IMG/VR virus record: IMGVR_UViG_3300036828_000612
Span: 1 to 60,563 of that record
Source of the DNA: a virus
Lineage: Duplodnaviria; Caudoviricetes
Strand: one strand, 5' to 3'
Length of the DNA stretch: 60,563 nt
Notes under the pieces: generated by a model
What the model was told of the DNA's origin: nothing
What the model saw: only the letters and a program-made list of their open reading frames with translations
Databases searched by the model: none
Position numbers and translations under genes: made by a program
Part shown: positions 1 to 60,563 of the stretch, one piece after another
Layout of the letters: every line of letters starts with the position of its first letter
Numbering within the stretch: position 1 is the stretch's first letter

Positions 1-142
1 CCTTGCTCATATCATCGGTGTCGCTGGTTGGAATAACAACCTCGCCAACTTGGTAGGCAATCTCTTCATTGTCGTGGTCTAATTGCCACACTGTGGCAGA
101 CATTGGATTGAGATTGAAATCCATGCCGATGTGTAACGGCGC
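1..142. repeat. Terminal direct repeat, copy 1 (circular or permuted genome)
   Basis: 1-142 is identical to 60422-60563 except g128/a60549, which is synonymous (Ile ATC/ATT) in TerL. Confidence 0.97.
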
Positions 143-889
143 CCCAGGCTGGAGCGGACACGGCCGGACCGAACCCTCGCGCGTGAATGCATACAGCACA
201 ACGCCCGAGAACGCCTCGAAGCTGCCCTCATACTCCTGGCGGAATTCACGTTCATCGAGGCTGGCGCGGGCGGATTCGATCTCGGCAGGGTCGAGCACAG
301 TGCTGCTGAGCCACGTGTAGGCCCCCCATTCGCTCTCGGCACCGAGCAAGTCCATCGATGCACGCGCGCGTTGATACAGGTCGAAATAATGGTTACGGCC
401 CTCAGGCACCCCGATCATGTCGCACCAGCCGTGCCGGTCAGCAAGCGCTGGTCGAACATGGACTGACCACGCCTCCGACTTCATGTTCCCGTATTCGTCG
501 AGCACGCCGCCATCCCATGGCGCGCCCTCGATCCGCTCTGGCTTGTCCATGCCAACAACGCGGATTTCGCTGCCATTGCGTAAGATGATGGCGAGCTCGG
601 AAATCCGGATGTCCTTCAGGTCGCGCTTCGGCACGAGAGCCACGAGATCCTGCCAGAACACCGCCTTGGCCTGGTCCCGCGTCGGCGCCGCTGCGAAGTA
701 GCGCGCCTGTGCGTAATCGGACCCCATGAGCGCGCGCATGGTGAGCTTGCGCTTGGCGAGTTCAGTCTTGCCAGAACGGCGCCCCGCGGGGACGACGTTG
801 AACCGGTGCGGGCTATCAAAGTATGCGGTCTGCGCGGCATGTGGACGGAGCGGAAGCCACCTAGGTGTCAGCAATTGGCTCGTCGCCAT
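1..889 (-). CDS. terL: Terminase large subunit, N-terminal ATPase part; continues across the origin into 60030-60421 (~426 aa total)
   Basis: Manual translation from ATG 889: MATSQLLTPRW...VVPAGRRSGKT (Walker A)...GGVLDEY (Walker B)...FRQEYEGSF...LHIGMDFNLNPM, in frame with the 60030..60545 ORF. Missing from the ORF track because it runs off the edge. Confidence 0.95.
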   Translation of the reverse strand, partial: MATSQLLTPRWLPLRPHAAQTAYFDSPHRFNVVPAGRRSGKTELAKRKLTMRALMGSDYAQARYFAAAPTRDQAKAVFWQDLVALVPKRDLKDIRISELAIILRNGSEIRVVGMDKPERIEGAPWDGGVLDEYGNMKSEAWSVHVRPALADRHGWCDMIGVPEGRNHYFDLYQRARASMDLLGAESEWGAYTWLSSTVLDPAEIESARASLDEREFRQEYEGSFEAFSGVVLYAFTREGSVRPCPLQPGAPLHIGMDFNLNPMSATVWQLDHDNEEIAYQVGEVVIPTSDTDDMSK

Positions 890-1397
890 TCTCCGTATCA
901 CCACCGATCGTATTGCGCATGTCCTTCAGGGTCGTGCCGATCCGCATGGCGTGCTCAGCATGCGTTTCGGGCGGCTGATCCTCAGGCCGCGGCATCAGCT
1001 TCGGTGTTTCGTAAGGCGCGATCTCTTTGGCCATTGCGGCGGCCCTGATCCAATCGCCGTTGGCTGCATGCATTGCTTGGGCATGACGCATGACGTCGAG
1101 TGCGCTCATACCTGTTGTTTCGTGTGCAATATCTGGATCAGGCTCGTAGCCTTCGGGAATGTCTTCAACCGGTGGCCGGACTTTGCCGTAGCCGCGATCC
1201 AGCAGTTCCTTCATGGCTGCCATGGCGGTTACTTCCTGCTTGGCGGGGTTTTTCCCCTTGAGGCCGGCGAGCTCGGCGAGACGATCGATGATGGCAGGAC
1301 CCCATTTGCCGGCCATCGCTTTAAGCTCGGCCGTCGCTTTATTTGGAACGCCTTTCTTGCGTCCAGCACCAGGTTGCCTACCGCCTTTCCATGGCAT
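861..1397 (-). CDS. terS: Terminase small subunit (putative)
   Basis: GGRQPGAGRKKGVPNK N-terminus and ELLDRGYGK motif; overlaps the TerL start. Confidence 0.75.
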   Translation of the reverse strand: MPWKGGRQPGAGRKKGVPNKATAELKAMAGKWGPAIIDRLAELAGLKGKNPAKQEVTAMAAMKELLDRGYGKVRPPVEDIPEGYEPDPDIAHETTGMSALDVMRHAQAMHAANGDWIRAAAMAKEIAPYETPKLMPRPEDQPPETHAEHAMRIGTTLKDMRNTIGGDTENGDEPIADT

Positions 1398-1468
1398 AGG
1401 TTTTGTGTCTCATTTTTTCTACACTCCACGCGGCACTAAATAAAAGCTGTCCCTCACACTTATGTTAC

Positions 1469-1498
1469 TCGACATGTCCGCATATTGCGGACTATGGT
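1469..1498 (+). promoter_or_regulatory. Sigma70-like promoter with palindromic operator
   Basis: TCGACA-18 nt-TATGGT; the spacer contains the inverted repeat GTCCGCA-tat-TGCGGAC (1476-1492). Confidence 0.55.
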
Positions 1499-1526
1499 GT
1501 GTCTATCGAAACCGGAGACCAAGCAG

Positions 1527-1685
1527 ATGACCAAGTTCGAAATTCTCTACATCCGTGACGGTCAGGCAAGTGAGCGTCGCGCCATCGTTTCAGCCGAGAC
1601 CGATGCCGAAGCCCGCTCCGCTCTCCGTTGCCGCCCGGACAATATGGGATGGCTGATTCAGATTATAGCTTGCGATCGCCTGTAG
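1527..1685 (+). CDS. Small hypothetical protein (moron gene 1)
   Basis: GGAG RBS upstream of ATG; MTKFEILYIRDG... Confidence 0.55.
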   Translation: MTKFEILYIRDGQASERRAIVSAETDAEARSALRCRPDNMGWLIQIIACDRL

Positions 1686-1698
1686 CCGGAGAAGTCAG

Positions 1699-1863
1699 AT
1701 GACCACCAGCCAACTAATCAGCACAATCGATCCGCGCGAGCCCGACGACAGCCGCAAAGGCATATTCCGCGACCACAACTGCTGGAAGTGCCAGGATGGC
1801 GCCAAGCCGTGCACCCAGGGCAGTCCAAACCGGTGCGAGTATCCGCATGCCAGGAACGACTGA
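1699..1863 (+). CDS. Small Cys-rich, probably Zn-binding protein (54 aa)
   Basis: Manual translation MTTSQ...FRDHNCWKCQDGAKPCTQGSPNRCEYPHARND; GGAG RBS; below the ORF-track cutoff. Confidence 0.65.
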   Translation: MTTSQLISTIDPREPDDSRKGIFRDHNCWKCQDGAKPCTQGSPNRCEYPHARND

Positions 1864-1864
1864 C

Positions 1865-2059
1865 ATGACACCGGATCGCTTGCAGGAATGCTTGGAGGTC
1901 CTGGGCTGGACACAACGGGGTTTGGCTCGGGAGATATGTTACGATGAGCAGCAGGTCCGCCGGTGGCTAGCCGGCGCGACTATCCCGGACACCGTTGCGG
2001 ATTGGATTGAGGCGATAGCAAAGTTTCATGCGCGGTTTCCATTCCCGTGCGTGCCTTAG
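1865..2059 (+). CDS. XRE/Cro-type HTH regulator
   Basis: MTPDRLQECLEVLGWTQRGLAREICYDEQQVRRWLAG is a typical HTH. Confidence 0.8.
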   Translation: MTPDRLQECLEVLGWTQRGLAREICYDEQQVRRWLAGATIPDTVADWIEAIAKFHARFPFPCVP

Positions 2060-2072
2060 CCTGTGGTCAAAA

Positions 2073-2253
2073 CGGCAATGTGCTCTGGGAATCGAGGCCC
2101 GGGTGGTCACGGGACCTGTCTCTACTCAGGCCCGTGACCGTTGCCGGAAAAAGCTAGAGCGAAGGAAACCGAGGGCATGGATCGGATCAGGGAGTGGTCG
2201 CGCAACTCACAGCCCGCGCCATGCTTGGTTTCCCCCTGCCACTTTTGCGGCAG
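2073..2253. ncRNA. Highly structured intergenic segment (candidate leader or ncRNA)
   Basis: Nested stems: cggcaa/ttgccg, ggtcacggg/cccgtgacc, cctg/cagg, ggaaaccgag/cttggtttcc, gcatgg/ccatgc, ctgcc/ggcag. Confidence 0.4.
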
Positions 2254-2286
2254 TGTTGCAAGCGCCGTAATATCACGAACCCGTGT

Positions 2287-2949
2287 TCAACGCCACCGTC
2301 CGGTCCGATTGTCGGATTCTGGCTCTAGAGTGGCGCTGGACGCCGCCGAGCCACTTTCGGCATCCTTGGGCCAATAATGCTCGCGGAGCCGCTCTAGCGC
2401 GCTGTGAAGCCTGCCGTGGGCACGGTCCCGGTGAATATCGAGACTGGCTGCCAACCGGGTGATGGTCCAATTGCCCAATACGACGTGGTTGAGCACCATC
2501 GCTGAGTAGGTGCCGACTGCCCCGCAGGCCGCGCGATACCGGGCCATGGCCTCAAGACTGCTATCGGGCACGCCGCTATTGGTTCCTCCATCGATGTAAT
2601 CCATCGTTCCGGCGCCATGGGCACCGACATAGGCGCGCTCGTAATCGCTGAGCAGCCGGTCCGCCGCCCGGACATGGGCCGCAGTAATCTCCCGCGGACA
2701 TGAGGCATGCAGGCTGGCGATCGTCCAGACGCGGCGCCAGCCATGGACGTCGCGCGCGCCGTGCTGGCGGGCCCGATGCGACACGGTGTCGGTTGGGTCT
2801 TTCCAATCGGCAGGCTCGACCATGGCGGGGCGAATGACACTGCCGTCCGCCTCGGTGGCCGGCACACGCAGGATATCCGCGGGGCCATCTGGTAGGAGCT
2901 GATAGACCGCTGTGCCGTTTTGGTGACGGCGGTTCCGGCGCTTAGGCAT
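2287..2949 (-). CDS. DUF6456-like late transcription regulator (Q-position gene)
   Basis: AADRLLSDY...A(A)CGAVG...VVLGNWTITRLA...LHSALERLREHY pattern; lies between replication and terminase genes; likely start MPKRR at 2949. Confidence 0.6.
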   Translation of the reverse strand: MPKRRNRRHQNGTAVYQLLPDGPADILRVPATEADGSVIRPAMVEPADWKDPTDTVSHRARQHGARDVHGWRRVWTIASLHASCPREITAAHVRAADRLLSDYERAYVGAHGAGTMDYIDGGTNSGVPDSSLEAMARYRAACGAVGTYSAMVLNHVVLGNWTITRLAASLDIHRDRAHGRLHSALERLREHYWPKDAESGSAASSATLEPESDNRTGRWR

Positions 2950-3319
2950 CGGAAACGACCTCACGGGCAGCCAAGGCGGCAGCGGCGTTGCTAGCGCCGC
3001 TGGTATCGCGGCGAATGCCACGATCCGCCGCAACGCCGGTGATGTGGAAAATGTGCAAGAACACGCGATCTCTCGTGCGCGCATATGCGACGCCATGGGA
3101 GGCGCCCCAGGCTTCGCCGCGGGTGGCCCATTGGATGTTATGCTCTACCCCATACAGGGTGGCCGCGTCGACGGTCGCACCAGGTGGCGCTGCATTGACG
3201 GCGGCGCAAGAGGCGGTGCGAATGGCCTCGCGGGTTTCGCCAGCGCTGTACGTGGCGACGTCCATGGCCCAGCTGGTGGCAGCGATAGTGGCGGTTGTGA
3301 CAACGTCGCTGAATTTCAT
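2942..3319 (-). CDS. Degenerate xxAT-repeat family protein
   Basis: ATIAATSWAMDVATYS...VDAATLY...QWATRG; Ala/Thr 4-residue periodicity; coupled to neighbours. Confidence 0.55.
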   Translation of the reverse strand: MKFSDVVTTATIAATSWAMDVATYSAGETREAIRTASCAAVNAAPPGATVDAATLYGVEHNIQWATRGEAWGASHGVAYARTRDRVFLHIFHITGVAADRGIRRDTSGASNAAAALAAREVVSDA

Positions 3320-3570
3320 CAGGGCACCCTCTCCAAGAAATCCGGCGGCAGCAGGTGGGCGAGCTGCAGGACGTGCCGGGAAACGGCGGTCGCGAGAATA
3401 CCGCCGAGCGTGAGGCGCATGGGGTGGCCCTCCAGCGCACGGAGTTTGGCGCGAAGCTGCTCGGGGGTGAGGGTCTTCCAGGAAGCCTCTGCATCGGCGC
3501 GCTCGCGAGCGTGGCGGCCTCTCATGTCGTCGGCGGTCTCACCGACGCGGCGGTGGGTAAAGTCGCTCAC
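3319..3570 (-). CDS. Hypothetical protein
   Basis: Overlapping start/stop with both neighbours. Confidence 0.6.
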   Translation of the reverse strand: MSDFTHRRVGETADDMRGRHARERADAEASWKTLTPEQLRAKLRALEGHPMRLTLGGILATAVSRHVLQLAHLLPPDFLERVP

Positions 3571-4424
3571 AACGCGCTCCTGGCGAGGTGGCCATATCCG
3601 AGCGCTTCGAGCTGCTCGTCACGCGAGCGGATGGGGTCCTGGGCGTGCCATTGGCGCACCGGCGCTTCCTCGCGCTCCGGTTGCACTGCGGCGATCTGCT
3701 CCGAGACGGTCCGGACGGGTGGGTGGTAGAGCGGCTGGGCGCTCTCGCCGCGCAAGGATTTGCCCAGGGCGGCGGCAAGTTCGCCAACCGGTCCGGCCTC
3801 TCGAAGTTCCTCCCGGAATTGCTTCCGAGCGGTGCTGATGTCAGTCACTGACGGGTCGTCCTCTCGCGCGCTCGCGCGCACATTCCCCTTAGAAAGAAAG
3901 TAAGAAAGAGAATCTTCTTTCTTTCTTTCTTCTCTTTTCTCTGCTTCTGTCTCTGCTTCTGAGATTCTGGTTCTAGTAATAGGGTCCCTATTAGGGTCCC
4001 TTATAGGGGGGCTTGTAGGGTCCCTTGTAGGGGACCTATTAGGGGGGCTATTAGGGTCCTTGCCCTCCGCAGGGTCCTTCCAGCGTCTGGAAACATACTC
4101 CCGGCCCTCGTCGGAGCGGGCATAGTCACGCACCATTCTGCGACTGTAGATTGTGCCCGCCTCGGTCCGGCTGAACACACCATTGCCCTCCAACTCAGCC
4201 ATCAGCTTCCCGGCTACCTTCTCCGTGCAGCCCGCCCGGCCAGCGATCTGCTTTATGGTGGCCGCACCGCCATTGATCGTGAGGTGGCCGACCGGGGACC
4301 CCTCATGCGCCAGACACAGCATCTCCATCCATAATCCGCGCGCGGTCAGGCTGCACTCGCGCAACCCGGGGTCCCGCTGCCAGTCCTGCCACCAGAACTT
4401 CGACCACCTGTGTCCGTTGCTCAT
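3567..4424 (-). CDS. Phage replication initiator (lambda O-like position)
   Basis: WSKFWWQDWQRDPGLRECSLTARGLWMEMLCL...IYSRRMVRD N-terminus typical of alphaproteobacterial phage initiators; internal repeats. Confidence 0.8.
   Translation of the reverse strand: MSNGHRWSKFWWQDWQRDPGLRECSLTARGLWMEMLCLAHEGSPVGHLTINGGAATIKQIAGRAGCTEKVAGKLMAELEGNGVFSRTEAGTIYSRRMVRDYARSDEGREYVSRRWKDPAEGKDPNSPPNRSPTRDPTSPPIRDPNRDPITRTRISEAETEAEKREERKKEDSLSYFLSKGNVRASAREDDPSVTDISTARKQFREELREAGPVGELAAALGKSLRGESAQPLYHPPVRTVSEQIAAVQPEREEAPVRQWHAQDPIRSRDEQLEALGYGHLARSAL
3890..4062. repeat. Probable replication origin: ~12 bp iterons plus strand-biased AT-rich tract
   Basis: About seven TAGGG(TCCC/GGGC)T-type units at 3978-4062, next to a ctttctttcttctcttttct tract inside the initiator gene. 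Confidence 0.65.
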
Positions 4425-4936
4425 TGGCGCCACTCTTCCAGACGCTTGCCGCCCTTGCTGATGTTGCAGACCCGGCAGGACGTAATTAGGTTTTCCAGGA
4501 CGCTCATGCCGCCCTGACTACGCGGTATGACATGATCGCAATGAGGCTCGTCCAGACCTGAAATGCCGCAATATCCGCAGGTAAAGCTATCTCGATGAAA
4601 TACAGCATGACGTAGCCGCTGCCATGTGGCCGGCGGCACGTCGAGCGTATAGGGTCGCGCTCGATCAGCGTTCCACCGGTCCACCAGCGAAATCCCAAGC
4701 GAGCCGTCTTCCTTGGAGGTAAAGAACCGTTCCAAAGCTGGACGGAGAACGCGACGCCATCGTTTCAAGCCATAGTCTCGCGCGATCATCGCAAGCTGCT
4801 CATCATCGTCCGGCAACGAACCCTGCCACTGGTAGAACGACATCAACAGAATCAGCGCGCCGACTTGTTCAGCCGTCAGGCCGTTCGTTTCGACCATAAA
4901 CGAGCGGTGGTCGTATGAAAGATCGCGGCTACTCAT
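4421..4936 (-). CDS. DUF1376 (YdaU)-like domain fused to HNH endonuclease
   Basis: TNGLTAEQVGALILLM...GSLPDDDEQLAMIAR, then RDSFTCGYCG...HCDHVIPRSQGG...ENLITSCRVCNISKG. Confidence 0.85.
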   Translation of the reverse strand: MSSRDLSYDHRSFMVETNGLTAEQVGALILLMSFYQWQGSLPDDDEQLAMIARDYGLKRWRRVLRPALERFFTSKEDGSLGISLVDRWNADRARPYTLDVPPATWQRLRHAVFHRDSFTCGYCGISGLDEPHCDHVIPRSQGGMSVLENLITSCRVCNISKGGKRLEEWRQ

Positions 4937-5415
4937 GCCACCCCCTTCCGCGGGCCGAACCGTGCTATTGTTTCGGCTCTAAGAGCGCGGCTGTGTCGCG
5001 TTGTCGCTATTGAGCGATGATCCAGCCGGTCGATGTTGTGCCAGCAATCATCTTCGCTCAGATACCCGCGCAACACATATTGAGGCTCTTCGTATGTTCC
5101 ATCCGGCGTGCGTAACCGCAGCTTTGGATAGCGGTCCTGCAATGCGTCGCCGAATCCCATCTCAATCTGTTCAGCTAAATACAATCCATCAGACTGCCCA
5201 GCTTGATCAAACCGCCCGCGCAATTGGGCGCGGGCTAGCTGTAGCATGTGCTGATAACCAGCATACCAGAGGGCATTGTTGTTGTCGTAGTCAGCCCCGA
5301 TGATCTTCATCGCACCATCGGCAATCGTATCAGGAGCGATCGACACAGATCCGGAGTTGATATCGATCATCCTCGAGATGGCATCTGAAAGCACATCTCT
5401 ATCTTTTTTGCTCAT
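4933..5415 (-). CDS. Hypothetical protein
   Basis: ATGA-coupled on both sides; start MSKKDR. Confidence 0.65.
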   Translation of the reverse strand: MSKKDRDVLSDAISRMIDINSGSVSIAPDTIADGAMKIIGADYDNNNALWYAGYQHMLQLARAQLRGRFDQAGQSDGLYLAEQIEMGFGDALQDRYPKLRLRTPDGTYEEPQYVLRGYLSEDDCWHNIDRLDHRSIATTRHSRALRAETIARFGPRKGVA

Positions 5416-6023
5416 TCGACTATTCTCCCTAGCCATTCGGCAACAAGAGGCGCCAACCGAAGCGTTGTCTCATCCATATGCGCCAACATTGTCGCTCTGA
5501 TCTCGGTCGGGTCGAGATCGAGTAAGCCGTGACGCTCAAACTCTTGCAGCGTGCCCCATAGCCATAGCGCATCGTTATCCACCTGCATCGGCGGCAGCGG
5601 CCCGCGTGCTCGCGCTTCGGCGCGTTCGATCAGTCCAGCCGTCGTTGGATGCCATGCCTGGTCAGCAAGATCGGCCTCGAATTGCTCGGTTGGAATTGCG
5701 GCAAGCCGCTCCCACTGCGAAGCCTGGACCTTGCTGATGCCTGCCTTCGTCAGTGAGGCCAACTTAGTATCATCGTGATACGAGGTTAAATCGGTGCGCG
5801 TGCCGGGTGCCGTGACCATCTCATCCGTCTTCTCGCCGCACTTGCGTTCCGCGCGCAGCCGGATTTCTGCCGCCTGCCTTTCAGCCACCCGGTTCTGCGC
5901 CTGGCGCGCATACATCTCGATCGCCCGCGCCTTGTCGCGGATCTCTTTCACCTCATCGATCTCCAAAGCTTCCGCGATGGCGCGGCACATGGCGTCATAG
6001 CGGACGAGTTGCGTGCCGCTCAT
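5412..6023 (-). CDS. Conserved phage protein (LVRYDAMCRAIAE family, often the N-terminus of phage methyltransferases)
   Basis: LVRYDAMCRAIAEALEIDEVKEIRDKARAIEMYARQA...IRLRAERKCGE; no MTase motifs present. Confidence 0.65.
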   Translation of the reverse strand: MSGTQLVRYDAMCRAIAEALEIDEVKEIRDKARAIEMYARQAQNRVAERQAAEIRLRAERKCGEKTDEMVTAPGTRTDLTSYHDDTKLASLTKAGISKVQASQWERLAAIPTEQFEADLADQAWHPTTAGLIERAEARARGPLPPMQVDNDALWLWGTLQEFERHGLLDLDPTEIRATMLAHMDETTLRLAPLVAEWLGRIVE

Positions 6024-6376
6024 AATTTGCCGTTCCTACCCTTGCTGCGCCGCAATGCGGCGGCACTGGGTTGATCGATGGTTTCCAGGATCTCCCACAC
6101 GATATCCGCGAGCTCGCGGTCACACGCCATGAAGCCGTCAACGCGGTTGATCGCGTGGATAACCGTGGTGTGGTCACGCTTGCCAAATTCACGGCCGATT
6201 TCGACCAGCGATAGCGGTGTGCTGCGGCGACAGAGCCACATCGCGATTTGCCGCGGCCTGACCACCGCAACCGTCATTTGGTCGCTGACCAGATCCTGGC
6301 ACGTGATGCGGAAGCGCCACGCCACCGCCAGCTTGATATCAGCGGCCGAAGCCGACCATGTCAGCGCCGGGATCAT
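6020..6376 (-). CDS. DnaA C-terminal (domain IV) HTH protein
   Basis: PRQIAMWLCRRSTPLSLVEIGREFGKRDHTTVIHA is the DnaA signature. Confidence 0.9.
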   Translation of the reverse strand: MIPALTWSASAADIKLAVAWRFRITCQDLVSDQMTVAVVRPRQIAMWLCRRSTPLSLVEIGREFGKRDHTTVIHAINRVDGFMACDRELADIVWEILETIDQPSAAALRRSKGRNGKL

Positions 6377-6723
6377 GGCGGATGCAGCCGGCCAAGCCCT
6401 GGCATACACGCGCGGCACCAGCAGCGCATCGGCCGCCCGGCCGACAGAACAAACCCACCGGGGGCCCATCGCTCGGGGTCCGATCCGGGGTCGACGCAGA
6501 TGACCTCGGGCGACTGACAGCCGTCACAGACCAGGGGACCGGGCAACTCGTGACTTGGCTCGGGAATTATGGTCACCGTGGGAAAGCCTCCGTCGTCGCT
6601 GGGCAAAGCAATCCCCGCAAGGGAGCCACTTCGCTCAACTCTCCGCTGTTCGTAGCTCGCATAAATGAAGCCAAAGCCGGCACGCTCGTTACCGATCGAG
6701 TCGCGCCTGTTGCCCGAGTCCAT
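6373..6723 (-). CDS. Hypothetical protein with CxxC pairs
   Basis: CDGC and CRAC motifs; coupled to the DnaA-C gene. Confidence 0.5.
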   Translation of the reverse strand: MDSGNRRDSIGNERAGFGFIYASYEQRRVERSGSLAGIALPSDDGGFPTVTIIPEPSHELPGPLVCDGCQSPEVICVDPGSDPERWAPGGFVLSAGRPMRCWCRACMPGLGRLHPP

Positions 6724-6772
6724 CTTTAGCAGCGTTTCAAGACTGTCAACACATGTGATGGAATATTTCTGA

Positions 6773-7204
6773 TTATAGGATAACTCGCTGATTTCTGGGT
6801 ATTCCCCATTCGTCTAGCGCATCTGTTGTCATGTTGGCGTCGAAAACGGTTGCGCATCGTCCTCCCCCAATCAGGATCGCAGCCATCACCGCCTTCTGCG
6901 GCTCGCTCAAAACACCGGCCTGAGTCTTGATTTCGATGAAATGTGCACGCCCGCGATACAGCAGGAAGATATCGGGAATACCCGCAATTATGCCGCGGCC
7001 AACACGGATGCCGGGAACCTCCCCGGCATAGTTTGCATGGTCGACCGACCACCAGATGACGCCCAGCCGGGAGACCTTGCCGGCCGGGGCGATTTCCAAC
7101 CGCAGCACGTCGACAATCTGCCGCTGCACCGCGTGCTCCGGCACAACCGGCGCCGTGAGCCGATAGGGCGCCTTGCGGCCCACAACGACAGCGGCTTTCA
7201 GCAT
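6773..7204 (-). CDS. VRR-NUC-like (PD-(D/E)xK) nuclease
   Basis: EHAVQRQI...GIIAGIPDIFLL...FIEIKTQAGVLSEPQK; start uncertain (ATG 7204 vs GTG 7240). Confidence 0.85.
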   Translation of the reverse strand: MLKAAVVVGRKAPYRLTAPVVPEHAVQRQIVDVLRLEIAPAGKVSRLGVIWWSVDHANYAGEVPGIRVGRGIIAGIPDIFLLYRGRAHFIEIKTQAGVLSEPQKAVMAAILIGGGRCATVFDANMTTDALDEWGIPRNQRVIL

Positions 7205-7208
7205 CAGG

Positions 7209-7294
7209 CGCGAGGGGGAGGAGTCGAACCCCCCGACCACATGGCAACCCGCCAGGAAGTATCATCGTGTCCGACAACCTTTTCCGTGCCTCGC
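7209..7294 (-). ncRNA. tRNA-like element or pseudo-tRNA
   Basis: Acceptor stem GCGAGG/CCTCGC, T-arm GGGGG-TTCGACT-CCTCC, weak D-arm with GG loop; no normal 7-nt anticodon loop; ends G-CCT. Confidence 0.5.
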
Positions 7295-7307
7295 ATACCT
7301 CTGCCCA

Positions 7308-8051
7308 TCACGCCACCTGCGAACACCGCGATCTAGTGCCAAATACCCGATGGATTGGGCAAAATGGACCGTCTGGCACCGCTGCTGCGCTACAGCAGAT
7401 CCAGGCGCCGCGCTCGCCATCGGTCCACAGGCATGAGCGATACGATGTCGGCTGGATCGTTGCCGACGATGGGGCCGCCAGCCCGGCAAATCCGCCGGCA
7501 CCATCGGTTCGCAGTGACATTGGTTCCGGTTCCGGTTCCGGCTCGAGAAAGCTCCAATTGCGTTCGGTCTCACCACGTGCCGCAATCTCGCTCGACAACG
7601 GCGGTAACTTCGGCCGCGGCTTGGCGCGGTGCAGCCGCTTGAGGCTCACCGGCGGCAACCATACGCCGTTCCGCTTCATGGCGAGCTGTCGCTGCCGGCC
7701 GGCTGAGACTTCCGCAGCGTGCTGCGCGTTTATCGTGCGCTCGGTGTCATCCTCGACGTGGCGGCCGTGCCGTCTCAGAATGCCGGCAACAGTCCCGTCT
7801 GTCAGACGCAGTTCGCGGGCGATCGCCAGTCCGGAAAGCCCCTGGTCACGCAGCGTATTGACACGCTCGATAAGGACAGGATCCACTTTCGGCACACGCC
7901 CGTGTAGGCCAAGGCTTTTGCGTTTGGAAATGATCTGAGCCAACGGGCGGGAAAGCGCCCCGGCCATGCCATCCAATGGCACGTAGTCAGCGTCCATCTG
8001 ACGCAGCTTTGCTACGTCGTCCGGAGACCATCTCGGATACGTATAACCCAC
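7308..8051 (-). CDS. GcrA-like regulator (two HTH segments plus Cys-rich C-terminus)
   Basis: WSPDDVAKLRQM...IISKRKSLGL N-terminus; CLWTDG...CC...GPFCPIH C-terminus. Confidence 0.7.
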   Translation of the reverse strand: MGYTYPRWSPDDVAKLRQMDADYVPLDGMAGALSRPLAQIISKRKSLGLHGRVPKVDPVLIERVNTLRDQGLSGLAIARELRLTDGTVAGILRRHGRHVEDDTERTINAQHAAEVSAGRQRQLAMKRNGVWLPPVSLKRLHRAKPRPKLPPLSSEIAARGETERNWSFLEPEPEPEPMSLRTDGAGGFAGLAAPSSATIQPTSYRSCLWTDGERGAWICCSAAAVPDGPFCPIHRVFGTRSRCSQVA

Positions 8052-8114
8052 AACGACGCACCCCCGTTTTACCAGGTGAAATCGGTTGATCGGAATCTGA
8101 TGCCGGTTTCCTCC

Positions 8115-8154
8115 AAAAAGCGCCGGGCAGCAGCCAAGGGGAGCGCTGCCCGGC
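8115..8154 (-). terminator. Rho-independent terminator (tR1-like)
   Basis: Perfect 10 bp stem gccgggcagc/gctgcccggc followed on the minus strand by GCTTTTT. Confidence 0.6.
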
Positions 8155-8329
8155 CAGTCTTGGGGAGGAATCAGCCGGCCGTCGTCCCGCGCCGGCCGCG
8201 GGTGGATGGGCGCTCAGAAACGTCAGCGAGCGCGCTTGAGGTCCCGATGCGCCATGACAGACAGCGCGATAGCCCAAGCCGCAGTGGCTACCCACAAACC
8301 GATCATGCCGCCAAACAGCCAATACGTAA

Positions 8330-8842
8330 TCATTTCCTGGCCTTTGTCATGGTCTCGATCGCAAGGCGCGCTGCGGTGCGCCCAAGGCCGGCGGCCAGCA
8401 TTCTCTGGTAATAACGCTTGTGCTCTGGGGGTGGTTTCCATGCGTGCTTTGCCGCTGAAATCTGCGCCCGAACGCTCGGCGTCTGCATGGCTCGCGAGAT
8501 CCCAGCGGCCATTTTGCGGGCCCGCGCCGGATCGGCCCATGCAGCCTTTCGGATGGCGGACATTTTCGCCCGGGTCGCCGAAGTGTGGGGCGGCTGTTGT
8601 TGCTCCCCGTTGGCCAGGAACTCGACTGGCTGGCGCCTGTCCGTGATCGGCCGGGTGGTTCGCAGGGTCGCCAGCGTCACGCCCTTGATCCCCAGGCGAT
8701 CGGCCGCTTCGGTAAGCGCTTGCCAGTGCTTGTACGGGACTCCCTGTGCCCGCCAGTTGTAGATCGCCACCCGCGATGAGCGCGTGATGTCCATTAGGGC
8801 GTCGCGCCCGCCGAATAAGGCAAAGAGGTCATCAACTGTCAT
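8330..8842 (-). CDS. Cro-like HTH protein with basic NUMOD3-like C-terminal repeats
   Basis: MTVDDLFALFGG...AIYNWRAQGVPYKHW, then HTSATRAKMSA, ARKMAAG, RAQISAA; first gene of the leftward operon. Confidence 0.7.
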   Translation of the reverse strand: MTVDDLFALFGGRDALMDITRSSRVAIYNWRAQGVPYKHWQALTEAADRLGIKGVTLATLRTTRPITDRRQPVEFLANGEQQQPPHTSATRAKMSAIRKAAWADPARARKMAAGISRAMQTPSVRAQISAAKHAWKPPPEHKRYYQRMLAAGLGRTAARLAIETMTKARK

Positions 8843-8991
8843 GCCAACAGGGCTAGCAGCCTTCCGGAAAATATGCAACATTAAATTTTCGGGCGGCGCA
8901 CTTTTCCTATGGACATGAAAGAAAAACTTACATAAGGTCTTTCCCAACGAAAAGCCGGAGAACCGGCCCCAGCGGGAAAGGAAGCACACAA
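8843..8991. promoter_or_regulatory. Divergent early promoter region
   Basis: AT-rich gap between divergent operons; inverted repeat GAAAAT...ATTTTC; TGGACA...CATAAG promoter-like boxes. Confidence 0.55.
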
Positions 8992-9213
8992 ATGGCATGG
9001 ACGCTGTATATGGAGGCAGCAATGAACACTACGCTTGCTCTGCAAGACGTTGTCCGTGAAAGAAGACTCAAGAAATACGCGTCTTCCGCAAGATACCTCA
9101 AGATTGCAGGGGACAATCTGAGGAAGGCTGCTGAGTTGGCTGGACCGGATGACAACCCTTCATTGGAGGAATTGAAGCGCGCTGTTGCCAGGGCTGTTGC
9201 CACGTTTAGCTAG
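8992..9213 (+). CDS. Hypothetical early protein
   Basis: Preceded by gaaaggaagcaca; the same 13-mer precedes the next gene. Confidence 0.6.
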   Translation: MAWTLYMEAAMNTTLALQDVVRERRLKKYASSARYLKIAGDNLRKAAELAGPDDNPSLEELKRAVARAVATFS

Positions 9214-9225
9214 AAAGGAAGCACA

Positions 9226-9435
9226 ATGTCAGTTCCGATCAGCATGACCGAGATCCTAGAGCGCCAGGCTTGGCGCGACCGATCAGCCGCCATGGCCGAT
9301 TTCTGGCATGCCGGCTCGACCAAGGAGCGGCGCATTGCCCTGATTTGGCTGCGCGCATGTGACCGCACATGGAAATTCTACGAAACAGGGGTGCAGGAAC
9401 AGTTCAGGGCCATGATACGGGGGGCGTACAAATGA
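9226..9435 (+). CDS. Hypothetical early protein
   Basis: Good RBS; coupled to the next gene. Confidence 0.6.
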   Translation: MSVPISMTEILERQAWRDRSAAMADFWHAGSTKERRIALIWLRACDRTWKFYETGVQEQFRAMIRGAYK

Positions 9436-9725
9436 CCAACATCACCATGACCGCCACACCACGCGAAGATGATGACCTAAAGGACCTGCTGCTTAAAAGC
9501 ATCATCGCAGCACTGGAAACGGATCTGGCAGCAGCGGCCGGCGCGGTGGATTACCTGTCGCGCTTCACCGAGCGGCAGCTGCGGTGCCTGAAAGCCGCCG
9601 CGAACATCGTTGACGCCATGCGCGAATTGTTCGTGCATCTGCCCACCACCCAGGCCGCGGTCGTTCGTGACCTGATTAGCGTCTACGACGCCACACGCCT
9701 GGCGGACACGGATCAGCAACAATGA
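9432..9725 (+). CDS. Hypothetical early protein
   Basis: ATGA overlap; helical sequence. Confidence 0.6.
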   Translation: MTNITMTATPREDDDLKDLLLKSIIAALETDLAAAAGAVDYLSRFTERQLRCLKAAANIVDAMRELFVHLPTTQAAVVRDLISVYDATRLADTDQQQ

Positions 9726-9788
9726 CATCCAATATCTTCTTTGCCACGCTCGACGCCACCCGCACCGCCACCGAGAAGGACTGACAAA

Positions 9789-10064
9789 ATGGACCCCGAA
9801 ACCCTGGCGGCACGCGCCGCCACAATGATCGAACGGTTGACCGTGGAGCTCACCGATCTCGACCGAAGCATCGAGATGCTGGAAGCCCGCCGCAGCTTCT
9901 TGCTCGAAATGCTGGAAATGCTGAATCCGACCTTCCAGGACGTGCGCCCACGTCAGCGCCGCCGGCGGGCGGCGGCTGAAGTCCCCGCGCCGGAAGTGGA
10001 AAAACCGCTGTCTCCGCAGCTACGCACTGCTAGTATTAACTGGGCCAATGGAGAACAGCAATGA
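9789..10064 (+). CDS. Coiled-coil hypothetical protein
   Basis: AAGGA RBS; heptad pattern. Confidence 0.6.
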   Translation: MDPETLAARAATMIERLTVELTDLDRSIEMLEARRSFLLEMLEMLNPTFQDVRPRQRRRRAAAEVPAPEVEKPLSPQLRTASINWANGEQQ

Positions 10065-10243
10065 ACAGGCCAGCGATCGAACATCTGTCTATGGCCATCG
10101 CCAAGCTTGGCCATACTATGAGCCTGCTTGAGCTAGCACTAGATGAAGAGTCACGTGTTGGAACCACTAGCAGCATAAGCGAAGACAAACGCAATGAGGT
10201 CTGTCATGAACAAGCCGCAGCCGATCGACAAAAACGTCAATGA
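10061..10243 (+). CDS. Hypothetical protein
   Basis: GGAG RBS and ATGA overlap. Confidence 0.45.
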   Translation: MNRPAIEHLSMAIAKLGHTMSLLELALDEESRVGTTSSISEDKRNEVCHEQAAADRQKRQ

Positions 10244-10355
10244 GTTGCTTAAGGCGTTAGATAAGCTATTCCAGGAATTGGAGGATATCCAGGACACCAT
10301 AAACCTGCTGGATGCGCTGAAGAAGAAAACACAAGAGAATGAGGAGTCGTCATGA
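10206..10355 (+). CDS. Small coiled-coil protein
   Basis: Manual translation MNKPQPIDKNVNELLKALDKLFQELEDIQ...; GAGG RBS; overlaps the Gp157 start. Confidence 0.5.
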   Translation: MNKPQPIDKNVNELLKALDKLFQELEDIQDTINLLDALKKKTQENEESS

Positions 10356-10888
10356 GCAAATTTATGACCAAGCCACCCAGTTCCTTCGCTCTGGAAGCAG
10401 CGATGACCGCGCTGTTGCAGGCACGCGAACAGCTCATGACCATCTCGCCGAACATCGCCGAAGATGTGACCCTGTACCTCGACAGCCTCGAAGGACTCGC
10501 GGAAGGCGATCCGCTCGGTGTGATCGATCGCATTGTTGATCGCAAGCTTCATCTTGAAGACATGCGGCAGGTCGTGGGCGCCAGAAAAACCGATCTCGCC
10601 CAACGGGGCGCCAGACTAGAGCGCGAGGAAGAATACTGGGGCTACGTCCTTTGCCAATTTCTCGATGCGCTTCGCCAAAAATCCTTGGAGCGTCCGACTC
10701 ACACGCTGAGCATTCACGACGGTCTGCCAGAGTTGATCTTGGAAGAGGAAAAGCTGGCCGAGCGGTTTCTGCGGGTCTACAAGACCCCAAACAAGACCGA
10801 GATTCGTCAGGCGTTGAAAGCCGGAGAGCATGTCAATGGTGCAGAGCTCGGTGATAAAAAGCCAATTCTCACGATAAGGACAAAGTAA
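10352..10888 (+). CDS. Siphovirus Gp157 family protein
   Basis: YLDSLEG...PNKTEIRQALKAGEHVNGAEL...LTIR. Confidence 0.85.
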   Translation: MSKFMTKPPSSFALEAAMTALLQAREQLMTISPNIAEDVTLYLDSLEGLAEGDPLGVIDRIVDRKLHLEDMRQVVGARKTDLAQRGARLEREEEYWGYVLCQFLDALRQKSLERPTHTLSIHDGLPELILEEEKLAERFLRVYKTPNKTEIRQALKAGEHVNGAELGDKKPILTIRTK

Positions 10889-10889
10889 C

Positions 10890-11858
10890 ATGGCAGATTT
10901 GCCGGTTGCATCCTCCCATCACGCAGCCCCGATGCGCTATGACGACATAGAACGCTTGGCCGGCGCCATAGCTAAAAGCCGTCTGTTCGGTATCACGACT
11001 CAGGATCAGGCCATAGCCCTGATGATGATCGCCCATGCGGAAGGCCGTCATCCGGCCCTTGCCGCGAGGGATTATGATATCATTAGCGGGCGCCCCGCCA
11101 AGAAAGCGGAGTCCATGCTGCGAGACTTTCTCGATGCCGGCGGCAAGGTGGAGTGGCACGCTCTAAGCGACGAAATTGCTGATGCGACATTCTCGCACCC
11201 CGCTGGCGGCAAGGCGCGTATTTCCTGGGATATGGCCAGAGCTGAAAAGGCCGGATTGGCAGGAAAGGACATGTACAAGAAGTTTCCCCGCCAAATGCTC
11301 CGTAGCCGCACTGTATCAGAGGGCGTACGCACTATCTGGCCGACAGCAACAAGTGGGTTATATGTTCCTGAAGAGGCCCACGACATGGCCACAGACGACA
11401 CGAATAGCAACAAGACAACGTTGGATCATGTGCCGTCGCCAAAGATGCAACAGTCTCCCCGCCTGGAAGCTCCTGCCCCCGTCGCGTACGCTGTGCATAC
11501 TGTGTCCGCAGCGTCGGGACCGATCTCATTCAACAATTCCGCAGCGACACCGCCGCCGCCGAACCAGCAGAACGACCCGCCACCCCCGTCGTCGGACGAC
11601 AACGATGACACCGCTTTGTGGATAGCAAACCTGCGTGCCAAGCTAGCTGGCGCCGAGTACGGGACTGTCCTGAAGATTTCCAAGCTCAGGACCGTCACCG
11701 AGGCTCTGGCGCATGGACCGCCGGAAGTCCAGCGGATAGTGAACGAGCTGCTAGCTGATGCTTATGAAGCATGCGCGCAACGCGCAGACGAGCCGGTAAT
11801 CGAAAACGACCCACTGAGCGAAGTATTTCCGCCACAACTGCGGACACCGCTAGTATGA
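10890..11858 (+). CDS. RecT/Redbeta-like single-strand annealing protein
   Basis: AIAKSRLFG...AARDYDIISGRPA...MARAEKAGL...YKKFPRQMLRSR...GLYVPEE. Confidence 0.75.
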   Translation: MADLPVASSHHAAPMRYDDIERLAGAIAKSRLFGITTQDQAIALMMIAHAEGRHPALAARDYDIISGRPAKKAESMLRDFLDAGGKVEWHALSDEIADATFSHPAGGKARISWDMARAEKAGLAGKDMYKKFPRQMLRSRTVSEGVRTIWPTATSGLYVPEEAHDMATDDTNSNKTTLDHVPSPKMQQSPRLEAPAPVAYAVHTVSAASGPISFNNSAATPPPPNQQNDPPPPSSDDNDDTALWIANLRAKLAGAEYGTVLKISKLRTVTEALAHGPPEVQRIVNELLADAYEACAQRADEPVIENDPLSEVFPPQLRTPLV

Positions 11859-12394
11859 GCGCCACCTACGCCGCCACCCGCGCCACCGACGCCGCCACCC
11901 GCGCCGCTACGCTCGACGCCACCTGGGCCGCCACCCGCGTCGCCACCGCCGCCGCCACCATCGATGACACCTGGGCCGCCATTGCCGCCACCACCGACGC
12001 CGCCACCCGCCTCGCCACCGACCTCGCCACCTACGCCGCCACCGACCGCGCCACCTACGCCGCCACCCGCGACGCCACCCGCGACGCCACCCGCGACGCC
12101 ACCTGGGCCGCCACCTACGCCGCCACCCGCGACGCCACCCGCGACGCCACCCGCGACGCCACCTGGGCCGCCACCTACGCCGCCACCGACCGCGCCACCT
12201 ACGCCGCCACCCGCGACGCCACCCGCGACGCCACCTCCGCCGCCACCGACCGCGCCACCTGGGCCGCCACTCGCGACGCCACCCGCGCCACTCGCGACGC
12301 CGCCACTCGCGACGCCACTCGCGCCACTCGCGACGCCACCAGTGCCGCCACCGACGCCGCCACCCGAGCCGCGGCCTTGAAAGCTGCCCAATGA
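11855..12394 (+). CDS. Stand-alone xxAT tetrapeptide-repeat protein 1 (179 aa)
   Basis: ATGA overlap with RecT and with the next gene; about 40 YAAT/RDAT/WAAT/DRAT units. Confidence 0.7.
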   Translation: MSATYAATRATDAATRAATLDATWAATRVATAAATIDDTWAAIAATTDAATRLATDLATYAATDRATYAATRDATRDATRDATWAATYAATRDATRDATRDATWAATYAATDRATYAATRDATRDATSAATDRATWAATRDATRATRDAATRDATRATRDATSAATDAATRAAALKAAQ

Positions 12395-12622
12395 TGAACA
12401 CCAGTGTCCGCGATGCCATCTGGGCCGCCACCCTCTACGCCACCCGAATTGCCACCTCCGATGCTACCTATTGGGCCACTTACACTGCCACCTATGCCGC
12501 CACGCTCGACGCCACCAGTGAAGCCACCGGCGACGCCACCATCGATGCCACCGATGCCGGCACCCTCGCCGCCACCATCGATGCCACCGACGCCGCCACC
12601 CGCGCCGCCACCGACGCCGCCA
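11861..12622 (+). repeat. 12 bp periodic NNNNNN-GCCACC minisatellite with an exact 60 bp tandem duplication
   Basis: 12061-12120 is identical to 12121-12180. Confidence 0.9.
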
Positions 12623-12654
12623 TTCTTGACACAACAAGCGCAAAAGGAGACTGA
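12391..12654 (+). CDS. Stand-alone xxAT tetrapeptide-repeat protein 2 (87 aa)
   Basis: WAATLYATRIATSDATYWATYTATYAATLDAT...; more synonymous divergence than copy 1; ends 1 nt before the next ATG. Confidence 0.7.
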   Translation: MMNTSVRDAIWAATLYATRIATSDATYWATYTATYAATLDATSEATGDATIDATDAGTLAATIDATDAATRAATDAAILDTTSAKGD

Positions 12655-12655
12655 A

Positions 12656-13702
12656 ATGGCAAAAACCAAAATCAAGGCGACAAAATATAGCCTGACACCA
12701 GAACACCGGGCGCAATTCGAGCCATGGCGGGACAAATGGATTAGCAACGCTATGTCCACCGCGGCCATGACGAACGAAGATCAAGAAATCTGTCGAGATG
12801 CCGTCGTTCGGCTCTATCGAGCCGCGAATCTACCGCCGCCGCAAAACATTGTCTTTACGACATCGCCCTTTGCTGCGCGTTTTGCGGCGGGCTTCGCCGC
12901 ATGGATTTGGCATCTGCGCGCCACAAATTTGCCTGTTCCCACCCCCAGGGAACCCATCTTTACCGCATCAGAACCCAACCTGGACAACTGGTATGTCTGT
13001 TCATCGGGGATGGTCGAGCTCGCAGATGCCCTAGGCGTTGGGAAAGCCGGACTGGATTGCGCCGTGATGGCTGGCGATCGCCTCCACCAAGGTGGCAACC
13101 AATGGCCGTCCTACGATTCCTTCCTGTCCTTCTTTCGTCACATCGCCAAGCTGCCATTGGACTACTCCAAATGGGATGCATGGGAGACGCTCGCGCTGCA
13201 TTCGGGCCCTCGGTACGTGCACGCTAATTTCTGCATCATATCCGACCGGCCGGAACTCTTGGTGGTCGACGACGCCAGGCGCCCACACAGCTTGACGGGG
13301 CCGTTCTGCCGCTGGCGGGATGGCTCGGCGCTCTATGCGGTGCACGGGACGCGAATACCGGCAAAGTGGATCGAAGACAAAGACTTCCTAACCCCGTCAA
13401 TGGCTCTTAAATGGGGAAATATCGAGGAACGCCGCGCGGCATGCGAGATTCTGGGATGGAACAACATCCTAGACGAATTGCGTGCAAAAGTGATAGACAC
13501 GGACTACGACCCTGAAATTGGTCAACTCGTTGAGGTAACGATGCCAAATGTTGGCCGACAGAGGTTTCTGCGCGTTCGATGCGGAACCGGCCGTGACTTC
13601 GCCATTCCGGTGGCACTATCGGAGACGACCGCGTTAGAAGCAAATGCCAGAAGCTATGGAATATCGCCTGACTTTCTACGAAAAAAGGAGCATCGCACAT
13701 GA
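12656..13702 (+). CDS. DUF6745-like protein (348 aa)
   Basis: AAGGAG RBS; FCIISDRPE...DDARRPHSLTGP...WRDGSALYAVHGTRIP...NIEERRAACEILGW...LRVRCGTGRDF...ALEANA. Confidence 0.8.
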   Translation: MAKTKIKATKYSLTPEHRAQFEPWRDKWISNAMSTAAMTNEDQEICRDAVVRLYRAANLPPPQNIVFTTSPFAARFAAGFAAWIWHLRATNLPVPTPREPIFTASEPNLDNWYVCSSGMVELADALGVGKAGLDCAVMAGDRLHQGGNQWPSYDSFLSFFRHIAKLPLDYSKWDAWETLALHSGPRYVHANFCIISDRPELLVVDDARRPHSLTGPFCRWRDGSALYAVHGTRIPAKWIEDKDFLTPSMALKWGNIEERRAACEILGWNNILDELRAKVIDTDYDPEIGQLVEVTMPNVGRQRFLRVRCGTGRDFAIPVALSETTALEANARSYGISPDFLRKKEHRT

Positions 13703-14043
13703 CCAAACCAGTCACTAAATCTCCCAGCTTTCAGGGAGACATTGCTGTCTTTCGAATCCAAAGCATCCCAAAGGACGCCGTCCGGATGGACACTGCCGGC
13801 CAGCATCATGTTTTGGCGCACAGCGAAACCGGGCATCATCATGTTATCGGCACGAAGTCGGCGACATTGTTCATCGACAAAATGAACGCATTCATCATGT
13901 ATTTGGATGTCGCGGAATCCTCTGCGATTGAGCACCTGAAGGACTTTGACCAGCACGAGCCGCTGGGCCTCACTCCCGGAAAGTACGAGCTCCATCGGCA
14001 ACAGGAATACATCGCTGACGCATGGCGTCCCGTGACGGACTGA
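13699..14043 (+). CDS. His-rich partner of DUF6745 (QGD...HSETGHHH...H...RQQEY family)
   Basis: FQGDI, LAHSETGHHH, EHL...HEPLGLTPGKYELHRQQEY; ATGA overlap. Confidence 0.75.
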   Translation: MTKPVTKSPSFQGDIAVFRIQSIPKDAVRMDTAGQHHVLAHSETGHHHVIGTKSATLFIDKMNAFIMYLDVAESSAIEHLKDFDQHEPLGLTPGKYELHRQQEYIADAWRPVTD

Positions 14044-14049
14044 GCTTCT

Positions 14050-14841
14050 TCAGCCAACGATCTGTGGAACTATCGTCTTGATGGCGATGGTCTTAGAGGC
14101 TGGTGGTGGCGGTGTCACCACCAGCCTCGGGTCTGTGAAAGGACCAGTCCAGGACGGCATCGCGGGCGGCACAGCTACGTCCTGATACCACTGGTTGCCC
14201 GCATTGACATGCCACATGCCGCCGGGCGCGAGCTTCAACACACCTGTGACGTTGGCGGTGTTCGCATCTGTCACACCAGCCACCGCCACTTTTGCGCCCG
14301 TCGTGATAGTCCACGCACGTAATGTGTGATCGATGACTGATGGCACGCCGTTGACGGCCTGGGTGGATATGAACGTACCATCGGGGCTCTCGGTGACAGC
14401 CGGCGGCGGTGTCACCACCAGTCTTGGGTCCGACTTAGGACCAGTCCACGATGGCATGGCAGGCGCGGCGGCCGTGTTCTGATACCACTGCCCGGCCTTG
14501 TTGACCTGCCACATGACACCGGCCAGCTTCAGAATGCCGGCAACATTGGCTGTGTTTGTGTCAGTCACACCGGCAACCGCCACTTGCAAGCCAGCCGTGA
14601 TGGTCCACGCACGCAATGCATGATCGATGATCGATGGCACGCCATTGACGGCCACGGTGGTAACGAATGTGCCGTCCGGGCTCTCGGTAACAGTCGGTGG
14701 CGGGGGCGGCGGGAGCGTCCCTGCTGCGGTTTCCAGTGCTGCGACTTTTGTCGCGGTGGCAGTGATTGTGGCAACAGCCGTGGTGATGGCGGCGGCAGAC
14801 GCGCGCAGCTGATCCGCCAGTGGGGTTGGTACAGTGGCCAT
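14050..14841 (-). CDS. Protein with two ESPDGT...DPR beta-rich repeats; last gene of the late operon
   Basis: Two ~95 aa repeats joined by Pro-rich linkers; N-terminal Ala/Thr helix. Confidence 0.75.
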   Translation of the reverse strand: MATVPTPLADQLRASAAAITTAVATITATATKVAALETAAGTLPPPPPPTVTESPDGTFVTTVAVNGVPSIIDHALRAWTITAGLQVAVAGVTDTNTANVAGILKLAGVMWQVNKAGQWYQNTAAAPAMPSWTGPKSDPRLVVTPPPAVTESPDGTFISTQAVNGVPSVIDHTLRAWTITTGAKVAVAGVTDANTANVTGVLKLAPGGMWHVNAGNQWYQDVAVPPAMPSWTGPFTDPRLVVTPPPPASKTIAIKTIVPQIVG

Positions 14842-14854
14842 AATATCAGGTATC

Positions 14855-15130
14855 CTAAAGCGGCGAAGGGGTTGGCGCTACCACAACACCAACCGGTGCG
14901 GCGGTAAAAGCGGCACATGCAGAAACGATGGTGGGATGTAGAAGCGCCTCGTCGAGTGTGGCAATGGGCGCGCCTGGGGGATAGACGATAGGTGCGATCT
15001 CCACGACCAGTGGCTGCGTCAAGGCGTCGGCCTGGCAGAGCGCGCCGATCACTCTCTGTTGTTGCGGCGTTGGCGCGGTGCATCCCGCCATGAGGACCGC
15101 CGCCCAAACGCAGAGATTATGACGAGCCAT
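14855..15130 (-). CDS. Lipoprotein (candidate o-spanin)
   Basis: MARHNLCVWAAVLMAG-C lipobox; Pro-rich; downstream of a holin-like gene. Confidence 0.55.
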   Translation of the reverse strand: MARHNLCVWAAVLMAGCTAPTPQQQRVIGALCQADALTQPLVVEIAPIVYPPGAPIATLDEALLHPTIVSACAAFTAAPVGVVVAPTPSPL

Positions 15131-15386
15131 AGCGAATGGCTCGCCCGAGCGCTTCGTCAGCCCCGGCCCGGCCGTCCAGTGGCTTGTCGGCCTTGTCCAG
15201 CGCCCCTCGCAGTCTCGAGCGGTCCGGCGCCCCCACCAGCCGACGATCCAGCGCATCGATCGCTGCGTCGACCGGGGTTTGCGCCGCTGGGTCAGGCGCT
15301 GCATCCTCAACCGGGAGCAGCATGACACGGCCATCCGGTAGGACAAGCAGCTTCATCTGTATAGTAAAGGGCTTGATTTCCATCAT
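15117..15386 (-). CDS. Hypothetical protein
   Basis: GAGG RBS; fits the operon. Confidence 0.5.
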   Translation of the reverse strand: MMEIKPFTIQMKLLVLPDGRVMLLPVEDAAPDPAAQTPVDAAIDALDRRLVGAPDRSRLRGALDKADKPLDGRAGADEALGRAIRYGSS

Positions 15387-15399
15387 CGGGTCCTCTGTT

Positions 15400-15807
15400 T
15401 CAGGGAGTATTGGCGGGCCGTGCTAGGATGGCGGCAATCGCGGGAACAGCGGCAGCTTTTACCGCCAGCGCCTGCAGCCCCATTTTGGCGGCAATCTTGT
15501 CAGCGATTGCCGATTGCGTCAGCCCCAGTCTATCCGCCGCGTCCCCGGCGTGATTGAGCACATAGGACAGCGCCACTGCTTCATGCGTAGAGATTCCAGG
15601 GATATTAACCTCGGGCGATAGATTTCGCACCCCGGTTACCGCTGCCTGCTCGGCCGCCCCCACGGCATTGGTTACGGCCAGGCCGATCAGGTCTGCTGCT
15701 TGCTTATCCTTCATGTGGGATTGCAACCAGATCAGGAACACGGGGCCAACGACGCCGAATATCGCGCCGATCGCGGACACGGCAATGCCGGTTAAATCAA
15801 CAGTCAT
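15400..15807 (-). CDS. Holin-like membrane protein
   Basis: N-terminal TM, then AVGAAEQ...ALSYVLNHA...LGLT...IAAK, resembling LL-H-type holins. Confidence 0.55.
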   Translation of the reverse strand: MTVDLTGIAVSAIGAIFGVVGPVFLIWLQSHMKDKQAADLIGLAVTNAVGAAEQAAVTGVRNLSPEVNIPGISTHEAVALSYVLNHAGDAADRLGLTQSAIADKIAAKMGLQALAVKAAAVPAIAAILARPANTP

Positions 15808-15927
15808 CTAATCCTTACTCCTTTAGGGGTAGCCGCACGACTGGCATTAATTAGTAGTGGACTTTCCCGCCATGGAGGCATAGATGTTACCCCATCGAAT
15901 AGTACATCCACACCAAAGGGGACGGCC

Positions 15928-16668
15928 ATGAAAACCATCACAATGACACACGGCGGCACGCTACATCTGAACGGGGGTGCGCCGGTTGATGTCTCGCTTG
16001 GGGGGGTCTTTAACGCACCGCCGGTCACCGTCGACGTGCGCGGCGTGCAGCCACTCACGTTCTCCGACATCGGCTACTATGACGGAATCACGGTCAATCT
16101 GGCGGCGCACAGCGAATGGATTGGAACATTTGGCAGCACCGAGGTTGGAGCGAACATTCACGTCAACGGGCCCGGCGTATGGGATAACAATGGCGCCTCG
16201 TCTGTCACGGGCACCGCAATCATCGGGGCCAACGTTGTCGGCAACGGTGGAATTTCCCAATTCAATTCCCATACGAATGGCAAGCTGGAATTCCTGCATT
16301 CTGTGGGGCCAGGCCAGTCAATTCACATCGCCGGATATGCGCAGTATGGCGGCGAGCATGGCGTGCTGCAAATCGACGATCCGTCAGCATTCCATGCGGA
16401 AGAGACCGATCTGGGGTTCGGCGAAATCATCCTCAAGGGGATGCATGCGACAAGCTACGCCTGGCAGCACGACATGCTTTCGATGTACCAAGGCAATCGC
16501 GTAGTCGACACAATGCACGTCTACACTGACAGGACATGGAATGCGGCTTTTGGTGCCAGCCAGTTCGGAGTCTCACAAGTCGGCAATAACGTTGTCATCC
16601 ACGCGGACACAAACGGCTATTATGCTGGCGGCGGCGCTGGCGGGGTTGCACTTGGCGTGCATGGATGA
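15928..16668 (+). CDS. Gly/Asn-rich beta-strand protein (host-like moron on the opposite strand)
   Basis: Clean 246 aa ORF with an AT-rich upstream region; GVLQIDDPSAF motif recalls alphaproteobacterial surface proteins. Confidence 0.65.
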   Translation: MKTITMTHGGTLHLNGGAPVDVSLGGVFNAPPVTVDVRGVQPLTFSDIGYYDGITVNLAAHSEWIGTFGSTEVGANIHVNGPGVWDNNGASSVTGTAIIGANVVGNGGISQFNSHTNGKLEFLHSVGPGQSIHIAGYAQYGGEHGVLQIDDPSAFHAEETDLGFGEIILKGMHATSYAWQHDMLSMYQGNRVVDTMHVYTDRTWNAAFGASQFGVSQVGNNVVIHADTNGYYAGGGAGGVALGVHG

Positions 16669-16829
16669 GGGAGATCAACATGGAATACTTCGTTTTCGGG
16701 GTGACTTTGCTGGTTATCGTCTTGTTCGTTGTGGGCATTGCAGCGTTTCGTGTATGGCGTGAGGACCGACGCCTCCGCGCCGAGCTGCGACCGCGCGGCA
16801 GGACCGTCGATGAGGTGATTTTCTAATAG

Positions 16830-17288
16830 CTACTTAAGCGGAGAGTGCGGATCATCTGGCACGCAATCTGCTGGTGTGTGTAGATAGCAGACATCATAGG
16901 GGCCGCCGATGATAGCGTAATCCACAAATCTTTGGATTCCGACAATTGCAGAGTTTCCGGCAATCGAGTCTACGGCTAACGTGATCTGCCCGATGACTTG
17001 CTGGTTTTTGCTTGAGTCATTAAACATCCCCGCCGGTTGCGGCGTGTGGTCGGACTGTTCAAGCACCAGCGCGTCGTTCAGGATACCCGTAATAGCGACC
17101 ATGTCTGGCACTGACTCACCAAGGCGATTAGAGGCATCGCGGAGAAGCCCCAGCACGGCTGGGTCAGTCACTGGTGTCGGGAAATTCTCGAATGGCAACC
17201 ACGGATAGAAATGTCGGCTGTCCGCCAGCGCCGGTGAGGCTGCTAATAGCAATCCGGCCGCAAGCACAAGGTATTGACGCATGACCAC
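16830..17288 (-). CDS. Secreted hypothetical protein
   Basis: Signal peptide MRQYLVLAAGLLLAASPALA. Confidence 0.7.
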   Translation of the reverse strand: MVMRQYLVLAAGLLLAASPALADSRHFYPWLPFENFPTPVTDPAVLGLLRDASNRLGESVPDMVAITGILNDALVLEQSDHTPQPAGMFNDSSKNQQVIGQITLAVDSIAGNSAIVGIQRFVDYAIIGGPYDVCYLHTPADCVPDDPHSPLK

Positions 17289-17879
17289 CTACCTAGGATG
17301 AACCAACACGGCGTCCGGAGCGCCTGTCACGGGCGTTGTCGGCACTCTGCCGGTATAGAGGGTCAACACAACGACAATCATGATGCTGACAAATGACACA
17401 CAGAGTCCGACGATGCCCAGGATGGTGCCAACGGACATGGCGGTGTCCTGCCTCACCTCACGGACCACGACCGCAGCACTTTCGGTCCGGTTCAGCCGGC
17501 CGGCAATGTCCTGCAGCTTGTCGTCCATGGCAGTGCGGTTGGTGGCCATCACAATCTTTAGGCTGTCGATTTCTTTGGTGACCCCGCGCTCGGTCTTCTC
17601 GGCCGTGGCCTCATTCGCATGTCTTTCCTGAGTGCGACGCACATCCCGTTCGTCAAATTGCATCTGGATCGAGCTGAATTTTTCCTTATACAGCTCGGCT
17701 ATCCGTGCCATGTCCCGATCCAGCAGGGTCGGCACGCGGCGCAAATCGTCCGAAAAAATAGCCGTCGCTTTCTCCATGGCGTCGAGCCGCGTTGCGATTT
17801 GGATATACAGACTGTGCAGCCGCTGATCGAGTTCCCGCCGCATGTCAGCTACGGAAACCGGCTCGGGCACTTCGGCCAT
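17289..17879 (-). CDS. Coiled-coil protein with C-terminal TM helix
   Basis: Heptad-rich body; ILGIVGLCVSFVSIMIVVVLTL. Confidence 0.7.
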   Translation of the reverse strand: MAEVPEPVSVADMRRELDQRLHSLYIQIATRLDAMEKATAIFSDDLRRVPTLLDRDMARIAELYKEKFSSIQMQFDERDVRRTQERHANEATAEKTERGVTKEIDSLKIVMATNRTAMDDKLQDIAGRLNRTESAAVVVREVRQDTAMSVGTILGIVGLCVSFVSIMIVVVLTLYTGRVPTTPVTGAPDAVLVHPR

Positions 17880-18223
17880 CAGGTGCCCGCGGCGCCGACC
17901 ATGCAGCGGATCTGGCCGGCGATCTCGCAGGCAACCACCTTGCCGGTTGGATTGTCATAGCGTTTCAGGATGTATTTCGGATCGACCGGCAGCGCTTCCG
18001 GCATGGATGGCAACCGCACCCAGTAGACACCATCGCGGATATCCCACTCAACCGCACAGTCGCAATCCACCTGATTGCAGCACAACCCCATGCCATCCGG
18101 GCGCATCAGGGACGTGAACCATGCCGCAAAAGCTGGATCATTCAGCTCCGAGCAATGCATCGGCGAGTGCGCGCTAGCCGACGCGCCAGCCAGTATGAGA
18201 CAGATTGCAAAGAGTAAACGCAT
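17879..18223 (-). CDS. Secreted Cys-rich phage protein
   Basis: Signal peptide; WFTSLMRP...CCNQVDC...NPTG...C...C. Confidence 0.7.
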   Translation of the reverse strand: MRLLFAICLILAGASASAHSPMHCSELNDPAFAAWFTSLMRPDGMGLCCNQVDCDCAVEWDIRDGVYWVRLPSMPEALPVDPKYILKRYDNPTGKVVACEIAGQIRCMVGAAGT

Positions 18224-18229
18224 GTCAGC

Positions 18230-21200
18230 TCACCATTGGATTAACAGGAGAATTTGCCGGCTGATTATCCTGCCTTGCACGTCGTGCCATGAGACGATCG
18301 TGGTATAGGTCTTGCCAACCGTGCCGCCCGAAAGCTGCGCCTGAATGCGCGGGCCGGGGTCCGTATAGGGCACGCCCGGCGGTATGATGACCTGCCGTAC
18401 CCCCAAGTCCACGCTGACAGAGCCAACAACGAGCGGATTGGTATCGCCATGGATCGGCACGACCGCCACCGCCGGGGTGTTGACGGAGTCGCCCGCCGGG
18501 AGCCATCGCGCCAGGCTTACCCAATACAAATCCGTGTCTGCACTGGCCGCCGGTGACCATTGGGGGGGCGCCTGGGGCATCGTATTATCGTCCGGTTGCA
18601 GCAAGACTGTGCGTGCGTCGGGCCACAGCAGCATGGCCCGGATATCGGGAGACAGAACGATCGCGCGCGCATCTGGCGCCAGCAGATTGGCGCGCACGTC
18701 AGATGCTTCGACGATTGCCCGAATGTCGGGTGAGAGTGCGAATTCACGGCCGGGCAGCGGCGACCGCGCGCTGCTGAGCGCCTGCGTCGGGTAAAGCCGC
18801 TGCGGCTGTGGGTCCGGTGGCTGCCAGGCGCCTGCGACCACCCGCATTGACGTGACGCGCGCCGGGTAGCCGAACGGCGGCGGATTGACCACCGGCGGCG
18901 GGATGAACACCGCCACGTAGTGAATCACCGGCACCGCGAGCGGCACCGGCTCCCATGCGCGCAGGACGTCCTGCTGCCACCGCCGGCTGACGATCGGTGG
19001 ATTGTCCACCGAGAGCGTCTGGCGCGCCGGGCGCTGCCACGGCATCGGATCCGGCGGCTGCCAGGCCCATGGCGCCACCTGCCTCCACTCCACGCTCGAA
19101 CGAAGCGGCGGCGGGTCTACGCTGACGATCTGTGCCGGTCGGCGCAGCATCGGCGCCGGCTCGGGCGCAACCCACGCGCTGAGCACCGTTGTAAGCCACG
19201 GCCAGAGGCTGACCGGCTGCGCCGCAGCAATGGCCGCGGAGAACGGAATAAGCCGCGTGGTGGGAGCCTGTGGCGGCCCGGGCGGGGTATCCCACGAGGA
19301 ACGGACGATCGCCGCTTGCAACGCGAAATCGATGCCCGGCGGATTGTCCACCCGCACCCCGGTGAACTGCGCTGGCAAGTTCCGCGGCAACGTCGGCAAC
19401 GGATCCGGCGGGATCCAGGCTCCCATCACGGTCGAAACCCAGCGGGTCGTAATGCCGGGCGGATTGTCGGACCGAACGCCGGTGATAGCGAGCGGCAGAT
19501 ACCGCAACAGCGTGGGCTGCGGATCGGGCGGCACCCATGAGCCGAGGACCGCTTGCACCCAGTTGGTCGTGATGCCGGGCGGCTGGTCGACGCGGACCGC
19601 CGTGAGCTGGGCCGGGAGGTTCCGCGGTAGTGTGGGCGGAGGGTCCGGCGGCACCCATGAGAGCGAAACCCGCAGGTGCGCCGTGAGGCCAGGGCTAACG
19701 CCCGGCGGCCGGTCAACCGAGACGATCTGCCGGGGAGGCAATTGCCACGGTGCCGGGTCTGGCGGCTGCCAAGCCGTTATGAGCGGCGGCAGCCAGGCGC
19801 CAGAGCGCACTGGCGGGTTGTCGACCGAGACAGTCTGCCGGGGCGGACGCTGCCACGGCGCCGGATTGGGCGGCACCCACGACTGAAGGAGCGCCGCATA
19901 TTCGGGCTGTGCCGGGATGTAGCCGCCGATCGGCGGCTGGTCGACCTGTACCGCCGTGATCGACGGCGGCAGGTTCCGCGGCAGCGTGGGCGCTGGATCC
20001 GGTGGCGTCCAGGCCGAGACGATGCCCGAGAGCCATGGCCACAAAACCGCCGGTTGCGGCGCAATGACGGCCGTCGTGCCTTGTGCCAGGAAGGGCCCGC
20101 GCTGCGACGGCGGGTCCGGCGGCTGCCAGGTTCCCAGGATATGCGGCAACCACCCACCGGAACGCGCCGGCGGCTGGTCGACCTGCACCGCCGTGAACTG
20201 CGCCGGGAGGTTGCGTGGCAGCGTGGGCTGCGGATCTGGCGGCACCCACGAGAGCGAAACCCGCAAGTGCGCTGTAAGCCCGGGGTTTACACCCGGCGGC
20301 CGATCAACCGAGACGGTCTGCCGCGGCGGCATCTGCCATGGTGCCGGGTCGGGAGGTGTCCAGGCGGCCAGGATGTGTGGCAACCACGCGCCAGAGTGCA
20401 CCGGCGGTCGGTCGACCGAGACAGTCTGCCGGGGCGGCATCTGCCACGGCTGAGGATCGGGCGGCTGCCAGGTTCCGAGGATATGCGGCAGCCACGCGCC
20501 GGAGTGCACCGGCGGCTGATCGACCGAAACTATCTGTCGTGGCGGTAGCTGCCACGGTTGCGGATCGGGCGGCACCCACGACTGAAGCATAGTCGTGTAT
20601 TCTGGCTGTGCCGGGATGTAGCCACCAATTGGTGGCTGATCGATTTGCGCCGGCGCAGGGCCAGCCGGGAAAACGCGGGGAATGAGCGCCTGATGCGGCA
20701 GCAAACCACCCGGATGACGCGACCGCGGCTGGTGTCCGAAAAGGACAGGCCCGCTCGGGGTATACGTCGCAACGATGATGCCTTGGGCGCCGGCACCTCC
20801 CGTCGACCCGAAACTATTACCCCCACCACCGCCGCCATAAAGACCGCCCGTGCCAGCCGTGAGGCCACCACCATTACCAGCGCCACCGCCGCCACCGCCC
20901 GGCCCTGCCGTTGTGCTATCGGATGTCTGCGTCCATTTCGCCGGACCCGTTGCCCCATTCCCGGCGCTCTGGGCAAAGCTGCCGCCGCCGCCGCCAGCGC
21001 CAGTGCCAGCCGTGCCAGCCGTGCCAGGACTGCCCCCGGTGCCGTGGCCGGTCCCGCCGGTACCGTCGCCGCCATTGCCGCCAGTAGAGCCAGAGTTTGA
21101 GGCTCCGGCAGTAGACGAGCCACCATCCGACCCGCCGCCGCCGCTACCTGCATTCGTGCTGGCAATGGTGGCGCCGCCGTTTTTGCCGGCGCCATCTGGC

Positions 21201-21886
21201 CCAGCAGCGCCGCCGCCGCCTGTGGAACCGCTGCCGGTCGTTGATGTGCCGCCAGAGCCACCGGAGAACGCGCCCGTCGTCGGCACGCAAGATGCCGCCG
21301 CGCCGCCCGCACCAGGCGTCGTGCCGGATGCATTTGCGCCCCGCTTGGCGGTAAGCGACGCCCCGACTATCGAGTCATTGCCGCTACCGCCAGAACCAAG
21401 CGTGTAAGTCGCGGTGCCGCTTGGCGTTAACGTGACATTGGGCGCTATGGCATAAGCACCGCCACCGCCGCCGGTATTGCTATTTGATCCTGCGGAACTG
21501 GTGCCGTTGCCGCCCTCGCCGATCCCTTCTATCGTATTGGAGGCGCTGTTCCAATCGGCCGGCACCGGCCACGATTGACTAACGCCCGTCGTGGTAATGA
21601 ACGCCGTGGTCGCCGCTGCCCACGGAAAGATCCCATCCCAGAACCAAGCGCGCGATGGACAGTCCGCCAGATGTCCAGGCCAGCCGCAGATCGCCTGACC
21701 CCATGCGTCATTCTCGACCGTGCAGATGGTCGTATAGACAGAGTTCCGCCCCGGCACCGGCTGCGGGCAGACGCTCTCAGTTCGGAGACGCAGCAGCGTC
21801 TTGCGATCGGGGAGCCGGATGTCCCGGTAGGTGGACGGGCCACCGTAGACGAAAAGCGGGCTATAGCGCTGGCGGTGGTCAGTCAT
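18230..21886 (-). CDS. Large virion/fibre protein: Gly-rich domain, ~16 WxPPDP repeats, C-terminal fibre-adaptor-like domain
   Basis: SWPVPADWN...GGGGGAY Gly-rich domain; Pro/Trp repeats; C-terminal WLPAGD...LSGGTVGKTY...GRIISR. Confidence 0.75.
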   Translation of the reverse strand: MTDHRQRYSPLFVYGGPSTYRDIRLPDRKTLLRLRTESVCPQPVPGRNSVYTTICTVENDAWGQAICGWPGHLADCPSRAWFWDGIFPWAAATTAFITTTGVSQSWPVPADWNSASNTIEGIGEGGNGTSSAGSNSNTGGGGGAYAIAPNVTLTPSGTATYTLGSGGSGNDSIVGASLTAKRGANASGTTPGAGGAAASCVPTTGAFSGGSGGTSTTGSGSTGGGGAAGPDGAGKNGGATIASTNAGSGGGGSDGGSSTAGASNSGSTGGNGGDGTGGTGHGTGGSPGTAGTAGTGAGGGGGSFAQSAGNGATGPAKWTQTSDSTTAGPGGGGGGAGNGGGLTAGTGGLYGGGGGGNSFGSTGGAGAQGIIVATYTPSGPVLFGHQPRSRHPGGLLPHQALIPRVFPAGPAPAQIDQPPIGGYIPAQPEYTTMLQSWVPPDPQPWQLPPRQIVSVDQPPVHSGAWLPHILGTWQPPDPQPWQMPPRQTVSVDRPPVHSGAWLPHILAAWTPPDPAPWQMPPRQTVSVDRPPGVNPGLTAHLRVSLSWVPPDPQPTLPRNLPAQFTAVQVDQPPARSGGWLPHILGTWQPPDPPSQRGPFLAQGTTAVIAPQPAVLWPWLSGIVSAWTPPDPAPTLPRNLPPSITAVQVDQPPIGGYIPAQPEYAALLQSWVPPNPAPWQRPPRQTVSVDNPPVRSGAWLPPLITAWQPPDPAPWQLPPRQIVSVDRPPGVSPGLTAHLRVSLSWVPPDPPPTLPRNLPAQLTAVRVDQPPGITTNWVQAVLGSWVPPDPQPTLLRYLPLAITGVRSDNPPGITTRWVSTVMGAWIPPDPLPTLPRNLPAQFTGVRVDNPPGIDFALQAAIVRSSWDTPPGPPQAPTTRLIPFSAAIAAAQPVSLWPWLTTVLSAWVAPEPAPMLRRPAQIVSVDPPPLRSSVEWRQVAPWAWQPPDPMPWQRPARQTLSVDNPPIVSRRWQQDVLRAWEPVPLAVPVIHYVAVFIPPPVVNPPPFGYPARVTSMRVVAGAWQPPDPQPQRLYPTQALSSARSPLPGREFALSPDIRAIVEASDVRANLLAPDARAIVLSPDIRAMLLWPDARTVLLQPDDNTMPQAPPQWSPAASADTDLYWVSLARWLPAGDSVNTPAVAVVPIHGDTNPLVVGSVSVDLGVRQVIIPPGVPYTDPGPRIQAQLSGGTVGKTYTTIVSWHDVQGRIISRQILLLIQW

Positions 21887-21905
21887 GGACTGGCACCGCC
21901 CGGCT

Positions 21906-22490
21906 CTAGAAGGATGCGATCGCGCCGATATCGACCCGAGCGAAATGCACCGTGAGCGAACCCGTGGCTACGGTCTGCGTAAAGAACATGTCAAACGGGT
22001 TGGTAACCGTGGTGTCAAAGTTCGTCGACACTGCTGCGGGGGCGCTGTCAATGCCGCTCGACGATGCCGACAGAGCATTGCCGGGCGCCGGACCCGTTGT
22101 CGCCACAGCCTGATTGATCAGCGCTTCCGAGGTGAACTTGCTCATGCCGAAGAAGCTGGCAGTGCCGGCCAGCCCGGTTACGCGGACCGTGCCGATGATA
22201 TCCAGCCACCACGGCAGCGTAGTCTTAGCGATGATGTTGAGCGACATAGCGCCGCTGTCGAAAAAAATCTGATTGTTCAGCCGCAGATCGAACCTGGCGG
22301 TGCCGGGAGTGGTCACGGCGCACGAGATGCGGCCCCATGCGATAACGTGAATCGTTGTGCCCTGCACGAGAGTATTGGGGGGGATGCTGAAGTTGGCTGT
22401 CTTCGGCAGACACGTTGCCGCCGCCGCCGCGGTCAGTATCGGGCCGTCCTCTTTGGTTATGAGATATGGCTGAAAATAACCGCCGGGCAT
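21906..22490 (-). CDS. Putative virion protein (beta-sandwich)
   Basis: Thr/Ala/Gly-rich; FSIPPNTL...AWGRIS; in the fibre module. Confidence 0.6.
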   Translation of the reverse strand: MPGGYFQPYLITKEDGPILTAAAAATCLPKTANFSIPPNTLVQGTTIHVIAWGRISCAVTTPGTARFDLRLNNQIFFDSGAMSLNIIAKTTLPWWLDIIGTVRVTGLAGTASFFGMSKFTSEALINQAVATTGPAPGNALSASSSGIDSAPAAVSTNFDTTVTNPFDMFFTQTVATGSLTVHFARVDIGAIASF

Positions 22491-22501
22491 GGTTCAATCC
22501 T

Positions 22502-23908
22502 TTATTTGCGCCAGTGAGCGGACCGAAGCGCCACAAGCTCGGCAACCCGGTCGGTGACCGTGCTGATGACCCCTGGCCAGTCACCGTCCCGTGTCTGCTT
22601 GAAGCAGCGCATAGATGGATACCACGGCGTAGTGTCCTGTCCGGCAAGCCAGAGCCAATACGTGCGGAACTTTGTCAGCAAGACGAATGTCGGCACCCCA
22701 ACAGTGCCGGCCATGTGCGCAACCGAGGTGTCGCAGGTAATCATCAGATCCAGACAGCCCATAGCGTGCGCGGTCTCGCGGAAGTCGGTAAATCGCGGAC
22801 CGAGATTGAGAATATCGAGACCCTGCAATGCCTCACGGTCACTGTCTCGAACGGTCTGCTGGAACCCATAGAACCGGACCGGATGCTTGCGCGCCAGAGC
22901 GACCAGCGGCGCTAGCAACGCGGCGGGGATCGTGCGATGCGCGTCATACTTGGACTCTGGGTTCCCGGCCCAGCACAACCCAATATTGTAGCGCCCGCTG
23001 TTCGGCTGCATCTGGTGCAGCCATTTCATGAACCCTTCCTCGTCGGGCCTGATGATGATGGTCGGTCGCGGCACGGTCTCAAGCGTCGTGTTGAAACAAT
23101 ACGCCAGACTCATGAGCCGCACCCAGTAGTCGGTGCGCGGCCACGATTCCGGGTCCTCGGTGCAGAATGTAACCCCGGTCATGCCATCGAGCAGCGGCGT
23201 GAGACCTGGGTGCACGACAGCATAAACGTGTGCCCCGCGGTCCACCATCATCGGCAGGTAGCGGGAAAACTGGATTGTATCGCCCGAACCCATCTCGGCA
23301 TGAACGAGGATTGTACGCCCCATAAGGGACTGATCGCCGATCCATTCCTCGCCGCCTGCTGCCGGGACCTCGTCCTTTTCTCGGTTCTCGAAATCGCGGA
23401 AGCCTTCCATGTAGTTCCCCAATACGAGATTGGCGAACCCCCGAGCATATTCTATGTTGCCATATGACGCGCTCGGCGCAAGCTTGAGCGAGCGTTCGAA
23501 ATCCTCAATGGCCTCGTGCCATTGTTCGACCTGCATTCGCAGAAGACCACGATTATAGAGCGCAGTCGCGTTATTCGGCGAAAGCCGCAGCAGGTCATCC
23601 AATGTTCGCAAAGCGTCGTGCGACCGCCCTGTCTCGCCGAGCGCGGTCGCCTTATTCAACGCTGTCGCAATCAGCTGTGTCAGACTGACGGCGCCAGCCC
23701 GATCATACCATCTGATTGCCTCGTCGTACTGCTTCAGAGAAGAATGGCATAACGCGACGCCGTGCACCGCGTCGTAATTGCCGTTCTCGGCAATCGCGAC
23801 GCCTTGATACACACGCGCTGCCTCGGCATAGTGGCCTGCCGAGAACAGCTTGTGCGCAAGCGACATTCCATCCGCTGGATTTAGATCCATGCGTTCCATG
23901 GGCGTCAC
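22502..23908 (-). CDS. TPR-repeat glycosyltransferase (GT9/heptosyltransferase-like GT-B)
   Basis: About five TPRs, then HAEMGSGDTIQFSRY, IGLCWAGNP, DLMITCDTSVAHMAGTVGVP, TPWYPSMRCFKQ. Confidence 0.9.
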   Translation of the reverse strand: MTPMERMDLNPADGMSLAHKLFSAGHYAEAARVYQGVAIAENGNYDAVHGVALCHSSLKQYDEAIRWYDRAGAVSLTQLIATALNKATALGETGRSHDALRTLDDLLRLSPNNATALYNRGLLRMQVEQWHEAIEDFERSLKLAPSASYGNIEYARGFANLVLGNYMEGFRDFENREKDEVPAAGGEEWIGDQSLMGRTILVHAEMGSGDTIQFSRYLPMMVDRGAHVYAVVHPGLTPLLDGMTGVTFCTEDPESWPRTDYWVRLMSLAYCFNTTLETVPRPTIIIRPDEEGFMKWLHQMQPNSGRYNIGLCWAGNPESKYDAHRTIPAALLAPLVALARKHPVRFYGFQQTVRDSDREALQGLDILNLGPRFTDFRETAHAMGCLDLMITCDTSVAHMAGTVGVPTFVLLTKFRTYWLWLAGQDTTPWYPSMRCFKQTRDGDWPGVISTVTDRVAELVALRSAHWRK

Positions 23909-23914
23909 ACCGGG

Positions 23915-24403
23915 TTAGACTTCGCGATACACCAGGCCAGCAACCCATACCGTCAGGTTGGCAGGAGCCACCGGGAAATAGAGCTCCAGGCCGAGACCGA
24001 GGCCGGCAGGCATCACGCGGGTTTCCGCCGGCGTCGGAACATGCAGCCACCCGTTCAGCACGTTGAACGCGTCTTCCCAATAGAGCGCCTGCACCCCGGC
24101 GCCCTCAGCGGATGCATTGATACCGGCCGTGCCAATGGCGCCGGCCGTGCCGCCGACAATGTAGGATGCGTTCGGGTCGGATGGCTTCAGTTTGGCCGGG
24201 GTCGTGGTCACCAGTGTCGGAAAGATCGACGCCTTGGATGCCAGCTGGATACGCTGCTGGGCCGACGTGGCGTTCGCTGCCTGGCCCACCCAGAAACGCA
24301 TGAATTCCAGGTTGGGGTTGGGTGCCGCGCCGGGAGCAATATAAACCATCGTAGTGGCGCCTGCCACGCTGATGGATGAGGTGGAAATCGAAAACTCACG
24401 CAT
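23915..24403 (-). CDS. Putative virion protein
   Basis: AGGAG RBS; FNVLNGWLHVPTPAE motif; beta-rich. Confidence 0.6.
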   Translation of the reverse strand: MREFSISTSSISVAGATTMVYIAPGAAPNPNLEFMRFWVGQAANATSAQQRIQLASKASIFPTLVTTTPAKLKPSDPNASYIVGGTAGAIGTAGINASAEGAGVQALYWEDAFNVLNGWLHVPTPAETRVMPAGLGLGLELYFPVAPANLTVWVAGLVYREV

Positions 24404-24427
24404 GGTTATCTCCTGTGTGGAACGCTC

Positions 24428-24745
24428 TCAGATGAAATGCCGGCGGTTACGGCTGAATGACTTCCAGCCGCTCTTTCCGAAGATGCGCACGAGCTTGCCG
24501 TCATAGGTGATCCGGCTCGCAAACTCTCCGGTATCAACGTCATTGCGAAGGACGTTGAATTCCATATGGACGTTGTATTCCGTCCCGAGACTGAAGACCG
24601 CGCCATCGCTGTCGGTGATGATCAGCGCGGGAGGTATTTCGACATAGGCATGGGTTTTGTTCTCACGCCGCCACAGCTCGCCACCGAGGCGGCCGATCAG
24701 CAGATGCGCGTCGTCAGAGCCGCGCGGGAAACGTGCTGTCCGCAT
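24428..24745 (-). CDS. Hypothetical protein
   Basis: Likely start MRTARF just after the fibre gene stop. Confidence 0.55.
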   Translation of the reverse strand: MRTARFPRGSDDAHLLIGRLGGELWRRENKTHAYVEIPPALIITDSDGAVFSLGTEYNVHMEFNVLRNDVDTGEFASRITYDGKLVRIFGKSGWKSFSRNRRHFI

Positions 24746-24750
24746 TGGAA

Positions 24751-26007
24751 CTACCACTCGATGGTGACAACGCCATTGCCACCGAATGTGCCGCTGACGG
24801 TCTGTGTTGTGAGTGTGTAAGGAGCTCCACCACCGACACCAGGTGCCCCGCCGACTTGGGCGGCATTGACAGCCGCGCGTCTTCCGCCTGCCCAGTAAGA
24901 AGAGCCCGATAAGCCGGGCCAATAATCGCCGTTGGCCACATTCGAGCCGTCAGAACCGTCGCCACCGCGCAGGTTGAGCTGTCCGCCAGATGCTCCGCCA
25001 CCGACGCCACCGTTTACACCGGAGGCACCAGCACCCTGGCCGCCGTTCCCAATCAATGCGCCGAACGAACTAGCGGTACCACTGGCTGCCGTAGACAGAG
25101 CTGCCGCACCGGCACCAGCAGTGCCGACCGTGATGGTCATCGATGTCCCTGGCGTTAGAGCGACGACGCCAAGTGCCGTGCCGCCACCACCGCCAGAGGC
25201 GCCAACGTGACTTGCTGGATTGCAGCCCGAGGACCCGCCGCCTGCACCGGTCACGGTGACTTTCGCCGACGTTACACCGTTCGGCACAACCCATGTGGTA
25301 CTCGATCCAAACGTCTGCAAATTGGAATAGCCGAACAAGCTGCCGACCCCGAGTTTTTCGGGAATGAATGGGGCGCCGGGAAACGGGTTTATGTTGCCCG
25401 CCAGAAGCGTAGCAGTGCCGTTCGCGATGGTTACCACCCACAAGCCAATCCAGCCGATGTCAGGCGCTGGCGTGGTCTGCGAGCCCGTCGTAGCTGCGAC
25501 ACCGGCCTTGACCTGCAAGCTGACCGTCTGCGTGCGTATCGTGTTCTGCGCGGCCCCGGTGTTGGCCGGCCCACCGAAGGGGATGGCTGGATTGGCGCTA
25601 TTGTAATATGGCAGCACGACAGGACTGCCATCCGTTTCGGCGAAGCTGGCTTCGATCAGGAAATTCTGCGATTGGCCGGCTGACGATGGCGCGGTGAACG
25701 GCCCAATGGTGGTCGTGGTTAGATTGGTGCCGATTTTCATAAGCGTGTCGGCGGTATCGAGCGGCAGGGAGCCGAAGCCCGCCGCGAGTGTATCTACGGT
25801 CGTATTGAATAGAATCGACCCAGGGCCGATGCTCACCGACATGGACGCCGGGCTTGTCGGAATGCATAGCAGTCCGTCCGCAACGGTGCTGGTGCCGAAC
25901 GCAGCGCGCAGAATGAACCCCACCGCAATCTCCAGATTGCGTTGCGGCTGCAAAAGATCGATGTCGAGCGGGATGGCGCCCGGATAAACAATGCGCTTGT
26001 CGGTTAT
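24751..26007 (-). CDS. Baseplate-attached tail fibre with Gly-rich C-terminus; probable ATA start
   Basis: Frame open upstream of TTG 25953 as (I)TDKRIVYPGAIPLDIDLL; VLPYYNSANP and QTTPAPDIGW motifs. Confidence 0.75.
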   Translation of the reverse strand: MTDKRIVYPGAIPLDIDLLQPQRNLEIAVGFILRAAFGTSTVADGLLCIPTSPASMSVSIGPGSILFNTTVDTLAAGFGSLPLDTADTLMKIGTNLTTTTIGPFTAPSSAGQSQNFLIEASFAETDGSPVVLPYYNSANPAIPFGGPANTGAAQNTIRTQTVSLQVKAGVAATTGSQTTPAPDIGWIGLWVVTIANGTATLLAGNINPFPGAPFIPEKLGVGSLFGYSNLQTFGSSTTWVVPNGVTSAKVTVTGAGGGSSGCNPASHVGASGGGGGTALGVVALTPGTSMTITVGTAGAGAAALSTAASGTASSFGALIGNGGQGAGASGVNGGVGGGASGGQLNLRGGDGSDGSNVANGDYWPGLSGSSYWAGGRRAAVNAAQVGGAPGVGGGAPYTLTTQTVSGTFGGNGVVTIEW

Positions 26008-26038
26008 GACACGAGACTCCGGCTAATGGTGCGAACGC

Positions 26039-29000
26039 TTAGAACGGCTTGCTCGGCCAGACTGTGACGTCTTGGACCGTGATGCCATCAGGCCACGGAT
26101 CGCCCGCATTGATGATGTCGCCGCCCCACCAAGCGCCGCCAGTATTTACATACGTCGAGATTAGTAAATACATCGGTCCATTGATGGATGCTGGCGTCGG
26201 ACCGGAGACGACAAGATTCCTGTCAAAATACCATTCAAGTGTGCTGGCCGTCCAGTTAATCCCATACTTATGAAAACCGGTGCCTTCATCCGCAGTGGTG
26301 ACGTCCTGCGGATTAGCGGTATTATCCGGATGCGAAGTCATATGCATGTTGGTCGGATTAGAACTGGCAGTTTCAGTGATGTCGACTTCCTCTTTTGGCC
26401 AATTCGCCTCGTCACTAGCAAACAGCCAGATGGCCGACAAACACCCTTTATTGTGAATCAACTTCGCAGTCACTTCCCAGTAGCCGTAAGTATGCGTGAA
26501 AGCGTCGTGAGTGTTCAGCAACCCATTCAACCAGAATGCTCCGCCGGTTTTCGACGTGTCAGGTGCGGGCTTGACCTGCACCTGCACTGTATTGTTGGCG
26601 ACCACGTAAACGTTCATGTTGGGATTTGCGGCAATGTTGTTTACGGAGGCTGTGAAGCCGCCGCCACTGTCCGTTCCGCCGCCATCCGGTTGCCAGAAAT
26701 ACCCGAGATTCCATTTTGACCGATCGATCGTGTTTCCCGGGAAAGTAGCCCAGAAGATGGAGCCCGGTGGCTGCCCCGATGACACGGACGAGATCGAGCC
26801 AGTGATCATCACGATGCTCTCGCTCGGCACGCTAATACCCGACAGGTTCGGAATGGTGGTGATTGTCGGAGCGTTCCCGCCTGGCGCATTCTTGCCGTGC
26901 GTCCACTTAGTAATCGTGCCTTGTGGAGTGCCACCGGCCAGACCAATCGTAACCGTCTGGTTATTGTTGAGATCGTAATTCACCATATGGATGGCGAACG
27001 TCGTTGGCGTCGGCATGGTGGCCAGCACCTGAAGATTGGCGAGCGATGTGGACGACGTAACCTCGCCACCTGCCATATTCCTTGAGAAGTATCCGCCCCA
27101 ATACCCGGTTGGAATCATAATGGTATCGTCGTCGCCGTTGGCGGCATTTCCGGTCAAGCCATAGTAGTTGTCCTGGTATCCGTCCCAGTGCAGATAGCCG
27201 GCCCAGTTCACATCGCGCGTGTAGTTATCAACCGCCGCCAGCGCATCATACAACATGCCGACATAGGTTGCCTCTTCCGGCATCGGCACCTCGGGTCTTC
27301 CTTCCATATTGGCCTCGCCCAGAAGGATGGGCACACTGTCGGAAATGCCGTGATTGCGCATCTGGGTGCGAGCGCCAGGCAGACCAAATCCGCTCAGAGC
27401 AGAGCTATAATACTGATCGTGCGGCTCGCCTGTGTGGCTCGTATAGGAATGATAGCAAAGAAAGCCGAGCTTTGAACCGACAGTGCTTAGGAAAGTGTCC
27501 CCGTTGTTGTTCGTGCCCGGCCAGTAGGACGTGGTCGGGCCACCGACCTTGTAGGCTGCATTGTGCGCGTGAATGACATCGGCAACCGCGACGAACGTAT
27601 TGGCCGTTTGTTGTTCGGGTCTATTGCCGTCGGGTTCCTCGTCAACTTCAATCCACATGTTGGTCGGGTTTCGTCCGTGGTTGTTCTCCATATACTGGAC
27701 CAGGGCGAGAGCATCCGATGCATACTGCGCATCGGACCTGTCGACAGCCCCCGGACCAACCCCGGGGATCAAGAGATAGTCTGGCGTCATAAATGCCGGC
27801 TCGTTCGCAATCCAGTTTGACAGCGAGCCGCCATTCGCGATCATGTTGGCGGCGTCGTCATTGGCGTTGATCCGAATGGCGCGCCAGCCACCCGCCAGCG
27901 CCAGCGTGCCCTTGAGCGCTGGATGTCGGCCAAAGTCGGCACAGTTTTCCTGCCAGTTGAAACCGGCCGACAGGCCCCAGATGCTCTTCGGCACGATGCG
28001 CTGTGCGCCGCCGATGCCAGCGAGAACCGGGCTGGCGAGGTTGACCGACACGTTGCTTGCGCCGGTCGCCGTACCGGTAATGGTAAAGGGCGCCGACGTC
28101 AGCGGCGAACCGGTGGCACCTGCCTGCGTCGCAGTTATTGTGACGCTATAGTTGCCCGCCTGGTCGGTGCCCAGCGTTTGCAGCGTTGAGCCGGCAATCT
28201 GGAAATTCGCTGCGTTCGTGCCGCCCTTGGCGAGCGTGCCGGTGAAAGCGCTCGGGCCGCCGCCGCCACCAGGACCGCCAGTGGGCTTGCTGGTATAGAC
28301 GCTGACATCATACACATCCATGTAAGCTGGCAGACTGGCCGGGTTCGGATCGACGCCAATCGAAACGTCGCCATATGCGTTGGCGTTGACGTTCAGATAA
28401 CAGAACATCGGGTTGTTGTAGGTGCCATCTGTCGGCGTGGGGAAGGTCCCGAACACCACGTCATCGATGTAGATTCGGATAATGCTGGCCGTCCACTCGA
28501 TCCCGTACGCGTGCTTGACCGTCGCGTCGATCGAAGTTGTGTCAAAGACGTTCGTCAGCCAGTAACCGCCGGAGTTCCAACCGGAGACATTGCATATGAC
28601 ATGCTGAGTGTTGTCGCCGCGGGTGATGATGTCGACGTCGATTTCAGAGGACCACGGGGTCGCCGGGCCATTCTCAATATTCCATTGCGCGCCAAACCCT
28701 GGGATTCTGGGTACGGCGAGATTTGCCACCCAGTAACCATGAAGTTGCAGGTTCGTGAGCTGATCATTGATCAAGGTGCCGATGTAGTTGACGTTGCCGC
28801 CTGGCAGAGTGGACAGGTATCCGCGGATGTTGGATGGCATGTTCAGGATGCCAAGCTGCACGTGGCCGCCCGCTGCGCGGACCAGGTTCGGCACGAGGGA
28901 CTGCGGGTTGTTCGGGTTCGGCCAGAATCCCGAGCTATTGGCCGCCTCGCCGTTGGCCGATTCTGACGTGGTAATCCAACCCCACTTGTCGCCGGCCTGC

Positions 29001-30901
29001 TGGGTCTGATGCGTTGCCCATGGGATGGACGAGAAATCGTCGAAAAACGTCGTGCCCGATCCTGGGGGCGCCGTCCCGCCCGTCGTCTGCACCGAGATCG
29101 TCCCAACCGCGGTGCCGCTCGGGGCCCCGCCGGTCGGCACGAGGAAGGTGTTATTGGATAGCGAAATCCCAATCAGCGTCACCGTGCCGGCCACGGTTAC
29201 CGCGAACGGGTTTGACAGAGCCGCCACCGTGATGGTGTTTGCATCGCGTACGCCCACCACCATGGCAGCAATAGCCGACCCTACGGCGGGATGAGTGAAG
29301 CTAAAGGCGGTTGTCGATACCGTCGAGCCGGATGGCAGCGCGAGCCATGAACCCGTCTGGTTATCCTGGTATTGCAGCGTCGGTGCAACGGCATAGCCTA
29401 CTAACGTGCCGGACACTGGAAATGTCACTAGCGTGTTCTCCGCTGGAATAGTCGAGATCAGAATGAATTGCCCGGAAGTGGGCTTGCCTTGATAGATGCG
29501 GACGTAACGGACTGTCGCATAGGCGGGCAACGATGCCGGCGCGGGATCGAGCCCAATGACGTTGCCTAATGCGTAATTCCCCGCGGTCATCATGAACACG
29601 GTCATCGTACCGTTGAACGACCCATCGGTCGGGGTGGCCTGCTGCGCTACCAGAATGCCATCGATGTAGAACCGGATGATGCTGACGGTCCATTCGATCC
29701 CATACTCGTGTTGGATCCGAGGATCGAAGCCGCTAGCGGATGTTGTAGAATAGACGACGTTGCCGAACTGTCCTGTGCTGGCATTGAATCCCGAGAGCTT
29801 GAATTGCAGCGTCTGCACGCCGCTGGCATCGGTCCAGATGCCGACGTCGAGTTCCTCGGTCCACGGCACGCCTTTTGGACTTTGCAGAGCAATCTGGAAG
29901 CCGAAGCCGGGAATGCGCGGAACAGATACGGCAAATGCATAATAGGCACGGAACTGAATGCCGCCTGGCGCAAGCTGGGTCGTGAGCAGACTGCCAACCG
30001 TGGCACAGGCGACACCGCCATTGCCAGCCGTGATAAAGGCTTGCTCTGCCGGCGGGGTTGTCATGACACCGAGTTGCAACCCACCGGCACCGAGAAGATC
30101 GAGACTGGCAACGATCGTGTTGGGATTGAGCGGGTTGGCCCACCATGAATTCGTGCCGCTGGGCTGTCCAACGGTGTTGTCCGCGGCGCCGTAGGACCAC
30201 AGGTCACCGGTCTGCGACGTCTGATGCGTCAGCCACGTCGCCGACGTAAACTCGTCGTCGAATATGGTGACTTGTGCAACGTTGAATGCATTCGACGTTG
30301 CGACGACCGTTGGAGCGTTCGTGTCCTGCACGCTGACCGTCGCCGCGGAATTCAGCTGCATGGCGGGATGGATGAAACTGAAGCTGGTTGCTGTCACCGT
30401 TGCGCCGGATGGCAGTGGCAACCACGTACCGGCCGTGCCGTTGTCCTGGTATTGCAATGTCGGCGGCTGTGTGTAGCCGGTCAGCGTGCCCGAGATCGTA
30501 AATGTGGTGTTGACATGCTGCGACAGGATGGTCGCAATCGCAATTGACCGGGCCACAGTTGTGCCGCCGACCGGCGGCGCTGAAGCAGGCCCATTTCCTG
30601 CCGCGTCGAAGCCAAAGACATCGAACAGATATGCCGTTCCCGGCTGTAGCCCGGTGACGGTCTGCTGCATCAATGGGCTGAGATTCTGCGTGCGTGGATC
30701 GGCTCCAACCGGCGTCCATGTGCCGGCTGAGACGAAGATGAACCACGACCCAGTGCCGGTCTGAGCGTAGACCCGCTGATACCAGAACAAAAGCAACTGA
30801 GAGACCGGCGAAGCTGTATCCACAGTGCCATTTATCGCCACCTGATGGCCGGGACCGATCGTAAATACGTTGCCCTGTGGGTCGATAATCTGAAATGCCA
30901 T
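26039..30901 (-). CDS. Giant multi-domain glycanase/adhesin (FN3, two degenerate GH16-like, TIM-barrel GH-A-like, catalytic GH16-like)
   Basis: FDDEF/FDDF...H(E/A/K)YGI(E/N)WT x3; EVDITE catalytic motif only in the last copy; IEVDEEPD and ILLGEANM clan-A-like glutamates. Confidence 0.8.
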   Translation of the reverse strand: MAFQIIDPQGNVFTIGPGHQVAINGTVDTASPVSQLLLFWYQRVYAQTGTGSWFIFVSAGTWTPVGADPRTQNLSPLMQQTVTGLQPGTAYLFDVFGFDAAGNGPASAPPVGGTTVARSIAIATILSQHVNTTFTISGTLTGYTQPPTLQYQDNGTAGTWLPLPSGATVTATSFSFIHPAMQLNSAATVSVQDTNAPTVVATSNAFNVAQVTIFDDEFTSATWLTHQTSQTGDLWSYGAADNTVGQPSGTNSWWANPLNPNTIVASLDLLGAGGLQLGVMTTPPAEQAFITAGNGGVACATVGSLLTTQLAPGGIQFRAYYAFAVSVPRIPGFGFQIALQSPKGVPWTEELDVGIWTDASGVQTLQFKLSGFNASTGQFGNVVYSTTSASGFDPRIQHEYGIEWTVSIIRFYIDGILVAQQATPTDGSFNGTMTVFMMTAGNYALGNVIGLDPAPASLPAYATVRYVRIYQGKPTSGQFILISTIPAENTLVTFPVSGTLVGYAVAPTLQYQDNQTGSWLALPSGSTVSTTAFSFTHPAVGSAIAAMVVGVRDANTITVAALSNPFAVTVAGTVTLIGISLSNNTFLVPTGGAPSGTAVGTISVQTTGGTAPPGSGTTFFDDFSSIPWATHQTQQAGDKWGWITTSESANGEAANSSGFWPNPNNPQSLVPNLVRAAGGHVQLGILNMPSNIRGYLSTLPGGNVNYIGTLINDQLTNLQLHGYWVANLAVPRIPGFGAQWNIENGPATPWSSEIDVDIITRGDNTQHVICNVSGWNSGGYWLTNVFDTTSIDATVKHAYGIEWTASIIRIYIDDVVFGTFPTPTDGTYNNPMFCYLNVNANAYGDVSIGVDPNPASLPAYMDVYDVSVYTSKPTGGPGGGGGPSAFTGTLAKGGTNAANFQIAGSTLQTLGTDQAGNYSVTITATQAGATGSPLTSAPFTITGTATGASNVSVNLASPVLAGIGGAQRIVPKSIWGLSAGFNWQENCADFGRHPALKGTLALAGGWRAIRINANDDAANMIANGGSLSNWIANEPAFMTPDYLLIPGVGPGAVDRSDAQYASDALALVQYMENNHGRNPTNMWIEVDEEPDGNRPEQQTANTFVAVADVIHAHNAAYKVGGPTTSYWPGTNNNGDTFLSTVGSKLGFLCYHSYTSHTGEPHDQYYSSALSGFGLPGARTQMRNHGISDSVPILLGEANMEGRPEVPMPEEATYVGMLYDALAAVDNYTRDVNWAGYLHWDGYQDNYYGLTGNAANGDDDTIMIPTGYWGGYFSRNMAGGEVTSSTSLANLQVLATMPTPTTFAIHMVNYDLNNNQTVTIGLAGGTPQGTITKWTHGKNAPGGNAPTITTIPNLSGISVPSESIVMITGSISSVSSGQPPGSIFWATFPGNTIDRSKWNLGYFWQPDGGGTDSGGGFTASVNNIAANPNMNVYVVANNTVQVQVKPAPDTSKTGGAFWLNGLLNTHDAFTHTYGYWEVTAKLIHNKGCLSAIWLFASDEANWPKEEVDITETASSNPTNMHMTSHPDNTANPQDVTTADEGTGFHKYGINWTASTLEWYFDRNLVVSGPTPASINGPMYLLISTYVNTGGAWWGGDIINAGDPWPDGITVQDVTVWPSKPF

Positions 30902-30912
30902 GGCAGGGTTCG

Positions 30913-33309
30913 CTATCCGATGACCGTAACCGTGGTTCCGTTGGGCGACTCTGGCGAAAGTGCGAAATTGACAAAAGACGACGGTGTGACGAACCTGTAT
31001 TGAACCTGAAACCCCGTAGACGGGAAACCGGTTGTCGGATACAGCCACCGCACCGTGGCGGTTGATGCCGTGGTTGCTGGTACCGTCACGCCGGCCACCG
31101 GATCGGGCACGCCAATCAACCCGAGGGTCGTTGCCGCCGCCGCGGTAGAAGCTGCGCCAGTGCCGGCCGCATTCGATGCATATGCGCGGAACAGATAGGC
31201 GGTTGCCGACTGCAACCCTGTGACGGTCACCGGGCTATTGTTCGGCGGCGTGCCGGCATAGTCCTGGAAGTTCGCTCCGCCATCAGTCGAGTATTGAATA
31301 TTGTGGGTAAATGGCGATGTCCCGGTCGACGGATCTGTAAATGTGACAACGGCGCTTGAGGCGGTCAGCTGTCCGACACCAAGCCCGGTGATCTGGCCGG
31401 GAGCAACGACATTCGACCCGCCGCCGCCACCCGAGCCCCCCCATGTCGGGAAGCCCGATGGGAAGGTGATGGAGAAAGCCGAAGAGCCGGCATTCAGTAC
31501 GGCAACGCCGCCGGCTTCCTGCGTGGTAAATGCGATAAAGTAAGGGCCGGCGAACCCTATTGCCAGGCCGCCAGCGCCAGTTGCCGGGTTGGCTGTCGCC
31601 GAATCATTCCACGTTGCCGCCCCGTAGAATGTGCGCTCAGCCGGAGTTGTCGCCCAGATTTTCTGATTTGTTGCATCGACGCAGAACGATACCGTAACGG
31701 GGGTAACGTCGGCAGGCGGCGAGTTGGGGGGGTTCAAGAGGAAGTTGTTATTAAAGAACCAGCTTTGCGGGATCTGGGAATTCGGCCCGGTGAATGGATA
31801 GAAGCCGACCGACACATTGTCGCCGCCCAAGCCGCCGGCGCTGGCCAGATTATAGCCGGCCGTGCACAGGCCGACCGTGCAGTTTTGCGTTTTTGCGGTG
31901 AATGTCACCTCGAAGCTTGCGGTGGTTCCCGACGAAATAGACGTCGTGCTGTGAATGCCCTGCGGCGTTGCATAGACGGTTGCCGAACCGCCGGCGGTTA
32001 CTGTCAGACCGCCATTGCTCGTAACCATCGTAGATGTGGCGCCGATCGACTGCCAGGTGACGATTGGGGTTCCCGATCCCGCCGTCGTCATGGTGATCGC
32101 CGCGGAGAACGCGCCGGTGCCTATGGCGTTGGTCGCAGAGACTCGGGCATCGTAATTCGTGGCGGCAGTCAGCCCGGTGACTTGTGCACTCAGCCCGGGC
32201 ACATTGGGCCCGGTTTGCCAGTTATTCTGACCGGTCAGCGAGTATTGCACCTGGTAGGACAGCACCTCCCGGCCGCCGGGATTGGTCCAGGCCAGGGTAA
32301 ATGCCGTTGTGCCGATCAATGAGGCTACGAGACCCGTGGGCGTATTCGGCAGGACATCCCAGGCAGCGCCATGCGTGGCATACAGGGCGCTTCCAGGCAC
32401 CTGGATGGGATCCGGCGGCTGCCAGGCCGAGAGGATGGTCGACAGCCACAGGCGACGCCCAGCGGACGGCGGCGGCACATCCACCCTGTTATCGAGCAGT
32501 GCCGGCGGCAGTCGCCGTTGTGGCGTCGGCAGTGGGTCTGGCGGAATCCAGGCGGTCAGGACCGCCGTATTGGTGTTCACACCTCGCCCGCGGTGAGCGA
32601 ATGGGCTGTTGTCGACCTGAATTCCCAGCAGCGACGGCGGCAGTCGCCGCTGCGGCGTCGGCATCGGGTCCGGCGGTATCCACGATATGAGGATGCTGTT
32701 CGCTTCGGCTTGGTTCGACGTCCAGCCCCCGGCAACCGGCGGCTGATCCACCCGCGCGCCAATCAGGGCCGGCGGCAGCTTTTTCTGTGGTGTTGGCAGT
32801 GGGTCCGGCGGGATCCAGGCGGTCAGGATAGCGGAATTGGTCGTAGCGCCACGGCCGCGATTGGCGAATGGGCTGTTGTTTACCACCGCCGCCATGATCG
32901 ATGGCGGGAGCTGCCGCTGCGGCGTCGGCATCGGGTCCGGCGGTATCCACCAAGTCAGCAGGCCTATCGCCCCGGGGCGGCCTGCCGTCCAGCCGCCGGC
33001 GATTGGTGGATTGTCTGGGATGAACGGCGGCGGCGGCGGTGGCGGGATAATAAGTGGCGGCGGCGGCGTCAGATTCGCAACCTGCTGCCCCTGGATCGTG
33101 ACCTGCCCCTGGACCGTGACCGGCTGAAACGGCAGGCCGCCGGTTGCCGCCAGATCGACCGGCGACAGCGTCACCGTCACCACGCCGGTGAGAAACGGGT
33201 CGAGAAGGTTGTTGCCGCCCGCTAGACGGTTTGCCTGCGTCGCATCGCCAAGGTTCTGCGCGGCCAAACGCCAAAGATTGCCGCCGGCTTGGGAGACCTT
33301 GCGCGCCAT
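30913..33309 (-). CDS. Tail X/LysM-like domain, 5 WxPPDP repeats, FN3, SPRY-like, FN3 appendage protein
   Basis: GGNLWRLAAQNLGDATQ...LLDP N-terminus; VTGLTAATNYDARVSATNAIGTG FN3; SNGGLT...NPATG...FPSGF SPRY-like. Confidence 0.75.
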   Translation of the reverse strand: MARKVSQAGGNLWRLAAQNLGDATQANRLAGGNNLLDPFLTGVVTVTLSPVDLAATGGLPFQPVTVQGQVTIQGQQVANLTPPPPLIIPPPPPPPFIPDNPPIAGGWTAGRPGAIGLLTWWIPPDPMPTPQRQLPPSIMAAVVNNSPFANRGRGATTNSAILTAWIPPDPLPTPQKKLPPALIGARVDQPPVAGGWTSNQAEANSILISWIPPDPMPTPQRRLPPSLLGIQVDNSPFAHRGRGVNTNTAVLTAWIPPDPLPTPQRRLPPALLDNRVDVPPPSAGRRLWLSTILSAWQPPDPIQVPGSALYATHGAAWDVLPNTPTGLVASLIGTTAFTLAWTNPGGREVLSYQVQYSLTGQNNWQTGPNVPGLSAQVTGLTAATNYDARVSATNAIGTGAFSAAITMTTAGSGTPIVTWQSIGATSTMVTSNGGLTVTAGGSATVYATPQGIHSTTSISSGTTASFEVTFTAKTQNCTVGLCTAGYNLASAGGLGGDNVSVGFYPFTGPNSQIPQSWFFNNNFLLNPPNSPPADVTPVTVSFCVDATNQKIWATTPAERTFYGAATWNDSATANPATGAGGLAIGFAGPYFIAFTTQEAGGVAVLNAGSSAFSITFPSGFPTWGGSGGGGGSNVVAPGQITGLGVGQLTASSAVVTFTDPSTGTSPFTHNIQYSTDGGANFQDYAGTPPNNSPVTVTGLQSATAYLFRAYASNAAGTGAASTAAAATTLGLIGVPDPVAGVTVPATTASTATVRWLYPTTGFPSTGFQVQYRFVTPSSFVNFALSPESPNGTTVTVIG

Positions 33310-33342
33310 GAGGTCTCCGTTGATTTGCGCCCGGCGGCGGCC

Positions 33343-34968
33343 TTATGCCGCAACCGCCCAATTGGTTCCGTCGAATACAAACTGATGATCGGTACCGGCG
33401 CCGGAATTCGTCCAGAGCGTGCCGCCGGCAACGCCGCCGTTCACGACCAGCAGATTGTTGGCAAACGAGCCGGCCTGCCGGTTGATGCGCACGGTATTGC
33501 CGGGGATCGGCACAGTCGTGCTGCCGGTGCCACTGGCTTTCCGCTGATTGGAAAGGGTAATCGTAGTGACACCGGCCAGCGTCGCCGGCACTTGCAGCGT
33601 CGCGTCAATGTCCGAACCATAATGCGTATAGTTGGCCGAGACCGGCCGCACGGCGCTGTCAATCTTGGATAGATTGTATCCGAAGATATAATCCGACGCT
33701 GTTCGCGGCGTGGCGAAGTTCGCCAGCGGCGTATTGGCATCGAAGAAGACGTTGGTCTTTAGGCCCGCATTCGTATCATCGCGAATGGCAAAGCCGCGCA
33801 TGGTCACCGATGCAGGCGTGTCGCCGGTCACCACGGCAGAAACCATCTGGAATGGCACATTGACAGCGCCGCTATCGCTGAATTGGCTTAGCAGCTGGAT
33901 GTTCGTGCAGGTGATGTTGTCGGCGCCAAATGTCGCCAGAAAGTTTCCCGTCCCGCTCATGCCGTCTGCGGTGTGGCAGCGGAAGTCGAGAGAGCAGCCA
34001 TCGATATGTACGCTCGACCCGGAGAAGGCCCAGACTACCGCGCCGTTGGCTGTCAGCGAGATCGTTTCCAGGTGAGTGTCGGCGAAAACCACACCGCGCG
34101 CACCGGGGAAGTTCAGCAGCGGATGCGCGCCAACCGAGACGGCTTCCACGTTGAGCTGTTCGAACAAGCCGTTGGTGATCCCGTTGTTGCTACAGCCCAC
34201 GGCATAGTCGCTAAGCGCGGTCGGCGCATTCAGGTTGCCGACCGTGCAATAAATGTTGCGATAAATGTTGCCACTCGTCGCAGCGGATTGGGTGAGCCGG
34301 ATGATCGACTGCTGGCCGCCCTGGATGTTCCAGGTGTCATTGACGACGGAAAAGCTGCCGCCGGTCTCGGTGACGCATACATAAGCCGGATTGGTGCCGC
34401 CGGCGGTGAATTTGTTCACTGCCAGATGACGGATGGTCGAGCTTGCCCATGGGCCAAGCCGAATGGCCAGCGCGCCAGTATTCCCGGTCTGGGAGTTGCG
34501 ATAGCCTACCCCGACACCATCAAACTCCATGTTGCCGCCAAGATTCGTGTTGGTCACGTCACCAATGTCTAAGCACGGCATATTGTCGGAGCATTGAAGG
34601 ACGGATGAGTTCATGCTGCCGCGCCAGACGAAACCGCTCTGACTCCACGGCACGGTAAGCTGAGCGCCGGCAATCTCGTAATCGGCCGGCTCAATCTCAA
34701 AGAATTTCTTATTTGCCACTGCGTAATTGATGGCGGCCTGTAACCCGGCCGTCGTGGCAAGCCGCACGGCGCCGGACAGTCCGAGGCCCTGAGTGACGCT
34801 GGCGCACTTATGGGCCTCTACGGTGCCACGCAGAATTGCTGGCGCCCCCAGACCGGAAACATTGGTAGGATCATCGAACGGCACCGCAGCGGCAGCAACG
34901 GCGGCTGTCGCGGCCTGATCGGCATTAAGCTGCGAAGCGCTAAGGATCTGGCCTGTGATATATGCCAT
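33343..34968 (-). CDS. Tailspike-like pectin-lyase-fold beta-helix protein (putative depolymerase)
   Basis: YITGQILSASQLN head, TAGLQAAIN cap helix, repetitive beta strands. Confidence 0.7.
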   Translation of the reverse strand: MAYITGQILSASQLNADQAATAAVAAAAVPFDDPTNVSGLGAPAILRGTVEAHKCASVTQGLGLSGAVRLATTAGLQAAINYAVANKKFFEIEPADYEIAGAQLTVPWSQSGFVWRGSMNSSVLQCSDNMPCLDIGDVTNTNLGGNMEFDGVGVGYRNSQTGNTGALAIRLGPWASSTIRHLAVNKFTAGGTNPAYVCVTETGGSFSVVNDTWNIQGGQQSIIRLTQSAATSGNIYRNIYCTVGNLNAPTALSDYAVGCSNNGITNGLFEQLNVEAVSVGAHPLLNFPGARGVVFADTHLETISLTANGAVVWAFSGSSVHIDGCSLDFRCHTADGMSGTGNFLATFGADNITCTNIQLLSQFSDSGAVNVPFQMVSAVVTGDTPASVTMRGFAIRDDTNAGLKTNVFFDANTPLANFATPRTASDYIFGYNLSKIDSAVRPVSANYTHYGSDIDATLQVPATLAGVTTITLSNQRKASGTGSTTVPIPGNTVRINRQAGSFANNLLVVNGGVAGGTLWTNSGAGTDHQFVFDGTNWAVAA

Positions 34969-34985
34969 CAGATCAGACCGCTCCC

Positions 34986-35795
34986 CTACCCGAGCACATT
35001 CGGGCCTCCCAACACCGAGGAACCAAGAACAAATAGCGGCGCCGATGATATCAGCGAGCCATTAGAAATCCGGGTCCACGCCGTGGTCGCGACTGGAAGC
35101 ACGCTCGCAATGGCCGCATTAATGTCGTCATCCGTGACCTGACCGCCGCTCATGGAGAGCGAGGCCCATTCGATCGCGCCGATGCCGTAGCCGCCGGTCG
35201 CCGGTCCGGTGCCGATGCGATAGTAGCCGCCGACATTAGGTATGCCGCCGCCGCTGCCACGAAAGGCCGTGACGAACAGCTGGAAGGGCAAAGTGAGTGA
35301 GCCCCAGCCGCCGGCCCCCGGGATGGTGCCGTTGGCAGAGCCGTATTCCAGCCCAGTTCCAACAGCCATGCCCAGGCTGCCCCAACCGCCGGTGTCTGGC
35401 GGCCAGCGTGGCTCGAAGACGATCGGCGCATGCCCGGTCAGGTCCAAGAGCACCTGGATCAGCGCCGGCCGTGTGGCGCGCGCCCGTACGATCTCCCGCA
35501 TGATGCGTATACGGAAGCTCGGATCTCCCTGACCCGGCTTCCGTACAATCCGGCTGCCCAGATAGTCCTGGGCGATGATGTCGAGGAACGACCCGGTAGC
35601 CGTGGCAATCCGGCCCTGTAGCTTGGTAAACTGCAAGAGCGCCCAGACTTGCGCCCATGCATAGGCTAGACCGGTCAGAACGCCATCGAGCACTGGCGTA
35701 TTGGAAGATCCATCCGAATTCGGCTCTGGGAACCATCGCGGCGGCAGCACCGCCTTGATGCGGACCACCATGTCAGCAACATCGCCCGTTGCCAT
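34986..35795 (-). CDS. Baseplate wedge protein (P2 I-like)
   Basis: LPPRWFP...RIATATGSFLDIIAQDYLG...FRIRI; follows J. Confidence 0.8.
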   Translation of the reverse strand: MATGDVADMVVRIKAVLPPRWFPEPNSDGSSNTPVLDGVLTGLAYAWAQVWALLQFTKLQGRIATATGSFLDIIAQDYLGSRIVRKPGQGDPSFRIRIMREIVRARATRPALIQVLLDLTGHAPIVFEPRWPPDTGGWGSLGMAVGTGLEYGSANGTIPGAGGWGSLTLPFQLFVTAFRGSGGGIPNVGGYYRIGTGPATGGYGIGAIEWASLSMSGGQVTDDDINAAIASVLPVATTAWTRISNGSLISSAPLFVLGSSVLGGPNVLG

Positions 35796-35796
35796 T

Positions 35797-36915
35797 TTAA
35801 CTCGCCACGCAGCTGGTGCATTTGATGACGGTGGTCGGCCCGACCACGATATCAACCGCCGCGCCATTAATCCGCAGCAGCGTCACATTGGTGATCGCTC
35901 CGGCAGTGGCTGCGTCGTAAGCCACCTGTGCCAGCTTCGTATAAGATAGCGTCTGCCCGATTTGCAAAGCATTGATAAACGTCACGACCGCAGTGTCCAC
36001 GGCGGCAAGCAGACCCAGCTTGTTGATGCCGGCCGCCACCGTGAGCGATAGGGTTACGAATACATTGAGCAGGATGGGCGCAATAACAGTGAACGACGTT
36101 CCCACCGGGCGCACCAGGTCAACGGCCGAGAATACCAGCTGTTGCAGCGCCAAAGAGGGATTGCCGGTGCCATCGTCCACAACCACGACAAAGAACCCGG
36201 CTGCCGGGCTGTTCTCAACGATATTGTAATTTAGCCCCTGCTGCGTGCTGACAATGGCGAACCCGACAGCTGCCAATGTTGCTTTCGACAACCCGCTGAT
36301 GAAAAGCACGAAGCGCGCCTTCAGCGCAACGTCGGTCTCTGCATCAATCCCTGTCGTAAAGGCAGCGGCATTGTTGACCGCATCGATGCCGGGAACAGCC
36401 GATGCCAGCAGGGTGATGCTATTGGCTTGCGCGTTGCCGGCGCTTCCCGATGTCAGCGCCTGCACGGGAACCGTCACGCTTGATGTGGCGGCTGCCAGAT
36501 CGTAACCCACCTGCACCGCATCCCATGCCGGATTGGTCGTGTCGGCGATTACCGAAAATATTGGACTATTCGTATCCGCCGTTCTCGCTTGCGCACCGAA
36601 AGGAACCAGTGTGGCAACGCCCGTCGAGATACGCGAGAACGTAACCAAGCCGGTTGCCGCTACGGCTGGCAGTCTGACCAGCGAAAAGTCGCCCACGTAT
36701 GTGTCAACATCCTGCCCGAGCGAACTTCCGAGCCGGGACGCAGACAGCGTCTGAGTGATCAGCCACTGAATCCACAGTGCGATTGATGCGTTGGCTTGCA
36801 GAATGGCGCGCAGTGTGGAGCCAACGGTAAGATTGAGCAGCTGCGAGCTGGCGCCCTGGACCGCGGCGGCGCTGTTCTGCACCAAGGTCTGGAAATTCTG
36901 GAACGACAGGATCAT
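35797..36915 (-). CDS. Baseplate J-like protein
   Basis: GSTLRAIL, RLPAVAATGLVTF, GSAGN, GIDAETDVALKARF. Confidence 0.92.
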   Translation of the reverse strand: MILSFQNFQTLVQNSAAAVQGASSQLLNLTVGSTLRAILQANASIALWIQWLITQTLSASRLGSSLGQDVDTYVGDFSLVRLPAVAATGLVTFSRISTGVATLVPFGAQARTADTNSPIFSVIADTTNPAWDAVQVGYDLAAATSSVTVPVQALTSGSAGNAQANSITLLASAVPGIDAVNNAAAFTTGIDAETDVALKARFVLFISGLSKATLAAVGFAIVSTQQGLNYNIVENSPAAGFFVVVVDDGTGNPSLALQQLVFSAVDLVRPVGTSFTVIAPILLNVFVTLSLTVAAGINKLGLLAAVDTAVVTFINALQIGQTLSYTKLAQVAYDAATAGAITNVTLLRINGAAVDIVVGPTTVIKCTSCVAS

Positions 36916-36917
36916 CG

Positions 36918-37286
36918 CTATACGGCCAGATTGAATTGCAGCACTTGTTGCTGGCCGGTCGGCGCATCTACATAGACGATATTCTCGGTTACCACGCCGG
37001 TGGCGCGGACGCTAACGGTCACCAGAGGCGCCGGGTCGCGAGCCACCACGTCTTCAAGGTACATCTGCGCGCGTGTAACGGCCTCAATGCGGGCCTTGTT
37101 GGCCGGCTGTCCGATAAAGTTCGGTAGGCCAGCGCCGTATTCCAGTTGCCAGATGTAATCCCCGGGATTCGTGAGCAACCGGCGCAGCACCCTTTGTTGC
37201 CCCAGCAGCGTGCCGTCCACGGTCGCAATGTCCCCGGTGCTGCTCAGCACGAGATCACTGCCAAACTCGTGAAAGAGATCCGCCAT
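36918..37286 (-). CDS. Baseplate W/gp25-like protein
   Basis: DLVLSSTGD...RVLRRLLTNPGDYIWQLEYGAGL. Confidence 0.85.
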   Translation of the reverse strand: MADLFHEFGSDLVLSSTGDIATVDGTLLGQQRVLRRLLTNPGDYIWQLEYGAGLPNFIGQPANKARIEAVTRAQMYLEDVVARDPAPLVTVSVRATGVVTENIVYVDAPTGQQQVLQFNLAV

Positions 37287-37289
37287 CGG

Positions 37290-37922
37290 TCAGGTCCCCG
37301 GCGTCGGAACGATCGTCGCCGCAGCAGTGCTGCCAACGGTCCCGTGACGATGCTGTAGCAGCGTGACCTGGTCGGCGGTGCCGAAGCCGCCAATGATATT
37401 TCCATCCACGTGGAGGTCGCCATTCGTAATGTGCACCGGGCTTCCGCCGCCGTTGATAGTGATGCCGGTGGAGTTCATGAAAACCGATGCGCCTTGCTGG
37501 CTGACAAGCAGCACGGACCCGTCGGCGGATAGCCGCACATAGTTTCCGTTCTGCGCGAACGCGGCCCATTCGCCAGGTTTCACTGCGACATTCTGGCCGC
37601 CTGGTGTGGTGGGCGGCTGCGGCGCAGCCGATGATTGGCTCCATGTGCCCCCAAGGATGATGCCGTGCTCGTGGTCGCCGGTATCGGCAATGACATTGAC
37701 TTGCTGGCCCAGGACCGGTGGCGAGACCGCACCAAACCCCGAACCGACCCATGGCGACACGACCGGCAGCCAGCCCGTCAGCACGCCTTCCGGCTGCAAC
37801 AGAACCTTTGCGGTGTAATGCACCGGATCGACACTCTGCACCGTGCCCCAGCGGGGCTGCGCCACCTGTGCGTCCATGCCGCCCATATGCATACGCATGG
37901 CGTTGATGAGCCGCGCGGTCAT
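37290..37922 (-). CDS. Baseplate central spike (gpV-like)
   Basis: GTVQSVDP...TGWLP...G.QV OB-fold; C-terminal HRH iron-binding tip. Confidence 0.9.
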   Translation of the reverse strand: MTARLINAMRMHMGGMDAQVAQPRWGTVQSVDPVHYTAKVLLQPEGVLTGWLPVVSPWVGSGFGAVSPPVLGQQVNVIADTGDHEHGIILGGTWSQSSAAPQPPTTPGGQNVAVKPGEWAAFAQNGNYVRLSADGSVLLVSQQGASVFMNSTGITINGGGSPVHITNGDLHVDGNIIGGFGTADQVTLLQHRHGTVGSTAAATIVPTPGT

Positions 37923-39169
37923 CAGGTCACCTGCGTTTGCGACCGCGGCGACGAGTTTTTCGCGCGTATTGACATGCGAAACCCTTCGTGAAAGCTGAGC
38001 GACCGGCGCAATTCTGAAATGTAGTATGTCTGATCGAAGGACGTCGACGTGCCGGTGAGCTGCACCAGATTGCGCGCGGTCAGGGCCAGCTCCCCTGGCA
38101 TCTGGATCTCAAGAACGCGCTCGTGCCTTGTGAGGTCGGCGGCAATCTGGTTTGCCAGCGCTTGAGCCGCTGCTTCGGTCAAGTTCGGCCGCACGTAGGT
38201 ATAGCGCTGTGTCGTGTTCGAACTGCCGCTGCTATTGCCGGAGACGGCGCTTGCCCTGCGGGTTCCGCTGGCACGGCTCTTGCGTACAAATCCCTTGCCG
38301 CGCTGAGAGCTCCACGACCGCACCCAAACTTCGATATCCTTGGCCAAGGTAAGACTGCGTTGCATCTGCAACGTCGTGATATTCATACGCGGTATGGCCG
38401 ATGCATGATCCCAGCGAACGACAAATGGATTGGAGTCCGGCGACGTAATCGGCTCAAAATGCAGTGTCGTGCCCGAGACAAAAACGTCAAACCCTTCGCG
38501 CTGGGCAAGATAGATCAACAGATCCCATTCGGTTGTCGTACGGCTAAACTGATTGGCGGTATCCCGCACATGATCGCCTTCATAATAGCGCCCGACGAGC
38601 GTCGACGTTGGCGTTACTTGAGCCGATAGGTTATGCCGGCCGGCCAAGATCGTCGCAACCTGCGATGATGTCTGATTGACGAAAGCTTCCTGCGTCGGAC
38701 TTTCGATCAGTCTCGACGAAAGGTCATGACCGTCGACCAGCAGCGTACCGGTCTGCAAGTTCATGACCATGTGGTTCACTTCGCCGATCAGCAGTGAGGT
38801 CCACGAGGCGGCGGCATTGAGGCTGAACTGAACATCAAGCAGCCACGGCGGCTCGACATCCCACCATCCCGGCGGCGCGGCTGAGGCAGCGAACTCAAGA
38901 TGGAAACTATCGGCCTGATAGTAGGAGTTGTTTTCCACTTCAGCGCGAATGAGCCCCGCCAGCGGCTGCCCGTCCTGTAGCGCCTGCACGAGAGGACGGC
39001 GAACGGCGCCTTGTGGGCCGGCCGGATCGTTGAGCGGCGCGCCTGGCGCGGTCTGGCCGGCGACATCCTGTGCTGGCGTCGGCGGAGCGGGCGGCGGTAT
39101 CGGCGGGGTGGGCAAGTCCCGCTTGGCCGTGACGGTGATTTCCGGCAGTTGCGTCGGCGCTACACCCAC
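37922..39169 (-). CDS. Baseplate hub (P2 D/Mu gp44-like)
   Basis: QADSF, GHDLSSRLI, EWDLLIYLAQREGF, MPGELAL...FDQTYY. Confidence 0.85.
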   Translation of the reverse strand: MGVAPTQLPEITVTAKRDLPTPPIPPPAPPTPAQDVAGQTAPGAPLNDPAGPQGAVRRPLVQALQDGQPLAGLIRAEVENNSYYQADSFHLEFAASAAPPGWWDVEPPWLLDVQFSLNAAASWTSLLIGEVNHMVMNLQTGTLLVDGHDLSSRLIESPTQEAFVNQTSSQVATILAGRHNLSAQVTPTSTLVGRYYEGDHVRDTANQFSRTTTEWDLLIYLAQREGFDVFVSGTTLHFEPITSPDSNPFVVRWDHASAIPRMNITTLQMQRSLTLAKDIEVWVRSWSSQRGKGFVRKSRASGTRRASAVSGNSSGSSNTTQRYTYVRPNLTEAAAQALANQIAADLTRHERVLEIQMPGELALTARNLVQLTGTSTSFDQTYYISELRRSLSFHEGFRMSIRAKNSSPRSQTQVT

Positions 39170-39492
39170 GGGGCGCCAGCCAGGTTCACCGCAGCGCGGC
39201 CAAGGTACCCCTGGGCCTGCGTTGCGACGGCGACCAAGCCGGTCTGCGTCACGGCGGCCAACAGGTCAGCGGCATTGCTCACAAGCCCGCCAGGAGCCGC
39301 CCCAGCCTCAATAGCGAGCAGCCCCACATCTGCGGCCTGCCTGGCGGCAAGCAGTGCACCCTGGGCGTTCTGAATGGCCAGCAACGCTTGCTGCGCGGTG
39401 CCCGCGTCCTCAGATAGCGTCCCGAGCGCGGTCAGCGTCGCTTGGGCCGTTGCTACCGCATCGATCGCCGGCTGGATTGCCATATCAATCAA
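39160..39492 (-). CDS. Small Ala-rich tail/baseplate protein
   Basis: Coupled to neighbours; GYLGRAAVNL. Confidence 0.65.
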   Translation of the reverse strand: MIDMAIQPAIDAVATAQATLTALGTLSEDAGTAQQALLAIQNAQGALLAARQAADVGLLAIEAGAAPGGLVSNAADLLAAVTQTGLVAVATQAQGYLGRAAVNLAGAPWV

Positions 39493-40013
39493 CCATTGGC
39501 CGGTGCTGTATTGAGCGAGGCGGCCGAGCTGTTGACATCGTTATTAACCGCACCTGTCAGGCTCGGTTGCTGGGCTGTTGGGGCTGAGGGTCCACTACCC
39601 AACACCAGACATGAAATACGGTATTGTAGCGGCCCGCTGGTGCGATCGTCAGCGGCAAAATCATCAATCAGCACCGTGTAGTAGTAGTTACCCCATGTCA
39701 GAGGAAGCGGATTGCCGTCGACCCGCATCTGATCGAGCCGCTGCACGCTCTGAGACGGGAACTGGTTCAGAAACGCGCCAGACCATTGCAGATAGTGATC
39801 GTCTGGCCCGAGCAGATCGACCACACGCTCCCCGCCAGGCAGACGGTGCACGGTCATTGCCTGCTTGCCACCAAAGGTGACATGTGGCGGCACTTCGAAG
39901 CCCGTGAAGACGAAATCTCCCAATACGACTGGACCAAGGGCGCCAAAATCCAGTATGCCAACGACATTGACCGCCTGAAGCCCGACATCGAAGGCGATAA
40001 GTGCGCCGCTCAT
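39489..40013 (-). CDS. Tail tube initiator (P2 U-like)
   Basis: LGDFVFTGFEVP...GGKQ...VHRLPGGERVVD. Confidence 0.75.
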   Translation of the reverse strand: MSGALIAFDVGLQAVNVVGILDFGALGPVVLGDFVFTGFEVPPHVTFGGKQAMTVHRLPGGERVVDLLGPDDHYLQWSGAFLNQFPSQSVQRLDQMRVDGNPLPLTWGNYYYTVLIDDFAADDRTSGPLQYRISCLVLGSGPSAPTAQQPSLTGAVNNDVNSSAASLNTAPANG

Positions 40014-42043
40014 GGCGCCACCCAGCTGGCCGACAGTGCCGTGTGAAGCGGAGTCATGCGCAGGTCAGGCTGTGCCGAGCCGGCCGGCGCGCGCGAGGCT
40101 TGATCGGCCACGTGATTGGCTACGCCGGTGGCGAGATCGCGCCCGTTCAGGACGTTGACATTCAGCGCGTGGGCGAAGATGTCTTTCAGCGCACCGATGA
40201 ATTTGTCGGTGAGCGTGGCAATGGCGGCCGCGGTATTGTCTTTCTGGACATCCTGGCTGATCCGCGGCGCGCCCGCGTGGTGGTAGAGGTCTTCGGCCAT
40301 GCCGGCATAGGGTGAGAACATCGGCACCAGAACGGCTCGATTGCCACGCTCTATCATAGGCGTTGCATCGAAACCCGGTGTTGTCGGGCGGCCCGTGGGC
40401 GTGCCGGGCGGGCGCACCAGCTTTGGAAAGCGTTCTGCCATGGATTTGCCGCCATAAGGCGCACGGTCATCCTCTGGGGACTGTGTCGACGATGGCAGCA
40501 TTCCCATAATGAAGCCGAGCGGCCCGAGTAACCGCGTCAGTCCAGCAGCAAGCACCCCCAGACCGGTCCCGACCGCACCGAGGTTCGCGCCCATGGTTGC
40601 CAGCCCGGCAATCGCGGCAAGGCCGCGCAGTGGCAGCAAAAGACCACCGAGAACTATCCTCAGCACGAGGATTGATCCACGGAGGGCCGCAAGCGCTGCT
40701 AGAGAGGTGGTCAGCCCCATCAAAACCGCCGCTATGGTCTGATGCCCCTCGGACAAGCGGGTAAAGTAGTGAATGCCGTCTGTCAGTCCGTGCAGGATTG
40801 CAATTGCCGCTGGAATGCCAGCGCTTCCGAGACTTTCCATGAGACCGGCCCAAGCTGCGGAAAACTGCATGATATTATAATCCAGGTTTTCGTTTTGCAG
40901 CCTGTTGAATGCCTTTTGCAGTTCATCGATATTCTTAAACATGCCGCGCGCGCGCTCGAACTGTGGCGCCGCTGACAATGCTTCCCCGACAAAGCGCTGT
41001 GTCGTCTGCCGCCCGAATAGACGGAAAACCTCTAGCAGTTTCTGATGGTCGTCCAGTCCTTGCTTCGTCATGAGGTCGTTGAGCGGACCGGTGATGTAGG
41101 CGATCGGGTCCTTCATGGCTTCACCGAAGCGTGCGGTAGCCGCCGGCGAGAGGTTCACCGAACCCCCGCGGTTGGTGGTGAACTCACCAGGCTCTAGCAA
41201 TCCCTCTCGGGCCATTTCCTTGGCAACACGCACCGGCATGATGCCGCCGACCAACTGGCTGAACAACGACGTCACGGAAGTGCCCGCGCGCTGGAAGCCT
41301 TGCGAAATACCCATTTCAACCATGGCCGCGTAGAAGGCTTCTTGCGTCATCGTCTTGACAGGCAGGCCTGCTTGACGCGCCATCGCAACCAAGTCATTCG
41401 ATTTCATATAGTTGCCGCCCAGGATCAGCCCCTTCCTGGCCGCTTCCAGCTCCGGCATGAACTTGGTAGGGTCAATAAACTCTTTGCCGCTGGCGTCTTT
41501 GGAAAACAGTTTTGCCCTGATATCAATGGTCTTGATCAGGTTTTTGATGATATCGTCTTGCTCTTCCCCGGTATATTGATGGACGAGCGCCGCCACCTTT
41601 GCGGCCTCTGTCAGAAGATTGGTGCCCCTGCCGGACAGCATCTCGGTGACGGCCTGCGGGCTCTGCAACTGCGTTCCAAGCTCGCGCTGCATACGCACCA
41701 ACTCGGAAGGCTTGAATGTGCCGACCTGCTCGGCCGTCCGGAAAGCTGCCGTTCTGGCTGCGCCGATCGTCGAGGCGAATTCGCCGCCCAGCTGCTGCGT
41801 GCGGATAAGCTCGTTGTTCAGTTCCTTCGACGCCTTGATGACGTGCCAGATGCCCTCTATGGTTTTGAACCCAGCGAATGCAGTAACCGCGCCGCCGACC
41901 AGCAGCGCCATCTTCCCCAGGTTCGCATTTATATGCCCGATCGAGGCATTCACACCGGTCAGGTGGCGCAGCATGAGCTGAAGCACCTGGCCGGCATTAC
42001 TGGTCATGCCGATGTGGACGCCGATGCGGAAAACGTCGATCAT
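40010..42043 (-). CDS. Tape measure protein
   Basis: 677 aa helical Ala/Gly/Leu-rich protein with hydrophobic stretches; position between chaperones and baseplate. Confidence 0.85.
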   Translation of the reverse strand: MIDVFRIGVHIGMTSNAGQVLQLMLRHLTGVNASIGHINANLGKMALLVGGAVTAFAGFKTIEGIWHVIKASKELNNELIRTQQLGGEFASTIGAARTAAFRTAEQVGTFKPSELVRMQRELGTQLQSPQAVTEMLSGRGTNLLTEAAKVAALVHQYTGEEQDDIIKNLIKTIDIRAKLFSKDASGKEFIDPTKFMPELEAARKGLILGGNYMKSNDLVAMARQAGLPVKTMTQEAFYAAMVEMGISQGFQRAGTSVTSLFSQLVGGIMPVRVAKEMAREGLLEPGEFTTNRGGSVNLSPAATARFGEAMKDPIAYITGPLNDLMTKQGLDDHQKLLEVFRLFGRQTTQRFVGEALSAAPQFERARGMFKNIDELQKAFNRLQNENLDYNIMQFSAAWAGLMESLGSAGIPAAIAILHGLTDGIHYFTRLSEGHQTIAAVLMGLTTSLAALAALRGSILVLRIVLGGLLLPLRGLAAIAGLATMGANLGAVGTGLGVLAAGLTRLLGPLGFIMGMLPSSTQSPEDDRAPYGGKSMAERFPKLVRPPGTPTGRPTTPGFDATPMIERGNRAVLVPMFSPYAGMAEDLYHHAGAPRISQDVQKDNTAAAIATLTDKFIGALKDIFAHALNVNVLNGRDLATGVANHVADQASRAPAGSAQPDLRMTPLHTALSASWVAP

Positions 42044-42103
42044 CGTAACGGTTACTCCGATCGACTAGAATGTGTTATAGTGACCGCCTAGGGAGAAAAA
42101 TAG

Positions 42104-42346
42104 ATGGAATTTCAAGATGATGGCGGAACACCCGCTTGGCGACAGCGTCACCAGCCAGGATGGGGGCCGCAAATCGATGTATACCCGAACCGCAGAGCGG
42201 CATTGAAGGCGCATTTCCAGAAACATCCGTTCCATTGGATCGTGCTTGGCATCTGGGCCGGGCTGCTGCCATGGATCGTGTTCTTCGTCGGGGTAATCCT
42301 ACTGATGCTCTATGACACTACGCTAAGGATCTTTTGGAGCTTCTAA
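42104..42346 (+). CDS. Small membrane protein moron (candidate superinfection exclusion)
   Basis: Own TG-TATAGT -10 box and GGGAG RBS; long hydrophobic C-terminus; opposite strand, next to the TMP gene. Confidence 0.6.
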   Translation: MEFQDDGGTPAWRQRHQPGWGPQIDVYPNRRAALKAHFQKHPFHWIVLGIWAGLLPWIVFFVGVILLMLYDTTLRIFWSF

Positions 42347-42356
42347 GCTGGCAGAG

Positions 42357-42863
42357 CTATTCTGGTCCCTCATCTAGGGGAATCCTCAGCGCTCGGCCCG
42401 CCACCTCTTCCCCAACCAGGGCAACCACTGGGGACAGCCCTAAAATACGCGCCAGCTGCGGCCCCTTACGAGCCGCTGCGCCGCCAAGGAATGACCTCGG
42501 GGGAATGCGCGCGGTGCCCAATTCCTGATATTCAGCAATATCATCGTTGCTGCCAACAACGCCCTCACGCTCACCAACCGCAATACCGATTGAATCCCGC
42601 ATGATGCCGGTTCGCAGCAGAGGATCATCGGCCGATTTCTGGCCGGTGTAACCCAGCTTGAACTTTTCCTCCAACGTGCTTTCGGCCAGCGGTTGCCAAG
42701 CCATGAACGGCCCGATTGCACCCTGATATTTGCCGATCTCACGCTTTGCCTCACGCTGGACCATCTTACAGGCCCGTTCCATGGCGCGGTGCTCGTGGTG
42801 ATGCAGTGCTGCCGCCGCACCCGCCAGATGGCCAATAAAGCCAGGCAGCGTCATGGATCGCAT
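42357..42863 (-). CDS. HK97 gp10-like tail/neck protein
   Basis: PLLRTGIMRDSI...AEYQELGTARIPPRSFL. Confidence 0.85.
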   Translation of the reverse strand: MRSMTLPGFIGHLAGAAAALHHHEHRAMERACKMVQREAKREIGKYQGAIGPFMAWQPLAESTLEEKFKLGYTGQKSADDPLLRTGIMRDSIGIAVGEREGVVGSNDDIAEYQELGTARIPPRSFLGGAAARKGPQLARILGLSPVVALVGEEVAGRALRIPLDEGPE

Positions 42864-43057
42864 CAGGGCCTCGGTTTCCAGCGGCCGGTCGACCAGTCCA
42901 TGGTCCCGCCGTTGTGTTCTCCCTTGATGATGACCAGCGCCGAGCGAAACTCATCATCTGCCTCGTTCACCAAATCGAACGGTAGGTTGCCTTCGCAGAG
43001 GTAGACCATATCGCGCAGCGGCCGGAACTCGACTAGGAGCCGGATGGCGTCAAAGGG
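42863..43057 (-). CDS. Tail assembly chaperone GT extension (-1 frameshift)
   Basis: Slippery C CCT TTG at 43051-43057; -1 frame open to TGA 42863, overlapping the next ATG: FDAIRLLVEF...LPFDL...GGTMDWSTGRW. Confidence 0.75.
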   Translation of the reverse strand, partial: PFDAIRLLVEFRPLRDMVYLCEGNLPFDLVNEADDEFRSALVIIKGEHNGGTMDWSTGRWKPRP

Positions 43058-43398
43058 CCAGCACGCGTTGCCCCTTCAGCCGCTGCTGCCTCAGCCGCTT
43101 CGATGCCCCGACGAACCTCAGCCATGCGAACGGCCATGAGCGAATTCACGCCGTCATCGCCAAGCCGGGTCAGCACGGCATCGATCTGCACTTCGTTGGT
43201 TGGGAATGGAATCGGCACGCCGTCAATGTCGGCCGCCATGCAAGCCACTTCGACTACTTGCACGTATGGCTGGTTTTCCGCCTGTCTTGGCCCGATCGCC
43301 CGCAGGATCTTGACCTGATCGACCACGGTGAGCTTGCGCAGTCCTATCTTGCGACCGCCCGCGTCTGTGACAGAGGTAGGCGACACGGTGTCGCTCAT
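43033..43398 (-). CDS. Tail assembly chaperone (G)
   Basis: VTDAGGRKIGLRKL...IDGVPIPFP...RLGDDG. Confidence 0.8.
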   Translation of the reverse strand: MSDTVSPTSVTDAGGRKIGLRKLTVVDQVKILRAIGPRQAENQPYVQVVEVACMAADIDGVPIPFPTNEVQIDAVLTRLGDDGVNSLMAVRMAEVRRGIEAAEAAAAEGATRAGPLTPSGS

Positions 43399-43577
43399 GG
43401 CTTTACACCGTCATACGGCGTCGGAATGAAACCGTAGACGTCATGACGCCCGGGCGTATCCAGAATCACCAGTCGGCGCCCGCTGGCCATGACCATGACG
43501 GTCACGTAGCCTCGTTTGACGGTCGCCGTCACAACATCTCCGACAAGAGCCTGCAAGGGAATCCGCTGGGGAATCAC
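43395..43577 (-). CDS. Hypothetical protein
   Basis: GGGAG RBS, GTG start, coupled to the chaperone gene. Confidence 0.5.
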   Translation of the reverse strand: MIPQRIPLQALVGDVVTATVKRGYVTVMVMASGRRLVILDTPGRHDVYGFIPTPYDGVKP

Positions 43578-43625
43578 CGATATCTCCCATGCGCCACCCG
43601 ATCGGCGTAACGGTAGCCGTCCTGA

Positions 43626-43883
43626 TCACCGGCGGCGCGGCCGTAGCCGGTGGCGGCCACACTGTTGGTCAGCAGTAGCGTCAACATTACAATAACAGTC
43701 CAGATCATAGCGCTTTCCTATGCGTAGCGGGCCGAACCACATGACCACCATGAACACCAACAAGATGAGATCGACGATCACAGCGGCCACCGATAGAACC
43801 GCGGTGGACCGTCCGACACGGACGCGATATGCCACACGAGACGGATCATCACGAAAACGCCAACCGCGCCAATAAGCCACCAC
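43626..43883 (-). CDS. Small membrane protein
   Basis: Hydrophobic segment AVLSVAAVIVDLILLVFMVVMWF. Confidence 0.45.
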   Translation of the reverse strand: MVAYWRGWRFRDDPSRVAYRVRVGRSTAVLSVAAVIVDLILLVFMVVMWFGPLRIGKRYDLDCYCNVDATADQQCGRHRLRPRRR

Positions 43884-43884
43884 A

Positions 43885-44328
43885 TCACGTCAGCTTCCTT
43901 TGGGCGTAGCCTTCGAAGGTCTGCTTGATCGGCTGATCGGTTTTAAAGTCGCCGCCCTGTGTCACCTTGATTGTCATCCCGGCAAAAGACCACGTCGTCT
44001 GCGAGCCGTCCACCTCGTTAATGAAGAAGAACGCCGTGCCATTGGCGCTGGTGCCCGGATCGGCCGAGCCGACAGCCCACCACCCTGCCTCAATGGCGGT
44101 AACCAGGGTGTCGTTTGCCGGGCCATTCCGATCGACGGTAAACCGCAGGCGATGGCCGGCCGGCAGAAACCGCTCGATCGGCGGCCCGTTCAACAGGTCG
44201 GAGCGCGCCGTTTTGTATTCCGGCGTCCAGTCAAAATCGGTCACGCCACTGAGGTCGAACCGAACACCGTTTGGTGCAATAAACACAGCTTGTGCGTCGC
44301 GGCCAACGGTAAACGTGCCGAGTGCCAT
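43885..44328 (-). CDS. Tail tube protein
   Basis: FTVGRD...INEVDGSQT; follows the sheath gene; GGAG RBS. Confidence 0.8.
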   Translation of the reverse strand: MALGTFTVGRDAQAVFIAPNGVRFDLSGVTDFDWTPEYKTARSDLLNGPPIERFLPAGHRLRFTVDRNGPANDTLVTAIEAGWWAVGSADPGTSANGTAFFFINEVDGSQTTWSFAGMTIKVTQGGDFKTDQPIKQTFEGYAQRKLT

Positions 44329-44343
44329 CTAAATCTCCGGGGA

Positions 44344-44652
44344 CTAATCGAGGCTTACGAGCGATGAAAGAGGCGGCAGGGTAATGTCGCCGCGGCGAGA
44401 GCCGGGCCGCGGATGTGGCGTCGGCAATTGTGCTGCGGCTGATGCCTCTCGCGCCGCGGCAACAGCGGCTGCGCCGCCCAAGGGATGGGACCGCCGCGGG
44501 AGGTACAGCTTCTTGATCTGATGATCCAAGACCAGCTCGGAGACGCCAAGAATTCGGGCGATTCTTCGGCGCGTTAAGCAAGGCTCAAAGGCCCACAGCT
44601 CACGCAGTTGCGTAAGCTGCCCATTCGACCATATGGCCCCGGGCCGGCCCAT
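44344..44652 (-). CDS. Second GcrA-like N-terminal HTH protein, between sheath and tube
   Basis: WSNGQLTQLRELW...RRIARILGVS...IKKLYLPRR...TLPPLSSL. Confidence 0.6.
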   Translation of the reverse strand: MGRPGAIWSNGQLTQLRELWAFEPCLTRRRIARILGVSELVLDHQIKKLYLPRRSHPLGGAAAVAAAREASAAAQLPTPHPRPGSRRGDITLPPLSSLVSLD

Positions 44653-44656
44653 GCGA

Positions 44657-46720
44657 TCAGGCGGCGCCCGGCGGTAGCGTCTGACGCAACACCTGCACGG
44701 TTGTGCCACCTTCCAGGTTAACAATGAATTTCTCGTTGATCGCCTGATACCGGACTTGAATGTCTGCCTGGACGTAGCCAAGCGATGTGCGGGTAAACGG
44801 ATTGTTGGTCACGTCGCAGACCACGCTGAACGGCACGCCACCGACAATCGAGCCGGTGTTGCCGCCGCCGGTGCCGTCGAGCGTCGCAAGCAGGCCCTGT
44901 TGAAGCAGGTTCCCGAGGTATGACAGGATCGTCGAGCGAATGCGGCGCAACAGATCGTTGTTGATCACCTGCCCAACGAACTTGCCCATGCCACCCGCCA
45001 GCGTCGAGGCGATGTAATTAGTCATGCGCGTGTAATTGTCGCCGCTCACAGCTACATTGCTGGACGAATTATGCCCAGCGCGCACGCCCCAATAGAAACC
45101 ACCCGGTTGCGGATTGGAAATGACATCGATGCCGGCAATAAACAGGACCTGCAAGTCTGCGCTGCTGTATTGCTGCACTGCACCAAGCCCCTGCAGGCCG
45201 GACTTCTGGCTGCCAACCACCCCGTAAAGCTGCTTGTTGAGGGTGGACTGTTCGGGCGAGAGATTGCCCAACCGGCCGGCAACAAACCCCTGTGGGGAAA
45301 TCAGCCGCAGGCCGTTGATCGGGTCGTTCCACCAGATCCAATCGCCATGCATCAACTTGCTGGCGTAATCGTCGAGCCCGGCATTCTGCTTGAGGGTAAC
45401 CGCGCTGGTAATGGAGGTGCCGGCCGGCAGCACCTGGATCATGTAAATGCCCTCGGTCAGGCCGAAGCCATCGATGGTGGTCCACTGGGTGCTGTCATCG
45501 GCGTCGCACAGGTCGCCGACCGAGCAGCCGGTGCCACGCAGGGCAAACATCCCGGTGCGTGTGGCGCCCACGGCGCTGTCGGTGCCGACCAGGGTGGCCA
45601 CGGTGCAGCCGGCGGCCCCGTCAGTGCCCCCGGAGAGCGTGTAGGTGGCCGTGGCGGGTGCCGTCGTGCCGGTGCCAGCCGCTGCGGTGACAATCCCGCT
45701 GGGGCCGCGCTGGACGGCCTGGCCCTTGTTGATGGCCGCTGCCGCGGCGCCCCAGAACGAGGCGATAGGAGTGACCGTGCCGGGCGTGCCGGTGCCGCTC
45801 TGCACAGTGCAGGTCGGGCTGGCAGTGTAGAGCGTGCCGTTGTTGGTCATGGTGACCGTGCCCAGGCCCCAGGCAAACGTGGCGGTTACCGGGCCGACGC
45901 CAACGCCAGATGTCGAGATCATGGTCAGAGGATTGGTCGGGATTGCCGTGCCCGCGCCAATTACCGAACCGAGCGCAGTGCCGGCAACGCCCTGTGCCGA
46001 GAACGTCAGGATTGCGCCGGACGACACAGTCAGAACCTTGGCGACGACGCCATTGGTGAACGAGACCGTGTCGCCGATCACGAAGCCGGTGCCGGGCGAT
46101 CCGATCGTTGGTGTGCCTACAGTCGCCAGATTGACGATGCCGGTCGCGGTCGTGCCGAGCGGGTTGGTCGGCGCGGCGAATGTGAGCGTCGGAACCACAG
46201 TAATGCCGGTGCCGGGGACAACGGTATTGGAGTAGACGCCGCTGGACAAATTGTCGAAGCGTTCCGGCGCCAGGCCGGGCAGCCCGATGGTTACCGAGTT
46301 TGTGCCGGTGCGCGAGCCAGGTCCGACCGTCGCGGTGATCAGGCTGCCGAGCGAACCGGTGAACGCAGCGGTAAATGTAATGTTACTGCCGGCCGGTCCG
46401 GTGCCGGTTGCCGCCGTGTCGGTGCCATCGGTCACACGGACGCAGCGGAAGCTCGCGGCGCCCTGCTGCACGGCGGTCGCGACATGCGTTCCGAGGTCGA
46501 ATTTCCGCGCCTGTAAAGCGCCGAATTGCTGGGTAAACTGCTGCATGGACCCGACGATACCGGGGCTGTTCACGGGTCCCCAATTGGCCGTGCCCACCAC
46601 GCCAACGGTGTTGCTCGGCACGCCGTTGAGCATGAGGTTCTGCGGCGGCACGATCTGCACATACAGATCGGGCACGATCAGGGCAGTTGTATTGAGACTG
46701 CCGCTTTGGGTAATGGGAAT
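44657..46720 (-). CDS. Tail sheath protein; probable ATT start
   Basis: GVVGTANWGPVN, CVRVTDGTD, LSGGTDG, LSPEQSTLNK, NYTRMTNYIA; AGGAGGT immediately upstream of in-frame ATT-CCC-ATT-ACC. Confidence 0.92.
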   Translation of the reverse strand: MPITQSGSLNTTALIVPDLYVQIVPPQNLMLNGVPSNTVGVVGTANWGPVNSPGIVGSMQQFTQQFGALQARKFDLGTHVATAVQQGAASFRCVRVTDGTDTAATGTGPAGSNITFTAAFTGSLGSLITATVGPGSRTGTNSVTIGLPGLAPERFDNLSSGVYSNTVVPGTGITVVPTLTFAAPTNPLGTTATGIVNLATVGTPTIGSPGTGFVIGDTVSFTNGVVAKVLTVSSGAILTFSAQGVAGTALGSVIGAGTAIPTNPLTMISTSGVGVGPVTATFAWGLGTVTMTNNGTLYTASPTCTVQSGTGTPGTVTPIASFWGAAAAAINKGQAVQRGPSGIVTAAAGTGTTAPATATYTLSGGTDGAAGCTVATLVGTDSAVGATRTGMFALRGTGCSVGDLCDADDSTQWTTIDGFGLTEGIYMIQVLPAGTSITSAVTLKQNAGLDDYASKLMHGDWIWWNDPINGLRLISPQGFVAGRLGNLSPEQSTLNKQLYGVVGSQKSGLQGLGAVQQYSSADLQVLFIAGIDVISNPQPGGFYWGVRAGHNSSSNVAVSGDNYTRMTNYIASTLAGGMGKFVGQVINNDLLRRIRSTILSYLGNLLQQGLLATLDGTGGGNTGSIVGGVPFSVVCDVTNNPFTRTSLGYVQADIQVRYQAINEKFIVNLEGGTTVQVLRQTLPPGAA

Positions 46721-46810
46721 GGGAACCTCCTAAGGCCGGCGCGCTAAAATGGCGTCAGTTCAAAGCCGCCCATGTGAGGGCCAATAAACAGGTGGCAACC
46801 AGCAGCGTGG

Positions 46811-47008
46811 TTATGACGCCGGGTCCGCGCCAAAGGCGCTTGCAAGCTCTTGCTCGGCAAGCACGACCAGATGCGGATGCGGCGAGGTCACTTGCACAAC
46901 GTCGGCCCGGTGGTCGCCATTGATGATCTCAGTCACATAAATCGGGTCGTCAATGATGTCGCCGCGCTCGTAGCCGTCGAACGGGTTAAGGACGACGAGA
47001 TGGAACAT
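46811..47008 (-). CDS. Small tail-associated protein
   Basis: LVVLNPFDGYERGDIIDDP motif, typically found before sheath genes. Confidence 0.65.
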   Translation of the reverse strand: MFHLVVLNPFDGYERGDIIDDPIYVTEIINGDHRADVVQVTSPHPHLVVLAEQELASAFGADPAS

Positions 47009-47166
47009 GATTCAATTCCTTGGTTTCCAGCAAATAATGCCAGCATTCGATTTCCCAGGCGGTAAACGCTGCGCGCTCCTTGGCGTGCTTCACCTCAAGG
47101 TCGCGCATGGCATTCCGGTATTCTCGCCACGCTTGCCATGGCCAGATCAGGTCCATGGCAAAAGCC

Positions 47167-48114
47167 CTAGAACGAAGTGGTGAATTTCGGTGGCTGAAAT
47201 TGGCTGACGGTTGTCAATGCCGTAGTGCCTGCCTGGACACTCTCGGTCGGCACAATAAGCGTCGGCAACAGGCCATCAGCATTCACGGCGTATTCAATCA
47301 TGTAGCAAAGGTCACGCCGCCAAAGTCTGGCCTTCTCTGGCCGGTCATCGATGTAAGTGGTCCGGTAGGTGATATGCGCTGTCGTGCCGTCGCTAAGCGG
47401 GAAGAATTCAGTTAGGTTGCCGAATGCGTCTTTGAGACCGGATATGCCCATGTCGACCAGCGAGGCGAGCACGTCGCGCGCCGCCGGCGTTGCCGCCCAG
47501 ATGGACACGCGGAACCCCTGCTTTTGCCGCCGAACCTCAGCCTGGGTTGCCGCCCAGACACCAACGCGAGCAATGAGCGTATGCGCTCCTGGAATCGTAA
47601 TGGCCGCGCCGACAACGTTGACCGTGCGCTTTGGCGAGATCAGCGCAGCCAGGGCGGCCGCGGCGGCAGGCAATGTGTCGTTGGCCTGCACTGCGTAGGC
47701 AATGCCGAACCCGTCGACCACGATGGCAATGTTCTGCGGCACGGTGACGGTGCCGGTCAACGTGGCCACGTTCCCTGCAACAGTCCAGCCCAGCGTGGCT
47801 GCTGGGATTTCCACCGCCGCATCATCCACCGGGAAATAGCGGGTGGTGATCTGGGTCATGCCCTGTTCGGGGAACACGCTTACATGCGCCCGGCCGATTG
47901 CCAGGTCGGCGTCCATCGTGGCTTCCTCGGGCCAGCCGCGATAGGTCTTGGTGATGATCGGCACCAGCGGCGGGGCTGGTGTTGTAGATGTCGGGGGCGG
48001 AAACGCCGCGAGAGCGTTGCTAGCCTGATAATCGCCCGAATTGTAGGGCGCCGGGTAAATAATCCCCGCGAGGACGCCGACTAATGTGGTTTCAACATCG
48101 GATAGGTCTGCCAC
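47167..48114 (-). CDS. Tail terminator/neck protein
   Basis: MADLSDVE...YRGWP...EVRRQKQGF...LWRRDLCYMIEY. Confidence 0.75.
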   Translation of the reverse strand: MADLSDVETTLVGVLAGIIYPAPYNSGDYQASNALAAFPPPTSTTPAPPLVPIITKTYRGWPEEATMDADLAIGRAHVSVFPEQGMTQITTRYFPVDDAAVEIPAATLGWTVAGNVATLTGTVTVPQNIAIVVDGFGIAYAVQANDTLPAAAAALAALISPKRTVNVVGAAITIPGAHTLIARVGVWAATQAEVRRQKQGFRVSIWAATPAARDVLASLVDMGISGLKDAFGNLTEFFPLSDGTTAHITYRTTYIDDRPEKARLWRRDLCYMIEYAVNADGLLPTLIVPTESVQAGTTALTTVSQFQPPKFTTSF

Positions 48115-48115
48115 G

Positions 48116-48547
48116 TCATAGCTTCGCTAGAACGGCCAGAGATACGGCCACATTGACGGCCTCAATAATGGCATCGGTGGCGTTCGCGGTGTCGTTGGTG
48201 AGGTCCACCAGCGCATCGTGAAGGGTCTCGCCGCTGATGCTGTCTTCGGTGGCCTCGGTGACAACATCGGTGGCAGCCGCCCAGGTGGCGTCGTCGGTGG
48301 CGGTGGCAGCATCGGTGGCATCGCGGGTGGCAGCGTCGGTGGCTGGTTCACTTTCAGCCCCCGCGGCCTGATAGAGCGCCGTGCGGGAGGCTTCCCAGTG
48401 TTCCTCGCTGAGCGTGGCTAGGGTGGCAGTGTAAGTGGCACCGAGAGCGGCAGCGAGGATACCAGTGTGGGCGACGGCGAGTGCAGCATCGCTGATGATG
48501 GCGTCGCCGATGGCGGCGCTGGCGTCGTCAATGTCGCCCATGGTCAT
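48116..48547 (-). CDS. Acidic xxAT-repeat family protein in the neck module
   Basis: ATYTATLAT...ATDAATRDATDAATATDDATWAAAT; coupled both sides. Confidence 0.65.
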   Translation of the reverse strand: MTMGDIDDASAAIGDAIISDAALAVAHTGILAAALGATYTATLATLSEEHWEASRTALYQAAGAESEPATDAATRDATDAATATDDATWAAATDVVTEATEDSISGETLHDALVDLTNDTANATDAIIEAVNVAVSLAVLAKL

Positions 48548-49212
48548 GTGGTTTCCTGGTTGGCCGTCAGCCGATAGCCGAGTGCGGTCAGTTCCGTCGA
48601 ACTCACGATATAGCGTTGCGTGATAGCCTGCTCATCGGTGACAACGTCACCGGCCCTGATCTGCACCCCGAACGGAATTGAGGATGGCAAGAGGATCGTC
48701 ACCCACGGCATCTTCACATCGCCCGGCAGCCGCGCGAACGGATCGGCCTCATTCCCCTTTGGTCCCTGCACCACGGCCGCGGGCCACGCGGTGAGGATGC
48801 GGGTTTCAGTCGCCGTCTCGTCGCCACCGTAGTAGCCTATCCCAGATGGAGGCGCCCCCGGACGACCGATCGTCAACGCGCGATTGCAGCGCGCCACATA
48901 GGCCGGCAGGTAGGTTTCCAGCGACGCAATGAAAAAGGTGCCGAGATTTGGATCAACGACATAGTCGCCAACCAGCACCAGCGAGGCGTCCAAGATACCC
49001 ACCCATTCCGGCTTACCGTATTTGCTCGGGAGGGTAAAGTTGAGGGTGGACCACGGATAGAACAGCGCCATAATCGGAGGCAGCGGGTTGCCAGAGACAA
49101 TCGGGTCGGCAGTGCTGATCGGGCGATAGTGGGCGCACGGCAAGCCGGCCTTTTGTGCTGACTTGCCGTAGCCGAATTGAACTTTGGTGGTGATCAGGTA
49201 TTGGTCGACCAC
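48544..49212 (-). CDS. Head closure/neck protein
   Basis: GYGKSAQKAG...VGDY...RCNR...LPGDVKMP...ELTALGYRL. Confidence 0.7.
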   Translation of the reverse strand: MVDQYLITTKVQFGYGKSAQKAGLPCAHYRPISTADPIVSGNPLPPIMALFYPWSTLNFTLPSKYGKPEWVGILDASLVLVGDYVVDPNLGTFFIASLETYLPAYVARCNRALTIGRPGAPPSGIGYYGGDETATETRILTAWPAAVVQGPKGNEADPFARLPGDVKMPWVTILLPSSIPFGVQIRAGDVVTDEQAITQRYIVSSTELTALGYRLTANQETT

Positions 49213-49237
49213 AGCGCCAGCCTTTCAACAGGGATGA

Positions 49238-49495
49238 TCAGCCGGATGATCGGCCGCCGATTTCCATTACGGCAGCCCAGATCGCATTGCGGCGCTTTAC
49301 CTGCATATCCATGCGCCAGGCGCGCTCTGCCTTGATCTCATTGTATTCTGCCTCGCTGAGTTTGCCGTAATGAGCAATGTCGGACTTGCCGATATCCTCT
49401 TTTTGGGTGTTCTCGATTGCCGACCACAGGCGGAAGCACGTCGCGCAGGCGTCGCCATAGGTGGTGGGAATGAAACTGTGCCCAGCGATTGTCAC
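49238..49495 (-). CDS. Hypothetical protein (H...CxxC)
   Basis: Coupled GTG start. Confidence 0.5.
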   Translation of the reverse strand: MTIAGHSFIPTTYGDACATCFRLWSAIENTQKEDIGKSDIAHYGKLSEAEYNEIKAERAWRMDMQVKRRNAIWAAVMEIGGRSSG

Positions 49496-49725
49496 GGGTT
49501 ATCAATCTGATCTTTGATCTCTTCCGCTGAGAGGCCGCACTTGACGGCGTATCGCTCGAAAAGCCCCCGCAGCCGGCGGATTTCTCTCTGCTCTGCTCCG
49601 CAATACATGTCGCACATCCTGCAACGATCCATGAGCTCGTCCATCATATCGGCAATATCATGCAGCTCGGCCGCACGCAGACGCTCGCCGTAGCCGCTCG
49701 CTTCCGGTTCCGGCGTTTCATTCAT
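49492..49725 (-). CDS. Hypothetical protein, paralogue of 49718-49918
   Basis: ERLRAAELHDIAD...RMCDMYCG. Confidence 0.6.
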   Translation of the reverse strand: MNETPEPEASGYGERLRAAELHDIADMMDELMDRCRMCDMYCGAEQREIRRLRGLFERYAVKCGLSAEEIKDQIDNP

Positions 49726-49918
49726 CGCCAGGCCCGAGCAACCGTTCCAACTCTCGCATGGTAACGCCTTTTCTACGCGCGTCGCCACAGTATTCGTTGC
49801 ACATCCGTTCGCGGCGAATAAGCCCGGCCATTTCGTCAGCGATATCGTGCAAGCCGGCCGCGCGCAGACGCTCGTCAAAACCGGTGTAGAGTTTCTCGTT
49901 ATCGCCAGGCTGTGTCAT
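49718..49918 (-). CDS. Hypothetical protein, paralogue of 49492-49725
   Basis: ERLRAAGLHDIAD...RMCNEYCG; AGGAG RBS. Confidence 0.6.
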   Translation of the reverse strand: MTQPGDNEKLYTGFDERLRAAGLHDIADEMAGLIRRERMCNEYCGDARRKGVTMRELERLLGPGDE

Positions 49919-50094
49919 GATCGTCCGGCTCCTGATGGGCGGCCCGCATGGCCGCCCAGAGTAACTTGGCCTCATTCACGGCGTGCTTCATTTGGTCCAT
50001 TTTCTCGGCATGATGATCCGAATGGATCATGTGCCGTGATGCGTAGAACACCATGGCAGCGAGAAAGATCGCGCCATCGTGGTCCATGGCGCCG

Positions 50095-50451
50095 TTACGG
50101 CGTTGCCGGCGGCGGTGGCGGCGGGGCAGCGAGGGTGTTGAGGCTCGCCACGCTACCGCCAAGCATGCTGTCAACAGCGGCGTGCAAAGCAGCAGCGTCG
50201 GCCGGAGTAACGACGGTTCCCGCAGCCGGAAGCATCGCCTTTAGCGCAAGCACGTCATTGGCGATTGTCTGAGCCGCAGCAAGAACCGCGGCAGTGTCGG
50301 CCTGGACTTCCTGTTGAATTGTCGTGCTCATGGTGATTACCTTTTGCTGTAGCGTTGCGATTGCCGAAAGAACCTGTTGCTGTAGCGTGCGAATTGCCGA
50401 AAGAACGTCCTGATTCCCCGAGCCGTAGAACCGAGATGGGAAAAGCGCCAT
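50095..50451 (-). CDS. Coiled-coil Ala-rich protein
   Basis: VLSAIxTLQQ x2; Pro-rich tail. Confidence 0.55.
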   Translation of the reverse strand: MALFPSRFYGSGNQDVLSAIRTLQQQVLSAIATLQQKVITMSTTIQQEVQADTAAVLAAAQTIANDVLALKAMLPAAGTVVTPADAAALHAAVDSMLGGSVASLNTLAAPPPPPPATP

Positions 50452-50452
50452 C

Positions 50453-50863
50453 TCAGGCCCGGACCAGCCGGTTGCTGGCCTGAATGCCCGGGCCAGGGGA
50501 AAACCCCAGCCAGTGGCAAAGCTCAACCCGCAGTTCCATGAACATACTGCGGCGTTCGGAGACTTCCGACTTGTTGTGCGTCCAGATTGCCGCCTTATCC
50601 GTGTCCAAGTTCGCGCTGGCGGCCTGTATGTCAGCCTCGCGCGCGGTGAGCGTCGGCAGATAGTAGGTTGTCAGCGTGGTCTCTTCCTCAGGACTCAGAT
50701 GCGCAAGGCGGCCGCCGACCCCGGTCGGGTCGTCCAGCGCAATGCCCATGTAGGACACGTCAGAATAGACCAGCTCGCGGAAGTTGGCATAAAACGCATC
50801 GCCGGTTACCGAATACCCCATGTAACGGCGGGTATCGACCAGCTGCTGCGCGCTCAAGGTCAT
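50453..50863 (-). CDS. Head-tail adaptor
   Basis: DTRRYMGY...NLDTDKAAIWTHN..E...ELCHWLGFSPGP. Confidence 0.75.
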   Translation of the reverse strand: MTLSAQQLVDTRRYMGYSVTGDAFYANFRELVYSDVSYMGIALDDPTGVGGRLAHLSPEEETTLTTYYLPTLTAREADIQAASANLDTDKAAIWTHNKSEVSERRSMFMELRVELCHWLGFSPGPGIQASNRLVRA

Positions 50864-51164
50864 GACAGGCGCTCCCGTGGCAGATCGCGCGCTTGTCGCC
50901 AGCCCGCCAGACGGTGAGCTTCGAGCGTGGACGGATGGATATGCAGTACCTCGCCAAGTTCGTTCACGACCGCCACCAGGCCCTTCGGCGCGGGGGGCGG
51001 CGTGGGAGCCGGGTTCATGGCGTCGTGGCCCTCCAGCCCCTCGCCATAGCCTTTTTCGAAGCCTTCATCGAACCCACGACGGTAGGCAGCCTTGCGCGCC
51101 TGCTCGGCCGCCACGAGCTCGGGTGACGGTCCAACAGGTGCAGGCGGCCTGGGCTCGCCGTGCA
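50860..51164 (-). CDS. Hypothetical head-region protein
   Basis: IHPSTLEAHRLAGW motif; start uncertain. Confidence 0.55.
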
Positions 51165-51194
51165 TCTGTGCCAGGGGCTTGCTGCCTGACACGG

Positions 51195-51581
51195 TCAGGC
51201 TTCCGCCGCCGGCAGCTTCGGATCTGCGGCCCAACCATCGGCCTCATGCAGCGCCACCTGCGTCGCGTTGTGCTCCATCTTTGCTTTGATGACACCAGCA
51301 ACCGCCGCATGCTTTGCCGATACCGGCACGCCGACATGGCGCACACGGCCAGCTTTGACCATGCGCGTCTGGCCCTCAACAGGAGCTGCGGCGGGGTCGA
51401 CGTCTGGGTGATGCAGGGTCCAACCAACCGCCTGATGGGCGGAGACGGCGCTTAGGTCGACGTCGCTCTGCTCGCCGTCTTTGACCATCGCCACCATGCC
51501 AGGCGGGGGCAAGGTTGGCGCTGCCTCAGAGGCGGCCGCGGCGGCGTCTGCAACAGCGGGATCGGCGGAAGCCTTGGCCAT
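51195..51581 (-). CDS. Hypothetical head-region protein
   Basis: AGGAG RBS; VSAHQAVGW and VALHEADGW motifs; directly after MCP. Confidence 0.65.
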   Translation of the reverse strand: MAKASADPAVADAAAAASEAAPTLPPPGMVAMVKDGEQSDVDLSAVSAHQAVGWTLHHPDVDPAAAPVEGQTRMVKAGRVRHVGVPVSAKHAAVAGVIKAKMEHNATQVALHEADGWAADPKLPAAEA

Positions 51582-51601
51582 AGTGTGACTTGCTCCTATT
51601 G

Positions 51602-52771
51602 TTAACCCATCAGAATGGCAATGTGGTTCGGCTTGATCGCCGCAAAACCCCACGCAAGCCGCACCAGATAAACCAACTGCATGAACTGGCGATACAGCGC
51701 CACCTCGAACGTGATGCCGGAGAACGGATCGGTTACCTGCATCACGTCGTCGGCCATGTCGCGGGCTTCCCCGTTCGGGCCGATCGGCGAGAGCGGCACG
51801 CGGGTGATCAGTTGGATAGCACTGCGCTGGAATGCAACGTTGGGCGTGTAGTTTGCACCGACGGTCAAGGCGTTGGCGGTAGCGATCACGACCTTGGCGC
51901 CAGGCGCTCCGATGGTGATCGTGCCGGGCGCGGCGACGCCGGTATTGACCACGTACTTGTTAGTAGCGTCGGCCGCGAACGTGACCACGTCGCCTGCGAG
52001 CACAGTGCCGGTGCCGGTCACCAGCGCGATGCTATTGACACCAACCGCAGTCGAGCCCGATGTGACATAGGATGCGCCGGTGCCTTTGGTGACCTGGGTA
52101 ATGGCGTTGCTGTTGTGCAACTCGAAACCGGCCAACGGCACATCGGCAATGGCGCCAGTGCGGCGGAAGGCGTTGTTGCCCTCTTCGTTCGATTTCAACA
52201 GGATGGTCTGCTTGCCGCGCAAGTTGGCGACCGCGGCCGAGCCGAGCACCAGGTGCAGGTCCGACTGTGGCGCGCCGTTGTCATCGAGCACCTGACGGGT
52301 GAATGCGGCATCGGTCAAGTCTGTTGCCGTGCCAAAGGGCGTCTGGGCTGCGGTGCCGACCGCGCGGGATGCGCCCTGGTAGGCCGTCTGCCACAGGTTC
52401 ACCTCGATAGCATTGGTGAGCGTGCGGAATGCCTGGGTGAACTGGTTGCGGAGAATACCGCTATATTCACCGGCATTGATTAGACCGCGCTGCTCTTCAC
52501 CCTGCCACCGGATGGGGACATAGTTGGACTGCGAGATCGTCATTGCGGTGTTGCCGATGGTCTGGTCACCAGTGTTGGGCGCGGTCACGGCCGGGGCGTT
52601 CGACGCCATTGCCTGCGACTGCGTGATCGGCACCAGAATGGACTGGTTGAGCGCGGCCCGCTCGGCCGAACTGTTGCGCTCAACGGCTGGGATGAATCCC
52701 ACCATTTCGCGCGATACAATATCGAGAGACTCGTAAATAGTCGGCGTAAGGCCGGTAAGGGTGTTCGCCAC
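51602..52771 (-). CDS. Major capsid protein (P22 gp5-like)
   Basis: MANTLTGLTPTIYESLDIVSREMVGFIPAV...QAFRTLTNAIE...DPFSGITFEVALY...AWG. Confidence 0.92.
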   Translation of the reverse strand: MANTLTGLTPTIYESLDIVSREMVGFIPAVERNSSAERAALNQSILVPITQSQAMASNAPAVTAPNTGDQTIGNTAMTISQSNYVPIRWQGEEQRGLINAGEYSGILRNQFTQAFRTLTNAIEVNLWQTAYQGASRAVGTAAQTPFGTATDLTDAAFTRQVLDDNGAPQSDLHLVLGSAAVANLRGKQTILLKSNEEGNNAFRRTGAIADVPLAGFELHNSNAITQVTKGTGASYVTSGSTAVGVNSIALVTGTGTVLAGDVVTFAADATNKYVVNTGVAAPGTITIGAPGAKVVIATANALTVGANYTPNVAFQRSAIQLITRVPLSPIGPNGEARDMADDVMQVTDPFSGITFEVALYRQFMQLVYLVRLAWGFAAIKPNHIAILMG

Positions 52772-52818
52772 CGAAAAGCTCCTGTGATGGGATGGGTTTG
52801 AAAATACGCGCTAAAATC

Positions 52819-52858
52819 AGCGGGTATCCTCGCTCAAGTGTCCCCATCCTGGAGCGCT
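52819..52858 (-). promoter_or_regulatory. Two AGGAU-loop hairpins upstream of MCP
   Basis: mRNA sense CTCC-AGGAT-GGGG and AGCG-AGGATACC-CGCT. Confidence 0.4.
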
Positions 52859-52868
52859 CGGCGAGTAA

Positions 52869-53642
52869 TCAGGAATCGACGATCTGCGTTTTGCCTTCGC
52901 GCATAAGCTGGACGCGCGCGACGGGTGTGAGTGATTCAAAATGGGCCCGCGTCATCGTGCCGGCTTGGCTGGTGCCCTGCCCGCCGCCGTTGGCGCCGGA
53001 GCCTGACGCACCGGACCCCTTGAGGATACTGGCGCGGTAGGGGTATTGGCCGACCAGCGTTTCCAGCGCCTCGTCGAAGTCAGCCACTTCGCCGGGCCGC
53101 TCGCGGCTGAAAATCCGGTTGCCCGACGCATCCTTTGCGACGATCTTTCCCTCGTCGATCGCGAAGTGCGGCCCAAAGCGTGCCTGCACGAAATCCGGAG
53201 GAATGGCGAGCTTGTCGGCGATGTATTTTGAGCGTGCGAACGAGCCGCCAATAATTTCCTGGAACAGCTGGCCGCGGAGCGCGTCGCGTTCGGCAACCAC
53301 CGGATTATACAGCGACTCAATCTGGGCCTTGTAGGCTTTCTCTGCTTCGGCCTTTACCTCGTCCAACTTGCCGGCGTGGATTAGGTTGCCGAGCTGGACG
53401 TCTTTCACCTTTTGCAGCGCATCACGCGCGGCGGCGGGATCCGCTATACCGTCGAACAGCTTCAGGCGGTTCTCGAACGATGTTGCTCTATCGCGATGCG
53501 ACCGGGCCTCGTCATTCAGCCGCGCGATTGTCGCGAGCGTGCCAGTGTAGTCGAACGCGACTTCACGCCCGTCATCGGCCACGTACACAGGCTTGCCATC
53601 CTGGACGACAGCAGCGCCATCGTCGGCGAGTTTCAGCTTCAT
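52869..53642 (-). CDS. Capsid scaffolding protein (DUF6651-like)
   Basis: MKLKL...VVQDGKPVYV.DDG.E...IGGSFARSK...PGEVADFDEALETLV..YP...ILK.SGASG. Confidence 0.85.
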   Translation of the reverse strand: MKLKLADDGAAVVQDGKPVYVADDGREVAFDYTGTLATIARLNDEARSHRDRATSFENRLKLFDGIADPAAARDALQKVKDVQLGNLIHAGKLDEVKAEAEKAYKAQIESLYNPVVAERDALRGQLFQEIIGGSFARSKYIADKLAIPPDFVQARFGPHFAIDEGKIVAKDASGNRIFSRERPGEVADFDEALETLVGQYPYRASILKGSGASGSGANGGGQGTSQAGTMTRAHFESLTPVARVQLMREGKTQIVDS

Positions 53643-53656
53643 GGTGTGGGTGTCCT

Positions 53657-53716
53657 GGTCATCCGACCGTTACGGGCCATCCGGCCCGGTAAGCTGGGTG
53701 GCATCCGCCACCCAGC
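53657..53716 (-). promoter_or_regulatory. Three tandem hairpins with identical C-GGAU-G loops in the scaffold leader
   Basis: Plus strand ggtc-ATCC-gacc, gggcc-ATCC-ggccc, gctgggtggc-ATCC-gccacccagc. Confidence 0.7.
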
Positions 53717-53733
53717 AAAGACGTGTAGGCTAG

Positions 53734-53928
53734 CTACTTCTTCCCGATACCGGGGTACTTTTTTGCAACTGCACGGCGCACGCGAGCTTTCAGCGCCGGG
53801 GATTTGTTGGCAACGCGGGCCAGCGCATTGCGCGCATGGCTCGCGTTCTCGATGGGATAGCTGCGGTCAGGTCCCGCGAACGACTTGGTAGGGATGGAGC
53901 GGCGCCCGGCCGCGGTGAGCTTCGCCAT
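53734..53928 (-). CDS. Small basic protein (DUF6582-like)
   Basis: LTAAGRRSIP...FA...YPIENASHARNALARV. Confidence 0.8.
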   Translation of the reverse strand: MAKLTAAGRRSIPTKSFAGPDRSYPIENASHARNALARVANKSPALKARVRRAVAKKYPGIGKK

Positions 53929-53931
53929 GAC

Positions 53932-54108
53932 CTATCTGCCCTTGCCGGGAAAGCCCTTCTTGGATGGTATGAGCTTACTGCCAGGGCCGATCCTGCCCTC
54001 GCCGTCCTTATTGCCCATGGCGCGGTTTTTGGCTTCGGCGGCAAGCTCGGCCTTCGCTCCATGCCGGGTATCCGACATGGCGGGCTGCTTTTTAGGCGTG
54101 AAGGTCAT
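53932..54108 (-). CDS. Small Lys/Gly-rich protein
   Basis: MTFTPKKQP...KGFPGKGR; fits the operon. Confidence 0.5.
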   Translation of the reverse strand: MTFTPKKQPAMSDTRHGAKAELAAEAKNRAMGNKDGEGRIGPGSKLIPSKKGFPGKGR

Positions 54109-54118
54109 GGCGAGTTTC

Positions 54119-54379
54119 TCACTTTCCGCTGCGAGGCGGTGCCAGGGTTGGAGCAAAGGCACCCAGGCGCACCTTGCCGGCATCGGCGGTGGGTGCGAGG
54201 GTTGGGGCGAAGGCGCCGAGACGGACCTTGCCGGCGTCGGCGACGGTATCATTGAGAATATTTCTGATTTTCTGGATCGTATCCTCGCGAGCTTCCTCGC
54301 GAGTGCAATCCTCAGGCGTTTCATCGTTGAGACAGTCCAGCGCCTGCGTGAGGACTTCCTTCATGTGCTCGGTTTCCAT
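54119..54379 (-). CDS. Hypothetical protein with an 18 aa tandem repeat
   Basis: ADAGKVRLGAFAPTLAP x2 with synonymous codon differences. Confidence 0.6.
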   Translation of the reverse strand: METEHMKEVLTQALDCLNDETPEDCTREEAREDTIQKIRNILNDTVADAGKVRLGAFAPTLAPTADAGKVRLGAFAPTLAPPRSGK

Positions 54380-54596
54380 TGCGACGATCCTTTATTTGTT
54401 GACGTTGTCCGGTCTGCCGCGGGGTGTATTCTGCGTGGCCAGTCCCTTTGGCGTCATACGATCCACGGTCGGCTTGGGCGACGCGCGCTTGTATTCCCGT
54501 TCATCTGCGAGCACACGTGTCGTGCTGGCGCCGCTCGACCGATTGTCACCAAAGTTTTTCGGCATTGTCTATTCCTCAAATGAGGTAGGGAAAACC

Positions 54597-54917
54597 ATGA
54601 ATGATCGTATAGAAAGAGCTATCTATTCTGCCACCTTTGGGGACATTTGGCGTTTGACCGATAAAGTCTTGCCCATGAGCCGTGATGTGTGGCTTGAGTT
54701 TGCAAGAATATGGGACCCGATTCCGATTATCGAAACAGCTGTCGTTCAGGCGTGCCACGATGCCATCGCCCAGGCTTATGTCACGTATGCCGCTGCGAAC
54801 GCACCTATGCCACAGGCCGCGCCCCAGAACAGCTCGCCGAGCTCGGAGCCGCCACGAAGACCGAGTGGCAGCCCCGGTCGGCCTGCTTTGCCGGTAATAC
54901 GCCAGCCAAGCTCGTAG
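54597..54917 (+). CDS. Hypothetical moron protein
   Basis: GAGG/AGGGA RBS, lower GC; 3' end overlaps the opposite-strand gene. Confidence 0.4.
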   Translation: MNDRIERAIYSATFGDIWRLTDKVLPMSRDVWLEFARIWDPIPIIETAVVQACHDAIAQAYVTYAAANAPMPQAAPQNSSPSSEPPRRPSGSPGRPALPVIRQPSS

Positions 54918-55303
54918 AACGGCACGATGGCATAGCCGGCCGCGATGATGAAAATCAGGCCGTGCCAATTGAAGTAGGCGAGCGGCAGCGCCGTGATGCC
55001 CATGCTGTAGGTGCCATGGGAATTGAGCCCGCCCGCATCTTGCTGCCATGGATTGCCAGAGCGGCCCATCCCGATACCGCCGAAGTTAGGGATGGCGCAG
55101 CCCAGAAAGCCCGATAGGATCAGCGTGAGTGACCAGAGCTGATGCGAGCCCAGGAAGCAGCCGGCGGCGAGCGTTGCGCCGAAGAACGCCCGGACCGGAT
55201 AATCACCGAGGTTGATGCCCGTCCATTGCTCGAATGATCCGCCCGCCACTCGGCGACCGAGGCCACCCAGCAACGCGGAAGCAATGACCAGCAGCGCTAT
55301 CAC
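54776..55303 (-). CDS. Multi-pass membrane protein
   Basis: GTG start overlapping the upstream stop; several TM segments; ELGELFWG. Confidence 0.7.
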   Translation of the reverse strand: MIALLVIASALLGGLGRRVAGGSFEQWTGINLGDYPVRAFFGATLAAGCFLGSHQLWSLTLILSGFLGCAIPNFGGIGMGRSGNPWQQDAGGLNSHGTYSMGITALPLAYFNWHGLIFIIAAGYAIVPFYELGWRITGKAGRPGLPLGLRGGSELGELFWGAACGIGAFAAAYVT

Positions 55304-56079
55304 TTGGATGCCGCCGCCCTCGCCCGATGCGCTGCCTCGATGGTGCCCAAGTCCTGCGCTGCGATCTGGCACAGGAAGTCGCAGGCTGGCGCGATCGGTT
55401 CCAGCGTCGGCCAATCCGCGGGGATCTCGTCGATGAACAGCCGCACATCGGCGATGCGTGTCAGCCGCGCGCCCAGTCGCCGGGACAGATCGGCCATGCG
55501 CGCGAACTCGACCGGGAAATGCAGCCTGATTGCCGCCCAGTAATCCGGTGACGTGGCTTTCGGGCAAGGCAGGCAGTTGTTGTTCTGGAACCCGAGGCCA
55601 TACATTGCCGGCAATGCAATGCCGGCGCCGCGCACGATCGCATGGCAGGCGGCCTTATCGAGCCCGGCTGCGATCAGCGGTGTCTCGATTGTCAACTCGT
55701 GGAACACATGCCGCAGCCGTGCCGCCCGTGCCTGGTCGTTCGCGTCGCAGGTATAGCCGAACACGTGCACATCATCGCCATGCTGGAAGGCATGCCGCGG
55801 AGCGACCTTGAGGATGCCGGTGCATGGAGCGCCATCGTTGCCGGCGAGGTATTTCCGGCGCTCCCACACGTCCCATGTGTCGGCGTATTCGTCGGAGCGC
55901 AGACGGACGACATCAACACCCCACCAGCGCTGGCAGTCGTGCAAGAACCGCTCATTGTCCGGGTGCTCGGCGTTGGTCTCGCAGTAGGCTACGACACCGC
56001 CGGGGTGCGCTTTGATGTCGAGCGCGATGGCAACGGCGGACGCAGTGCCGCAGCCGAACCAGCGGACGCGCCGGGTCAT
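55300..56079 (-). CDS. PAPS-reductase-like (PP-loop) phage protein
   Basis: WFGCGTASAVA, EHPDNERF, APCTGILK, VFGYT, TPLI, MYGLGFQNNNCLPCPK. Confidence 0.8.
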   Translation of the reverse strand: MTRRVRWFGCGTASAVAIALDIKAHPGGVVAYCETNAEHPDNERFLHDCQRWWGVDVVRLRSDEYADTWDVWERRKYLAGNDGAPCTGILKVAPRHAFQHGDDVHVFGYTCDANDQARAARLRHVFHELTIETPLIAAGLDKAACHAIVRGAGIALPAMYGLGFQNNNCLPCPKATSPDYWAAIRLHFPVEFARMADLSRRLGARLTRIADVRLFIDEIPADWPTLEPIAPACDFLCQIAAQDLGTIEAAHRARAAASK

Positions 56080-56106
56080 GCCGCCGCCCTCGCCCGATGC
56101 GCTGCC
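55308..56106. repeat. 29 bp direct repeats (55308-55336 and 56078-56106) bracketing the PAPS-like gene
   Basis: atgccgccgccctcgcccgatgcgctgcc occurs exactly twice. Confidence 0.9.
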
Positions 56107-56188
56107 GCCAATTCGGCGCGCAGCCGTGCTATCTCCATTCGGGCTGACGCGATTTCGTTGATTGCTTCCAGGATCAGCGCCCCCGCGC

Positions 56189-57385
56189 TCACGTTGCCGC
56201 TCCGCGTCGGACGATCGTCGCTCGCCACCCCAGGCGGCGGAAGCTCGCACGCAGCCTGTCCGCATGCTGCCCGCGATAGTGGTGAAGGATCGGTGCGGTT
56301 ATCAGATCAAGCGCCTGGTCGAGACTGTCTTCCACCGCCTCGGGATCGCTCATCGTCCACAGCGCTGCGAGGTCGGCCTGCCGCTTCGGCAAACATGCCG
56401 GCGAATACCAGATGCACTCTTTGTCGGTCGTACCGTTGCCAGAATATGTGTGCTTGCCGCGCGACCACTCGACCGCATCCCATCTTGGCAGATCGTAATC
56501 GCCGAGATGCCCGCACAGCGCGATTCTGAGATGAGCGTTGTTACGAGCCCACGCTTCGACCGCGTCGGCCACCGGTGCCGCGTTGCCATACAGCCGTTCG
56601 TAGGAGCGATAGGGCGGATCGAGGAACACCGCCGTATCGTTGCCGCCGAAATGGTTGTTGAGGCACCGCGACCAGTCACCATGCACGATGCGGACCCGCT
56701 CAAGCCGCGCGGCGAGCTGGTGCAGCCAGCGCCATGCCGTCCGGCCCGAGGATGTCCAGAGGATCGGTTCGCCCATCCCCGCGTTGCTGGCGTGGGGCAC
56801 CTGGCCGATGGCCTGCACGCCCATCCCCGCGTCGCTGGCGTGGGGCACCTGGCCGATGGCCTGCACGCCCATCCCCGCGTCGCTGGCGTGGGGCACCTGG
56901 CCGATGGCCTGCACGCCCATCCCCGCGTCGCTGGCGTGGGGCACTTGATCCCACTTATCCGAGTTGCGCGGGCTATCCTCGCACCAACCCGAACCGATCC
57001 AACTGCACTGGCCCCACAGCCACCATCCCGCCACGGTCGCATCGCCAGGCCAGTGCGGATCGGCCAACGCCGCGCCAATGCGCTCGCGCTGTGCCATCAG
57101 CCAACCATGCCGCGCGCCGAGATCGATGTGCGATACCGGATAGTCGGCGGCTTCCGCCACCGCGCCTGGCTGGTGTTTGGTCGCGCGCCAGAAGTTCGCG
57201 AGGAAGCCCGAGGCGTCGTTGACCACTTCCAGGTCGGCGATGCGGGGGGCGGCCAGCAGCACGGCGCAGGAGCCCATGAACGGCTCGATATATTGCGACG
57301 GGGCGCCGAGACGTTCCCAGACCTCCGATGCAATGGAGCGCTTGCCACCGAAGTAGGGGAATGGTGCCAACAGCGCGGCGCTCAT
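56189..57385 (-). CDS. DNA adenine methyltransferase (Dam/D12 class)
   Basis: PFPYFGGK, YIEPFMGS, EVVND, FLDPPY, ECIW.S motifs. Confidence 0.9.
   Translation of the reverse strand: MSAALLAPFPYFGGKRSIASEVWERLGAPSQYIEPFMGSCAVLLAAPRIADLEVVNDASGFLANFWRATKHQPGAVAEAADYPVSHIDLGARHGWLMAQRERIGAALADPHWPGDATVAGWWLWGQCSWIGSGWCEDSPRNSDKWDQVPHASDAGMGVQAIGQVPHASDAGMGVQAIGQVPHASDAGMGVQAIGQVPHASNAGMGEPILWTSSGRTAWRWLHQLAARLERVRIVHGDWSRCLNNHFGGNDTAVFLDPPYRSYERLYGNAAPVADAVEAWARNNAHLRIALCGHLGDYDLPRWDAVEWSRGKHTYSGNGTTDKECIWYSPACLPKRQADLAALWTMSDPEAVEDSLDQALDLITAPILHHYRGQHADRLRASFRRLGWRATIVRRGAAT
56769..56945. repeat. 48 bp in-frame tandem repeat (about 3.7 copies) in the MTase
   Basis: QVPHASDAGMGVQAIG x3 plus a partial fourth copy. 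Confidence 0.95.
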
Positions 57386-57416
57386 GCCCGCCCCCCGTCG
57401 GGGATCCTTGCGCTCA

Positions 57417-57611
57417 TCAGTCGGCGGCCTGGCGGCTTACGATCGTCGCTCGCCACCCCAAGCGGCGAAAGATCGCCCGCAGCTTGTCCACATGCTGCCC
57501 GCGATAGTGGTGAAGGATCGGTGCGGTTATGACCGCGCGCTGTGTGTCGCGGTCAATGATGAGGCCGGCGACAAATGGCCTTGGACCGTCGCATACCACC
57601 CGTACCAACAT
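57417..57611 (-). CDS. Small conserved phage protein
   Basis: MLVRV...FVAGLII...APILHHYRG...GWRATIV; start uncertain. Confidence 0.55.
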   Translation of the reverse strand: MLVRVVCDGPRPFVAGLIIDRDTQRAVITAPILHHYRGQHVDKLRAIFRRLGWRATIVSRQAAD

Positions 57612-57622
57612 GCCGGTCGCGC

Positions 57623-57829
57623 TCACGGCGCCACCGCAGGCGATGCCCGTGCATCGCGTACCCATTTGTTCCAACCATCGAAGCGGGAAAACTCATGCGC
57701 GTTCGGAGCAGCGGTCCATTCCACGCCGGCCGGCTGAATGGCAATGATCGTGCGCCACATGCCACCACGCTCCGGTCGCCAGACCTGCCCGACCGCCGGA
57801 CACGGCAGAAGTTCGGCATCATCGTTCAT
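57623..57829 (-). CDS. Hypothetical protein
   Basis: PAVGQVW motif; coupled to the portal stop. Confidence 0.55.
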   Translation of the reverse strand: MNDDAELLPCPAVGQVWRPERGGMWRTIIAIQPAGVEWTAAPNAHEFSRFDGWNKWVRDARASPAVAP

Positions 57830-59214
57830 GGGCTGACATTCTCCGTGACTTCAACCGGTGGCGCGTCGGCCTTAGCTGCCACAATTTCCTCGTCAATGTC
57901 CAAATCTGGACTGAGAATGCCGCGGCGCTTCAGCTCGCTCAGCATCGTCTCGTTGCTCAGCTTGCCGGTGCTGTTCATCTCGAACAGCAGTGCCGCCGAC
58001 GACTCGGCCAGCGTGGCCGCGCCGAAGTCGCGGTAGATCGAAACATGCCCGCCCTTTGCCTCTCCGATCCACTTGGCCGTCAGATCAAGCGCCTGGTCGA
58101 GACTGTCTTCCACCGCCTGCATGATGCGTTGCAGATCGCACATGCCCTGTTCATTGTCGGCGATCGTCTGAACTTCGGTCGTGTTGCCCGGCTTAATGAT
58201 CAGCAGCTCGGCGCCAACCTGGCGCATCCGGTCTTCGAGGTCAAGCAGGGACATGCGGCCGGCCTCGATCGCTTTGCCAGAATGTTCGACATATTTCAGA
58301 TCGGCATTTTCACTGTCGGCGCGCACCAAACTGTTGGCGCCAACCTCAATCGGTGCGCCGCCCAGGCCGTTGGCGAACAGGATCGGCACACGCGCCACGT
58401 GCAGAATGTTCTGTTGGTCGGAGGCGCTCTGCCAATGCTCAACATTCGAAAACGCCAGCTCCATCATCGGTGGACAGCCGATCATGAAGTCGCGGCGGAA
58501 GCCGTACACCGGCACGAACGGTATCACATCCAGGGTGGTCGGGCCTTCCGCGAACAGCACCCACTGGTCCTCGTTGTCCGGCCGCACCGGGTCTTCGGCC
58601 CGGCGATAGATGGCCCAATAGCCAGGCTCGAGTACACGCACCTGCTCGATCGTCTTGGTGGCCCACCGGCCATCGTTGACCTCGACGGACTCCAGCAGCC
58701 GCAGCTGCGTCAGCTTTTGCTCGCCGGCACTTATCTCCGAGCGCCACCCGATGATGTTGGTCGGATGGATGTGGAGCCAGTAAGGACGAATACCGGCAGC
58801 CTTTTCATCAGCGACGGTGCGCGCGCCATTGGCGGGCGGGCAGTCTACCAGGATACCGCACAGACCGTAAGCCATGGCCTCGTGGCACACGCTGGCAGCG
58901 AACACATGCAGGTTGTTGTTCAGCAGATCGATGTTTTCCAGCCATTCGACCAGCGTGGGCGGCACATCCTCGCCGATGGTAACAGGCTTGGAGAATGGCT
59001 TGCCAGTCAGCACGGATACGGTGCGATGATAAGCTGGGAACAGTGTCGCGGTGTCTTTGCGTATCTCGTAGCTCTTATGGTCTTCCGCCGGCCATTTCGG
59101 CAGATACTTGATGCCGGCACGGCGCATCGTCTTCGTGCCGCCCATCAGGGCGTCGATCAGATGCCAGTCCTCAAGCATCTTGTCGACAACGGCCGTAGTA
59201 GTGCGAACGCTCAT
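57826..59214 (-). CDS. Portal protein (DUF4055-like)
   Basis: LMGGTKTMR.AG..YLP, ATLFPAY, NIDL..N.L, YGLCGILVD.P, RPYW, HWQSASD, LHVARVP. Confidence 0.92.
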   Translation of the reverse strand: MSVRTTTAVVDKMLEDWHLIDALMGGTKTMRRAGIKYLPKWPAEDHKSYEIRKDTATLFPAYHRTVSVLTGKPFSKPVTIGEDVPPTLVEWLENIDLLNNNLHVFAASVCHEAMAYGLCGILVDCPPANGARTVADEKAAGIRPYWLHIHPTNIIGWRSEISAGEQKLTQLRLLESVEVNDGRWATKTIEQVRVLEPGYWAIYRRAEDPVRPDNEDQWVLFAEGPTTLDVIPFVPVYGFRRDFMIGCPPMMELAFSNVEHWQSASDQQNILHVARVPILFANGLGGAPIEVGANSLVRADSENADLKYVEHSGKAIEAGRMSLLDLEDRMRQVGAELLIIKPGNTTEVQTIADNEQGMCDLQRIMQAVEDSLDQALDLTAKWIGEAKGGHVSIYRDFGAATLAESSAALLFEMNSTGKLSNETMLSELKRRGILSPDLDIDEEIVAAKADAPPVEVTENVSP

Positions 59215-59264
59215 GCACGCACTCCCCATTGCCGGCTGCCAGCTATCGGGTTATTTATTGGCCC

Positions 59265-59534
59265 ATGACATATGAAACCTGGATCGCCATGGCCACGGAC
59301 GCCACCCGCGACGCCATCGAAAAGGCCATCAACGGAGAGGCCGAAAAGATGCGCGCCAGCACCTCTGATGCCATCTTCGATGCCGTTTACTGGGCCACCC
59401 GTGATGGCACCGACGCTACCTATATGGCCACACTCAAGGCCACCAGGGATGCTACTCACCAAGCCACCAGCATGGCGGCCGCCATCTATAGGCAACAAAA
59501 TAACTTATTGCTTTCTGTCGCCGCTGAGCTATAG
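59265..59534 (+). CDS. xxAT-repeat family protein (moron between TerL and portal)
   Basis: ATDATRDAI...YWATRDGTDATYMATLKATRDATHQAT. Confidence 0.65.
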   Translation: MTYETWIAMATDATRDAIEKAINGEAEKMRASTSDAIFDAVYWATRDGTDATYMATLKATRDATHQATSMAAAIYRQQNNLLLSVAAEL

Positions 59535-59584
59535 AGGAAGCGGGTAGACCGGCCCTGACCACAACGAGAGGCGATCTCGCTGCA

Positions 59585-59797
59585 ATGACTGATTCCACCG
59601 ACATCGTCACGGCGATGCGAAGGACTGACGCCTATTACGATCCGTCGGAAGCAAATGACTTGCTGAGGGCAGGAGCGCAAGAAATTACGCGGCTCCGCGA
59701 GCTCGGCAAGAAGATCGCGCGGCCTTGGATCGATGGAGGCGTAACGGCCAAGGAGTGGATCGAGGCCGTGGACACATTCACTAACAGGTCGTCATGA
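59585..59797 (+). CDS. Hypothetical protein
   Basis: GAGG RBS; DIV...A.EI.RLR pattern common in small phage genes. Confidence 0.6.
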   Translation: MTDSTDIVTAMRRTDAYYDPSEANDLLRAGAQEITRLRELGKKIARPWIDGGVTAKEWIEAVDTFTNRSS

Positions 59798-60027
59798 CCA
59801 TCCCCGCCCAACTTCGCTACTGGTTAGCCCGATGCGGATTGCTTCGTTCCGATCGACAAGCTGCGACTCATGCGATGATCTATGAACTACAGCGTGCGCG
59901 GGGAGCACTTGAGCATGCACGCAAGGTTGCCTACGCCCTGGCGATGGATCGTGATGTTGCTCGGCTGGAAGCTGCGCTAGGTGCGTTGATCGACCAAGCG
60001 TGGCCGATCAACAATGGTCCCCGCTAA
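59794..60027 (+). CDS. Hypothetical protein
   Basis: ATGA overlap. Confidence 0.5.
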   Translation: MTIPAQLRYWLARCGLLRSDRQAATHAMIYELQRARGALEHARKVAYALAMDRDVARLEAALGALIDQAWPINNGPR

Positions 60028-60029
60028 TC

Positions 60030-60563
60030 TCATATCCGCAAAGGTTCGCTCGTTGTCTTTTCGAAGCCCCACCGAACGAACATGAAATAACCGCATGCAT
60101 CAACCAGATGATCATAGCCGCTGGCTTTGTCAGGTTCGTTTGTTCCTTCTCGATACGATAGCTTTTCGTATGACTCGATCGATTTCCTGCAACTTGGATC
60201 AACGAAAGCGCGACGTGTCCCATCAGCGGTGCAGAAGCGCGCATTGGTGACATTGAGCCTGTCACGCACCAACGGGTGGCTGCTCATAGACAGCACGCGA
60301 AAGCCGTGTTCGCGCAAAATAGATATATCGGTTTTGCCTTGAGCGGATGTTCGCCGTTGTGCGCCTGCCGGATCTGGGTAAATCACGATGTTTGCCGGCG
60401 TGCCGTAGCGACGAACAATCTCCTTGCTCATATCATCGGTGTCGCTGGTTGGAATAACAACCTCGCCAACTTGGTAGGCAATCTCTTCATTGTCGTGGTC
60501 TAATTGCCACACTGTGGCAGACATTGGATTGAGATTGAAATCCATGCCAATGTGTAACGGCGC
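60030..60563 (-). CDS. terL: Terminase large subunit, C-terminal nuclease part
   Basis: IGMDFN..PM, YPDPAG, DHLVDA.GY RNase H-fold acidic motifs. Confidence 0.95.
   Translation of the reverse strand, partial: APLHIGMDFNLNPMSATVWQLDHDNEEIAYQVGEVVIPTSDTDDMSKEIVRRYGTPANIVIYPDPAGAQRRTSAQGKTDISILREHGFRVLSMSSHPLVRDRLNVTNARFCTADGTRRAFVDPSCRKSIESYEKLSYREGTNEPDKASGYDHLVDACGYFMFVRWGFEKTTSEPLRI
60422..60563. repeat. Terminal direct repeat, copy 2
   Basis: Matches 1-142 with one mismatch. Confidence 0.97.

Follow-up and report, generated by a model that had tools for sequence, protein, structure and literature searches.

A rare split form of a widespread two-gene phage module, with xxAT repeats encoded in free-standing genes

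Introduction

TAL-effector repeats of plant pathogens are units of 33-35 residues with repeat-variable diresidues. Retroelement-diversified genes have codon-focused variation, in which one variable region is copied from a template. Among phages, the closest described counterparts of the locus analyzed here are gp174 and gp175 of the Microcystis cyanophage Ma-LMM01, which adjoin each other. In the Ma-LMM01 infection transcriptome, both genes fall in Cluster 2, subclass B5, as does the uracil-DNA glycosylase gene gp173; the authors name this phase 'middle' and also assign UvsW, UvsX and a RecD-like helicase to it (PMC5780444). We found no description of a function for any member of the DUF6745 family (PF20530) in the literature searched by family name. 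The family is almost confined to uncultivated phages, and only 2 of 50,697 phage records matched the DUF6745 protein studied here.

The overall subject of this analysis is a four-gene locus in the window, by which we mean the whole 60,563-nucleotide stretch of DNA analyzed, a myovirus contig of a soil phage. The locus is a rare split form of a widespread two-gene phage module. We think it likely that the four genes are a split-gene variant in which two xxAT repeat ORFs supply in trans the function of a tract that is internal in most relatives.

Results

Four coupled genes at the end of a recombination operon

The rightward Gam/RecT operon closes with four tightly coupled genes. The features are as follows.

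10352..10888, + strand: Mu Gam-like end-protection gene (phrog_253, E 1.3e-16; Pfam Sipho_Gp157, E 6e-12)
10890..11858, + strand: RecT-like single-strand annealing protein gene (phrog_561, E 5e-13; phrog_4171, E 2.8e-8)
11855..12394, + strand: free-standing xxAT repeat gene 1 (ORF1, 179 aa), ATGA overlap with the RecT stop
12049..12187, + strand: exact repeat block in ORF1 (60-nt unit, 2.3 copies; 79-nt match at offset 60)
12391..12654, + strand: free-standing xxAT repeat gene 2 (ORF2, 87 aa), ATGA overlap with ORF1
12656..13702, + strand: DUF6745 gene without the usual internal tract (348 aa; Pfam PF20530, E 1.6e-14)
13699..14043, + strand: p114 gene, His-motif partner (114 aa; phrog_27831, E 4e-7), ATGA overlap with DUF6745

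The coupling described in an earlier note on this DNA was confirmed, with three ATGA overlaps and a single 1-nt gap, between the ORF2 stop and the DUF6745 start. The RecT-like gene has a Pfam RecT match of 16 bits, under the cut-off of 24. There is an AAGGAG Shine-Dalgarno sequence upstream of both core genes (DUF6745 and p114), and no canonical Shine-Dalgarno sequence was found upstream of ORF1 or ORF2. A promoter and terminator scan gave two promoter-like sites, against 2.2 expected, and none on the + strand.

ORF1 and ORF2 consist almost entirely of x-x-Ala-Thr tetrads, as the same note had read them. ORF1 has 35 tetrads ending in Ala-Thr, together with three units of three residues, two of five and one of eleven, and ORF2 has 13 four-residue units. 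Tandem Repeats Finder reported a period of 12 (43.2 copies over 11860-12372) and a period of 60 (8.5 copies). The exact 60-bp duplication noted before in ORF1 is real, and the identity extends over 79 nt at offset 60 (12049-12127 is identical to 12109-12187). ORF2 has non-repeat ends (N-terminal MMNTSVRDAIW, C-terminal AILDTTSAKGD) and shows more synonymous variation than ORF1.

Neither repeat protein matched a family in Pfam, PHROGs, NCBIfam or PADLOC, and models of pentapeptide repeats and other catalogued repeat families gave no match. With all four proteins, PADLOC found no defence-system family at E≤0.1, and NCBIfam also gave nothing. The tetrad vocabulary of ORF1 is that of the internal tracts in DUF6745 homologues, and at least 89 of 144 phmmer matches to ORF1 that were checked (150 matches listed) are DUF6745 proteins. 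Long Ala/Thr-rich matches with 20-35% identity and no DUF6745 domain were taken as compositional. The composition of the tract raised the idea of a DNA mimic, which was set aside because, on an informal reading, ORF1 has roughly as much arginine as aspartate.

Homologues carry the repeat inside the DUF6745 gene

An HMM search confirmed the assignment to DUF6745 made in the earlier note. The protein matches Pfam PF20530 with 54.1 bits (cut-off 27) over residues 172-337, and the match was confirmed on the DNA. The motifs listed for the two core proteins (SPF...AAWIW, LRAT, QGD, HSETGHHH and RQQEY) were all found. The note had also stated that homologues have an xxAT tract after the SPF...AAWIW segment, and this was correct: 98 of 119 homologues among the matches listed have an internal tract, of 12-252 aa (median 52 aa). 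The insertion point is constant, directly after ...AAxIW, where the window protein has just LRAT.

We examined 113 related loci obtained by alignment-based scans of viral contigs; a single-protein scan gave no relative. At related loci in this set the tract lies within the DUF6745 reading frame. In the window, the DUF6745 frame runs unbroken through the insertion site with a non-repeat linker, a regular-expression count found no tract, and the usual architecture of N-terminal segment, tract and C-terminal domain is absent. Because the tract lies outside the Pfam model, the membership of the window protein in PF20530 stands.

The AlphaFold2 model of the window DUF6745 protein has a pLDDT of 90.6 and a pTM of 0.81. 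With this model, Foldseek against the PDB gave no match at E≤1e-3, the best VIA-align result was Z 5.0 over 71 residues with an rmsd of 5.7, and a BFVD structure search returned just other DUF6745 or uncharacterised proteins. A profile search of PDB sequences gave no match. WGR-like entries had VIA-align scores (Z 3.7-3.9) under any useful level. As modelled, the DUF6745 body is without a known fold among the structures searched.

The repeat had also been called helical, and structure models of moderate to low confidence agree with this. In the AlphaFold2 model of a fused homologue, the tract forms helices at 89-140 and 147-185 with a turn near the middle (block pLDDT 48-76), and it is predicted with moderate confidence to be a helical hairpin when fused. 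The Atlas has the exact ORF1 protein, and its own model has a pLDDT of 0.74 and a pTM of 0.28.

A small partner accompanies DUF6745

In 88 of the 113 loci, a p114 homologue lies directly beside DUF6745, before or after it and in the same orientation, and clustering of 1228 ORFs showed p114 to be the sole conserved neighbour. Of 118 neighbouring ORFs scanned (188 candidates, 35 loci), 33 had their best PHROG match in DNA, RNA and nucleotide metabolism. In the window, p114 overlaps the DUF6745 stop on the same strand. The two are occasionally fused: PF20530 was found in 3 of 27 longer p114 relatives, and in one of these three, P0136, p114 is joined to a complete DUF6745 protein that includes the tract. 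An Atlas hint of a p114-like part within DUF6745 proteins was rejected, since profile-profile comparison (probability 0.2) showed no relation between the two proteins; the hint is therefore better explained by the rare fusions.

Complex prediction was done for the DUF6745 and p114 pair. It gave a score of 0.60 (runs 0.60, 0.58 and 0.62; best control 0.01). Of 80 solved complexes, 58 reached the mark, as did 2 of 110 mismatched pairs; at 0.60 or under, only 7 of the 80 solved complexes reached it, along with both passing mismatches. The runs agreed in at least 85% of contacts, with a partner pLDDT of at least 75. The prediction gives weak support for binding of DUF6745 to p114. Together with the adjacency and the rare fusions, it supports the conserved two-protein core proposed earlier.

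We assign p114 to PHROG 27831 from its match to that family and its Q-G-[DE], E-x-G-H-x-H, H and C-terminal D pattern, which in the window protein reads QGD, SETGHHH, H86 and a C-terminal Asp. Among 43 sequences, Q12, G13, E43, H48, H86 and D114 are invariant, and G45 and H46 are nearly so. This pattern suggests that p114 may bind metal. The window protein matched no Pfam family at E≤0.1, and a profile search of PDB sequences gave only chance matches to the His-tags of designed proteins. Two hints of a cupin were seen, the arrangement of His and Glu residues and a single automatic source name ('gentisate 1,2-dioxygenase'); no cupin family was seen among the 43 members at E≤1. The Atlas's own model of p114 is poor (pLDDT 0.50).

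The split form arose repeatedly

The earlier note had proposed to test whether homologues lacking the internal tract occur with stand-alone repeat ORFs. Free-standing xxAT ORFs on the + strand were found at 3 of 10 tract-less full-length loci and at 0 of 47 tract-bearing loci (Fisher p = 0.004), where the tract-less class contains two pairs of near-duplicates (L022/L023 and L064/L065), a locus with an upstream flank of only about 570 b (L086), one with a 16-aa tract (L006) and one with a degenerate 430-aa insert (L076). The outcome was positive but not universal: L006, L022, L023, L064, L065, L076 and L086 had no free xxAT ORF in the DNA at hand. These seven loci indicate that the core can exist without any tract, and they argue against a strict rule that repeats in trans replace repeats in cis.

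The three split loci are the window, L039 and L015, and each has two free xxAT ORFs. In L039, the ATG of one xxAT ORF overlaps the DUF6745 stop, and the second xxAT ORF comes after p114. In a tree of 49 proteins, made by a quick method and with L039 flagged as a long branch, the split loci are scattered over three positions between fused forms, and the branches with good support require three or more changes. The split loci lie in separate clades, and therefore the split arose repeatedly. The termini of the free xxAT proteins showed no conserved docking motif.

It is possible to read the xxAT ORFs as untranslated or functionless leftovers, from a decayed duplicate or an excised tract, beside a tract-less DUF6745 and p114 that work alone. 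The seven loci with neither tract nor free ORF would fit such a history, as would the lack of a clear ribosome-binding site at ORF1 and ORF2 and the ability of GC-rich repeats to hold several frames open by composition alone. Against this, the ATG of each ORF overlaps the preceding stop, both ORFs have non-repeat termini, and Ala-Thr is preserved across the 35 and 13 units, which decay would erode. The association also recurs in three separate clades, never beside tract-bearing genes, and in the AT-rich phage L039 the frames are likewise intact and coupled. It seems unlikely that the ORFs are leftovers.

Variation is confined to three nucleotides of the unit

We counted variation in 58 arrays comprising 2041 units of 12 nt. 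The number of units departing from the majority base of their array was 1094 at nt 1, 866 at nt 2 and 627 at nt 5, but only 42 and 77 at the four-fold synonymous nt 9 and nt 12. The variable nucleotides thus occupy codon positions one and two, and then position two of the following codon (NNx GNx). Synonymous sites are near-invariant inside an array and different between arrays; the majority base was G in 22, C in 29, T in 4 and A in 3 arrays at nt 9, and G in 26, C in 28, A in 2 and T in 2 at nt 12. The constant hexamer varies by array (GCC ACC, GCG ACG, GCT ACG, GCA ACG and others), with Ala-Thr constant. Vocabularies are small, with 5-28 distinct units per array. Proteins with 100% core identity had tracts of 16 vs 72, 32 vs 176, 36 vs 80 and 36 vs 88 aa, although much of the length variation among near-identical proteins could reflect assembly collapse, since about 42 of the 113 loci end inside the tract at a contig end. 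The pattern within and between arrays points to concerted evolution together with focused diversification.

The near-invariance of synonymous positions might also be expected if the array acts as DNA, as a recombination hotspot, Chi-like signal or binding site for the Gam or RecT protein, with coding secondary. The position of the array directly 3' of RecT is consistent with this, and so is L039, where the array is an island of 68-70% GC in a genome of 40-46% GC. Recombination genes are also common neighbours elsewhere: at 13 of 35 loci a gene for an annealing protein, a recombination exonuclease, Gam or SSB lay within 3 kb. However, RecT homologues of the window's type were near only 4 of 112 loci, and in all 47 tract-bearing full-length loci the array is read in frame as part of the DUF6745 gene. 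Because the hexamer differs between arrays while Ala-Thr is constant, the arrays share a peptide and no DNA motif. A Chi-like or other fixed motif, considered because CCACC-rich units adjoin Gam/RecT, was rejected on this ground. A role at the DNA level is very unlikely.

Diversification of the tract by a dedicated mutagenic machine, for example a diversity-generating retroelement, in place of recombination and selection, is highly improbable. The restriction of variation to NNx GNx does resemble what is seen in retroelement-diversified genes. In contrast, the 5-28 distinct units per array are as expected from shuffling of existing units, and repeat scans of 11700-12800 revealed no template copy of the array beyond ORF1 and ORF2. 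There was no match to reverse transcriptase (PF00078) in the record, which is estimated to be 76% complete, so that absence of the enzyme is not proven.

The gene junctions are reproduced in a second set of contigs

We compared the locus with Logan contigs from the one run that contains the DNA. This run is probably the source sample, and the contigs are therefore not fully independent support. A 10603-b contig spans 11400-12054 and a 7106-b contig spans 12207-13200, with no differing letters, and both gene junctions (RecT to ORF1, and the end of ORF1 through ORF2 to DUF6745) are therefore reproduced. Positions 12025-12236 were present only in unitigs of 31-66 b, with about twice the flank depth in two bins and 38.9 and 43.3 in other bins. 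These contigs therefore do not fix how many times the 60-bp block occurs. Changes in that copy number would keep the reading frame. No contig of this set bridges 12054-12207. Least probable of all is a repeat-induced misjoin that put an internal tract upstream of the gene: related loci do break in the tract, with gene halves at opposite contig ends (L082/L104 and L098/L106), but here the junctions are reproduced, the DUF6745 frame continues through its non-repeat linker, and the termini of ORF2 are unique.

Discussion

We favour the reading in which the window carries a split module. Its core is DUF6745 with p114, and most members carry a hypervariable xxAT array in a surface loop of DUF6745, between the N-terminal segment and the C-terminal domain. 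In the window phage this loop is nearly empty, and the array is spread over two coupled genes directly upstream. We infer that both xxAT ORFs are real, translated genes that provide in trans what the internal tract provides in cis. As to its shape, the array probably forms an elongated helical element, and a hairpin if fused. Each tetrad combines a large variable residue (R/D/Y/E/W) and an A/D position with an unchanging Ala-Thr backbone. The array may serve as a fast-evolving recognition surface on, or beside, a conserved two-protein effector core. Arrays would change as 12-nt units are gained, lost and homogenised in register, and only three nucleotides of the unit would stay variable. The module would be expressed together with replication, recombination and repair genes, and our most likely guess is a function in host takeover or counter-defence, directed at a variable macromolecule of the host or of rival phages.

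A more specific and decidedly unlikely version is that the xxAT array is a new kind of modular recognition element in which each tetrad is a two-residue 'word' set on the constant Ala-Thr helical backbone, much like the variable diresidues of TAL effectors, that it reads a repetitive or polymeric target, and that it is quickly rewritten by in-register recombination without a reverse transcriptase. The target could be a variable defence protein of the host, or nucleic acid on which the neighbouring recombination genes act, and the array could be delivered either fused to the DUF6745/p114 core or as separate proteins.

The recurrence of the split in three lineages is a natural experiment indicating that repeat and core are separable modules, and the separable parts provide a direct experimental handle on the module. 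The family is large: 809 relatives were found for DUF6745, and for p114 there were at least 3716. It has no known fold, and no description in the literature searched. Short-read assemblies of many phage genomes break at the tract. The contrast between variable and synonymous sites in the tract is among the sharpest that can be read from sequence alone; contrasts of this kind are usually a sign of a molecular arms race or of a programmable recognition surface.

The split module can be compared with several known systems. Like the targets of diversity-generating retroelements, it has variation focused on codon positions of a phage accessory protein; in contrast to them, the variation is spread along a tandem array whose units evolve in concert, and the record gave no match to a reverse transcriptase. 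TAL-effector repeats are similar in that tandem units are near-identical in DNA except at the codons of two residues and vary in number. The xxAT units differ in having four residues, a constant Ala-Thr and a phage context, and neither homology nor evidence of DNA binding was found. Contingency repeats and Ala-rich helical repeat proteins also show length shifts between otherwise identical genes, whereas the 12-nt unit keeps xxAT length changes in frame, with no on/off switching, and two of the four residues are kept variable. The nearest likeness is to Ma-LMM01 gp174. Its C-terminal domain is homologous to that of the window DUF6745 protein (gp174 E 1.3e-14; BFVD structural match E 7.8e-16), a small partner gene (gp175) adjoins it, and the pair is placed among replication and repair genes with middle-phase transcription. 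No tract is present in gp174 and no free repeat ORF in the stretch examined around it, whereas in the window the tract is encoded as two separate genes.

A DUF6745 gene is accompanied by free-standing repeat genes

The window record, classed as linear with an estimated completeness of 76%, encodes a contractile-tailed phage with tail sheath, baseplate, tape measure, portal and major head proteins. The genes of its rightward operon that are relevant here are listed below.

Genes of the rightward operon in the window
10352-10888, + strand: Mu Gam-like gene
10890-11858, + strand: RecT-like gene
11855-12394, + strand: ORF1, free-standing xxAT repeat gene, 179 aa
12391-12654, + strand: ORF2, free-standing xxAT repeat gene, 87 aa
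12656-13702, + strand: DUF6745 gene, 348 aa
13699-14043, + strand: p114 gene, His-motif partner, 114 aa

From the RecT-like gene onward, the gene junctions are ATGA overlaps, the sole exception being a 1-nt gap ahead of the DUF6745 gene. AAGGAG is found upstream of both core genes (DUF6745 and p114). There was no site of this type upstream of ORF1 or ORF2, and translation of these two genes would rely on coupling. ORF1 contains 35 four-residue units ending in Ala-Thr and a few irregular units; ORF2 contains 13 Ala-Thr units and has non-repeat sequence at both ends. Tandem Repeats Finder reported a period of 12 with 43.2 copies and a higher-order period of 60 nt. The exact 60-nt duplication described in the earlier note is present, as a 79-nt exact match at an offset of 60 (12049-12127 = 12109-12187).

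Converging on the module from the structural operon is a gene (14050-14841, - strand) for a 263-aa protein with two internal repeats of ~110 aa (...VTESPDGTF...AVNGVPS.IDH.LRAWTIT...PAMPSWTGP..DPRLVVTPPP) and no family match. Near the portal gene (55300-57385, - strand), a gene resembling PAPS reductase (phrog_424, E 1.1e-34) and one resembling a DNA methyltransferase (phrog_56) overlap and are a possible DNA-modification pair.

Most DUF6745 homologues carry the repeat internally

A profile search matched the 348-aa protein to Pfam DUF6745 (E 1.6e-14), the family to which it had been likened from sequence alone. There were 809 relatives at E<=1e-3, 120 of which were listed. The earlier note stated that homologues have an internal tetrapeptide tract, and this was right: a tract (three or more consecutive xx[AGSV][TS] tetrads) was found in 98/119 of the homologues listed, directly following a ...GFAAxIW segment. 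In the window protein, this insertion point is occupied by 'LRAT' and a short linker only. Among the homologues listed, the tract mostly starts at residue 85-95 and has a median length of 52 aa (maximum 252 aa). The tetrads of ORF1 and ORF2 (RD, YA, WA, DR, DA and others) use the same vocabulary as the internal tetrads (n = 1475), in which position 1 is mostly R, D, Y, E or W and position 2 is A or D, followed by Ala-Thr.

We searched 1.84 billion representative sequences with ORF1 (phmmer) and obtained 203 matches at E<=1e-3, of which 150 were listed. Six of those listed were DUF6745 homologues already among the 120; of the 144 that were new, 89 had a DUF6745 domain as judged by our own HMM, and the rest were mostly low-identity Ala/Thr-rich proteins. 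Judging from this search, the xxAT tract is essentially a hallmark of the DUF6745 family. A few short matches were mostly tract. One of them, P0215 (118 aa), has an N-terminal part resembling a helix-turn-helix and, attached to it, an xxAT tract; the tract can therefore be combined with a domain other than DUF6745.

Splitting of the repeat from the core gene is recurrent

We collected 113 related loci: 80 came from the 154 viral relatives and 33 from genomes. In 57 full-length cases, including the window, both the N- and C-terminal parts of the DUF6745 protein were matched. The tract was internal in 47 of these, none of which (0/47) had a + strand xxAT ORF outside the gene. The remaining 10 had no tract, or one of 16 aa only (L006), and three of them (the window, L039 and L015) had free-standing xxAT ORFs, two each (3/10 vs 0/47; Fisher's exact p = 0.004). 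The co-occurrence of tract-less genes with stand-alone repeat ORFs envisaged in the earlier note is thus seen as an excess, but not at every tract-less locus: in the DNA at hand, there was no free xxAT ORF at L022/L023 or L064/L065 (each pair near-duplicates), L086 (short flanks), L076 (which has a 430-aa degenerate insert) or L006. Splitting thus recurs but is not obligatory.

The clearest parallel to the window is L039, from a phage of 40-46% GC in which the arrays form islands of 68-70% GC. The order is a tract-less DUF6745 gene, a 166-aa xxAT ORF whose ATG overlaps the DUF6745 stop, a 63-aa ORF, p114, and a second xxAT ORF that extends past the contig end. In L015, a 63-aa xxAT ORF lies upstream and a 42-aa xxAT ORF downstream, and both end in EFI[EA]D. 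In a maximum-likelihood tree of 49 proteins, from which a fill filter dropped the tract columns, the three split loci fell at three places among the fused forms. A minimum of three changes is needed to account for the well-supported branches of this tree, which was made by a quick method and has L039 on a long branch.

AlphaFold2 predicted one compact body for the window DUF6745 protein (pLDDT 90.6, pTM 0.81), with confidence lowest in the loop left empty at the insertion point (residues ~90-115). Compared with the PDB, the model had no Foldseek match at E<=1e-3, and the best VIA-align Z was 5.0. In the model of P0003, a fused homologue of 421 aa with 57% identity in the alignment, the tract forms two long helices (89-140 and 147-185) with a turn near the middle, at a confidence of only 48-76. 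Such a geometry would be required for both ends of the tract to come back to one loop. For ORF1, the model in the Atlas has a pLDDT of 0.74 but a pTM of 0.28, as expected for an elongated helix. Having two free ORFs per split locus fits the idea of two arms, although the match in length is rough (179/87 aa in the window, 166/at least 149 aa in L039 and 63/42 aa in L015).

Arrays are internally homogenised and vary at three nucleotides

We analyzed 58 arrays (2041 units), each with 15 or more perfect ..AT units, and counted departures from each array's own majority base. The numbers of departing units at nt 1-6 were 1094, 866, 141, 114, 627 and 115, and those at the synonymous nt 9 and 12 were 42 and 77; nt 7, 8, 10 and 11 were fixed by the search pattern. 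The share of variant units was thus 54% at nt 1, 42% at nt 2 and 31% at nt 5, compared with 2-4% at nt 9 and 12. Both synonymous positions were invariant in 39/58 arrays, and their majority base varied between arrays. This pattern indicates that Ala-Thr is conserved as protein, through differing codons, and that arrays are internally homogenised. Diversity is confined to three nucleotides of the unit (NNx GNx GCx ACx), with 5 to 28 distinct units per array. Window ORF1 conforms to this, most of its units having GCC ACC; ORF2 shows more degeneracy.

Tract lengths differed between proteins with 96-100% identical cores (e.g. 16 vs 72, 32 vs 176, 36 vs 80 and 36 vs 88 aa). Part of this variation may be assembly collapse, because at ~42/113 related loci (L004, L009, L011-L013, L017, L018, L021, L024 and others) the contig starts or stops within the tract. 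L082/L104 and L098/L106 are each the two ends of a single contig, one end bearing the N-terminal and the other the C-terminal half of the gene. Short-read assemblies therefore break at the tract, and the phage genomes concerned are probably circular.

For the window itself, we compared the record with one public run containing its DNA, from soil metagenome sequencing of what is probably the source sample. Independently built contigs matched 11400-12054 and 12207-13200 with zero differing letters, and therefore the order RecT-ORF1 and ORF1 end-ORF2-DUF6745 stands. The exact-repeat block was covered only by unitigs of 31-66 b, at ~2x flank depth in two bins. Only the copy number of the 60-nt block may differ from that in the record, and any such difference would be in frame.

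The simplest reading of the variation is unequal in-register recombination or slippage combined with strong selection for varied residues. A targeted diversification mechanism is also conceivable; no reverse transcriptase was found in the 60,563-b record, which is an estimated 76% complete.

Two loci lack a clean tract: L076 (2414-4768) has instead a degenerate insert of ~430 aa rich in Ala/Thr/Asp/Val, and L060 (3995-5800) an AT-rich degenerate xx[AI]T version. Old arrays seem to decay into low-complexity linkers. There was an in-frame stop in the L099 array (1-1806), and in L047, L087, L090 and L094 a frameshift splits the DUF6745 gene within the tract. These breaks could be sequencing errors or intermediates towards split genes.

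p114 is the conserved partner of the DUF6745 protein

p114 was a neighbour of the DUF6745 gene at 57/112 loci by tblastn and at 88/113 by an HMM of 43 aligned members, always on the same strand and directly up- or downstream. When all 1228 ORFs in the related loci were clustered, p114 was the sole conserved neighbour, bearing out the conserved two-protein core that had been proposed. The family conserves Q-G-[DE] near the N-terminus, E-x-G-H-x-H, another His and a C-terminal Asp. We found no match for p114 in the Pfam copy used, NCBIfam or PADLOC, and no relative in the PDB; its structural neighbours carry the name PF31129 in the Atlas.

Three of 27 longer p114 relatives had PF20530, and in one of these, P0136, a complete DUF6745 protein, tract included, runs into p114 past the usual ...VRT end. 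Most other longer relatives are HNH-endonuclease/p114 fusions. HNH or GIY-YIG homing-endonuclease genes also adjoin the module (e.g. L015 5087-5974, - strand; L022 2357-3247), often fused in frame to the p114 N-terminus (P0123, P0125, P0131, P0141), and the DUF6745/p114 junction looks like a homing site. In the alignments, DUF6745 proteins end in ...RT, with T348 (window 13697-13699) in at least 90% of sequences, and the C-terminal Asp of p114 (window 14038-14040) is invariant. Conservation of the last residues suggests that the free C-termini of both proteins matter.

Prediction of a complex between the window DUF6745 protein and p114 gave a score of 0.60 (runs 0.60, 0.58 and 0.62; best control 0.01), with contact agreement between runs of at least 85% and a partner pLDDT of at least 75. 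The mark was reached by 58/80 solved complexes and 2/110 mismatched pairs; only 7 of the 80 solved complexes, and both passing mismatches, reached it at <=0.60. The prediction lends weak support to binding, and we read it as modest because adjacency and fusions had already made binding likely.

Genomic setting and proposed role

We scanned 118 same-strand neighbour ORFs (of 188 candidates) from 35 loci. The best PHROG match was in DNA/RNA/nucleotide metabolism for 33 of the 118, and at 13/35 loci an annealing protein (RecT, Erf, Sak4 or Gp2.5 type), recombination exonuclease, Gam or SSB was <=3 kb away. Other loci had CI-like repressors, methyltransferases or homing endonucleases. This mix indicates that the module travels as a two-gene cassette in early/middle replication-recombination regions of otherwise unrelated neighbourhoods. 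No link of its proteins to a known defence or anti-defence family was found with PADLOC.

Based on the variable residue types (Arg, Asp, Tyr, Trp, Glu), the concerted evolution of the arrays and the genomic setting, we infer that the array may be a variable recognition element attached to the conserved core of DUF6745 protein and p114. Such an element would be aimed at a variable host or competitor macromolecule.

The pair is also present in a cultured phage, Ma-LMM01, where gp175 (p114-like) adjoins gp174 (PF20530, E 1.3e-14), which has no tract. The two genes sit between those for DNA polymerase and uracil-DNA glycosylase. In a Ma-LMM01 infection transcriptome study (PMC5780444), both are placed in Cluster 2, subclass B5, a phase described as middle, alongside UvsW, UvsX, a RecD-like helicase and the glycosylase. 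The domain family and PHROGs of the module are catalogued as unknown, and our literature search returned no paper on DUF6745/PF20530 or on a hypervariable tetrapeptide repeat in phage. Within the reach of these searches, there is no earlier description of the pairing with p114, of the pattern of tract variation or of the recurrent split into free-standing repeat genes.
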